32,554 nt of DNA. Source: Oligoflexus sp. (GTDB taxonomy: Bacteria > Bdellovibrionota_B > Oligoflexia > Oligoflexales > Oligoflexaceae). Below the pieces are notes generated by a model. That model was not told the DNA's origin and did no database searches. It was given only the letters and a program-made list of their open reading frames with translations. A program made the position numbers and the translations under genes. This document shows positions 1 to 32,554 of the stretch, in pieces. The stretch covers positions 1 through 32,554 of the forward strand of contig JBGSTX010000233.1 of assembly GCA_041736305.1 (NCBI GenBank), written 5' to 3'. How positions within the stretch are numbered: position 1 is the first letter of the stretch; the number at the start of each line of letters is the position of its first letter.

Positions 1-1290
1 GGCAGACTGTGTTGCATCGATCTCGTCAAACTCCCGCAACTGCCAAGAGCGGATAACCTGCAGAATATATTGGGTCTGAACCTCGCTCATAGCGATTACG
101 GAAAAGTTGCCGATAGGTGTGTTGGGTCCAAGCATGAGAAAGAAGTTGGGAAACCCAGGGATAAAGAGAGAACGGTAAGCCTGCGCCTTAGAGGCCCAAG
201 CGGTATCGATGTCGAGGCCATTTTTCCCCACAAGTTTCATCGGCCGCATAAAGTTGAACGGATGAAAACCTGTAGCCAGAATGAGAACATCGAGCTCATG
301 AAGACGACCGTCTTTGGTCAGAACTCCTTGTTCTGTAATCCGGCTGATGCCTTCCGTCACGAGATCGGCATTCGGCTTTTGAATCGCAGAGTAAAAAGTG
401 GAGTTGACGATAACGCGCTTACACCCGACGCGGTAGTCAGGCGTGAGCTTGAGCCTGAGAGCTGAGTTGCTGATCGATTTGTGCAAGTTTCTGCGGCAAA
501 GAAAGTTGAGAAGAGCAAAGGGCAGCTTTTTACCTATGACAGCATTGGAGAAGGTGGCTTCCACAGCGCGCGTGTACCAGCGATGCAAGCGCCTTGCAAT
601 CTCTGGCTTCCGCCTCCAAGTTGCCCGGTCTCGTTCAGTGTAGATTTTGTCGGGAACATTGACGATCCATTGAGGCGTTCGCTGGAAAACGGAAACCTTC
701 TCACCGACTTTGACCAGTTCGGGAATTACTTGTGCCGCTGTCGAACCTGTGCCGATAACGCCGATTCTCTGCTTTTGCAGGGGAACGCTGTGATCCCATT
801 CGGCGGTATGAAAGCATTTACCTTTGAAAGTGGAAAGTCCTTCGATCTGAGGCTTTGCTGGATGGTGCAGTATCCCTGTCGCTGAGATGACGAAGTCCGC
901 GCGCAAACGCTTGCCTTGACTGGTTTCGAGATTCCAACGCCCACTTTCATAAACGCAGCTGATGACAGCCTCGTTGTAGCGAATGCGCGGGCTCACTCCG
1001 TAGCTATCACTGATCCGGCGAAAGTAAGTCAGGATATCGGTCCCGCAGGCGAAGCGTTGTCGCCATTCTGTATTCGGTTTGAAGGAATACGAATACATAT
1101 GGGCTGGAATGTCACAAGCGACGCCTGGATAGGTATTTTCGCGCCAGGTTCCGCCTAAATCATGCCTCTTTTCCAGAATCGTGACATCGGAAATCCCAGC
1201 TTCTTTAAGCTTGATCGCCAAGAGAATTCCGGTCATGCCGGCACCAATGACTACTATGGAAGGATTTCGAAGAGGTCCCTGTCGCATCAT
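1..1290 (-). CDS. Flavin-containing monooxygenase, Baeyer-Villiger type (3' end truncated by window edge)
   Basis: Not in the ORF track; translated by hand. MMRQGPLRNPSIVVIGAGMTG (Rossmann motif), GGTWRENTYPGVACDIPAHMY, BVMO fingerprint FKGKCFHTAEWD, second Rossmann VIGTGSTA, ILATGF. The frame stays open to base 1. Confidence 0.93.
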   Translation of the reverse strand, partial: MMRQGPLRNPSIVVIGAGMTGILLAIKLKEAGISDVTILEKRHDLGGTWRENTYPGVACDIPAHMYSYSFKPNTEWRQRFACGTDILTYFRRISDSYGVSPRIRYNEAVISCVYESGRWNLETSQGKRLRADFVISATGILHHPAKPQIEGLSTFKGKCFHTAEWDHSVPLQKQRIGVIGTGSTAAQVIPELVKVGEKVSVFQRTPQWIVNVPDKIYTERDRATWRRKPEIARRLHRWYTRAVEATFSNAVIGKKLPFALLNFLCRRNLHKSISNSALRLKLTPDYRVGCKRVIVNSTFYSAIQKPNADLVTEGISRITEQGVLTKDGRLHELDVLILATGFHPFNFMRPMKLVGKNGLDIDTAWASKAQAYRSLFIPGFPNFFLMLGPNTPIGNFSVIAMSEVQTQYILQVIRSWQLREFDEIDATQSA

Positions 1291-1479
1291 GTTATCCAGA
1301 CTTGAGACGCTGTCTCAAAAATACAAACTCTTTCGGCCCCAAATTTACTCTAACTTGAAACTTGAACTGAAAATACATAGGCTCCGTAGAGGAGTCAATG
1401 GGCTTCCGTTCCACTGCATAGCGTGTTTTAATGGTGCACGCTCAATTTGATCTTCGTGCGCTAAAGGTGCAAAGATTTC

Positions 1480-2574
1480 TCAGTGCTCTCCCCTATACCA
1501 TTCTTGATTTTCAAAGGGAGCCCCTAGTTTATAAGCTTCTCCGAACCGAGGCGTGATGACCTCCACGCCTGCAGCCTTAGCAGCTTCTAGTGTGCGTATT
1601 GCGGGTTCGTTCCAGTCATGATAGGCCAGGTTAAAAGTTCCCCAGTGAACTGGTAGCAAGACTTTGGCGCCGAGGTCTTTGTGAGCCCGCACCGCTGCTT
1701 CGGGGTTCATGTGAATATCCTGCCAAATCTCATGGTAGGATCCAACCTTCATGATGCTGAGATCTGTCTCTCCAAAGCGTTTGTGGATCTCAGCAAAGTG
1801 CGGAGCGTAGCCGGTATCACCACTGTAAAAAATGGAATGCTCGCGACTCCTGATCATCCATGAAGCCCAGAGCGTAGAGTTATCGGGGGCTTTGCGTCCC
1901 GAATAGTGCCTCGCCGGCGTGCAATGGATCTTCACGCCTTTAAGCTCTATGCTTTCCCACCAATCCAGCTCATGAATCTGGGCCAGCGGCACCTGCCAGC
2001 GTTCGAGATGAGCGCCAACTCCCAGACCCACATAAAAATGGGTCCCCTGGCTCGCCAAGTGTTTAATGCTCGCCATATCGAGATGATCGTAGTGGTCATG
2101 GGAGATAACTACGGCATCAATATTCTTGAGGTCGGCGAGAGCTAGAGGAGGCCGATGAAAGCGGCGAGGCCCTATAGGAAGTGGAGACGCAAGATCCGAT
2201 AGGATGGGATCGGTCATGATCCGCAGACCATCGATTTCTACCAATACCGTTGCATGCCCGAACCAGATGACTTTCAAACCATTACCGGCTGGCTCTTCCA
2301 GCGATTTCGGATCGAGAGTTAGCACCGGAATCTTGATCGAAGGATGACGAAGGTTGTTCTCGAGATAGGCCTGGAGATTCCTCATGAGTGCGAGCTCTGG
2401 CTCATGAGGCGGTTTGTTTTCAAAGCGTCCTCCCTCGAACTCCGGCGATGTTTGCATCCTTTGCCAACGTTCGCCTTCGAAACTTCCTCCAAATGTGGGC
2501 AGACGATAAACGCCCCAAGTTGCAAGAGTCAAAACCACTAGGAGCGAAATGCCGACGAGCAGAAGCTTTTTCAT
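1480..2574 (-). CDS. Metallo-beta-lactamase-fold hydrolase (NAPE-PLD/RomA-like) with N-terminal membrane anchor
   Basis: WFGHAT, TDPILS, SHDHYDHLD (HxHxDH), PARHYSGR, YSGDTGY, PVHWGTF; hydrophobic N-terminus. Confidence 0.9.
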   Translation of the reverse strand: MKKLLLVGISLLVVLTLATWGVYRLPTFGGSFEGERWQRMQTSPEFEGGRFENKPPHEPELALMRNLQAYLENNLRHPSIKIPVLTLDPKSLEEPAGNGLKVIWFGHATVLVEIDGLRIMTDPILSDLASPLPIGPRRFHRPPLALADLKNIDAVVISHDHYDHLDMASIKHLASQGTHFYVGLGVGAHLERWQVPLAQIHELDWWESIELKGVKIHCTPARHYSGRKAPDNSTLWASWMIRSREHSIFYSGDTGYAPHFAEIHKRFGETDLSIMKVGSYHEIWQDIHMNPEAAVRAHKDLGAKVLLPVHWGTFNLAYHDWNEPAIRTLEAAKAAGVEVITPRFGEAYKLGAPFENQEWYRGEH

Positions 2575-2662
2575 AGATTCCTCTTTTTCAGCAGCGGTCG
2601 CGATACTATGCCAAGACTTACGATACAGTTTTTATTGGACTTATTTAGAGACAAATCGTATT

Positions 2663-2713
2663 TAAACCAGGTTTTAATTATTTTTCTAAATAAACCCGGG
2701 TCTATTCCGATAA
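2663..2713 (+). promoter_or_regulatory. Sigma28-like promoter plus two imperfect palindromes (candidate operators) upstream of the DUF2239 gene
   Basis: TAAA(2687-2690)-N15-TCCGATAA(2706-2713); TAAACCAGGTTTTA at 2663-2676 and TAAACCCGGGTCTA at 2691-2704. Confidence 0.5.
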
Positions 2714-2733
2714 GAGCTTAACTTTGACGGAGG

Positions 2734-3336
2734 ATGGGAATTATGGACAGCAGTATGTCAGAAACCTGCACCGCTTTCAGCGCTAGTCAGAAAATCGCCG
2801 AAGGAAGTCTCTATGAAGTGGCTTCCCTAGTGAAGCGCTTTATAGATCGACACCCGGAGAACTCGGTGCTGATTTTCGATGATCAGACCAGTGCTATCAT
2901 CGAGCTCGATCTGCGTGGCACCCACGAGGAGATTCTCGGGCGCTTAAACAGGAACAAGGAGAGCAGTGGGGAGAAAGCGGGTCCTGGCCGGCCAAAACTC
3001 GGCGTCGTCTCGCGCGAAATTGGTCTGCTCCCTCGGCACTGGGATTGGTTAGCTCTGCAACCCGGGGGAGCTTCTGTGACTTTGCGCAAGCTTGTCGAGG
3101 AAGCGAAGAAGCAAAATGTGCAAAAGGATGCCGTAAGGATTTCGCAGAACGCGAGCTATAAATTTATGTCGGCAATGGCGGGTGATCTACCTCACTTTGA
3201 AGAGGCTACGCGGGCCTTTTTTGCCAAAGACAAAGCCCTCTTCCTGACTCTCACAGCAGCCTGGCCAAGCGATATACGCGAGCATATTCTTAGGCTTGGC
3301 GCCGCTGCCCTCGAGCACCGTGAGGAAATTAAATGA
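2734..3336 (+). CDS. DUF2239 family protein
   Basis: LIFDDQTSAIIELDLRG, GPGRPKLGVVSREIGLLPRHWDWL, QPGGASVTLRKLVEEA, YKFMSAMAGDLPHFEEATRA. The start may be 2743 or later. Confidence 0.88.
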   Translation: MGIMDSSMSETCTAFSASQKIAEGSLYEVASLVKRFIDRHPENSVLIFDDQTSAIIELDLRGTHEEILGRLNRNKESSGEKAGPGRPKLGVVSREIGLLPRHWDWLALQPGGASVTLRKLVEEAKKQNVQKDAVRISQNASYKFMSAMAGDLPHFEEATRAFFAKDKALFLTLTAAWPSDIREHILRLGAAALEHREEIK

Positions 3337-3366
3337 AAAAAAGAGAGGGCCCAAAAGACCCTCCCT
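3336..3366 (-). terminator. Intrinsic terminator of the LysM/beta-barrel gene
   Basis: Minus strand reads AGGGAGGGTC-TTTTG-GGCCCTCTCT followed by a T run, about 25 nt after the stop at 3391. Confidence 0.7.
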
Positions 3367-3390
3367 ACTTTCAGAGAATCGCAATCAAAC

Positions 3391-4398
3391 TTAGTAATCG
3401 AGCCGAAGGCCCAGAGTTACTCCGGTCTCCGCAGTCTTCTGCTTCGCATCGTCGGTATCTTGGATACGGCGATCGTAGAAGAGTCCTGCTTCGAGGTAGG
3501 TGTCAGTTTTCAGGGTATAATCCAATCCCGTACCAGCTCCGTAGCTGTAACCTGGATCGACGTCGACTGTCCGAGCTTCAGCTGCAGAGTTGTAGGCCGT
3601 ACTGAGCCCAAGAGACCAGCGGATGGAACTCGACTTGTAGAGGTCGTAGTCCAGCCCAAGCGAAACATTGTCGACAAAAACAGCTTCGAAATGGAAAGAA
3701 TCAGCGTCGTCCTGAGCGATAAAGAGCGCCTGCTCGCTACCAGCTTGAATCTCGAAATGCCAATTACTCGCGAAGCTAAGCTGATAGAAAGCTGAAACTT
3801 CTTTCAAAACTTTCTCCCTGCCGACGAAACGGCCATCGCTAGTGTCGGAGAACTCAGTATTCAAAGCTTTCAGCTCCACTCCTACCATAGAATGGTCGTT
3901 GATGAAGTAGTAGCCACGGAGCTTAAGTCCCTTGTTGAGCTTTGAATCAAGATCAGTTTTATAGCTACGATCTCTGGCGGTCACGTTGACGCCAGTCCCA
4001 GAGAGGATGCCGTGCAAAGCAAAACCAAAGCTTGGATGAGACTCTTCCTGAGTCGCATCCTGTGCTGCTTCCACAGCCGAACTTTCATTCGAAGCCAGGG
4101 GAACGGCCGCAACTTCTACAGAAACGGGAGCATTCTCTTCCACGGAAACCGAAGCGTCTTCAGGGCTGAGAATCACCTTCTGTGCAGGATAGATCCGATT
4201 AGGATCCTTGATGTCGGCATTCAGATCGATAACTTTCTTCAAGCTACCGCTCTTTCCATAGACAGGACCACTAAATTCCCGCTTGGCTATACCGGACAGA
4301 GTGTCGCCTGAGCGGACCGTGTAGATCTTGCCTTGAGCGAGCGTCGGGTGGAGCAGGCTAACTAGTAAAGCGAAAGAAGTACCCGTAAAACGTTGCAT
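3391..4398 (-). CDS. LysM peptidoglycan-binding protein with C-terminal outer-membrane beta-barrel
   Basis: Signal peptide; YTVRSGDTLSGIA...IKDPNRIYPAQKV (LysM); alternating beta-strands ending TLGLRLDY. ATG 4398 follows GGAG. Confidence 0.8.
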   Translation of the reverse strand: MQRFTGTSFALLVSLLHPTLAQGKIYTVRSGDTLSGIAKREFSGPVYGKSGSLKKVIDLNADIKDPNRIYPAQKVILSPEDASVSVEENAPVSVEVAAVPLASNESSAVEAAQDATQEESHPSFGFALHGILSGTGVNVTARDRSYKTDLDSKLNKGLKLRGYYFINDHSMVGVELKALNTEFSDTSDGRFVGREKVLKEVSAFYQLSFASNWHFEIQAGSEQALFIAQDDADSFHFEAVFVDNVSLGLDYDLYKSSSIRWSLGLSTAYNSAAEARTVDVDPGYSYGAGTGLDYTLKTDTYLEAGLFYDRRIQDTDDAKQKTAETGVTLGLRLDY

Positions 4399-4477
4399 GT
4401 CGATCTCCAAGTGTTTTTTAAGGAAGCCCGGGTGAAGAGGGAATCGGTTATGCTTTCAACCGATTCCCTAGCTTCGC

Positions 4478-6052
4478 TTAATCTTTCACGAGTACTGTGA
4501 TTTTGACGCCATCGCAGTCGATTTTGCGGAAGTTCCTTTCCCAAATATTGTTGCTCTTTGGGGAAATCGTACAAACGCTTTTTGTTGCGATAAGGGTTCG
4601 TAGAGATGCTATATCAGCACCTACTGAGATTACGGCTGCATTGTAGCTGGTACTGAGGGCTTCAACAGTACCATAGAGAGACGTCAAGCGCGCATCGAGA
4701 CCTGCAACATCACCTTTAGTATTGGTCAGTTCGATGCCGATCGCATCAAGAGCTACCCTTACTGAGTCGATCTGGGCATTAACAGCGGCGATAGCGTCCG
4801 ATAGAGCTGCTGCGCTGCTGCTGATGATTTCAGCCATTTCGCCGTTCAAAGTCTCAACTTCGGCATCGATGCGAGCATTGAGGTCAGATTTCAAAGTCTC
4901 CATGTCCTGTGCAAGGGCGCTATTGTCCTGAACAAATTTCTCGTTGAGGGTGTTCTGGGCGGCTTTGAATTCTTCGAAAGCACTTACTAGAAGATCGTGG
5001 TCTGTGCGCAGATCCGCAGTAGCAGTCTCTAGGTTCACGATACGACCTACTAGGGCCTGATCGACTCCTTCAAGCTGAGCTAGGCGACTTTGAAGATTGG
5101 CATTGAGAGACGCGATCTTGTTTTTGAGAAAGTTCAAGTTGGCTTTATCAGCAGCGTCCAGCTTCTTGATAGCAATCTTGAGGTCGGCTATCTGACCTTG
5201 AACATGAATGGCTGCCAAAACACTCGCAAAGATCACTTGGTTGACTTTACCGTCAAGGCGGCTGATTTCCTGAATCGTCAGATCCATGTTTGCCTGGTCG
5301 GCAGCGCTAAGAGTAGCAACTTCAGCGTCGAGCTTGCTTTGCAGAGCAGCGATCTGGCTGGCAGCTGCTTCAGCTACGGCTGCGTCATTGCTAAGAAGTT
5401 CTTGGCGAAGCATACACATCTTCTGAACGATACCACTGATCTTCTCAGCCATTTCCGAAGAGAGACCCGCGATTTGAGTTGTTAGCGATTCGTTAAGTGC
5501 CGCGATGTTGGCGTTGAGTTGATCGAGATTCGTCTGATCAGCAGCTGCTAGAACGGCCAGTTGTGCATTGAGCTCGTTCTCTAGACGAACTAGTTCGGCT
5601 TCATTCAAAGAAATCCGGTCCATTTGAGCACTTAGATCGAGGTCCAGCTTGGCTAGATGTGCTGCCTGCTCGCTGCTCTTAGCTTCGAGTATAAAGAGGC
5701 GCTTCTCGTGCAAAGAGAGCGTGTCTGCATGAATCTTGGCAGCTGTTTCGCTGAGGCCTAAGCGGATAAGTATATCGCCGATTTTCTTATCGACGATAAT
5801 TTTGTTTTCGTTGTCTTTAGCTTCGCCTTTGTCAGTCTTAGCTTCAAGATTCTTGAGTTTATCATGAAGGATTTCGTCAGCTGACTTCGTCTGGGCCATC
5901 GCATCAGCACTGGTATAGTCGGACGCGAGGGATACAGATTCATTAGAAGAGCAGCCTTCGAGAGCGCAAGTAAGAGGCTTGCTACAGGCTGAAAGAACGG
6001 TAAACGCTGTTAACAAGCCGAAGGTAGATGCGTACAAACGAGTGGATCTCAT
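4478..6052 (-). CDS. Long coiled-coil lipoprotein with internal repeats
   Basis: Lipobox VLSAC; about 400 aa of Ala/Leu-rich heptads; repeated L-x-AAD-(Q/K)-x-N; C-terminal Cys pair. Confidence 0.75.
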   Translation of the reverse strand: MRSTRLYASTFGLLTAFTVLSACSKPLTCALEGCSSNESVSLASDYTSADAMAQTKSADEILHDKLKNLEAKTDKGEAKDNENKIIVDKKIGDILIRLGLSETAAKIHADTLSLHEKRLFILEAKSSEQAAHLAKLDLDLSAQMDRISLNEAELVRLENELNAQLAVLAAADQTNLDQLNANIAALNESLTTQIAGLSSEMAEKISGIVQKMCMLRQELLSNDAAVAEAAASQIAALQSKLDAEVATLSAADQANMDLTIQEISRLDGKVNQVIFASVLAAIHVQGQIADLKIAIKKLDAADKANLNFLKNKIASLNANLQSRLAQLEGVDQALVGRIVNLETATADLRTDHDLLVSAFEEFKAAQNTLNEKFVQDNSALAQDMETLKSDLNARIDAEVETLNGEMAEIISSSAAALSDAIAAVNAQIDSVRVALDAIGIELTNTKGDVAGLDARLTSLYGTVEALSTSYNAAVISVGADIASLRTLIATKSVCTISPKSNNIWERNFRKIDCDGVKITVLVKD

Positions 6053-6097
6053 TGACTAGCTCCTGGGTGTCGATCGTTGATTGTATGGCGGAGCTAA

Positions 6098-6113
6098 AGC
6101 AAGTTGGAGGCCT
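6098..6113 (-). promoter_or_regulatory. Sigma54-like -24/-12 promoter
   Basis: Minus strand AGGCCTCCAACTTGCT, i.e. GG-N10-GC with TTGC, about 45 nt upstream of ATG 6052. Confidence 0.5.
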
Positions 6114-6264
6114 GTCTAATCATTACAGTGCTGAGGACTAATATCATTAGTTTGCGAGGCAAGGGTATGCACTTACTCTGGCTGTAGATCAGACAAGCGC
6201 GAATGCTGTAGCGGAACTAGGCAGGGAGAGTCTTTAATCAATAATATTAGTTATTTAAAACGCC

Positions 6265-6885
6265 TCATGGATCAAAAAAAGAAACCACACCGTTACTCAG
6301 ATTATAGCTTGCACCTACGATCTTGAATTTACCGAGAGCTACGAGCTTCTGCAGAACCTTGCTTCTGCCAAGAAGGCTTTCGACGCTATGTCTCACATTT
6401 CGTTCGACTACTGCTTCCCACAAGAGCTTGCGGTCGATTTCTGGTTGCTCTTTCAAGACCTCTTTTACCGCAGGTGCAATTTCCAAAACGATGTTCTGAA
6501 TATGGTCGGAGGCAGGCCAGGCACCTGAGGTCATGGCCGTGATTGCAGCGTCGACCGCACCACAACGAGTATGACCGACAACGGCGCAGAGCGGAGTATC
6601 AAAGCTTAAGGCAGCTAATTCGACACTTCCGATAAGAGAAGGAGCGACTACGTTGCCTGCTACCCGTACGATGAAAAGGTCGCCCATCCCGCAGTCAAAA
6701 ATCATTTCAGAGGGGACGCGTGAATCTGAGCAGGAGAGAATCACCGCGAAAGGTCTCTGACGCACTTCGGCCAAGGACTGGCGAATTTCATGGCTACGAG
6801 CTGGCACCAGTAAGTTTCCACCAGCAAATCGCTGGTTGCCGTCCTTTAGCTTCTGCAGTGCTTCTTCAGGAGTTTTGATGTTCAA
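6265..6885 (-). CDS. Beta-class carbonic anhydrase
   Basis: LKDGNQRF, CSDSRV, GDLFIVRVAGN, GHTRCGAV (Zn ligands C, D, H, C); TTG start after GGAGA. Confidence 0.93.
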   Translation of the reverse strand: MNIKTPEEALQKLKDGNQRFAGGNLLVPARSHEIRQSLAEVRQRPFAVILSCSDSRVPSEMIFDCGMGDLFIVRVAGNVVAPSLIGSVELAALSFDTPLCAVVGHTRCGAVDAAITAMTSGAWPASDHIQNIVLEIAPAVKEVLKEQPEIDRKLLWEAVVERNVRHSVESLLGRSKVLQKLVALGKFKIVGASYNLSNGVVSFFDP

Positions 6886-7445
6886 ACTCAGTCTCCCGAA
6901 CGTAAAAATTAAACCAGCAGCCCCGTCATATATTACCCCGGGTTAAGGGGTCCTGGAGCGCCGGGATAGCCTGATTGAAAGGCCCATTATTGATTCAGCC
7001 TCCCGCCTTGCCAAGCCTAAAATGAGTTTTTCGATCTTATCCTGCCAAGCCTTGGGGCCCAGGTCTCCGGGCTTGCTGGCAAAGAACGACGCGGTCTAAG
7101 CTAAGCACTTTGATGGACTTAGCGGTGAACTATAAGCTTGCGCTAGATCTATCCTGATCATTTCTCTCTTTGTAAGAGCGTCTATACATCTGAAAATCCC
7201 GTCCGATAATAAAGACATTTTTTCAACGAGAAAGTTTCCTTCACAGCACGCTTCTAAAAGAAAATTTTAGGCGCTCGGGTCGAGCCTTATCTATTTGCTA
7301 TAGCACAGCAAAGATAAATAAATTCGTAAGATCTTAAGGCCTATAGCGGCTGCTTTATCTTCTTGAAACTTGAGTATCATGCCGCGAAAGCTCAATATCG
7401 ATACTCCGACTAAGCGGTAACAAATCCATCAACACAGGATTGTCT

Positions 7446-9263
7446 ATGCACAAATTCGGGTCATTCAGCGGCCTAGGAGGTTTCGCTGCGCTTCAGATTG
7501 CCTTCCTCATTGGGATCTCCATTTACACCCCAACTCCTGTCCAAGCAGCTCCCGCGACGATGGCGAGTCCCCGCTTAGAATTGAGTGAAAGCGAAGAGCT
7601 GCCGCCTACCCCAGCCTGGATTTCGAAGGTCGCTCGCAAACTGCGCAACGGGGCGGGTCTCTCATGGAACGATGATTTGGATGCCCTCTTGAAGATGAAG
7701 CGAGCCGAGGTTGTGGACTTTTTTATGAAAGACCAGCGATTCATCGATACAGTGCTCGACTTCAATCTCTATTTTCTCGGTTTCAAGCCCACTCAGATTC
7801 TAAGTACTGGGCCCGAGCGTTATCATGTGAGCGCGTATATGTTTCCGCAGGCGATTACCGCTGCCAAGGCAGTGGCCTCCGGCGGCGATTACCTGAAACT
7901 CTTTGATCTTCGCCAACCCAATTACCTCGCGCCTTTCAGCGAACCGCCCATCCCTCCTGGCATTGGTGATGGGCAGAACCAGAGTTTGAGTCGAGAGGAA
8001 AAGCGCGCCCTACTGAGTAAAAGCGTTGGGGGGAGCATCGAAAGAATCAGAAGCGCTTTCGGCAGCGGACCTGCCTTCAATAAGGATGAGGGCTGCCGAG
8101 CATTCATCAGCGGTGAGACCTTTCAATTCCTCTTCCCTGCTAGCTCATCTCTCTCGGGTCAGCCGTCGAACGATCCTGGCTTGAATCAATTTGCCACGCG
8201 CTTGTTCAGTGCCTGTACCTCGAGCTTCCTGGGCGAAGAATTCATCATCGAAAGCCTCGATAGCTTCCAGAAAAGCGTCTTCGGGCTCAGTGAGATTATT
8301 TCGATTTTTGACGATCGTAACTACCAAATCAATTCAGTTTCAGACATCCGTAGCGTCGACGGCGCCGAGAAAAGCGGACTTGGCAATGATTTCTGGGCCC
8401 TTAGAACTAACTCTTCGACCAACTTCAACCGTAAAAGAGCTGCTGCCATCCTGAAGACCTATTTCTGTGACGATCTCACTCCTATCAACATCGTACCCAC
8501 CGATGTGCACGGGTCTGACCAGCACGGCAGTGATCCTTCATGTCAAGCCTGCCACTACAAACTCGATCCCATGGCTGGCTTCTTCCGCAATCAGGGTCTC
8601 GCGGGGATCGGCTTTGATCATAAGGAGACTTTGGTTTTCGACGATCTTGCCGCCGCAAGCGGGCCTAGCTATGAGGCTTATCTGGATTCCTGGAAAAACC
8701 CCGAGAGAACGAGTTGGAACGTTGGCTATATCCGCTCGCTCCGTGAGCCTAGCCTCAATAGCTACGAGCTCAATCATGATGCGCCCCTCGACGAACTCTT
8801 CCGCATCATTCGCGAGGCTCCTGAAGTCAGGCAATGTCTCGCTAAACGCATGAGCGAATTTTTTGTCAGTAAGGACCAGGTATTTGACGGAGCTTTTATG
8901 GAGGGTCTCAGTGCCTCCTTCAGCCATCCGAGCCAGAGTTCAGCAGATGGCTTTAAGCAGGTCGTGAAGACTCTGATTCTCAGTAAGACCTTCTCGATGG
9001 ACAATCCTAATCCCAAGCTTTGCTACGATCCGCCTGGTACCGAGAGCAAAGGCGCACTTTGCGAAGTGTCTTTCATCATAGAGAATCGTTGCTCATCATG
9101 CCACGCCGAAGGTTTCAATATCAGCGATGTGCGGGTGCAGGACAAGATGCTCGACCGACTACAATCTACTGATCCCGATCGCCGCATGCCTTTGCGCATG
9201 GATATGCCCGATACAGAGCGCGTGGCGCTTATCAAGTGGCTGAGTCAGGATTCACAACCTTAA
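7446..9263 (+). CDS. Secreted protein with two CxxCH heme-binding motifs (DUF1501-associated cytochrome c-like)
   Basis: Signal peptide; CQACHYKLDP and CSSCH; C-terminal RRMP (possible axial Met); NFNRKRAAAILKTYFCDDL. Confidence 0.7.
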   Translation: MHKFGSFSGLGGFAALQIAFLIGISIYTPTPVQAAPATMASPRLELSESEELPPTPAWISKVARKLRNGAGLSWNDDLDALLKMKRAEVVDFFMKDQRFIDTVLDFNLYFLGFKPTQILSTGPERYHVSAYMFPQAITAAKAVASGGDYLKLFDLRQPNYLAPFSEPPIPPGIGDGQNQSLSREEKRALLSKSVGGSIERIRSAFGSGPAFNKDEGCRAFISGETFQFLFPASSSLSGQPSNDPGLNQFATRLFSACTSSFLGEEFIIESLDSFQKSVFGLSEIISIFDDRNYQINSVSDIRSVDGAEKSGLGNDFWALRTNSSTNFNRKRAAAILKTYFCDDLTPINIVPTDVHGSDQHGSDPSCQACHYKLDPMAGFFRNQGLAGIGFDHKETLVFDDLAAASGPSYEAYLDSWKNPERTSWNVGYIRSLREPSLNSYELNHDAPLDELFRIIREAPEVRQCLAKRMSEFFVSKDQVFDGAFMEGLSASFSHPSQSSADGFKQVVKTLILSKTFSMDNPNPKLCYDPPGTESKGALCEVSFIIENRCSSCHAEGFNISDVRVQDKMLDRLQSTDPDRRMPLRMDMPDTERVALIKWLSQDSQP

Positions 9264-9274
9264 AGGGATTGACC

Positions 9275-9928
9275 ATGAAAGAGAAGATGCGAAACCTCCT
9301 AGTCTTATGCGCCCTCGTGAGCGCCTGCTCTCCTAGCGATGAAGTCTCACAGCTAAACGCGGGAGGTACCCGAATCGGTTACTACAAAGGAGTTGATGCC
9401 GTAAGCAGCCAAATGCGGGCGCTCATGATAGACCCAGCTGATGCGGATCAATTTAGTTTCCGCCGGCTTGTCGATGGGAATGTAGCCGGCGCTGACAAGC
9501 TTTCCAACCTGCTTGGTAGCTTTACCAGTGGAACCGGCGAAGAGTCGATGCAGAACGATAGCCCCAATGGCCTCAATGTTATGCTCTGGAAGCTTAATCT
9601 CTTGAAGTTTGGCGAGTTGCTGGCTGGCGTGTGCGAGCATCCTAGCTCGACGAGCATCACCGTCAATCGGAAGGAGGTCAAGCTCCATCCTCGCTTCGCG
9701 CCTATTCTTCTTGAGATTTGCGAAGCAGACGAGGCCAGTCTCGTGAGCTCGGCTGAAGATCTCTGGACTGGAACTATGGGTTGGGATGCACCTGAATCCG
9801 AAGTCGAAGCCTGGCGCGCCTTTGTCGATAGTGAGGCTGAGACTCTACTGGCCATGCCTGCGAGCGAGCGCGTCGAGACGCTGCTCATGGCGATTTTCTT
9901 CAATCCCTATTATCTCCTTGAATCCTAA
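9275..9928 (+). CDS. Hypothetical lipoprotein
   Basis: MKEKMRNLLVLCALVSAC lipobox; C-terminus AIFFNPYYLL; 11 nt after the upstream stop. Confidence 0.7.
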   Translation: MKEKMRNLLVLCALVSACSPSDEVSQLNAGGTRIGYYKGVDAVSSQMRALMIDPADADQFSFRRLVDGNVAGADKLSNLLGSFTSGTGEESMQNDSPNGLNVMLWKLNLLKFGELLAGVCEHPSSTSITVNRKEVKLHPRFAPILLEICEADEASLVSSAEDLWTGTMGWDAPESEVEAWRAFVDSEAETLLAMPASERVETLLMAIFFNPYYLLES

Positions 9929-9951
9929 ACATTGCTGTGGAGCCTTCAATT

Positions 9952-11343
9952 ATGGCAATCTCACGACGCTCTTTGCTGCAGGCTGGTAGCGGTAGTCTCC
10001 TGCTGACTCCGGGCCTCCTTGCACAGAAATCGCAGGCTGCGGTGCTCGATCGCACGGAGCCGCATTTCTTTCTGGAAATATTCATCTCCGGTGGTTGGGA
10101 TGTTTCCTATCTTTTCGACGCCAGGCCTCTGGCGATGACGGAAGCTGGAAAAATTCAGAACTATGTAGGTATTGAGCCCGAGCGCTGGACCGATAGCGAA
10201 GGTCGCAGCACCTGGGTTGGGCCCAGTGCTCTGGCACTGAAAAAGCATTTTGACTCATTTTCTATTCTCAACGGCGTGCATATGGCGAGTACCTTTCAGG
10301 GGCACGATCAGAATGCGCTCTATGCACTGACTGGAAATCCTTTCGGCGGCGATACGAATCTGGCTCAGTTAGGGCGCTCGCAAAGCCCTCTCGACTTTCT
10401 CCAGCAGGGTAGCGTCCTGGGGTCTAATTCTATTCGCAACAAGGGCAAGGCGATCACGCTCACACCCGAGAATGCTTTGCAGCTGACGGCCTCCGTGCAA
10501 GGCGGTCGCCAGAAGAGGTCGCTGGGTACGCTGATCGATGGCTATGTGGCAGCTCGACTGGAGGCCAATGGAGCGAGTCGACCGGCCAGCGGGCATTTTG
10601 CGGATGGTGCTTTCAAGATGCGGGAAGGTCTCAAAGGCAGCGATGACATCGAGCGGAGCCTCAGTGGGATCAAGCTGAAACTGGAGGATCATACACCTAT
10701 CCATCGCAATATGCAGGTAGCCTCAGAATACTTTCGTGCGGGATTGACCCGCTCGGCGGTCATCTTTCTCAATCCGCGCATCGACGCTCACGATAGTGGC
10801 ACTGCCAAGAATCTACCGAAGGCGTTGAGCGAAATCGTTGCCCAGCTTGCCGAGGTTTTTGACTTCCTGAAAAGCTGTGCGCCCGTATCTAACGCGAATC
10901 AGAGCCTGCTCGATGAGACGACGGTTTTAATCGGTTCAGAATTTGCGCGTACTATGCGGCAGCCCGGGCTGCCTCTCAGCAATACAGGGACGGATCATAA
11001 TCCGCTCAATAATAGTGTGATTCTGGGTGGGAAAGGTATCAGACCCGGTCTGATCGTTGGAGCTTCCGATTTCCGCTCCGCTGACGAGGTATTATCAGGG
11101 GCGCACCTGGCGATGGATCCAGCCCAGCTCAGCATGATGGGCATGCCCTTTGACCATGATGTTTTGGGGCCTCCGTCTTCATATAAGGCTGAGAATTTCC
11201 CTAGTTTTAAGGTCGATAACTACCTTAATTTTGCTGCGATCGCCAATACGCTTTTTACTCTCTTTGAGGTGGAGCCTAGCCTCTTCTGGACTAATGAGCG
11301 GAATGGACCTCCGGTTCGGGCTATTCGGAAGATACTTAGCTAG
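9952..11343 (+). CDS. DUF1501 family protein with Tat signal
   Basis: SRRSLL twin-arginine motif; FFLEIFISGGWD, IDAHD, LLDETTVLIGSEFART, GTDHNP, ILGGKGIRPG. Confidence 0.85.
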   Translation: MAISRRSLLQAGSGSLLLTPGLLAQKSQAAVLDRTEPHFFLEIFISGGWDVSYLFDARPLAMTEAGKIQNYVGIEPERWTDSEGRSTWVGPSALALKKHFDSFSILNGVHMASTFQGHDQNALYALTGNPFGGDTNLAQLGRSQSPLDFLQQGSVLGSNSIRNKGKAITLTPENALQLTASVQGGRQKRSLGTLIDGYVAARLEANGASRPASGHFADGAFKMREGLKGSDDIERSLSGIKLKLEDHTPIHRNMQVASEYFRAGLTRSAVIFLNPRIDAHDSGTAKNLPKALSEIVAQLAEVFDFLKSCAPVSNANQSLLDETTVLIGSEFARTMRQPGLPLSNTGTDHNPLNNSVILGGKGIRPGLIVGASDFRSADEVLSGAHLAMDPAQLSMMGMPFDHDVLGPPSSYKAENFPSFKVDNYLNFAAIANTLFTLFEVEPSLFWTNERNGPPVRAIRKILS

Positions 11344-11357
11344 CTGTCCGTATAGCA

Positions 11358-11388
11358 GGGGCCAAGGGGCCTCTGCCCCCTCGAAAAA
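11358..11388. terminator. GC-rich hairpin between convergent genes
   Basis: GGGGC...GCCCC stem followed by an A run, which is a T run on the minus strand. Confidence 0.4.
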
Positions 11389-11409
11389 TCCTATACCCAT
11401 CGCTTAAAT

Positions 11410-11835
11410 CTATTTTGAAAAGATTGAATTTAAGAGCTTTAGGTAGTCGCGCTTTGCAGTAGTTGAATAATTCGAGTTTTCTAGGGTCGATTTAGCCTTG
11501 GAAAAAGCGTCGTCGCTAGATTTTAATTTTTCATGCTGTGCATTTTCAAGTGAATCAATCGAATATAACGCACGCACGACCGTGTTCGCATCTGGAGAGC
11601 ATAGTATCTTTAACAGGATATTAAACGAATCTTGGGATTGGCTTTCATCGAGAATCTGGGCGCATCGAGCTTTCCATTCCTCTGACTTTTGAGACAGGGC
11701 CAAATCAAGAGCAGCCCAGTCACCAGCATTGAATTTTTCAACAATAGAACGCATATTGTCGCTCTCGACATCTTCCCAGTAGTTGATGTCTCTTATATTA
11801 TTTAGTGCTTGGTCAATCGCTTGAAAATTCTTCAT
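11410..11835 (-). CDS. Putative immunity protein (small, helical, HEAT-like) for the upstream toxin
   Basis: ATG 11835 is 7 nt after the toxin stop, with GAGG overlapping the TGA; no signal peptide; about 40% GC in hand-counted lines. Confidence 0.75.
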   Translation of the reverse strand: MKNFQAIDQALNNIRDINYWEDVESDNMRSIVEKFNAGDWAALDLALSQKSEEWKARCAQILDESQSQDSFNILLKILCSPDANTVVRALYSIDSLENAQHEKLKSSDDAFSKAKSTLENSNYSTTAKRDYLKLLNSIFSK

Positions 11836-11842
11836 GATCGCC

Positions 11843-14029
11843 TCACAAAAGTTCAAATTTGTCTGGTAATATTCCGGACCCGCCTGTTGGATATACCGAC
11901 GTGATTTTATCCCCAGTACGCATCACAATTACTTCCACGCCATCGATATTGACCCTTTGAAGTTCGGATACAATCCCATTATCAGTTCTTCTAGCGATGG
12001 TTTTCGAACCTGCAACTATTCGCCCAGCGTTTATAATTTTTTCATCTGACCATTTTTGAGGAAACAGTACAGTTTCTTTAGGGACAGACCAATTGCCGTT
12101 TTCTAAAGCCTTTCTAACTTGGCAGCTTATAGTTCCATCTGGGTTGCTCACTATTTTTTCTACCTGAAATAACTCACTATTTATAATAGAAGGAGAATGC
12201 ACACCAATAATCTGCTTCTTGTTACGAGGCTTCGGAGCCCCCCTCAGGATCTTCTCGCTAAGCTCAGGGCTTATCTCGGGCATTCCTTTCGCCAGAGCTC
12301 GGAAATCATCCGCCTTATTCAGCAGCTTCTGTTCAAAGGCTTCTTCTGCGAGCTTCGCTAAGCGTTCTATTCGCTGTGCCGATCGTACCGACATAGCAGT
12401 GTGGGCAGCATCGACCATCCGTTTCAGAAACTTTACGCCCCCGGTGAGTTTATCAACTGCCCAAGCACCCAGTGGCCCACCGGCGAAAATACTTCCTGCT
12501 TCGATCAGTAGACTTGCTGCCGCTATACTTCTATCGACTTCATCATTAGCCTGGCCGCTGCAAAAGTCTAGCTCGTAGTAGAGCTCGTAGAAGTCAGCGT
12601 AGGATCCAGCAGCCCAGTTTTTAGACAGGCAGGCAGCAGCACTCGGCGCCGCCTCTATAAATGCGGTAGCTCCAAGCATCAACTTGTCCAGAAAGGCAAG
12701 TTCCTCTTCATTTTGAGCTGCTTTATACATTTCAGCAATCGTTGCTGCCGCTTTGATATGCATCACCAAACCTTCGACGCTGGACAGCTGATTGATAGCA
12801 GCTTTGAGCCTCTTGGCCGCCTCAGGTCGCTGGTTGGCGAAGTCGCCATCAATCGCAGTGGTCACACTGGGCTCAAGCTGAAGATCGGTAAACCAGAGAT
12901 CTCGCGTGATGATCCCAGGACGATTCTGCTCCAAGCTGCCGAATATATACTCATTGACATGGTGTACAGAGCTTTCAAAAGCATTAAGCTCAGCTTTCGA
13001 CAAGTCGGATCGAGCTTGAATCAAACGAAGGAGCCCGTCTACGCGCTCCTGCCACTGCAAAGCCCTTAGAATAAGCTGTTGGCGAGAACCTAGCTCGAGA
13101 TCAGCCTTCATCGCCGAGACCGCCTGATCGGCCCATTCTTGATAGGGATAGGTGCCCAAGTCCTCGGTCCCGACCAGCGAGGCAAATGGCTCAAGAGACG
13201 GCAGGGCCCCATCTATTGCCAGCAGGTCTTCACCCCGGAGATCGAAGCCTTGTGCTCTTGCAGTAGCCTCAAGCTGCGATTTGGCCTCTGCTGTCGCCTG
13301 TTTAAGATCTTCGGTCTTCTGAAGCAGTTCTGATCGCTTGAGATCGATTCCCTTCTTTTGAAAATTATAGCGCTCGCTTGCTTCTTGAAAGCGAACCAGA
13401 CTATCAAGGCTTATCTCAAAGAAGTTCTTCCCTCTGACACCATTTAGGGCAGCTTCGTAGTCGAGATCATTCTGTGCAAAGCTCAGCTCTTCGCCCTGCG
13501 CCTGGTTGGCAAGCCCCAAGATCTCATTCCGCCTCTGTTCAGCCTGGGCCGCTAGCTCGGGAGCTAAAGAAGCTAAATCCGTCTCTAAGCTCCTTACCAT
13601 CGACCAGCTGCGAACAGTGGGATGAGCCTGATAAGTGGCGGTTCCAATGAGCGGGCTAGTGCCATTTGGTAAAAAAATATTGACCCATACCATCAGCCAG
13701 CCTTCGGAAATAGTCACGTTCTGGTCGAGATAGAACCTGAAATCGATCCTATTGAGCCCGAGATTGAAGTCCTGTGGCCTCGCACAACCACGCGAGACAG
13801 ACCAGACGGGCTTGCCGTTGGCATCGTATTCTGTCTTCCGGAGAGCGGTGTGAAGGAAATCTACCGTCGACCTACCATTGACTGTTATGAACTTCTGAGG
13901 CCCTGGGATTTGCATAGCCGATGGTCCCACACCGGCATTGGCTTGCCAACTAACTTCAAAACAAACATCGCTCACTGCACTTGCCAACTCAGCATGAAGT
14001 AGACAAAGGAGAAGCAGGAGGTATCTCAT
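11843..14029 (-). CDS. Polymorphic toxin: Sec signal, helical body, pre-toxin-TG-like linker, C-terminal bacterial EndoU-type RNase
   Basis: MRYLLLLLCLLHAELASA; DFYELYYELDFCSGQANDEVDRSIAA; tip IIGVHSP...NPDGT...KETVLFPQKWSDEKII...IDGVEV...ITSVYPTGG. Confidence 0.78.
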   Translation of the reverse strand: MRYLLLLLCLLHAELASAVSDVCFEVSWQANAGVGPSAMQIPGPQKFITVNGRSTVDFLHTALRKTEYDANGKPVWSVSRGCARPQDFNLGLNRIDFRFYLDQNVTISEGWLMVWVNIFLPNGTSPLIGTATYQAHPTVRSWSMVRSLETDLASLAPELAAQAEQRRNEILGLANQAQGEELSFAQNDLDYEAALNGVRGKNFFEISLDSLVRFQEASERYNFQKKGIDLKRSELLQKTEDLKQATAEAKSQLEATARAQGFDLRGEDLLAIDGALPSLEPFASLVGTEDLGTYPYQEWADQAVSAMKADLELGSRQQLILRALQWQERVDGLLRLIQARSDLSKAELNAFESSVHHVNEYIFGSLEQNRPGIITRDLWFTDLQLEPSVTTAIDGDFANQRPEAAKRLKAAINQLSSVEGLVMHIKAAATIAEMYKAAQNEEELAFLDKLMLGATAFIEAAPSAAACLSKNWAAGSYADFYELYYELDFCSGQANDEVDRSIAAASLLIEAGSIFAGGPLGAWAVDKLTGGVKFLKRMVDAAHTAMSVRSAQRIERLAKLAEEAFEQKLLNKADDFRALAKGMPEISPELSEKILRGAPKPRNKKQIIGVHSPSIINSELFQVEKIVSNPDGTISCQVRKALENGNWSVPKETVLFPQKWSDEKIINAGRIVAGSKTIARRTDNGIVSELQRVNIDGVEVIVMRTGDKITSVYPTGGSGILPDKFELL

Positions 14030-15276
14030 GGGAACACCTCTAGCAGCAGTTGATCGTAAAGTACGGTGGCTCTGGCTACGTCGTTCTTAGCGAGCGAGTC
14101 TTGAATACTGTCAACCCGAGAACTTTGATTCGGCGCCTTGGCCAAAACCATATTGAGACCTAGCTTCATGTTCGACGGCATCTGCTTGATCGAATTCCTC
14201 GCCGCATCGAGCTTCTGCACAGCGAAGCTGCATCCTTCAGTCATCCAGGTATCCTTTGTTTTTATCTCTGTTTCACAGATTGCGGCAAACTGGATAAAGG
14301 CAGTCATGGCCTGATACTTTTTTGCAAAGAGAGCTAATCCCTTCTGCGAAGCCTTGCTGTCGACGAAAGATTTTTTGATAGCAGCATTTATCTGAGCTAG
14401 AAACTCTGAGGCAGACTGGAGGTGCCGAGCTTCGTTCATGATCGCTTGAGTCTTATTATTGACATAGAGTTCGATGAGCGTGTGCGTTGCTATGCGGATA
14501 CGGTCAGCGAGCTCCTTGTGGCGTTCGCGTAAAAGCTGGCTGGCGGACACCAAGTTCTTCTCTCCGCGAATTACAAGCTGAAGATAGTCAGCTGGATCCA
14601 GCGCTAAATTTCCGTAGCCTCTCGCCTCGAGAAATTGACTGTGAGACTGGACTGCGACACGATAAGCATCCGTAAAATACTGAATTTCACCTCGTACCAG
14701 CTGGACTCTGCTGGAAGCTGCGGCCATATAATTCGATTGCTCGACAGCTAGTCGATCTAGCTGCACTTCAAGGCGCTGCAGTTCCACGCGATCTTCAGGG
14801 CGCGATGAGCTACTAGCAGCGTTTATCTCAATAGACATCTCTTTGTAGCGTTCGCCATAGATCCGGATGCGAGGCTTAAGCACCTCTTCAAAATCAGCTA
14901 CAAATTCAACAAGCCGCTTCCCTAGCTCAGTAAAGCGAGCCTGATTTTCACGATTGATTCTTTGCATCTCGGTCAAATGATACTGAACTTGACTAAGATC
15001 TTCATCGATCTCCAAACCCTCTTCATTTGCAGATCTATCGATAGAATCGAGGAGAGCCTGGCGTTTGATTTTCAAGTGCCTATCCATTTGAGTCCTACAG
15101 CTCTGAAAAAGCGCAATCTTGCGATCGAGGCATCTGATGTACTCACCGACCGTTGAGCCTTCTGGACATTGGACCTCCCTCGCCTGAGCGCAGGCCGCAG
15201 TGGGAGAAGCAACAGTGAGCCCACTATTGCCAAGTAGTAAGTAAGAAAGGACAAGGAAAGATAGCCAGCTCCTCAT
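14026..15276 (-). CDS. Secreted alpha-helical/coiled-coil hypothetical protein (toxin operon)
   Basis: Signal peptide; four N-terminal Cys plus a later Cys pair; 4-nt overlaps with both neighbours. Confidence 0.75.
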   Translation of the reverse strand: MRSWLSFLVLSYLLLGNSGLTVASPTAACAQAREVQCPEGSTVGEYIRCLDRKIALFQSCRTQMDRHLKIKRQALLDSIDRSANEEGLEIDEDLSQVQYHLTEMQRINRENQARFTELGKRLVEFVADFEEVLKPRIRIYGERYKEMSIEINAASSSSRPEDRVELQRLEVQLDRLAVEQSNYMAAASSRVQLVRGEIQYFTDAYRVAVQSHSQFLEARGYGNLALDPADYLQLVIRGEKNLVSASQLLRERHKELADRIRIATHTLIELYVNNKTQAIMNEARHLQSASEFLAQINAAIKKSFVDSKASQKGLALFAKKYQAMTAFIQFAAICETEIKTKDTWMTEGCSFAVQKLDAARNSIKQMPSNMKLGLNMVLAKAPNQSSRVDSIQDSLAKNDVARATVLYDQLLLEVFP

Positions 15277-16205
15277 GGGGTGGAGCCTCCGGCAAGCTGC
15301 GCTTCCAGGGTGCTCATCCTATTTCGAATAGTCTCGATTTCAAGCCGAGCTATTTTAATGGTTTCTTCAGCTTCTTCATAAAAGGCGGCATCTTCACCCA
15401 ATTTACTGAGCGTCGCAATCGATCCCGCTGAGAGGCGGTCCATCAGGGTCACAGGCCCTTCTCTCGCTGGCAGCTCGCTTAGCAGGGATCGAAGCTGCAT
15501 AATAAGCAGACGCTCCTCAAGCGTTAAGCTGAGGCTCGTATCGCTGCTCAGTCTAAAAAGGATATCGCAGTCATCACCCTGCTTGCAGCTACTCAACTCT
15601 CTACTTAGCTCAAGTACCTCCTCGCTCTGCTTCATATCGGCATCGAGGCTCTCAGAGAGATTTTTAAAGAACTTATATGCAGGCATGATAAGAGTCACCT
15701 GCTCGAGGGATGTGATCAAAGCCAGCTTACTGCTGAGTAGGGCCTCAAGTCCATTCAGTTCTGTTTGCCAGACGCTGCGTACGCGTGAGCTGGGAATAGC
15801 TCGAATTTCCGTGAAACTCAGTTGGCAGTCGAGAAATGAACGATTGGCCAACTCCTTCGGGAAGCTATCGACTAAACTTAAAGGACCTTGGCCGGTTCCA
15901 ACTAAGACCTGGTTTTGGACATCGTGAAAATTGAGAGTAAACGGTGCTCCGGTATCAAGCTGGAGCTGTATTTTTGAGGCCTGTGGGCCACTGTATCTAC
16001 GGTCGCAAGTCATCTTGTAGGAGACATAGAATTCGGACTCTATATTTTGCCGGGGGATGAGCTCTAGTCTCTCGGGTAGCTTGCAGTATCTCTGAAACCC
16101 GTTGACGACATCGCACATTATAATGTTGCGGCTTAGAATTGTCTCCGCAGAGGCGATCGAACTAACAAATAGAATTCCACTAACAATAGTACGCAATGCA
16201 TTCAT
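15273..16205 (-). CDS. Secreted hypothetical protein with a beta-rich N-terminal domain and coiled-coil C-terminus (toxin operon)
   Basis: ATG 16205 after AAGGAGA; MNALRTIVSGILFVSSIASA signal; six Cys; heptad-rich C-terminus. Confidence 0.75.
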   Translation of the reverse strand: MNALRTIVSGILFVSSIASAETILSRNIIMCDVVNGFQRYCKLPERLELIPRQNIESEFYVSYKMTCDRRYSGPQASKIQLQLDTGAPFTLNFHDVQNQVLVGTGQGPLSLVDSFPKELANRSFLDCQLSFTEIRAIPSSRVRSVWQTELNGLEALLSSKLALITSLEQVTLIMPAYKFFKNLSESLDADMKQSEEVLELSRELSSCKQGDDCDILFRLSSDTSLSLTLEERLLIMQLRSLLSELPAREGPVTLMDRLSAGSIATLSKLGEDAAFYEEAEETIKIARLEIETIRNRMSTLEAQLAGGSTP

Positions 16206-16227
16206 CAACTTAGTCTCCTTTTTTGAT

Positions 16228-16899
16228 TTAGTTTTTCCAGAGTTTGTCGACCACGAGTTCATGAACAACTATCGTACCTTCACCGCCTTCCAGTCCTTGA
16301 ATGCGAGCTTCGAAATTCTCGATAGCTCCATCACACTCTAGTTCAGGAAGGTCTATGAAGGCGTGGTCTAAATGATGTACATTTTCAAAGCGTTTTTGGT
16401 AGTGGACTTGCGTGCCAGCATGGGTACTGATCTCGACCATGAAGGACGTTGGAAACGTTCTCCATGCTTTACCTTTACACGTGCTGCCTTGAAAAAGACC
16501 CTTGCTCTTCTTGCCTGTGCAGTACTCTTCTCCATCAGGCGTCCAGTTCATGCTGAGCAAGATGCTGGATTTTATCACCGAAGGGTTACCATCGAGACTT
16601 TCATAAGGTCCGTAAAGCAGAAACCCAGCGCTGGCACGCCCTCTATAGACTATGTCGTCGCCTTCAATTTGACCAAGTTGGGAGGCAAGTTGGCTTCCAA
16701 GGAAAATTTTACGCTCTGTCTCGGTCCAGAGTTCATCGGGGAGAACAAGGCTGGCAAAATTATCGAAGTTCAAGATAGGGGTATTGGTATTACGTATTCC
16801 AGCCTCACCGCGTACAAAGCATGCTGCTTGCGAAAGGCTGGTAAACAAAAAGGAGCTTAACGAAAGACCAATTGCCAAGTGCGATGGAAGCTTTCTCAT
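16228..16899 (-). CDS. Secreted beta-rich hypothetical protein (first gene of toxin operon)
   Basis: Signal peptide ending SQA; GFLLYGPY; four Cys; RBS AGGA. Confidence 0.72.
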   Translation of the reverse strand: MRKLPSHLAIGLSLSSFLFTSLSQAACFVRGEAGIRNTNTPILNFDNFASLVLPDELWTETERKIFLGSQLASQLGQIEGDDIVYRGRASAGFLLYGPYESLDGNPSVIKSSILLSMNWTPDGEEYCTGKKSKGLFQGSTCKGKAWRTFPTSFMVEISTHAGTQVHYQKRFENVHHLDHAFIDLPELECDGAIENFEARIQGLEGGEGTIVVHELVVDKLWKN

Positions 16900-17198
16900 A
16901 AGATATTCCTATTCTTGATTACATAGGTTGGGCTGGTGAAACCAACGTATAGACGACGAAAGGACACATTTCAAGATCTGTATCTTTCTTAAGTCGACAT
17001 GAAGTGGAAAGGAATTATTTCTCTATTATTTTCTGCTTTTAGCAAAGAACCGTGCTTGCAATCAGGCAATGTCAATGAAAGGCTCCGAGGTCTTCCCCCC
17101 TCAACCGAACCACCTCCCAAAAAGCCTAAACTTTAGACAAGCCCCTCTATTTCTCTGCACTCCCCCTCCCGCAAGAGGCTCATATCTAAGGACTCGCG

Positions 17199-17215
17199 AA
17201 GGCACATGCCTTGCA
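17199..17215 (+). promoter_or_regulatory. Sigma54-like -24/-12 promoter
   Basis: AAGGCACATGCCTTGCA, i.e. GGCAC-N5-TTGC with exact GG-N10-GC spacing, about 46 nt upstream of ATG 17261. Confidence 0.6.
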
Positions 17216-17260
17216 AGATCAGCTCGTGGTCTAGCTCTTCCTTCTCTTGCTGAGTATTTT

Positions 17261-18049
17261 ATGCTGAATTGCCTGTTGAAGCTGACTTGTTTACTGCCTC
17301 TTGTTGCCTGCTCTGACCGTTATACGCCTTGGGACATAAATGTTCCCAACGAGTATACGCACCTCACTCAGAAGAATCTCGATAAGTTAGCCGCGCTTCC
17401 CGAGGCCAAACTCCCAATCAAGATAGCCCTCACTGGCGATCCCCAAGGTACGCCTGGAGATCTCGAACGGGTTGTGAGCGCGATCGATGATATTCCAGAT
17501 ATTCGCTTCATCATGGTGCTCGGTGATCTCACCGACTATGGGCTTATGCACGAATATGTATGGGCGGCCAAAGCTCTCCAGAATTCCCGCATCCCCCATT
17601 TCACGGTCATTGGTAATCATGATGCCATCGCCCACGGGCCGAAGATTTATCGAGAAATGTACGGCCCCTATGATTACACCTTCCAAGATGCAGGTGTAAA
17701 ATTTGTGATGTTCAACGACAATCAATTTGAATTTGGTACCACCGATTTCAGCTTTCTCAAAAGTGAGATCGATAGTCGCAGCATCGCAGCAGCCCATGTG
17801 CCTCCGGTGAAAGACATGCACACTCTGGAACAGATCGACCTTTGGACTAAGATTAACTCCGAGGCCGAACTCATGGGTTCGATTCATGGCCATCGCGGGG
17901 GTAATTATGACGTTAAATGGACCGTTGGAGAGGTACCCTACTATATCGTCCCGCGAGTTCGTGACGTCTACTTTTCGATCATGACAATCCATGAAGACTA
18001 TAAAATTAGCTTCCAGAAATGTTCGCCTGGTTGCGAGGATTCACCATGA
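17261..18049 (+). CDS. Calcineurin-like metallophosphoesterase lipoprotein
   Basis: Lipobox LVAC; GDPQ, GDLTD, GNHD, HVPP, HGH motifs. Start moved from 17069 to match the signal peptide and promoter. Confidence 0.85.
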   Translation: MLNCLLKLTCLLPLVACSDRYTPWDINVPNEYTHLTQKNLDKLAALPEAKLPIKIALTGDPQGTPGDLERVVSAIDDIPDIRFIMVLGDLTDYGLMHEYVWAAKALQNSRIPHFTVIGNHDAIAHGPKIYREMYGPYDYTFQDAGVKFVMFNDNQFEFGTTDFSFLKSEIDSRSIAAAHVPPVKDMHTLEQIDLWTKINSEAELMGSIHGHRGGNYDVKWTVGEVPYYIVPRVRDVYFSIMTIHEDYKISFQKCSPGCEDSP

Positions 18050-18696
18050 TCAGCCCTAGACTCAGTCTTGCCCTCGTCGGGGCACTTACCCTCGTCAAAG
18101 TCTCAACGATGCGTGAACTTGCGCGTGATCCGGGCCTCTCTGCGGACAGCCAGCAGATTGAAAAGGTGGAAAGTAAGCCCGAAGAGAAAGCTGAGATTCT
18201 GAGCCTTGCCCGTTGGCAGCCCAACTACGGGCTCTTGCAGCATTCTTCCTATGTGGGGCTTGCGGCAGCTGGCATTGGCTATGGCGAACGAGATAGTTAC
18301 TTCACCTTCGAGCTCATCTATGGTTTTACGTCTCGCCACTTCAGCGGCCATAACGTTAGCACCCTCAGCGGAAAAACCACTTGGCGGATAAGTAACTTCA
18401 ATATTTCACCGCAGTGGACCCTCACTCCGCTTTTGGGGCTCAATATCATATATAACCCTGATCCCGAGCTCTTTGTGCGTTTGCCAGATCAATACCCAGA
18501 TTGGTACTATCCGCCTTCGGCGATTCGGCCAGCCTTTGTTTTCGGCGCTGAGGTGGCTGGAAAACTGAGCTGGCGAGCTTCGATCGAGTACAGCCTGCTC
18601 GATACGGAGCTGCCCTATATTTTTAATACTAAGAATCCAAAGCTCGATCAGGTCGGTAGTCTAGGCTTCGTCCTGCGCAAAGAAATCCAACCTTGA
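18046..18696 (+). CDS. Putative outer-membrane beta-barrel protein
   Basis: ATGA overlap with the phosphoesterase; hydrophobic N-terminus; amphipathic beta-strands; YPDWYYPPSAIR. Confidence 0.65.
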   Translation: MISPRLSLALVGALTLVKVSTMRELARDPGLSADSQQIEKVESKPEEKAEILSLARWQPNYGLLQHSSYVGLAAAGIGYGERDSYFTFELIYGFTSRHFSGHNVSTLSGKTTWRISNFNISPQWTLTPLLGLNIIYNPDPELFVRLPDQYPDWYYPPSAIRPAFVFGAEVAGKLSWRASIEYSLLDTELPYIFNTKNPKLDQVGSLGFVLRKEIQP

Positions 18697-18701
18697 TTTT
18701 G

Positions 18702-18726
18702 CGGCTGTCGAAATCATCGACAGCCG
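18702..18726. terminator. 10-bp hairpin just after the stop at 18696
   Basis: CGGCTGTCGA-aatca-TCGACAGCCG. Confidence 0.5.
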
Positions 18727-18777
18727 ACTAAGCCTTCGCCAGTCGTTTCATACCCAAATTTTTTCAAAATTCGCTGA

Positions 18778-18830
18778 TAAAAGAGGAGCCCGCTAGGCCT
18801 TCGTGCAGAGCACAGAGGCCTAGCGGGCTC
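18778..18830 (-). terminator. Long hairpin, probable minus-strand terminator
   Basis: Perfect 15-bp inverted repeat GAGCCCGCTAGGCCT (18786-18800) / AGGCCTAGCGGGCTC (18816-18830), then CTCTTTT on the minus strand. Confidence 0.6.
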
Positions 18831-19002
18831 ACAGTTCAAATCAGAGGAATGGCAAGTAAATCACTGCTTTCTTAAAAAGGTAGTAACCAAGCGAGGCCCA
18901 AAAGCCCTTCCAAACCCAGTCAAGGGCTGTGTCGATCGTAAAACCGGAAAAATCTCTTTTCATTACGATACCTCCACAGCCTTACCAGCAGGACTTGTGC
19001 CA

Positions 19003-19614
19003 TTACTTACCTTTGTTCTTAATTTCGAAGTCCACCTGCTCGGCTACCATCTTTTCGAAAACTTTCAGCATCTGATGGTGCTCTCCTTCTGGATGAGCAC
19101 CAAAGTAATCGATGAGATAGTGGACTGTTTCGAGAGTCGAATAGGCGGCGGCATTGGGCTGCTCGCGAATGCGAAAACGCGAAGGCTGAGTGGGCTCGAA
19201 ACTCACCTGCTGCAGCCCATGGAGGTTTTTGCTGGCGTAGAACATCTTTTTCGCCATGTGCCAGGTGGCGTCCAGAATTATAAAAACCGCCTCCTGCGGG
19301 GTGGGTTCTGCCAGGTACTCTTTGCGAACGTCGGCGAGATCCATGGCTTTCGGACCTGGAAAGAGCACGAAGAACCTTTTGCTTGGATCGCTAAGAAGCT
19401 CGTTAAGGCGAACATTCTCGGAAAAATCGCTATCGACTATAAGTAGAGCGTTGTTCAAATGGCGAAATGCCATGCGCCCAGTATTAATGGCCTTGCGTGA
19501 CTCCCGGGGATGAAGCAGAATGACAAAGTGCGGGAAGCTCTCAAAACTCTCGACAGCCTCGCAGTAGCACATGATTTGGGCCTTTCGGCAGAGCAGACAG
19601 GTCGATCGAGACAT
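19003..19614 (-). CDS. DTW-domain tRNA-uridine aminocarboxypropyltransferase (TapT-like)
   Basis: CLLC...CYC, LHPRE...INTG, LFPG, ILDATW, SRFRIR, STLE; ATG 19614 after GAGGA. Confidence 0.88.
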   Translation of the reverse strand: MSRSTCLLCRKAQIMCYCEAVESFESFPHFVILLHPRESRKAINTGRMAFRHLNNALLIVDSDFSENVRLNELLSDPSKRFFVLFPGPKAMDLADVRKEYLAEPTPQEAVFIILDATWHMAKKMFYASKNLHGLQQVSFEPTQPSRFRIREQPNAAAYSTLETVHYLIDYFGAHPEGEHHQMLKVFEKMVAEQVDFEIKNKGK

Positions 19615-19848
19615 GAATCCATTCCTCATCAGCGAAACAGAGCAGCCATCCTTATAACGCAAGCTCAGGAAAAGGCTCGATTTATCCAATCAAGCCAAAA
19701 AGGGTGTGAAACCAGCTCTCGAAGTCATGATAGCTTGGTAAAGAGGCTTTTTCGACTTATCGAATTTTAACCTTAGCTGCGATAGATTGAATGTCATTAG
19801 AATCTGCTAAGTTCCATCTTCGCTTTTCTTTCTAACCCGAGGTACAAG

Positions 19849-21003
19849 TTGATCAAAAGCCCGTCTCACGATACTCCTGTACCTCATGGTCGAAAGCGTA
19901 CTGACAAAAGCTTAATGACCGAAAGAGCAAAGACTGATGCTTCCCTGTCCCACGAGCGAGACAGCACGGAGCATAACGCAGATGCAGCCGTATCATTAAA
20001 TAGAGCTAAAGCTGATAAACTAAGATCCGAAGAAAGGTTTAATTCGGATAGCTTATGCGAAGCCGAGCGAGCTGGTCAGCATTGGCCTGATGCTGAGAAT
20101 CGGCTCGAGACTGACCAGCGACTTTATAACGAGCGTCTCGTCGCTGATAAAGCATTAGACCTAGAACGTCGCCATGTAGATTCGGTTCTAGAAAGTGAGC
20201 GTTGGAAAAAGAAGGCTTTTGAACGCAAGTTTTTTCAATTCGAGCGAAACGAGACAGACCAAAATCTAAATCTCGAAAGAAGCTTCACCGACAATGAAGC
20301 GAAACGAGCCAGCGACGCGCTGACGACAAGAGACGATTTTCTGGCTATTGTCAGTCATGACCTCAGAAATCCTCTGGGTTCTATCTCTCTAGCGGCTGAC
20401 CTCCTCATAGAAAGCCCGATCTACCTTTCCTCAAGTGAAGAAGATCGGGAATTTATAGATTTGATTAAACGCAATGCAGACGATGCACTGAGGCTTATTG
20501 AGGACCTCCTCGATGTCGAACGGATGGGGACAGGCAAGCTTTCCGTCGATTTGAAAGACAACTCGATAGCAGAAATTATTCAAGTGTCGCTCAGCTCTTT
20601 TGGTCCACAAGCTCAAGCGAATCAGCTATCGCTCGAGATGGACGCTGCTTTTGAAATACAGGCTGCATGTGATCGCGATCGGATTTTACAGGCCCTATCA
20701 AATTTGATAGGTAACGCCATAAAGTTCACCCCCTCGGGCGGCCGCATCGTCGTCAGCGTTGTACCTGGTGAAAGGGAAATTCAGATAAAGGTAAGCGATA
20801 CAGGTCCGGGCATCCCTAGCAACCTTCAGACTTCAGTCTTTGAGCGCTTGCGACAGTTAGGCAAAGAAAGCCGCCATGGCCTCGGACTGGGCTTATATAT
20901 CTCGAAGATGATCGTAGAAGCCCATAAGGGACGGATTTGGGTGGAAAGTGAAGTAGGACATGGAAGTGAATTTTGCTTCACGATTCCAACCCAACTGAGT
21001 TAA
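19849..21003 (+). CDS. Cytoplasmic sensor histidine kinase (HisKA + HATPase) with repetitive N-terminus
   Basis: VSHDLRNPL H-box; NLIGNAIKFT; DTGPGI; GLGLGL; no transmembrane segment. Confidence 0.9.
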   Translation: MIKSPSHDTPVPHGRKRTDKSLMTERAKTDASLSHERDSTEHNADAAVSLNRAKADKLRSEERFNSDSLCEAERAGQHWPDAENRLETDQRLYNERLVADKALDLERRHVDSVLESERWKKKAFERKFFQFERNETDQNLNLERSFTDNEAKRASDALTTRDDFLAIVSHDLRNPLGSISLAADLLIESPIYLSSSEEDREFIDLIKRNADDALRLIEDLLDVERMGTGKLSVDLKDNSIAEIIQVSLSSFGPQAQANQLSLEMDAAFEIQAACDRDRILQALSNLIGNAIKFTPSGGRIVVSVVPGEREIQIKVSDTGPGIPSNLQTSVFERLRQLGKESRHGLGLGLYISKMIVEAHKGRIWVESEVGHGSEFCFTIPTQLS

Positions 21004-21060
21004 GTGCACAGCCTAGGTTGAGGGCCTTTAACAAGCGAACTATCCATCTCGAGCAAGTCA

Positions 21061-21603
21061 TCAGTACGGGATGACCCCCGAAGTCTTGTACAGAAGCTGA
21101 GCACGCAGAATATACTTCAACCCACTCTCTATCCGCGCGCTATTGTGCACAAAGTTCTGCGGAAAAATAACGGCTTTCCCTGCCTTCGGAGCTATGGACT
21201 GGCGTTTTTCCGGAAAGCCTGTCGCTCCGCCCGCACAAGTATTCAAATAGACCACAATTGTAAACAGACTCTGCACAGTATCACTGAGTTCGATTGCCCC
21301 GTCCTGGTGATCAGGAAAGGTATCGTTTTGGGTATACTTGAAGAACTGGCATGTTCCAGGATGAACACCTACATAAGTCCAGCCCATGATTTCGCGTGGA
21401 GCATAGCGACCGATCATTTCTTCCAACCAGCTACGGTCGAGCTTGGTGTTTTGAATTTTTCGCGATCCTAGATTGGATTGCTTCCACTCTCCCGTCTCGG
21501 CTATTTCAATGCATTCGAGACAGATGCTTTGGCTAAAAAAATCTTCGACTTCAATCGCTTCGAAATTATTTCTCAAAACCTCGCTTAACTTCATTCCACT
21601 CAT
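21061..21603 (-). CDS. 2OG-Fe(II) oxygenase (prolyl-hydroxylase-like)
   Basis: FPDHQDG (HxD), TIVVYLN, GGATGF, PKAGKAVIF, VH, KYILR. Confidence 0.85.
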   Translation of the reverse strand: MSGMKLSEVLRNNFEAIEVEDFFSQSICLECIEIAETGEWKQSNLGSRKIQNTKLDRSWLEEMIGRYAPREIMGWTYVGVHPGTCQFFKYTQNDTFPDHQDGAIELSDTVQSLFTIVVYLNTCAGGATGFPEKRQSIAPKAGKAVIFPQNFVHNSARIESGLKYILRAQLLYKTSGVIPY

Positions 21604-21802
21604 CCTTCCACTAAAATTAAATGCTCACGATGAGCATCCCGAACCTACTCAAGCTTGAGAACGAAAACCCTCATTAGAACTGTGCAAACTGCTTTTTTAA
21701 CTTTTTCTTTCTGCACCGCAGCTGCATCATGACAGCGATAAATCATTTATATAGTGCGCAGCTCGCGATGATAGCAACCGAATCTTAAAAAGGCTCTACC
21801 TG

Positions 21803-22690
21803 ATGACTAAGCTAACAGCCTTATCGCTCGGGATCCTGCTGGTACTCGTAATCGTAGCTCTTGCTCTCTTCAGAAAAAAGGCGGAAGTCGAACCACGTCC
21901 GCAGGATAGTGAACTCAGCCTCGACGAGAAGCTTCCGGCTCAATCTGCATCAACGCAGAAAGACATCGAGACAGACAGCCCTGCTGACCGTGCCGTTGCG
22001 CGACGGGCAGAAGCAGACGCAGAAGCAAAATCGCAGATCGCGCGCAATAATCCCGAAGCAGGTGGGTCAGCTACTAATGAAGCCGAAACAATAGCTGAGG
22101 TAAAGGATCCCAACGCCGCCGCTCCCATCGAGATGATGCCGGAGGACTATGAGACCAATATCAAGCCTGAGACCCCGCGACCAGCATTTGACATCAAGAA
22201 TTTTGCGGTCGACGAAGTCCTGGCTCTGCCTACTACCGACAAGCAAAAATTCCTCGAGCGAAACAAGCTTTCCGATCCCGAAAAATACCGGAGATTCCGC
22301 TATCTCTCTGATGTCGGAGTCATCGATCGCCTGCTCAAAGGGCGCTATCGGGGTACCATCGAGGGCAAAGGCTGGACCATCGCACTCGACATTGCAGGCC
22401 AACTCGATGGCGAACATTTCAATGGTCAGCTAGCCGTGAATCTCTTCTCAGCAACGCAAGATCCAATCAGCAGCAGCTCGGCTAACGGACCCCTGGATTC
22501 GCACGTACGGGTTGTAGATGAAGGTGACAAGAACTCACTGCTGATAATGCCAAGCAGTGAAGGTGAAGGCAGCATGTTCCAGATTTTCATAGGCAACGAG
22601 AATAGAGACATGCTGGCAGGCAACTACTATGTAAAGGGAGAAGATGGGACGTTCGAAAGGATAGGGCCCTTTGTTTTAAAGCGCATCTGA
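21803..22690 (+). CDS. Membrane-anchored hypothetical protein
   Basis: One N-terminal TM helix, acidic Ala/Pro-rich linker, beta-rich C-terminal domain. Confidence 0.75.
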   Translation: MTKLTALSLGILLVLVIVALALFRKKAEVEPRPQDSELSLDEKLPAQSASTQKDIETDSPADRAVARRAEADAEAKSQIARNNPEAGGSATNEAETIAEVKDPNAAAPIEMMPEDYETNIKPETPRPAFDIKNFAVDEVLALPTTDKQKFLERNKLSDPEKYRRFRYLSDVGVIDRLLKGRYRGTIEGKGWTIALDIAGQLDGEHFNGQLAVNLFSATQDPISSSSANGPLDSHVRVVDEGDKNSLLIMPSSEGEGSMFQIFIGNENRDMLAGNYYVKGEDGTFERIGPFVLKRI

Positions 22691-22744
22691 GTTCTTGATA
22701 AATAACTCAGCTGGCAAATTTAACCACAGAAGGAGACTTTGAAA

Positions 22745-23146
22745 ATGGACCCCAAAATGCTTGAAGAGGCCAAGGAGATCTTGCGAAAACTGAAGGAGAG
22801 TCGAGAACCCAGCGGAGTCCTGAAGCGCGCCAGCATGCTGGCAGTCGTGCTCGGCTTCGTACAATCCTCTGCTGTCCTCGGCGCGGACAATGATGTTAAC
22901 AAACTTGTTAACTCCCTCAGCAAATCCTCTGTAGAAGGTGAACGCATCCTTCCCTGGGGCGGCGGTGGTGGCGGCCGTCCAGGTGGAGGTCATGGCGGCG
23001 GTCATGGCGGCGGTCATGGCGGAGGCTGGAAAGATTGGAAAGACTGGAAAGACTGGAGCGATTGGAAGGACTGGAAAAACTGGAACGATTGGAAGGACTG
23101 GAAAAACTGGAACGACTGGCGTGACTGGAAGAACTTCCGTCCTTGA
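22745..23146 (+). CDS. Triceptide (cyclophane RiPP) precursor, GrrA/OscA-like, with Gly/His linker and 12 W-x-D/N repeats
   Basis: ATG 22745 is 9 nt after AGGAG; hydrophobic leader; LPWGGGGGGRP(GGGH)3GGG(WxD/N)12FRP; adjacent to a GrrM-type rSAM gene. Confidence 0.85.
   Translation: MDPKMLEEAKEILRKLKESREPSGVLKRASMLAVVLGFVQSSAVLGADNDVNKLVNSLSKSSVEGERILPWGGGGGGRPGGGHGGGHGGGHGGGWKDWKDWKDWSDWKDWKNWNDWKDWKNWNDWRDWKNFRP
22988..23134 (+). repeat. Coding tandem repeats: 12 nt x3, then 9 nt x12
   Basis: GGTCATGGCGG(C/A) x3 at 22988-23023; TGGnnn(G/A)A(C/T) x12 at 23027-23134. Confidence 0.95.
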
Positions 23147-23162
23147 TAGTTTGCTTTAGTGG

Positions 23163-23194
23163 GGTCCCCAAGCATGGTGCCTGGGGACCATTTT
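23163..23194 (+). terminator. Hairpin between precursor and maturase genes
   Basis: GGTCCCCA(23163-23170)...TGGGGACC(23182-23189) followed by ATTTT. Confidence 0.55.
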
Positions 23195-23215
23195 CTGTCA
23201 GCGAATGGTGAAATC

Positions 23216-24370
23216 ATGGGACCTATACGACTCCTCATCCTGCAGGCAACGCCTTTTTGCAATTTGGCCTGTACCTATTGCTACCTTCCCGACAAGTCGA
23301 TAAAAAAGCGTATGCCTATGGATGTGATCGAAGCCAGCATTCGCAAAATCGCCGAAGCGGGGCTTATCCACGAAGAGTTTTCCGTGGTTTGGCATGCCGG
23401 CGAGCCATTGGCTGCCGGAATAAAATTTTATCGCGATGCCGATGCGGTGATCCGTAAAGCTCTTCCAGAAGGAATACGGTTTAAATACTGCATACAAACC
23501 AACGGCACCTTAATTACTGACGAATGGTGTCAGCTGTTTAAAGAACTCGACGTCCACCTCGGAGTAAGCGTCGATGGCCCTGCATTTATCAACGACAAGT
23601 TCCGTCTCGACAAGACCGGCAAGGGTAGCCTTGCCAAAGTCATCGAAGGCGTCGAGTGTCTAAAGCGCAACAATATCGGCTTTCATACGATATCTGTTAT
23701 TACTAAGGACGCCGTCAAGGAGCCCGAGCCGATTTTCAACTTCCTCCGCAGCCTAGAACCCGAGAGCATAGCTTTCAACGTCGAGGAAATAGAAGGCGTC
23801 CACGCCAGCTCCAGCCTCTCCTCAGTGTCTGAAGAGGAATTTGGCCAATTTATGCGTCGTATGCATGAGCTCTCGTTTGCGATCAATGACCCTAACTACG
23901 TCCGTGAACTGAGGCAGGCCCATCATGCGGTCATCGGCAGTCTCATGAACTTCCCCCACCAACTGACGATGGAGACCAATCCCCTCAGCATCATCAACGT
24001 CGATACAAAAGGGAACTTCAGTAGCTTCAGCCCAGAATTGCTCGGTATGAATCACGCCGATTACGGCGATTTCATTCTGGGCAACTTTCTCGAGTCCGGC
24101 ATAGAAGAGCTGCTCCTCTCGCCGAAATTCAGGCGTATGACCGAGTCAATTATCGAAGGCGTGAAGAAATGCGAAGCGACTTGTGAGTATTTCCATTTTT
24201 GCGGCGGCGGAGCGCCTTCCAATAAGCTCTTTGAAAATGGGAGCTTTGATTCCGCAGAAACTATGCACTGCCGCATGACCAAGAAAGTAGTGACTGATAT
24301 CGTACTGAGTCGAATGGAGCAAATGGTGGAGCATGAGGTTCCGCGGGAACTTGCGGAACTTCTGGCGTGA
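23216..24370 (+). CDS. grrM: Cyclophane-forming radical SAM/SPASM peptide maturase, GrrM/OscB family
   Basis: LLILQATPFCNLACTYCYLP (CxxxCxxC), VVWHAGEPL, QTNGTLI, GVSVDGP, FNVEEIEG, SSFSPELLG, CEATCEYFHFCGGGAPSNKLFENGSFDSAETMHC. Confidence 0.88.
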   Translation: MGPIRLLILQATPFCNLACTYCYLPDKSIKKRMPMDVIEASIRKIAEAGLIHEEFSVVWHAGEPLAAGIKFYRDADAVIRKALPEGIRFKYCIQTNGTLITDEWCQLFKELDVHLGVSVDGPAFINDKFRLDKTGKGSLAKVIEGVECLKRNNIGFHTISVITKDAVKEPEPIFNFLRSLEPESIAFNVEEIEGVHASSSLSSVSEEEFGQFMRRMHELSFAINDPNYVRELRQAHHAVIGSLMNFPHQLTMETNPLSIINVDTKGNFSSFSPELLGMNHADYGDFILGNFLESGIEELLLSPKFRRMTESIIEGVKKCEATCEYFHFCGGGAPSNKLFENGSFDSAETMHCRMTKKVVTDIVLSRMEQMVEHEVPRELAELLA

Positions 24371-24599
24371 AGGATAGGAGTGACAGAAGCTTAGAAGAGG
24401 ACTCCTGATGTAGTCTTCTCGCACTCCACTCTGAAGGTCTGTACCTACAATAGTGAGCTTGGGGACGGAGGATTTTGGCGGGGAATTTGGAAATTTTGAT
24501 TTATATCGCCGGCTTTAGAGAGAATGAGGAGATTTTAAGAATTTGGTCTGGCTCTTGCTAAAGAAGAAGTAGGTCCATACTAATCTCAAGGAGGCTCCC

Positions 24600-24860
24600 A
24601 TGGGACTCATCGTGACTCTCATTATTGGCTTGTTCGTCGGTGTCGTGGCTAAGTTGCTTATGCCCGGCCGTGATCCTGGTGGTTTCATTATCACGATCTT
24701 GCTCGGTATTGGTGGTGCGTTTATCGCCAATTATCTCGGAAGAGCCGCCGGATGGTATCGCGCTGACGAACCTGTAGGATTTATTGCCTCGGTTCTCGGC
24801 GCTATGATCCTCCTCGGCCTATACCGCCTCATCGCTGGTCGTCGATCTCTGACCCACTAA
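24600..24860 (+). CDS. GlsB/YeaQ/YmgE family (transglycosylase-associated) membrane protein
   Basis: IIGLFVGVVAKLLMPG...TILLGIGGAFIA...IASVLGAMILL; RBS AGGAGG. Confidence 0.92.
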   Translation: MGLIVTLIIGLFVGVVAKLLMPGRDPGGFIITILLGIGGAFIANYLGRAAGWYRADEPVGFIASVLGAMILLGLYRLIAGRRSLTH

Positions 24861-25034
24861 GCCATTCGCACCGTTCACAAGCTTACCGAGTCGACACTGG
24901 CTTTATCCCGTGAACGACTCGGAGGCTCATGCAGCGACATCTTCTTCTCCGCTTTCATTTCTCTTGATCCGCTCTTCAAGCCCCGGTAACTTGGCCGTGA
25001 ATCATCGTTTTGCTCCTTTTCATGAAGTAAAAGA

Positions 25035-26762
25035 ATGCTAAAATTACGCCCCTATCAGCAGGAAGCGGTCGATGCAACTATCCGCTATTTCCAGAAGCAG
25101 CGTGATCCGGCCCTGATTGTCCTCCCGACAGGCGCAGGAAAAAGTCTCCTTATCGCCGCTCTAGCCCGTCTGGCCAAAGGCCGGGTTCTCGTCTTGGCTC
25201 ACGTCAAAGAACTCGTAGAGCAAAATCACGCCAAATATTTAAGCTACGGCGTTGAAGCTGGTATCTATGCAGCGGGTCTGCGGCGAAAGGATAAAGAGCA
25301 GAAAGTTATTTTTGGCAGTATCCAATCTGTGGCCCGTGCCGAAGCGGAATTTTTTCATGGTTTCTCCCTCCTCATCATCGACGAATGTCACCGCGTGGCA
25401 GTGAGCGAGGACACTCAGTATGCTCTTGTTATGGAAAAACTACGTAGTCACAACCCTCAGCTCTGTATTCTTGGCCTGACTGCGACGCCCTATAGAATGG
25501 GATTGGGTTGGATTTACCAGTATCACGTGAGAGGAATGCTCCGGACAGCGGAAGCTCGTTTTTTCAAAAAGTGCATTTATGAGCTCTCGCTCCGCCATAT
25601 GATCGAAACCGGCTATTTGACTCCGCCCATCAGGATAGACTCTCCTGTCGCCTCCTATGATTTCTCCAGCTTGAAACTGAAGCGACAGGGGAGCAGCTTT
25701 TCTATGAACGAGGTTGAAAACCTTCTCAAAGACCAAAAGCGCATTACCCCCGTCATCATTTCTCATGTTTTGGAAATGGCTAAAGATCGCCAGGGTGTGA
25801 TGATTTTTACGGCGTCTGTTCGTCATGCCGAAGAAATTTTGAGTCTGCTACCCAGCGCGGATGCAGCTTTAATCGTCGGTGAAACCGCTGGTCCTGAGCG
25901 CGATCGAATCGTCGAAGATTTCAAGGCACGCCGCCTGAAATTTTTGGTCAATGTCTCTGTTCTGACGACCGGCTTCGATGCTCCCCATGTCGATCTTATT
26001 GCGCTCCTGCGTCCTACAGAATCGGTGAGTCTCTATCAGCAGATTCTGGGGCGCGGCTTGCGGCTGAGTCCAGGTAAAACCGACTGTTTGCTTTTGGATT
26101 ACACGGGCCAAGGTCACGACCTCTATAGCCCTGAAATAGACGAAGACCGCCCCAGCCCTGAGACTGTGCCTGTAGAAGTCCCCTGTCCCGAGTGCGGACA
26201 TCGCAACACCTTTTGGGGCATCGTCGATCCCGATGGTGAACTCATCGAACACTTTGGGCGCAAGTGTCAGGGGGCCAGCGAAGATCCCCATACCTTCGCC
26301 ATCCGCCCTTGTACGTTTCGCTTCCGCTTCAAGCGCTGCCCTGCCTGCGCTGGAGAAAACGACATTGCGGCCCGTATCTGTGCCAGCTGCTCAGCGACCC
26401 TCGTCGACAATGACAAAAAGCTCCGTGAGGCCATGTCACTCAAGGATGCCCACGTGATGCGGCCAGATTCTATGATTTTTGAGACGAAACACGACAAGAA
26501 GGGCAGGGATTATCTGGAGGTTCGCTATTATGACCATGACGGCGAGTCGTTACGGGAATTTTTTTCCTTAGGTTCAGTAACAGAGAGAAAGGCTTTTCAG
26601 CTTAATTTTATGCGTATGCATCTTCGCCTTCCTGAGAAGCCGCCGCTGGTTAATCATGCCGATGACGTGGTGGAGCAGAGTGAGTTGTTTCGCCTGCCGA
26701 TGTTTATTATCGCGCGGAAGAAAACGAAGTTCTGGGAAATTCGAGAAAAAATCTTTGAATAA
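25035..26762 (+). CDS. radD: Superfamily 2 DNA repair helicase RadD (YejH)
   Basis: LRPYQ, LPTGAGKS, DECH, LTATP, LTTGFDAP, QILGRGLR; Zn fingers CPECG, CPAC, CASC; ends REKIF. Confidence 0.9.
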   Translation: MLKLRPYQQEAVDATIRYFQKQRDPALIVLPTGAGKSLLIAALARLAKGRVLVLAHVKELVEQNHAKYLSYGVEAGIYAAGLRRKDKEQKVIFGSIQSVARAEAEFFHGFSLLIIDECHRVAVSEDTQYALVMEKLRSHNPQLCILGLTATPYRMGLGWIYQYHVRGMLRTAEARFFKKCIYELSLRHMIETGYLTPPIRIDSPVASYDFSSLKLKRQGSSFSMNEVENLLKDQKRITPVIISHVLEMAKDRQGVMIFTASVRHAEEILSLLPSADAALIVGETAGPERDRIVEDFKARRLKFLVNVSVLTTGFDAPHVDLIALLRPTESVSLYQQILGRGLRLSPGKTDCLLLDYTGQGHDLYSPEIDEDRPSPETVPVEVPCPECGHRNTFWGIVDPDGELIEHFGRKCQGASEDPHTFAIRPCTFRFRFKRCPACAGENDIAARICASCSATLVDNDKKLREAMSLKDAHVMRPDSMIFETKHDKKGRDYLEVRYYDHDGESLREFFSLGSVTERKAFQLNFMRMHLRLPEKPPLVNHADDVVEQSELFRLPMFIIARKKTKFWEIREKIFE

Positions 26763-26764
26763 AG

Positions 26765-26790
26765 GAGTTGCAGGTCTAAGCCTGCAACTC
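26765..26790. terminator. Hairpin between convergent genes
   Basis: GAGTTGCAGG-tctaag-CCTGCAACTC. Confidence 0.65.
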
Positions 26791-26815
26791 ATCCAATTTC
26801 TATTTACTGACTAAC

Positions 26816-27925
26816 TTACATCTTAACAGTGACGAATCCAGAGAAGCGGGTCGTGTCTTCTTTTGAAGTGAAGCGCTGACCGGTTTCTTCGAGAGTATCA
26901 TTGCGCTCGCCTCTGAGGTAGCTAGCATTGGCACCGATGTAGGTCATACGGTCGATGGCCAAAACACCTTCGAGACTGCCGCCATAAAGGTTGGCAAGAC
27001 GGTAACCGAGGCCGGCTTCTTCTTCACCCATAGCCGTGGTTGCAGCACCTTTGTACTCAGCAGCCAAAGCGATGTGTGAACGATTCTCAGTCCAGAAAGT
27101 TCCGACGACTTTTGCCGCGAGACGGTCCTGATTATCGTACTCTTCGAAGAGAGGAACTGCACCTTTGACGTTAGCGTCGTAGCGAGACAAGGAGATAGCA
27201 GACATCAGACTGAAGGTATCAGTAAGATTACCACGTGCGTAAACAGTTCCCATAGCTGGGAGGTAGATTGCGCGCTCGTTAGGGCCTGCACTTGTGGCCA
27301 ACGCCAGCGAACCTTCGCGATCAGTTGAGATCACTTCGTTTTCTTGAACTTCACCCGTGTAAGCAATACCGACTTCATAGCTCGGCATGTGGTAGGCGAG
27401 GCCTACGATGGGACGAGTGTAGTTGTATCTGAAGTCTTTGGTTTCGATCACTTTTTCGTCGACTTCAAGATCGCTGAACTCAACGCCCAGACCAGCGGTG
27501 AAGTACTTACCGAAGATGTAAGCTACTTCTGGCGTGAACTTGGTCGATTGGAAGTCTTCCTTGATTTCAACGCCACCGCGTCCCTCGTTTTTAGCCGAGA
27601 GGTAGCTGCCTCTGATACCAAATGTCCAGTCTTGCCCGCCGTAGGCTAGACCGAAAGTACCCACGGGCGTGCTCAAGTCAGAGCGAACACCCTGGTTTTT
27701 CAAATCGCTGTTTTGCAGCTCGGCCTCGACTCGAGCGCGCAGACCAAGGTTTTCATGGAGTTGAGATGGAGACACTTCCTCGAGTCCACCGATCAGAAGA
27801 CGATCGCGTTTAGCATAGTCGCGAACTGTGGTGTTCACCGGATACAGGCCTTCGCCCTCGGTCTGAGCCTGGGCCACGGTGGCTCCTACTACCATACAAA
27901 AACTTAAAAACTTCATCGTTTTCAT
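26816..27925 (-). CDS. Putative outer-membrane beta-barrel protein
   Basis: Signal peptide ending AQA; repeated amphipathic Gly/aromatic strands; ends FSGFVTVKM. Confidence 0.7.
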   Translation of the reverse strand: MKTMKFLSFCMVVGATVAQAQTEGEGLYPVNTTVRDYAKRDRLLIGGLEEVSPSQLHENLGLRARVEAELQNSDLKNQGVRSDLSTPVGTFGLAYGGQDWTFGIRGSYLSAKNEGRGGVEIKEDFQSTKFTPEVAYIFGKYFTAGLGVEFSDLEVDEKVIETKDFRYNYTRPIVGLAYHMPSYEVGIAYTGEVQENEVISTDREGSLALATSAGPNERAIYLPAMGTVYARGNLTDTFSLMSAISLSRYDANVKGAVPLFEEYDNQDRLAAKVVGTFWTENRSHIALAAEYKGAATTAMGEEEAGLGYRLANLYGGSLEGVLAIDRMTYIGANASYLRGERNDTLEETGQRFTSKEDTTRFSGFVTVKM

Positions 27926-28259
27926 TTTTCGTTTCCTTTGTCTTAAAACAGCACCACTACTTCACATACAAAAATCTTGCCGAGCAGGCAATTGCTATCG
28001 TGACAAGTCCAGCTTGTGGGACGCGAGTTGGCCTGTATACTTGCTGCACCTTTTCTAACTTGTGGTTTTTCATGTGAAAAAAAATTTTTCCCGCTAGGAC
28101 TTTAAGGCTGTACGAATCTTAATCTCTTGGCCAGCTAGCCGAATTTTTTAATGTTAAAAATCTGCAATATGCCTGCACGCAGCCAGTCCTCCCTTTAGCG
28201 ACCCAAAAAAGTTTTTTGACATGATTAAACCCCTCTTCGGCCATTGAAGGACCTCTATC

Positions 28260-28883
28260 ATGACGACACAGAAAGCCCTGCTTGCAGTTTTTTCCCTGGC
28301 GACCAGCAGCTTCGCCCTGGCTAGCCCAGCTGAGATCTCAAATGTCAGACTGAGCGGCGACTGCGCATTCGATGATATTCATGTCGAAGAAGAAGGCGGT
28401 GAATATTTTATCGTAGCTGCCTTTGATTCCATCACAGCCCAATCTTTTTCAGGCCAACCTAATGAGAAGAAGCGCTGCACGATGGACTACGATTTGCGCC
28501 TCGCTCCTGGATACAGTCTCGAACTCTTCCAGTTTTCCGTGAACGGAGTTTATCAGCTCTCTGATCAGGGGACGGCGCGCCTGACGGTTTCCCATCGAGC
28601 TGCCAATGGCAAGAGCGTGCGGGTCACAGAATTTTTCTCGCAATCGCAGGGCCATGCCCCTTTCGGAGATATCAATGATCAGACGGGCGACATCACCCGC
28701 TTCGATCTGCAGCCGGTCTATCAGGGCTGCGGCGCGCAGATTCCACTTAATACTTCAATTTTCGCCCAAGCCTCGCAACCCAATACTGATCAGTCCGGGC
28801 AAACCCTCATCTCACTCGATGACGGTACGAGCTCAGCCTATTACAAGCTTTGCAAAATCCAAGTCCAAGCTTGCCGCCCCTAG
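28260..28883 (+). CDS. Secreted protein, DUF4360-like
   Basis: Signal peptide; LSGDC...AFDSITA...KKRCTMDYDLRLAPGYS...NGVYQL pattern. Confidence 0.6.
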   Translation: MTTQKALLAVFSLATSSFALASPAEISNVRLSGDCAFDDIHVEEEGGEYFIVAAFDSITAQSFSGQPNEKKRCTMDYDLRLAPGYSLELFQFSVNGVYQLSDQGTARLTVSHRAANGKSVRVTEFFSQSQGHAPFGDINDQTGDITRFDLQPVYQGCGAQIPLNTSIFAQASQPNTDQSGQTLISLDDGTSSAYYKLCKIQVQACRP

Positions 28884-28892
28884 GAGGGATGT

Positions 28893-29441
28893 ATGAAAAC
28901 AGCTCTTGTCTTAACGAGCCTGGCCCTTTTTCAGACTTCGATGCTCGAGGCAGCGACGGAAGCCTCGGTCAGCATCGTCTCCCCTGACCCACTCGAATGC
29001 CCCCTTTTGAGCAGTGCCGAGAAGATTTCTGCTCGCTGCCGGCTCGGCTCACTCCGCATCCATCTACCTCAAGGACAACGTCTAACGGAGCTGAGCTTAG
29101 CGGCCGAATTTGAAACGGAACTAAAAGCCCTCGGCGACCTCGCCGGTGTGGTGCTGCGGGTCAAGACTCGCAAAAAAACTTACAGCGCCAGCAGCTATGT
29201 GAAAATCGAGGACCTCGACCGCGATCCATTACCTGTAAACGAGGTCAAAGTGAGCCTCGAACTACCGCCGATCTCAGCCTGTGATAAAGATCTAGACTTG
29301 GATCTGCCTCTGCAAGCCAGTTACTCGGTCAACTTTGTTCAGGGCAGCAGCGAAGTACCACCTCTTAAGTTCAAGTCCGTATCGATCCTCAGTAAAAAAT
29401 TCGAAACCATCACCTGTCCTCGTCAAGGAGATGCACCATGA
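28893..29441 (+). CDS. Secreted hypothetical protein, possibly a divergent DUF4360-like paralog
   Basis: Signal peptide; four Cys; CRLGSLRIHLPQGQRL echoes the neighbours; ATGA overlap downstream. Confidence 0.6.
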   Translation: MKTALVLTSLALFQTSMLEAATEASVSIVSPDPLECPLLSSAEKISARCRLGSLRIHLPQGQRLTELSLAAEFETELKALGDLAGVVLRVKTRKKTYSASSYVKIEDLDRDPLPVNEVKVSLELPPISACDKDLDLDLPLQASYSVNFVQGSSEVPPLKFKSVSILSKKFETITCPRQGDAP

Positions 29442-30352
29442 AGTTTGCCCCAGTTTTTATGATCAGCCACCTGCTCCTCGCTCCGTTCGCCTTTGCTGAA
29501 AAAGAACAGGGAGTCGTCAGCTTCCAGGCCTCGCCCGAATGCGGTCCCGTCGAAACCCGCGCGGAAGCCGTGCCGGAAAATGATGATCCCTCGCAGGGAA
29601 TCATAGGCGAAGCCTGTCGTGCCAACTTCAGTGATTTTAACGCTACTGTCTCTGCCGGCAGCTCTATGCAGAAGAGCTGCCACCTCGAAGCGCTTATCAA
29701 GGTTCCGCCCGGCAAACAGTTCAGAGCCACGGCAGCGAGCGTGGAAGGAATATATAGGACGAGTCCGGATACCTGGGGTTCAGTTAATCTCAGCTACAGT
29801 CTCGACGCCACCGGTGGCTTTGCTTCGCAAGGCCAAGGCATATCGGGTGCTACGCAAGGCGATTTCAATATCTATGCGCAGATCGATAGGCAAGAATTCA
29901 CCAACTGCTCGGACCAGGTCCAGTATGTTCGGCTTTCTTCCGATATTAGCTTGAATCTGAGAGATTACGGCAACGGAGCTGAATCTATGATCGATGTCGA
30001 TGCTGCCGGACGCAGTCAGGAGCTCAGCTGGAACTGGCAGTGGAAGGGCTGCAGCATTAGCAAATACAACCGAACTCTTATCAGCTACTACAAAGCCTAC
30101 AATCAGCGCAACTATCGCGCTGTCATCAACTTGAACGGCAGCTCCGGCACCTACGTATCGGATGCGGGCTTTACTGGCTACTTCTACGATGTTCGCTATT
30201 CAGAGGGCGGCACGGTAGCCGAAGGACGCTGGAACGCTAGCGGCAAAGAAGGATGGTTTCGTTTCAAGATGTACGATACGAGCTACGGTGAGTTCAGAGG
30301 TGAGTGGGGTGATGATACGGGCGCTCAAGGACAATGGTGGGGTTCTTTCTAA
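29438..30352 (+). CDS. Secreted DUF4360-like protein with aromatic-rich C-terminal beta domain
   Basis: Signal peptide; NFSDFNA...QKSCHLEALIKVPPGKQF...EGIY; C-terminus rich in W, Y and G. Confidence 0.62.
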   Translation: MKFAPVFMISHLLLAPFAFAEKEQGVVSFQASPECGPVETRAEAVPENDDPSQGIIGEACRANFSDFNATVSAGSSMQKSCHLEALIKVPPGKQFRATAASVEGIYRTSPDTWGSVNLSYSLDATGGFASQGQGISGATQGDFNIYAQIDRQEFTNCSDQVQYVRLSSDISLNLRDYGNGAESMIDVDAAGRSQELSWNWQWKGCSISKYNRTLISYYKAYNQRNYRAVINLNGSSGTYVSDAGFTGYFYDVRYSEGGTVAEGRWNASGKEGWFRFKMYDTSYGEFRGEWGDDTGAQGQWWGSF

Positions 30353-30550
30353 GAGATCTTCGTGAGCAAAGTTTACGAGTGGGACTCTTTGCTCATGAAC
30401 GAAGCCCGTCCAGCATACTGGCATTCTCAGGAGGATGCCAGATGAGGAGAGACCCTTCGAAGAGCACTGCTGAGCCCACCCGGCGGCGAATTACCTTGCA
30501 CAGCCTCTCCAGGTTTGCTTAGCTGAGGCGAAACCAAGCTAGGAGTTCCT

Positions 30551-31057
30551 ATGTACTTTGAAATGACAGTCACGCAATTTACTAAGATGCTGCAAAACTT
30601 TTCGGCTTTCATGGATAAAGCGGCTCACTATGCTGAGACTAAAAAAATCGATATGGATGTTTTGCTGAATGCTCGTTTGGCGCCGGATCAATTTAACTTT
30701 ATTCGCCAGGTCCAAATTGCCTGTGATACGGCGAAAATGGGTGCCTCGCGCTTGACCGGCAAAGATGCTCCTACCCATGCCGATACGGAGAAAACCCTGC
30801 CAGAGCTAAAGGCTCGCATCGAGAGCACTGTAGCCTATTTGAAAACATTCTCGCCCAAGGATTATATGGAAACCGCCGGTCGCAAGGTGAGTCAGCCACG
30901 TTGGGAAGGCAAATGGATCAGCGGCGAAGAGTTTGCCACGCAGCATGTGATTCCGAATTTTTATTTCCATGTCACCACAGCTTACGCGATTTTGAGGCAT
31001 AATGGAGTCGATGTCGGCAAAAAAGATTTTCTAGGCCCGATGCCCTTTAAACAGTAA
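30551..31057 (+). CDS. DUF1993 family protein
   Basis: LLNARLAPDQF...QVQIACDTAK...PNFYFHVTTAYAILRHNGVDVGKKDFLG; RBS AGGAG. Confidence 0.92.
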   Translation: MYFEMTVTQFTKMLQNFSAFMDKAAHYAETKKIDMDVLLNARLAPDQFNFIRQVQIACDTAKMGASRLTGKDAPTHADTEKTLPELKARIESTVAYLKTFSPKDYMETAGRKVSQPRWEGKWISGEEFATQHVIPNFYFHVTTAYAILRHNGVDVGKKDFLGPMPFKQ

Positions 31058-31192
31058 GTACTCTCCGGGCGTTCTAAGCCGCCTTCGTCGACCTGCAAAA
31101 GCACGCCTACGACCTCGACAAAATTCGCCACAACAGTGCTCTCCTCAGCCTCAGCAAAACTCTGAAGCCGGGAGAGCAAACTGAAATTGACT

Positions 31193-31642
31193 TCAATCTC
31201 CTAACTTACCGCCAAATTCCTTATAGAGATCGTAGATCTCTTTGAACTGAGCCTTATCTGCTGTTGTCAGCTTACCCTCAGGGGCCAACTCTGTTTCTAT
31301 CGACTGAACATCGGCGACTACGATTGACAGAGCGAAGGATGCAAGGCCCGCACTCCCGCTTGCCGATTGCGGATCGGTGATTTTAGGCAGACGCAAAATC
31401 AGCTCTTGACGGTTTTTTTCGAGGAGCGCAATAGCCTCATCGAGTTCGACACTAGTTTGTTTGATGCGCTTGAAGCCGACGAGATACTTCTTGACCTCCT
31501 GCAAACGATAGATCGTCCTAATAGTTGAAACCGCATTTTCCTCCGCCTGGCTGCTTTCAATAGCAGCCAGTAGCGGCGAGGGTGCGGCAGCGGCAAGTGC
31601 GAGATAAATAGCTAAGAGATGCTTATAGCTTGGAATCTTCAT
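31193..31642 (-). CDS. Secreted helical hypothetical protein
   Basis: RBS AGGAGG; signal peptide; helical composition. Confidence 0.7.
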   Translation of the reverse strand: MKIPSYKHLLAIYLALAAAAPSPLLAAIESSQAEENAVSTIRTIYRLQEVKKYLVGFKRIKQTSVELDEAIALLEKNRQELILRLPKITDPQSASGSAGLASFALSIVVADVQSIETELAPEGKLTTADKAQFKEIYDLYKEFGGKLGD

Positions 31643-31677
31643 ACGGCAAACCTCCTTGGAATTTTGAAACAGACGTG

Positions 31678-31712
31678 AGCATCGAGAGCCCCTCCTCGGG
31701 AGCTTCGATGCT
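31678..31712. terminator. Intergenic hairpin
   Basis: AGCATCGA...TCGATGCT outer stem with imperfect inner pairing; no clear T run. Confidence 0.4.
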
Positions 31713-31737
31713 GGAGCACTTTTCTACTCAAACGAGA

Positions 31738-32265
31738 TCAGGGACAGCCGGCCTTGGTCCTGGCTTTAGCCAGATTGTTGACCGTATAATCTACCTTGCC
31801 TCTCCAAAGCGGATCCTTGTTGACAGGAAAGCCTAGGGTGAGATCAGCCGAAGCCAGATTGATAGCGGCATCGCCCGTATAGCTGCAGCCGAAGCCAAAG
31901 CTAAAATTGACTTCGATCCCCTGAGCGTAACGAGAAAGATAGAAACGAGCCTGATTGAGGTCTCCCCCTACCTCGGCCAGTATCCCTAAAGCCGCGTTAG
32001 GATCTCCTTCATCTTGCGCGTCGGCTTCGCAGAAGGTGCAGATGCCGCCTCCCGACCCAGGTCCACTGGGTCCACCGGGTCCAGGATTGCTGGGACCTGG
32101 TCCAGTAGGACGTCCGCCGTTGCTAGCTACGAAGGATTTCAGTTGGGCAATATCAGACTCTGCTTGACTGATGGCCTGTAGAAGAGGACCGACGTCCGCT
32201 GCGTAAGCCTGTGAACCTAGACCGACCAGAGTGAGTACCGATAGCGCTACATTTTTCATCGACAT
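31738..32265 (-). CDS. Secreted hypothetical protein with Pro/Gly linker
   Basis: RBS AAGGAG; signal ending AYA; GRPTGPGPSNPGPGGPSGPGSGGG, CTFC, terminal GCP. Confidence 0.75.
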   Translation of the reverse strand: MSMKNVALSVLTLVGLGSQAYAADVGPLLQAISQAESDIAQLKSFVASNGGRPTGPGPSNPGPGGPSGPGSGGGICTFCEADAQDEGDPNAALGILAEVGGDLNQARFYLSRYAQGIEVNFSFGFGCSYTGDAAINLASADLTLGFPVNKDPLWRGKVDYTVNNLAKARTKAGCP

Positions 32266-32291
32266 GAGAAAACTCCTTTAAAAAACGTGTT

Positions 32292-32554
32292 TTAGAAGCA
32301 GTTGGGCAAGAGCGAAATGATTCTAGAAGTCGCGCGCTCGGTACCATCGAAGGTCGAAGGGCGAGCCACACCACGGGCAGCCCAGTAGATCGTTGCGCGA
32401 GCGTCAGGGATAGCATTCATAGTCCGCCGAGAAAGATTGCAGGCCTCCTGAGCTGGTCCCCCGCCTCCGGTCGGCGGCTGCTGAGCCGCTTCGCGAGCGA
32501 GCCGGCCAATTTCTTGAGCGCGGTCGGCGAAGATAAGCAGATGCTGGACAACGA
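32292..32554 (-). CDS. Hypothetical protein, 3' end only (start lies beyond the window)
   Basis: Not in the ORF track. Open frame from the edge: VVQHLLIFADRAQEIGRLAREAAQQPPTGGGGPAQEACNLSRR...ISLLPNCF, stop 26 nt before the next ATG. Confidence 0.65.
   Translation of the reverse strand, partial: VVQHLLIFADRAQEIGRLAREAAQQPPTGGGGPAQEACNLSRRTMNAIPDARATIYWAARGVARPSTFDGTERATSRIISLLPNCF

Follow-up and report, generated by a model that had tools for sequence, protein, structure and literature searches.

Polymorphic toxins that depend on Sec, have an N-terminal domain specific to their lineage and are accompanied by a co-conserved secreted partner encoded upstream are a known kind, MAFB-N/MAFA being an example in the survey of Zhang et al. 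(PMC3482391); for this reason the five-gene cassette (g1 to g5) of Oligoflexus sp. described here is not the new kind of system that an earlier note on this DNA had proposed. The nearest known kinds are MafA/MafB, S8-PTS and the umbrella toxins. The MafA/MafB/MafI modules of Neisseria, placed by Zhang et al. in 2012 in the 'T2SS/Sec-dependent' class, share with the cassette a diderm host. As described in that survey (PMC3482391), MafB, like the toxin g4, carries a signal peptide and combines a conserved N-terminal region, specific to its lineage, with a C-terminal tip that is polymorphic; the survey's table enters EndoU for MafB-N toxins. Both modules have a co-conserved secreted partner gene upstream and the immunity gene directly downstream. 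The accounts cited give no dedicated secretion machine for the Maf modules (PMC3482391, PMC4287609), and the cassette is similar in this respect. The differences are that g4 has no Pfam match to MAFB-N/DUF1020, its scaffold consisting of a beta-sandwich, long helices and a PT-TG segment; that the cassette has two core partners without a lipobox, as against one partner in Maf; and that the g4 family occurs in Oligoflexia, Bdellovibrionia and Myxococcota, whereas Maf is confined to one genus.

In the Streptomyces umbrella (Umb) system, several Sec/TAT-exported proteins are reported to come together extracytoplasmically on a long coiled-coil toxin (PMC11062931), an assembly that is putative for the cassette. 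By the same account, Umb and the cassette share co-encoded exported proteins and a coiled-coil polymorphic toxin whose tip can be exchanged and whose immunity gene is linked to it; an association of PT-TG with ALF toxins has also been reported (PMC13483458). The cassette differs in its diderm host and in that Pfam detected neither ALF repeats nor a lectin or trypsin-like partner. The likeness to S8-PTS (BetaH, Gram-positive) is by description only (PMC9424270): a signal-peptide toxin with a beta-rich, putatively receptor-binding N-terminal domain and many tips, accompanied by a conserved partner gene and an immunity gene. As described there, however, the partner is an S8 peptidase, the hosts are monoderm, and BetaH is about 120 aa long and has no long helical scaffold or PT-TG.

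The myxobacterial SitBAI modules, in the description given in PMC5562445, resemble the cassette in their overlapping upstream accessory gene with a type I signal sequence, polymorphic nuclease tip, downstream immunity gene and Deltaproteobacteria-type hosts. All SitA proteins are said there to carry a lipobox, which neither g4 nor its relative P0034 from Corallococcus has; for SitB a beta-barrel is predicted, in contrast to the all-helical model of g3, and the authors report having found no SitA homologues beyond Myxococcales. Colicins and S-type pyocins are also soluble toxins of modular build, in which a cytotoxic part is combined with a binding part and a scaffold, each toxin having its cognate immunity gene, and the Colicin-DNase and Colicin_D tips are common to them and the g4 family. 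Colicins differ in having no co-conserved secreted partners and no signal peptide, being released by lysis proteins according to PMC11062931.

Gene layout and secreted proteins

The window, that is, the whole stretch of 32,554 nt that was analysed, contains at 11410-16899 five co-oriented genes, all called as ORFs on the (-) strand and separated, from g1 to g5, by a 22-nt gap, two 4-nt overlaps (g2/g3 and g3/g4) and a 7-nt gap, which is the arrangement given in the earlier note. They encode a putative secreted accessory protein of 223 aa (g1, 16228..16899), two putative secreted core partners of 310 aa (g2, 15273..16205) and 416 aa (g3, 14026..15276), a modular toxin of 728 aa (g4, 11843..14029) and a cytoplasmic, putative immunity protein of 141 aa counted from ATG (g5, 11410..11835). 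The longest ORF of g2 begins at a TTG at 16268; its ATG, adopted here, has AAGGAG 8 nt upstream, and g2 homologues lie upstream of g3.

Signal peptides of g1 to g4 were judged from the sequence and the Kyte-Doolittle (KD) profile. All four N-termini resemble signal peptides in that a basic residue is followed by a hydrophobic stretch and then by an A-x-A-type end, and their KD peaks are 1.36-1.84 at residues 4-8; no N-terminal hydrophobic stretch of this kind is present in the g5 profile. The sequences of g1 to g3 contain no lipobox, nor does g4, whose signal peptide (residues 1-18, 13976..14029; KD peak 1.84 at residue 4) is of type I. The mature parts of g1, g2, g3 and g4 contain 4, 6, 6 and 5 cysteines, and across 12 loci C29, C49, C60 and C349 of g3 and C490 of g4 are invariant, C334 of g3 and C23 and C82 of g4 nearly so. 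The signal peptides and cysteines noted earlier in the first four products, and the small cytoplasmic product of the fifth gene, agree with these data. The same can be said of the missing scaffolds: Pfam and NCBIfam found no FHA, YD, PAAR, VgrG, LXG or WXG domain in the locus, and no TpsB-type gene was present among the ten flanking genes scanned.

Neither the partners nor the g4 scaffold gave a Pfam, NCBIfam or specific solved-fold match. In g2, which matched no family in Pfam or NCBIfam, a Cys-containing N-terminal region is followed by a helical/coiled-coil C-terminal region, for which comparison with PDB profiles gave nothing beyond weak matches to coiled coils (residues 260-311). The AlphaFold2 model of g3 (pLDDT 83) is an elongated bundle made almost wholly of long helices (43-155, 162-217 and 229-303), for which structure searches returned no specific fold match; an Umb1 chain appeared among the Foldseek rows at chance level (E 1.4). 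The model of g4 residues 1-540, of moderate confidence (pLDDT 65.5), begins with an eight-stranded beta-sandwich (residues 22-150, 13580..13966), followed by helices. The long helical or coiled-coil regions noted earlier in g2 to g4 agree with the C-terminal region of g2 and the predicted models of g3 and g4.

The beta-sandwich is the variable part of the scaffold, many family representatives matching the profile only from about residue 170 onward, and it may be a target-binding domain. The helical scaffold (residues 151-465, 12635..13579) is the conserved core of the family, with W326 and F380 invariant in the alignment; its residues 151-263 form a long helical hairpin whose structural matches are generic only, the colicin E2 R-domain (Z 9.4, rmsd 3.7, 112 aligned) and colicin Ia (Z 8.8) among them. 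The PT-TG-like pre-toxin segment (residues 466-535, 12425..12634) contains a C467...C490 loop with a hydrophobic stretch on either side, one at residues 502-520 (KD 1.52), as noted earlier, and a second at 450-468. The PT-TG-like linker proposed for this place is upheld by relatives, in which the aligned segment is PT-TG by Pfam in 38 of the 99 family representatives scanned and in 6 distant loci, but not by g4 itself, which has no Pfam PT-TG match at E<=1.

Conservation of the unit and variation of its tip

A search of 131 genomes of the phylum found the unit formed by g2, g3, g4 and a small downstream ORF at 21 loci in 13 of them. Immediately downstream of g3 comes the g4 scaffold at 20 of the 21, the exception stopping at a contig end, and immediately upstream of g3 comes g2 at 19; the loci belong to five families of the class and have otherwise unrelated flanks. 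The two partners and the g4 scaffold are passed on together, as a single translationally coupled unit. The first gene behaves differently: it has no family in Pfam, NCBIfam, PADLOC or PHROGs, and its homologues adjoin the cassette at five of the 21 loci, all of one genus (its own locus, L011, L013, on the opposite strand, L018 and L058), other lineages having different upstream genes. It is a genus-level accessory and no core part, which reduces the three secreted partners of the earlier note to two.

A profile of the g4 scaffold recovered 156 representatives (129 at E<=1e-10) among 1.84 billion proteins, and the taxonomically named members (5 of 30 clusters looked up) belong to Oligoflexia, Bdellovibrionia and the myxobacterium Corallococcus. 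Genomes with two cassettes (G007, G008 and G018) keep two diverged partner sets, with identities of 0.21-0.31 for the scaffold and 0.14-0.28 for g3. The pairwise identities of g4 and g3 correlate (Spearman 0.74), which is expected from shared descent and is therefore no sign of interaction. A separate paralogous cassette, on contig C56, includes a trypsin-like coiled-coil partner.

The tip of g4 (residues 591-715, 11885..12259) matches Pfam EndoU_bacteria (PF14436, E 2.4e-11, 44.5 bits against a cut-off of 25.3), so that its identification as EndoU-like stands. The G-x-H and K-x-T motifs are kept in seven related tips; the second catalytic histidine, described for eukaryotic EndoU in the table of Zhang et al. 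(PMC3482391), could not be identified in the seven aligned tips, and RNase activity is for this reason not assured. The GC content is 0.51-0.54 in the scaffold but falls to 0.40-0.42 where the tip and the immunity protein are encoded, which points to a recent exchange of the tip. The C-terminal tails of 100 family representatives fell into 43 BLAST clusters, and a Pfam scan of 99 representatives gave WHH (10), Colicin-DNase (7), EndoU (4), RES (2) and one each of PT-HINT, Tox-REase-3, Ntox30, Colicin_D, CdiA_C, Ribonuclease and YwqJ-deaminase; the named types include deaminase and barnase. EndoU, Ntox10 and a Peptidase_C39-like domain occur among the tips of 11 related loci.

For g5 no family (Pfam, NCBIfam) and no relative was found. 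Its position is occupied in related cassettes by Barstar, CdiI_4 and Imm8, with weak matches to Imm35 and WapI, and the downstream ORFs co-vary with the tip, being alike among L011, L052 and L054 and between L017 and L018, which have similar tips, and not in others. From its position, g5 is probably the cognate immunity protein. Gene order is kept while tip and immunity gene vary, as the earlier note had anticipated.

Assembly, export and delivery

The locus is indeed a polymorphic toxin-immunity cassette that is Sec-dependent and has two core partners, and g4 is modular, joining a signal peptide, beta-sandwich, helical scaffold, PT-TG-type segment and exchangeable C-terminal toxin, here of the EndoU RNase type. 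Complex prediction with g4 145-540 and g3 25-416 scored 0.54, against 0.00 for the best of three controls, and was rated 'weak support', in a band that is more often wrong than right unless the pairing is likely beforehand: of 80 solved complexes 58 attained this mark, as did 2 of 110 mismatched pairs, and scores of 0.60 or under comprised only 7 of the 80 and both passing mismatches. At least 69% of contacts agreed between runs, with a partner pLDDT of at least 80, and two representatives (P0069 and P0092), which may be gene-calling artefacts, have a g3-like region N-terminal to the scaffold. The prediction hints that g3 may bind the helical scaffold, and it is for this pair that the proposed extracytoplasmic assembly of partners and toxin gains slight support. 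The genome, 92.7% complete, has a GspG-type pseudopilin and three secretins; TssC and TadE were not found in it, and the cassette has no linked gene for an outer-membrane exporter of its own.

We consider it somewhat probable that the locus encodes a lineage-specific, Sec-dependent system of polymorphic toxin and immunity protein that works as follows. The products of g1 to g4 would cross the inner membrane via Sec and form disulfides in the periplasm; g1 would be a genus-specific accessory, and the helical scaffold of g4 would be bound by g3 and probably also by g2. The complex would leave the cell by a secretin-type pathway and attach to a target cell through the beta-sandwich; the PT-TG loop, together with the hydrophobic stretches on its two sides, may aid passage of the tip through the target envelope. 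The RNase tip would then cleave RNA in competitors without g5, which would neutralise any toxin in the producer's cytoplasm.

It is conceivable, though doubtful, that g2 and g3 are periplasmic chaperones, export adaptors or surface anchors that do not accompany the toxin to its target. Lap proteins play such a role for LXG toxins. The g2-g3-g4 synteny serves this explanation equally well, and it has a precedent in the co-conserved upstream secreted partner of a Sec-dependent polymorphic toxin, MafA having been proposed by Zhang et al. to act on MafB in export competence or surface holding (PMC3482391); the SitB accessory is described as helping SitA and not being strictly required (PMC5562445), and neither a hydrophobic domain nor a recognisable binding domain is present in mature g3. 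Against it stand the lack of a lipobox in g1 to g3 and the large size of g2 and g3 with their conserved disulfide cysteines, unlike small chaperones; the present evidence does not separate it from the delivered complex.

That the cassette supplies effectors of a contact-dependent or predatory apparatus, either a secretin-based Tad/Kil-like machine or one resembling outer-membrane exchange, instead of a diffusible toxin, appears unlikely. Its members in Oligoflexia, Bdellovibrionia and Corallococcus overlap the lineages with the reported Kil apparatus, whose toxin is described as still undiscovered (PMC8460266), and the paralogous PT-TG toxins of the same genome are lipobox proteins. However, none of the genes linked to the cassette belongs to such an apparatus, TadE was not found in this genome, which is 92.7% complete, the signal peptides of g4 and Corallococcus P0034 are of type I without the lipobox of SitA, and the immunity gene points to conflict with kin or competitors rather than killing of prey.

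The analogy with alpha-pore-forming toxins drawn in the earlier note, in which g2, g3 and g4 would form a ClyA/Hbl/YaxAB-like translocon whose pore passes the RNase through the target membrane, fared poorly and is very improbable. It is suggested by the elongated helical bundles of the models, the hydrophobic stretches around the g4 PT-TG loop and the presence of the ClyA pore among the g3 structural matches (Z 10.6, rmsd 7.6, 189 aligned). This match, however, is generic, being at rank 34, level with dozens of other helical bundles that are unrelated, and below a meaningful level for helical proteins, and Foldseek gave none at E<=0.001. The g2, g3 and g4 scaffold sequences have no mutual profile similarity, whereas the components of tripartite alpha-pore-forming toxins are paralogues, and mature g3 lacks a hydrophobic stretch of KD>=1.0. 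Finally, that g1 to g3 are chance neighbours of an ordinary Sec-exported toxin is hardly tenable: g1 is not conserved beyond one genus and the partners have no known function, but chance adjacency of g2 and g3 is contradicted by the synteny counts (19-20 of 21 loci in five families with otherwise unrelated flanks).

The preferred reading remains that of a lineage-specific Sec-dependent toxin-immunity cassette. Its scaffold matches no described trafficking domain and its two helpers match no known fold; the cassette is of a type known in outline, and not yet described in this form.

Gene arrangement and the g2-g3-g4 unit

The source assembly comprises 5.0 Mb in 392 contigs, one of which is the entire window. 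The cassette consists of five open reading frames on the minus strand, g1 (16228-16899, 223 aa), g2 (15273-16205, 310 aa counted from an ATG preceded by AAGGAG), g3 (14026-15276, 416 aa), the toxin gene g4 (11843-14029, 728 aa) and g5 (11410-11835, 141 aa). The 22-nt gap, the two 4-nt overlaps and the 7-nt gap described in the earlier note were all found. The putative signal peptides that it had assigned to the first four genes agree with the N-termini of g1-g4, which, read by eye from the sequence, start with a basic residue followed by a hydrophobic stretch and an end of the A-x-A type; g5 lacks this pattern. The sole Pfam domain across the five proteins was EndoU_bacteria, at residues 591-715 of g4, and comparison with NCBIfam, PADLOC and PHROGs gave no family match for any of them. 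Promoter and terminator scans at the locus gave scores no better than those of shuffled sequences, no meaningful repeats were found, and no RNA run was listed that contains the locus. A word-index search retrieved one relative for g4, three for g3 and none for g5, and the related-locus search retrieved none with g4 alone as the query and one locus with a three-sequence alignment. No usable match for g3 or for residues 20-470 of g4 was obtained from the protein atlas, and the PDB sequence searches with the cassette proteins returned only low-complexity coiled-coil matches.

A search of 41 related genomes with residues 1-570 of g4 located the scaffold in 12 of them, and a profile search of 131 genomes of the phylum detected g3 in 13, from five families of one class. 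The DNA around the matches, in which ORFs were called and labelled with profiles built iteratively from g1-g4, contained a g4-type scaffold gene directly 3' of g3 in 20 of the 21 g3 loci; at the single remaining locus the contig ends 0.8 kb past g3. A g2-type gene lies directly 5' of g3 on the same strand in 19/21 loci, the exceptions being locus L014, in which the g2-like gene sits downstream, and locus L024, in which a g2-like region is found inside a 517-aa protein on the opposite strand. The flanks of the cassettes were otherwise unrelated between loci. Homologues of g1 occurred in only five of the 21 loci, all of one genus, and its position in other lineages is occupied by different secreted proteins, either of a 209-225-aa family or of a 252-279-aa family together with a 349-449-aa family. 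Therefore, of the three secreted partners proposed in the earlier note, g2 and g3 stand as the core (19-20 of 21 loci) and g1 does not. Genomes with two cassettes hold two diverged copies of all of g2, g3 and g4, and therefore the unit duplicates and moves whole. The presence of two obligatory secreted partners of unknown fold is firmly supported.

Decayed cassettes, in which g3 is split or interrupted by a TAA stop or g4 is broken up into two ORFs, were observed at the related loci L055 (G104:C115), L053, L056 and L057 (G044); the genome G044 alone carries four cassettes. A trio of genes, encoding a secreted protein of 607 or 445 aa, a protein of about 230 aa and a DUF1501 protein with a Tat-like signal, adjoins the toxin cassette in the window (7440-11343, plus strand), and a similar one adjoins a paralogous toxin at locus L001 on contig C294 of the same genome (10524-13980, plus strand), a recurrence that may reflect a common gene family. 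The only Pfam match of a 524-aa protein of the window (4478-6052, minus strand) was a sub-threshold one to Baculo_PEP_C, which looks like an effect of coiled-coil composition; the same weak match was seen in two representatives of the scaffold family.

Exchangeable tips and immunity genes

The alignment of 12 g4 homologues showed that the similarity extends from the beta-rich N-terminus through the helical region to a Cys-x(n)-Cys segment and no further, the tips differing among the 11 related loci. The Pfam names obtained were EndoU (the window, the family representative P0002 and locus L011), Ntox10 (L015) and Peptidase_C39-like (L020), and seven of ten tips received no Pfam name. When the scaffold profile (alignment A1) was searched against 1.84 billion protein representatives, the family was found to comprise 156 proteins at E<=0.001, 129 at E<=1e-10 and 36 at E<=1e-30. 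The tail set, 100 of 151 family proteins reaching the scaffold end with at least 60 residues after it, fell into 43 BLAST clusters, 27 of them singletons. The Pfam scan covered 99 of the 100 tail representatives and assigned PT-TG to 38 of these 99, WHH to 10, Colicin-DNase to seven, EndoU to four, RES to two, and PT-HINT, Tox-REase-3, Ntox30, Colicin_D, CdiA_C, Ribonuclease and YwqJ-deaminase to one each; at least 11 named toxin families are represented. A conserved N-terminal region is combined with alternative, unrelated C-terminal toxin domains, which is how Zhang et al. (2012) recognize a polymorphic toxin. The test proposed in the earlier note gave a positive result, the order g2-g3-g4 being kept while the tip and the downstream immunity ORF vary.

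Names were looked up for 30 family representatives and were borne by five clusters: Bdellovibrio bacteriovorus (P0041, 1172 aa, with an N-terminal extension of 470 aa), a Bdellovibrionia MAG (annotated 'pre-toxin TG domain-containing protein'), Pseudobdellovibrionaceae / Bdellovibrio sp., an Oligoflexia MAG and Corallococcus coralloides DSM 2259 (COCOR_02975, P0034). The signal peptide of the Corallococcus protein is of type I, without a lipobox. Neither g2 nor g3 resembled the 470-aa extension of P0041 in profile comparisons. Long forms of 1024-1214 aa (P0041, P0080, P0091, P0096, P0098, P0099 and P0137), the named ones coming from Bdellovibrio and Pseudobdellovibrionaceae, carry the whole scaffold from near residue 430-510 onwards, behind an N-terminal extension without a Pfam family.

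The EndoU-like tip perceived earlier in g4 was matched by PF14436 over residues 591-715 (E 2.4e-11, 44.5 bits against a cut-off of 25.3), with coverage of profile positions 5-128 of 129, and its assignment to the EndoU type is firmly supported. The histidine of a G-x-H motif and a K-x-T motif are kept in seven aligned EndoU-type tips, among which no second conserved histidine was seen. The catalytic residues of EndoU 2c1w are given as two His plus Ser/Thr pairs in the table of Zhang et al. (2012; PMC3482391); a search by sequence found no solved relative onto which these residues could be mapped. The pre-toxin-TG-like linker preceding the tip holds through the relatives of g4, since the aligned segment scores as PT-TG in the 38 of 99 family representatives and in distant loci and is thus homologous to PT-TG; g4 itself gave no Pfam match to PT-TG (PF14449) at E<=1, and the nominal TG is replaced in it.

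The GC content is 0.51-0.54 in the rest of g4 and 0.40-0.42 over the tip and g5 (window 11400-12300), which fits a recently exchanged tip-immunity module. Among related loci the ORFs 3' of the toxins vary together with the tips: L011, L052 and L054, all with EndoU-type tips, have a common downstream family, L017 and L018 likewise, and the downstream ORFs of other locus pairs gave no match. The barnase-type tip on contig C294 is followed by an ORF that Pfam names Barstar, the EndoU tip of L011 by CdiI_4 and the tip on contig C56 by Imm8; further matches of downstream ORFs, to Imm35 and WapI-like, were weak. No family and no relative was found for g5, whose position suggests an immunity protein. 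A gene directly 3' of the toxin that changes with the tip is what Zhang et al. (2012) describe for immunity genes. The reading of the locus as a predicted Sec-dependent, lineage-specific polymorphic toxin-immunity cassette is firmly supported.

Two paralogous PT-TG toxins of 684 and 674 aa, with a lipobox-like LIAC signal end, are encoded elsewhere in the genome, at C294:6239-8293 (L001) and C56:16567-18591 (L002). Their residues 1-608 are 90% identical, beyond which they diverge: one ends in a Ribonuclease domain of the barnase type, with a Barstar gene behind it, and the other in a tip without a name, with an Imm8 gene behind it. They match g4 only at residues 356-513, and partners of the g2 or g3 type are absent. 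A second class of PT-TG cassette, with its own upstream secreted partners, was observed at L002:9370-11571 (on C56), L021:10032-13698 and L023:4594-8047. Three partner families are common to L021 and L023, and one of them includes a 733-aa protein on C56 that combines coiled coils with a trypsin-like domain, which recalls the trypsin-like UmbA of umbrella toxins.

Predicted structures, the pore analogy and partner binding

The model of g3 (pLDDT 83) contains very long predicted helices at residues 43-155, 162-217 and 229-303 and a smaller helical end, and that of g4 1-540 (pLDDT 65.5) a predicted eight-strand beta-sandwich (22-150) followed by helices. The earlier note had likened the partners to multi-component alpha-pore-forming toxins and proposed a Foldseek comparison with ClyA, Hbl and YaxAB; Foldseek against the PDB returned nothing at E<=0.001 for either model. 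A wide structural search with g3 gave only generic three-helix and spectrin-like bundles, among which ClyA (6mrt_A, Z 10.6, rmsd 7.6, 189 aligned) ranked 34. The structural matches of g4 were confined to the hairpin 151-263 and were all generic, colicin receptor-binding hairpins included.

The components of tripartite and ClyA-family alpha-pore-forming toxins are paralogues of one helical fold, and these toxins have a hydrophobic head or beta-tongue. The profiles of g2, g3 and the g4 scaffold gave hhalign probabilities of 29.9%, 1.4% and 0.2% over 15-19 columns, that is, no similarity, and no 19-residue window of mature g3 reaches a KD of 1.0; g2 has one hydrophobic window (KD 1.32). The ClyA/Hbl-type multi-component pore was dropped because of this absence of similarity among the components and of a hydrophobic segment in g3, and the analogy of the earlier note falls with it. 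The hydrophobic stretches of g4, at 450-468 and 502-520, flank the conserved Cys loop of the PT-TG region, and this region might itself insert into a membrane.

A complex of g4 145-540 with g3 25-416, predicted from 12-row alignments made for the purpose, obtained the mark 'weak support' with a score of 0.54 against 0.00 for the best control. Of 80 solved complexes 58 reach this mark, as do two of 110 mismatched pairs; only 7 of these 80 do so at 0.60 or under, together with both mismatches that passed. The contacts agree between runs to at least 69%, and the partner pLDDT is at least 80. In the family representatives P0069 and P0092, which may be miscalled genes, a g3-like region is N-terminal to the scaffold. 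Gene linkage makes binding of the partners to the toxin likely. Beyond this putative binding, we infer that a particle is assembled, by which route it is exported, what it targets and how it enters.

Export and relation to described toxin systems

The genome contains a GspG-type pseudopilin and three secretin genes. Searches of this genome (92.7% complete) for TssC (PF05943) and TadE were negative, and no exporter is linked to the cassette. Export would probably proceed by a secretin-type route; a link to a Tad/Kil-like machine is an idea only.

Most polymorphic toxins of diderms are associated with outer-membrane exchange or with secretion of type V or type VI. The absence of FHA and YD repeats, PAAR/VgrG, LXG/WXG and TpsB, as judged earlier by inspection, was upheld by Pfam and NCBIfam. 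In contrast to type V systems, there is no TPS domain in the cassette, and neither this domain nor FHA repeats nor TpsB occur among the 10 flanking genes scanned or in the related loci. Type VI effectors are recognized by PAAR, VgrG or Rhs/YD domains, which Pfam did not detect here, nor was TssC found. Type VII toxins have an N-terminal LXG or WXG domain, no signal peptide and a monoderm host; g4 gave no LXG or WXG match and opens with a signal peptide.

The closest comparison is offered by Sec-exported toxins. Zhang et al. (2012) describe a Sec/T2SS class with lineage-specific N-terminal domains, the model case being MAFB-N with the upstream partner MafA (PMC3482391), S8-PTS (PMC9424270) and umbrella particles (PMC11062931) are Sec-exported polymorphic toxins with dedicated partners, and SitBAI (PMC5562445) has an overlapping accessory gene and a lipoprotein, SitA. 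However, MAFB-N / DUF1020 is absent from g4 (Pfam, E<=1), and whereas the upstream MafA is a lipoprotein, g1-g3 have type I-like signal peptides, no L-x-x-C lipobox and no Pfam family. SitA is likewise a lipobox lipoprotein, of hosts that carry traAB, and g4 has no lipobox. Umbrella particles possess ALF repeats, the UmbB adaptor and the trypsin-lectin UmbA, and no such domains were found in g1-g4 with a Pfam copy that may lack an ALF model; Foldseek with g3 listed an umbrella chain (8w20_A) only at E 1.4. The domains looked for were missing for Maf, CdiA, T6SS, T7SS and SitA, as were two of the three ClyA-family features. By analogy the cassette would work like the Maf, S8-PTS and umbrella kind, and it appears to be a member of none. 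No description of the g4 scaffold or its partners was found in the literature, in which supplementary tables may list members; a 2026 survey reports PT-TG toxins of diderms without a known trafficking route, and its main text mentions neither Bdellovibrio, Oligoflexus nor lipoproteins (PMC13483458).

The cassette is a concrete, testable object for the question of how PT-TG toxins of diderms are exported. Its tips are of at least 43 types, for many of which Pfam has no name, so that new toxin and immunity domains can be drawn from the family as well. Corallococcus coralloides and Bdellovibrio bacteriovorus are both cultured species, and genetics may therefore be possible. It is tempting to speculate that g2-g3-g4 form a heteromeric, Sec-exported, largely helical particle with exchangeable warheads, which among diderms would correspond to the umbrella particles of Streptomyces, a reading that we regard as possible, if somewhat unlikely. 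If the partners do assemble with the toxin, then, as far as our searches reached, a secreted toxin particle of this kind, made up of several proteins, would be a first for a Gram-negative lineage. Such a particle would be common to Oligoflexia, Bdellovibrionia and Myxococcota, would represent a new trafficking class that explains part of the diderm 'PT-TG toxin' proteins, and could be an undiscovered secreted killing factor of predatory or social lineages.

Follow-up and report, generated by a model that had tools for sequence, protein, structure and literature searches.

A probable four-gene triceptide-type RiPP module with an unspaced array of Trp-x-Asp/Asn motifs in an Oligoflexaceae bacterium

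The 32,554 nt stretch of DNA analysed here (the window), from a MAG of the Oligoflexaceae (Bdellovibrionota), very probably contains a four-gene triceptide-type RiPP module, a reading to which we give a probability of about 80% and whose cross-link chemistry we infer from the sequence. The four genes, whose synteny is conserved across the genomes of the clade, encode a prolyl-4-hydroxylase-like (P4H-like) 2OG oxygenase, a membrane protein of 295 aa (p295), a precursor peptide and a radical SAM enzyme (rSAM) (Table 1). The cluster is a new lineage within a known and widespread system, and not a new kind of chemistry. A search of titles and abstracts on Oligoflex RiPPs, and of the literature on TIGR04261, TIGR04260 and IPR026357, gave no paper covering this clade, although the supplements of the published triceptide studies may list Oligoflexaceae or W-x-D clusters.

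Table 1. Coordinates of the genes and sequence elements of the module in the window.
Feature	Coordinates	Strand	Basis
2OG-Fe(II) oxygenase, prolyl-4-hydroxylase-like, 180 aa	21061..21603	-	PF13640, iron triad, structure matches
p295: N-terminal transmembrane helix, acidic/Pro-rich linker, C-terminal domain of ~170 aa	21803..22690	+	Sequence, AF2 model
Precursor peptide gene, 133 aa plus stop	22745..23146	+	ORF, conserved in orthologues
Leader hydrophobic, signal-peptide-like segment, aa 29-46, ASMLAVVLGFVQSSAVLG, preceded by K27-R28	22829..22882	+	Hydropathy, conservation
Gly/His-rich linker, GGGGGGRPGGGHGGGHGGGHGGG	22958..23026	+	12-nt tandem repeat, 5.4 copies
Core array of 12 contiguous W-x-[D/N] triplets, followed by FRP at 23135-23143	23027..23134	+	Translation
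Stem-loop, 8-bp G+C-rich stem, then AUUUUCUGU	23163..23189	+	Fold energy vs shuffles
GrrM/OscB-family radical SAM peptide maturase, 384 aa	23216..24370	+	TIGR04261, Pfam Radical_SAM

Orthologues of the precursor-rSAM pair are present in 6 of 131 Bdellovibrionota genomes, and in all six genomes of this clade the two genes are syntenic and lie close together, some 25 to 80 nt apart. The gene for p295 is located directly 5′ of the precursor gene in genomes G009, G007, G002 and G006, and a divergent homologue occupies the same position in G014 (hhalign 96.6%, E 6.9e-10). Synteny likewise extends to the oxygenase gene in G007, G002 and G006; its counterpart in G014 shares the strand of the rSAM gene, whose 3′ end it overlaps. 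Both the oxygenase and the 295-aa membrane protein are conserved at the locus and had been passed over by an earlier reading made from the letters of the window (the sequence-only reading). This reading had taken the host to be non-cyanobacterial, as indeed it is, since the MAG belongs to the Oligoflexaceae. Neither a protease nor a transporter was found in the conserved module or among the neighbouring genes scanned with Pfam.

The precursor gene starts with the ATG at position 22745, preceded 9 nt upstream by AGGAG (22731-22735), and its frame is backed by five orthologues and nine metagenomic proteins, in which both leader and array are conserved at the protein level. The core reads GGG, WKD three times, WSD, WKD, WKN, WND, WKD, WKN, WND, WRD, WKN and FRP before the stop codon, that is, nine W-x-D and three W-x-N triplets, just as had been read from the sequence alone. 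No other run of at least three W-x-[DN] triplets appears in the six frames of the window, and at the window's own residue frequencies (W 0.0104, D+N 0.091) a run of this kind would arise with a probability of about 6e-37 per start position. At the DNA level the array is a 9-nt/27-nt tandem repeat, and its product is nearly zwitterionic (net charge +1) because it is Asp-dominant and Lys-rich. The arrays of the six clade genomes contain 12, 15, 18, 20, 17 and 21 Trp residues, with a strict period of three residues; thus the repeat number of the window, which the sequence-only reading considered high for a precursor of this type, is the smallest in its own clade, where the others range from 15 to 21. 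In five of the six genomes the third residue of the Trp triplets is always D or N, and the core ends in F-x-P in three of the six genome orthologues.

We infer the following route for this peptide. The 133-aa precursor would be made in excess over the enzyme, aided by the stem-loop 3′ of its gene, and the GrrM/OscB-family rSAM would bind its leader in the cytoplasm. In each W-x-D/N triplet, a 5′-deoxyadenosyl radical would take a hydrogen from the C-beta of Asp or Asn, and the resulting C-beta radical would couple with the indole ring of the Trp that opens the triplet, two positions earlier, to form a three-residue cyclophane. Each link would change the mass by -2 Da, so that up to 12 links would amount to -24 Da. 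As no residues separate the triplets, the rings would take in the whole of the 36-residue core. A hydroxyl would be added to the peptide by the P4H-like 2OG oxygenase. The hydrophobic segment after K-R would then most likely bring the peptide so modified to the inner membrane or across it, and the membrane-anchored p295 may handle it there.

The stem-loop lies in the spacer between the precursor and rSAM genes, and is probably a partial terminator or an mRNA-stabilising hairpin. Its energy is -28.4 kcal/mol (z -2.1; 5 of 200 shuffles are equally stable), and a G+C-rich hairpin of 8-13 bp is part of the minimum-free-energy fold of all five orthologous spacers, with whole-spacer z values of -3.3, -3.3, -1.5, -3.3 and -1.3, two of which are not distinct from shuffles. 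A pattern scanner made no terminator call for the stem-loop. Consensus scanning found no promoter or terminator that accounts for an operon (4 promoter-like sites against 2.9 expected), and the run search listed no RNA sequencing runs containing the locus. The rSAM likely starts at the ATG in 23216 and not at the GTG in 23159, because M-G-P is invariant in six orthologues and because the stem-loop occupies the intervening positions; this start places the precursor gene 70 nt 5′ of the rSAM gene.

The leader contains a hydrophobic segment with a Kyte-Doolittle 11-mer peak of 2.48 (aa 29-39), and residues K27, R28, A29, A33, V34, V35, L36, G37, F38 and S41 are invariant in the five orthologues. 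The order of K-R, ASMLAVVLGFV and small residues (AVLG/A) is reminiscent of a Sec-type signal peptide, but an unusual charged extension of 26-28 aa ahead of K-R is not; the orthologues have comparable small-residue sites (FSA/E, LAS/E and LAG/D). The window precursor does not contain a Tat twin-arginine motif, having K27-R28 instead. Among its relatives, all 14 Gly-rich Phe-type precursors have an RR-x-hydrophobic Tat-like motif, versus 4 of 48 of the Trp type. The conserved signal-peptide-like segment hints at export of the precursor, and this segment together with the Tat-like motifs of the Phe-type relatives suggests that such precursors are exported. The Gly/His linker that precedes the array is restricted to the subclade of the window (P0001-P0003) and is missing from the other four in-genus orthologues.

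The fate of the modified peptide could also be a more ordinary one, and we hold it to be a serious contender, if somewhat short of even odds, that a protease encoded elsewhere removes the leader and possibly cuts the array, releasing small diffusible bioactive cyclophane peptides, with the hydrophobic segment acting only as a recognition helix. Characterised triceptides are all reported to be proteolytically matured ahead of the first cyclophane, often after Pro (minviopeptin paper, PMC12912966). In agreement with this, the residue just before the first Trp is Pro in 4 of the 6 genome orthologues, that of the window among them, and in 7 of the 9 metagenomic relatives; in the remaining clade precursors a Pro lies one to seven residues upstream. 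Additionally, repeat precursors that are uniformly cut by a protease are known (WprP2). Conversely, the conserved module contains no protease or transporter, and both the K/R, hydrophobic and small-residue pattern of the leader and the Tat-like motifs of the sister Phe-type precursors resemble export signals. That no protease was found among the Pfam-scanned neighbours also counts against the route that we propose, given the proteolytic maturation reported for characterised triceptides (PMC12912966). A mature product in the form of a Sec-exported polypeptide with an uninterrupted chain of abutting cyclophanes, 36 residues long here and up to 63 in relatives, which the clade-specific p295 handles or holds as a ladder-like envelope or surface material and which does not act as a small antibiotic, appears unlikely.

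The C-terminal domain of p295 is predicted to be an up-and-down beta-barrel (AF2 model with pLDDT 80.7). In fold searches it resembles generic small barrels of the calycin, avidin or nitrobindin-like type (best VIA Z 9.0), with no Foldseek match at E <= 1e-3, and in the protein atlas it falls in unnamed clusters at 0.90. The protein has no NCBIfam match and no Pfam match at the gathering score, the only, sub-threshold, Pfam hit being to DUF6384 (17.9 bits, cut-off 25), and p295-like proteins amounted to only three, itself included, among the 5.8e9 searched. A predicted complex of the C-terminal domain with the precursor scored 0.02 (mark 0.32), which is uninformative either way.

The assignment of the rSAM to the GrrM/OscB family, already made in the sequence-only reading for the gene adjoining the core, is borne out by its match to TIGR04261, which reaches 402 bits where the cut-off is 310 and spans the whole model (positions 1-363 of 363); the match to Pfam Radical_SAM is of 69.7 bits. 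This is the best-scoring curated model and the only one above its cut-off, the enzyme being below those of AmcB (NF041718, 306.8 bits, cut-off 425), DynA, YhhB, FxsB and XyeB. All 85 family members compared have the radical SAM cluster motif C15-x3-C19-x2-C22 and, among the C-terminal auxiliary-cluster cysteines, C319, C323 and C329; C352 is found in 84 of the 85. By sequence profile, the closest solved structures, both distant, are anSME (4k37, E 6.6e-33), whose substrate is a sulfatase Cys or Ser, and the triceptide synthase ChlB, of which the rSAM domain has been solved (9gm3, E 3.9e-26); the GrrM/OscB family differs from both in that it conserves only four C-terminal Cys plus C105.

The closest known system is the cyanobacterial triceptide system OscA/OscB (GrrA/GrrM; Nguyen et al., 2020; Purushothaman et al., 2024, both as cited in PMC11002830). 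OscB (IPR026357) is reported there to join Trp C7 to C-beta of either Asn or Asp, and to join Phe C4 to that of Asn. The two systems have in common the curated family of the enzyme (TIGR04261/IPR026357) and the W-x-N/D substrate motif, and in both a multi-motif precursor is encoded directly 5′ of an enzyme without an N-terminal recognition domain, which is deduced here from CxxxCxxC beginning at residue 15. Conversely, the window system resides in Bdellovibrionota, its core is Asp-dominant and Lys-rich, its leader carries the charged extension of 26-28 aa, and the p295 gene is the clade's own. Unlike in GrrA/OscA1, the triplets abut without Gly-rich spacers, a single Gly/His linker preceding the array. 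The sequence-only reading proposed scoring against both family models, and only the enzyme responded: the GrrA/OscA1 model TIGR04260 (cut-off 31 bits) did not match the window precursor at E <= 0.01 or E <= 10. The same model matches the Gly-rich Phe-type precursor L068 (44.4 bits) and does not match five contiguous Trp-type precursors (L053, L051, L062, L033 and L013).

Outside its own family, the rSAM shares only 40-46% identity with any relative, and therefore its regiochemistry and site occupancy may differ from those of OscB. Moreover, the Oligoflexaceae enzymes form a separate and fully supported branch (SH-aLRT 100, stem 0.35). Both features would fit a different chemistry by the same cluster, such as Trp-Lys C-C links, reversed Asp(i)-to-Trp(i+2) links, or C-O/C-N links. 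Additionally, in G014 the triplet is W-D-K in 11 of 21 cases, which places Lys two positions after Trp and is therefore a misfit to a strict Trp-to-Asp/Asn rule, while D-K-W keeps Asp two positions before Trp; and related rSAMs are known to form Lys links, e.g., HtkB with His-Lys, and FTK/YSK motifs (PMC11499958, PMC12912966). We nevertheless regard a different chemistry as improbable, because GrrM/OscB is the only curated model to exceed its cut-off and because the invariable D/N at position 3 in five of the six genomes matches the substrates of OscB reported in PMC11002830.

The oxygenase scored 35.0 bits against PF13640 (cut-off 27), and five orthologues show no substitution at the H99-x-D101...H153 triad, K163 or R167. 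In a structure search of solved relatives, its nearest were the bacterial prolyl 4-hydroxylases 3itq/5hv0 (E 3.5e-10). Homologues of 2OG oxygenases flank the rSAM gene in eight more distant loci among the 85 searched, and the same P4H-like partner as in the window is found in L051, L058, L019, L021, L023, L025, L028 and L034. The enzyme is a probable tailoring hydroxylase. Pairs of a cyclophane-forming rSAM with a 2OG/Fe(II) tailoring enzyme occur likewise in the triceptide pathways of YhhB/YhhC, in which YhhC is an Asp beta-hydroxylase (PMC12186529), and of MicB/MicC (PMC12912966), although these involve other rSAM subfamilies (the window rSAM scored 152.8 bits against YhhB, cut-off 445). Pro was considered as a candidate target of the oxygenase, given the Pro close to the first Trp and the F-x-P ends of some cores, but the case for it is weakened in that G014 has the oxygenase yet lacks a C-terminal Pro and the distant oxygenase-bearing loci carry Pro only in linkers.

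Beyond the clade, tblastn confirmed 576 relatives in all, and the loci of 80 were kept. The enzyme family spans at least 10 phyla, and a same-strand upstream precursor with aromatic-x-D/N motifs could be scored in 62 of the 80 loci, from many phyla. Of these, 48 are of the Trp type, mostly unspaced, and 14 of the Gly-spaced Phe type; runs of at least eight triplets occur in 20 of the 62 and of at least ten in 14, including 9-11 contiguous motifs in the cyanobacterial loci L051, L080, L081 and L084. Thus, the supposition that back-to-back arrays or some 12 motifs are unusual did not hold. Loci L022-L096 (Acidobacteriota, Bacteroidota, Verrucomicrobiota, Myxococcota and Cyanobacteria) have precursors that are unspaced like that of the window, typically with 8-12 motifs, and similar leaders, with a hydrophobic segment followed by an amphipathic helix. 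They differ in that position 3 is nearly always Asn, versus mostly Asp in the window. Contiguous arrays are common, as the sequence-only reading had allowed they might prove, but none of those in L022-L096 is apparently characterised. Just two loci have more Asp than Asn at position 3, namely L018 of the Oligoflexaceae and, by a trivial margin (3 vs 2), L069, and Asp-only arrays occur among metagenomic proteins, e.g., P0131 (W-x-D x 12), without Lys at position 2. The profile search also returned long repeat proteins that are probably unrelated (P0139, 508 aa; P0119, 406 aa).

That the precursor is an independent Trp-rich repeat protein, secreted or of low complexity, with the rSAM acting on another substrate, would agree with those long proteins and with the precursor having no match in curated families, but is highly improbable given the precursors adjoining the rSAM family in 62 of 80 loci and the synteny of the pair, across a short spacer, in all six clade genomes.

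In the parts of the literature consulted we found no stated biological role for the widespread multi-cyclophane (GrrA/OscA-type) peptides. For the triceptide-type module described here, the value of the finding is incremental, because the chemistry itself is expected. Were the ladder-like exported product to prove real, the Oligoflexaceae would have a ribosomally made envelope or surface material with Trp at every third residue and alternating Lys/Asp charges. In any case, the clade is a convenient test case because it is compact (four genes), with 12-21 abutting motifs, and charge-patterned, and it could serve to test how many adjacent cyclophanes an enzyme can make, the shape of a fully ringed segment, and whether precursors of this kind are exported.

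The ORF at 22745–23146 (+), preceded by an AGGAG 9 nt upstream of its ATG, translates into 133 aa, the last 39 of which read WKD WKD WKD WSD WKD WKN WND WKD WKN WND WRD WKN FRP, exactly the core of 12 triplets plus FRP claimed in the sequence-only reading. This array is the sole run of three or more W-x-[DN] motifs across all frames of the window, with a chance of around 6e-37 per start position given the window's own residue frequencies, and its DNA is a 9/27-nt tandem repeat. The following gene encodes a radical SAM enzyme (rSAM) that, on the GrrM model scoring proposed earlier as a check, reached 402 bits against TIGR04261 (GrrM/OscB cyclophane-forming maturase; cut-off 310), while staying under the cut-off of every other model (AmcB, 306.8 vs. 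425; likewise anaerobic sulfatase maturase, DynA, YhhB, and FxsB). The identification as a cluster of a precursor and a GrrM/OscB-type rSAM is right. The true start of the rSAM is probably the ATG at 23216, because M-G-P is invariant in six orthologues and a stem-loop fills 23163–23189. Besides CxxxCxxC, the Cys residues conserved among the rSAM and 84 relatives are only C105 and four C-terminal ones (C-x3-C-x5-C-x22-C), and the family, though named SPASM, may ligate just one auxiliary cluster.

According to the review PMC11002830, OscB (IPR026357) links residues i and i+2, joining Trp C7 to the C-beta of Asn or Asp and also Phe C4 to the C-beta of Asn. On the basis of these linkages, each W-x-D/N triplet would be a candidate three-residue cyclophane, at a cost of 2 Da, and the entire 36-residue core could be ringed, since the triplets abut. 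The terminal FRP is probably not a cross-link site, because Pro occupies its third position.

Contig C232, from a 5.0-Mb genome in 392 contigs, makes up the window. A same-genus relative, of the Oligoflexaceae, was placed by tree in Bdellovibrionota, which bears out the earlier suspicion of a non-cyanobacterial host. Orthologues of the rSAM occur in six of the 131 Bdellovibrionota genomes searched and in five of the 14 from the genus, with identities of 69–73% in four other genomes of the genus and of 54–55% in one from another genus of the family; in a quick tree of 85 rSAMs, these six Oligoflexaceae enzymes form one clade inside the family (SH-aLRT 100). In each clade genome, the precursor lies directly upstream of the rSAM and has Trp at a strict three-residue period, with arrays of 15, 18, 20, 17, and 21 Trp in the orthologues; the 12 of the window are the smallest array within the clade. 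The odd precursor from genome G014 contains six W-x-D (five WSD and one WAD), eleven WDK and then WSD WND WQD WNK, such that Asp and Lys swap positions and the Trp period is kept; judging from this pattern, in WDK either Lys would be the cross-linked residue or the register would be reversed. Some Oligoflexaceae genomes also contain further GrrM-like paralogues of around 40% identity (G006:C1, at 529082–530182 and other places, G006 having five rSAM matches; G008:C276; and G021:C85), and that of G008 adjoins a different, Trp/Cys-containing peptide (locus L007).

Close relatives of the precursor are few: a word-indexed search of 5.8e9 proteins retrieved only nine, and an exhaustive profile search of 1.84e9 representatives gave two clusters at E ≤ 1e-30. 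The Gly/His linker is present in three of the nine and is confined to the subclade of the window (P0001–P0003); it is reminiscent of the Gly-rich GrrA repeats, and its His spacing could bind metal.

The sequence-only reading also took the repeat number and spacing to be unusual, and this did not hold. The rSAM profile retrieved 576 relatives from a collection of species-representative genomes, and we surveyed the loci of the best 80, which are 40–46% identical, an Oligoflexaceae contig excepted, and belong to Acidobacteriota, Bacteroidota, Planctomycetota, Verrucomicrobiota, Myxococcota, Pseudomonadota, Cyanobacteriota, and others. Candidate precursors (same strand, ending at most 700 nt upstream, and with at least four [WFY]-x-[DN] within the last 70 residues) were found in 62 of the 80 loci, and some of the other 18 have a precursor downstream (e.g., L080 and L084). 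Of these candidates, 48 are of the Trp type, mostly with abutting motifs, and 14 of the Gly-spaced Phe type (FRNGG), whose rSAMs form their own clade in the same tree (SH-aLRT 100). Allowing D, N, K, S, T, or G at position 3, contiguous runs reach at least eight motifs in 20 loci, at least ten in 14 and at least 12 in three, and cyanobacterial loci include 9–11 abutting motifs. The array is part of the query in the precursor profile search, which by construction enriches its best 150 matches for such runs, and these matches also include long or probably mis-framed proteins. Among them, runs with an aromatic at every third residue reach ten or more in 91 proteins and 12 or more in 28. The curated precursor model TIGR04260 recognises one Phe-type precursor and none of five of the Trp type, which may be why the latter look unfamiliar.

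Asp-only arrays also exist elsewhere, as in the metagenomic protein P0131, which has a signal-like leader and W-x-D x 12. Further arrays of the charged or Asp-only kind are found in the metagenomic proteins P0049, P0017 (F-K-D x 21 from residue 2; probably truncated or mis-framed), and P0051 (Y/F/W-K-D x 15 within a membrane protein). L019 lies on a contig with the label "uncultured Akkermansia sp.," and its rSAM nearly matches its counterparts in L021 and L023, from Flavobacteriales/Crocinitomicaceae MAGs (end branches of 0.015, 0.0085, and 0.03); the contig is probably mis-binned or reflects a recent transfer.

Features of the window and of related loci
Feature	Location	Strand	Basis or remark
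W-x-[DN] array	23027–23134	+	Translation
Gly/His-rich linker	22958–23026		Between leader and array; 12-nt repeat, 5.4 copies
Spacer stem-loop, window	23163–23189		Fold
Orthologous spacers	L013:1270–1360, L014:3683–3752, L015:11085–11152(-), L016:10364–10437(-), L017:9770–9850
G014 precursor	L017:9374–9820		Odd array
PF13640 2OG-Fe(II) oxygenase, 180 aa	21061–21603	-	Pfam
p295, 295 aa	21803–22690	+	Shared with orthologous regions
727-aa protein, C-terminal bacterial EndoU nuclease domain	11843–14029	-	Pfam, E 2.4e-11
Phe-type precursors with RR-x-hydrophobic motif	L029, L035, L039, L040, L055, L057, L060, L068, L073, L074, L075, L078, L083, L097

The leader comprises four parts. Its N-terminal portion, of 28 residues, is charged; an invariant K-R with a hydrophobic segment leads into small residues; the D-V-x-K-L-V helix is conserved; and a Pro adjoins the first Trp in most members and lies no more than seven residues ahead of it in the others. 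A Tat-like RR-x-hydrophobic motif precedes the hydrophobic segment in all 14 Phe-type precursors, counted in ORFs just upstream of the rSAM, vs. four of the 48 of the Trp type, and the Phe-type precursor of L068 has a weak, sub-threshold match to a Tat-target model. The motif suggests that GrrA-type peptides might be Tat-exported after modification; taken together, the hydrophobic segment, the Phe-type motifs and the L068 match suggest, if indirectly, that precursors of GrrM/OscB-type enzymes could be exported after modification in the cytoplasm.

Blast comparisons of all window ORFs revealed that, besides the precursor and the rSAM, only the genes for the 2OG oxygenase and p295 are common to the orthologous regions, where the downstream GlsB-like gene and helicase have no counterpart. 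These four genes are a conserved module, overlooked in the sequence-only reading. The oxygenase has invariant H99, D101, H153, K163, and R167, and among solved structures bacterial prolyl 4-hydroxylases come nearest to it (3itq/5hv0, E 3.5e-10). G014 has the oxygenase gene on the strand of the rSAM gene, whose end it overlaps. Of the 85 loci searched with tblastn, the 80 distant ones with flanks of just 3 kb, 12 have an oxygenase homologue beside the rSAM: four belong to the clade, and the other eight are distant and come from cyanobacteria and Bacteroidota-type contigs. By analogy, the oxygenase is likely a tailoring hydroxylase, 2OG tailoring having precedents in YhhC (PMC12186529) and MicC (PMC12912966).

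In p295, a low-complexity, acidic/Pro-rich linker separates the N-terminal transmembrane helix from the conserved C-terminal domain; the protein has no Pfam match at gathering score and no NCBIfam match. The protein search retrieved only two relatives besides itself, and G014 carries a divergent homologue in the same position (hhalign, 96.6%, E 6.9e-10). The C-terminal domain is modelled as four short helices and a nine-strand up-and-down barrel (AF2, pLDDT 80.7), and its fold matches are only generic (avidin, FABP, nitrobindin, or designed barrels); therefore, we assign it no function.

Minimum-free-energy folding places a G+C-rich hairpin, of differing sequence, in all six precursor-rSAM spacers of the clade. 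The whole-spacer fold is better than shuffles in the window (z −2.1) and, at z about −3.3, in three orthologues, and is unremarkable in the remaining two of the five (z −1.5 and −1.3). RiPP precursor messages are usually kept in excess, and the hairpin would fit such a role.

Elsewhere in the window, three ORFs upstream of the EndoU gene, on the same strand (14026–16899), have no Pfam match; these genes may be a polymorphic-toxin-type locus.

Overall, the cluster represents a known system in a new lineage, which has an accessory gene of its own, and a rod or structural role is a possibility for its putative product.
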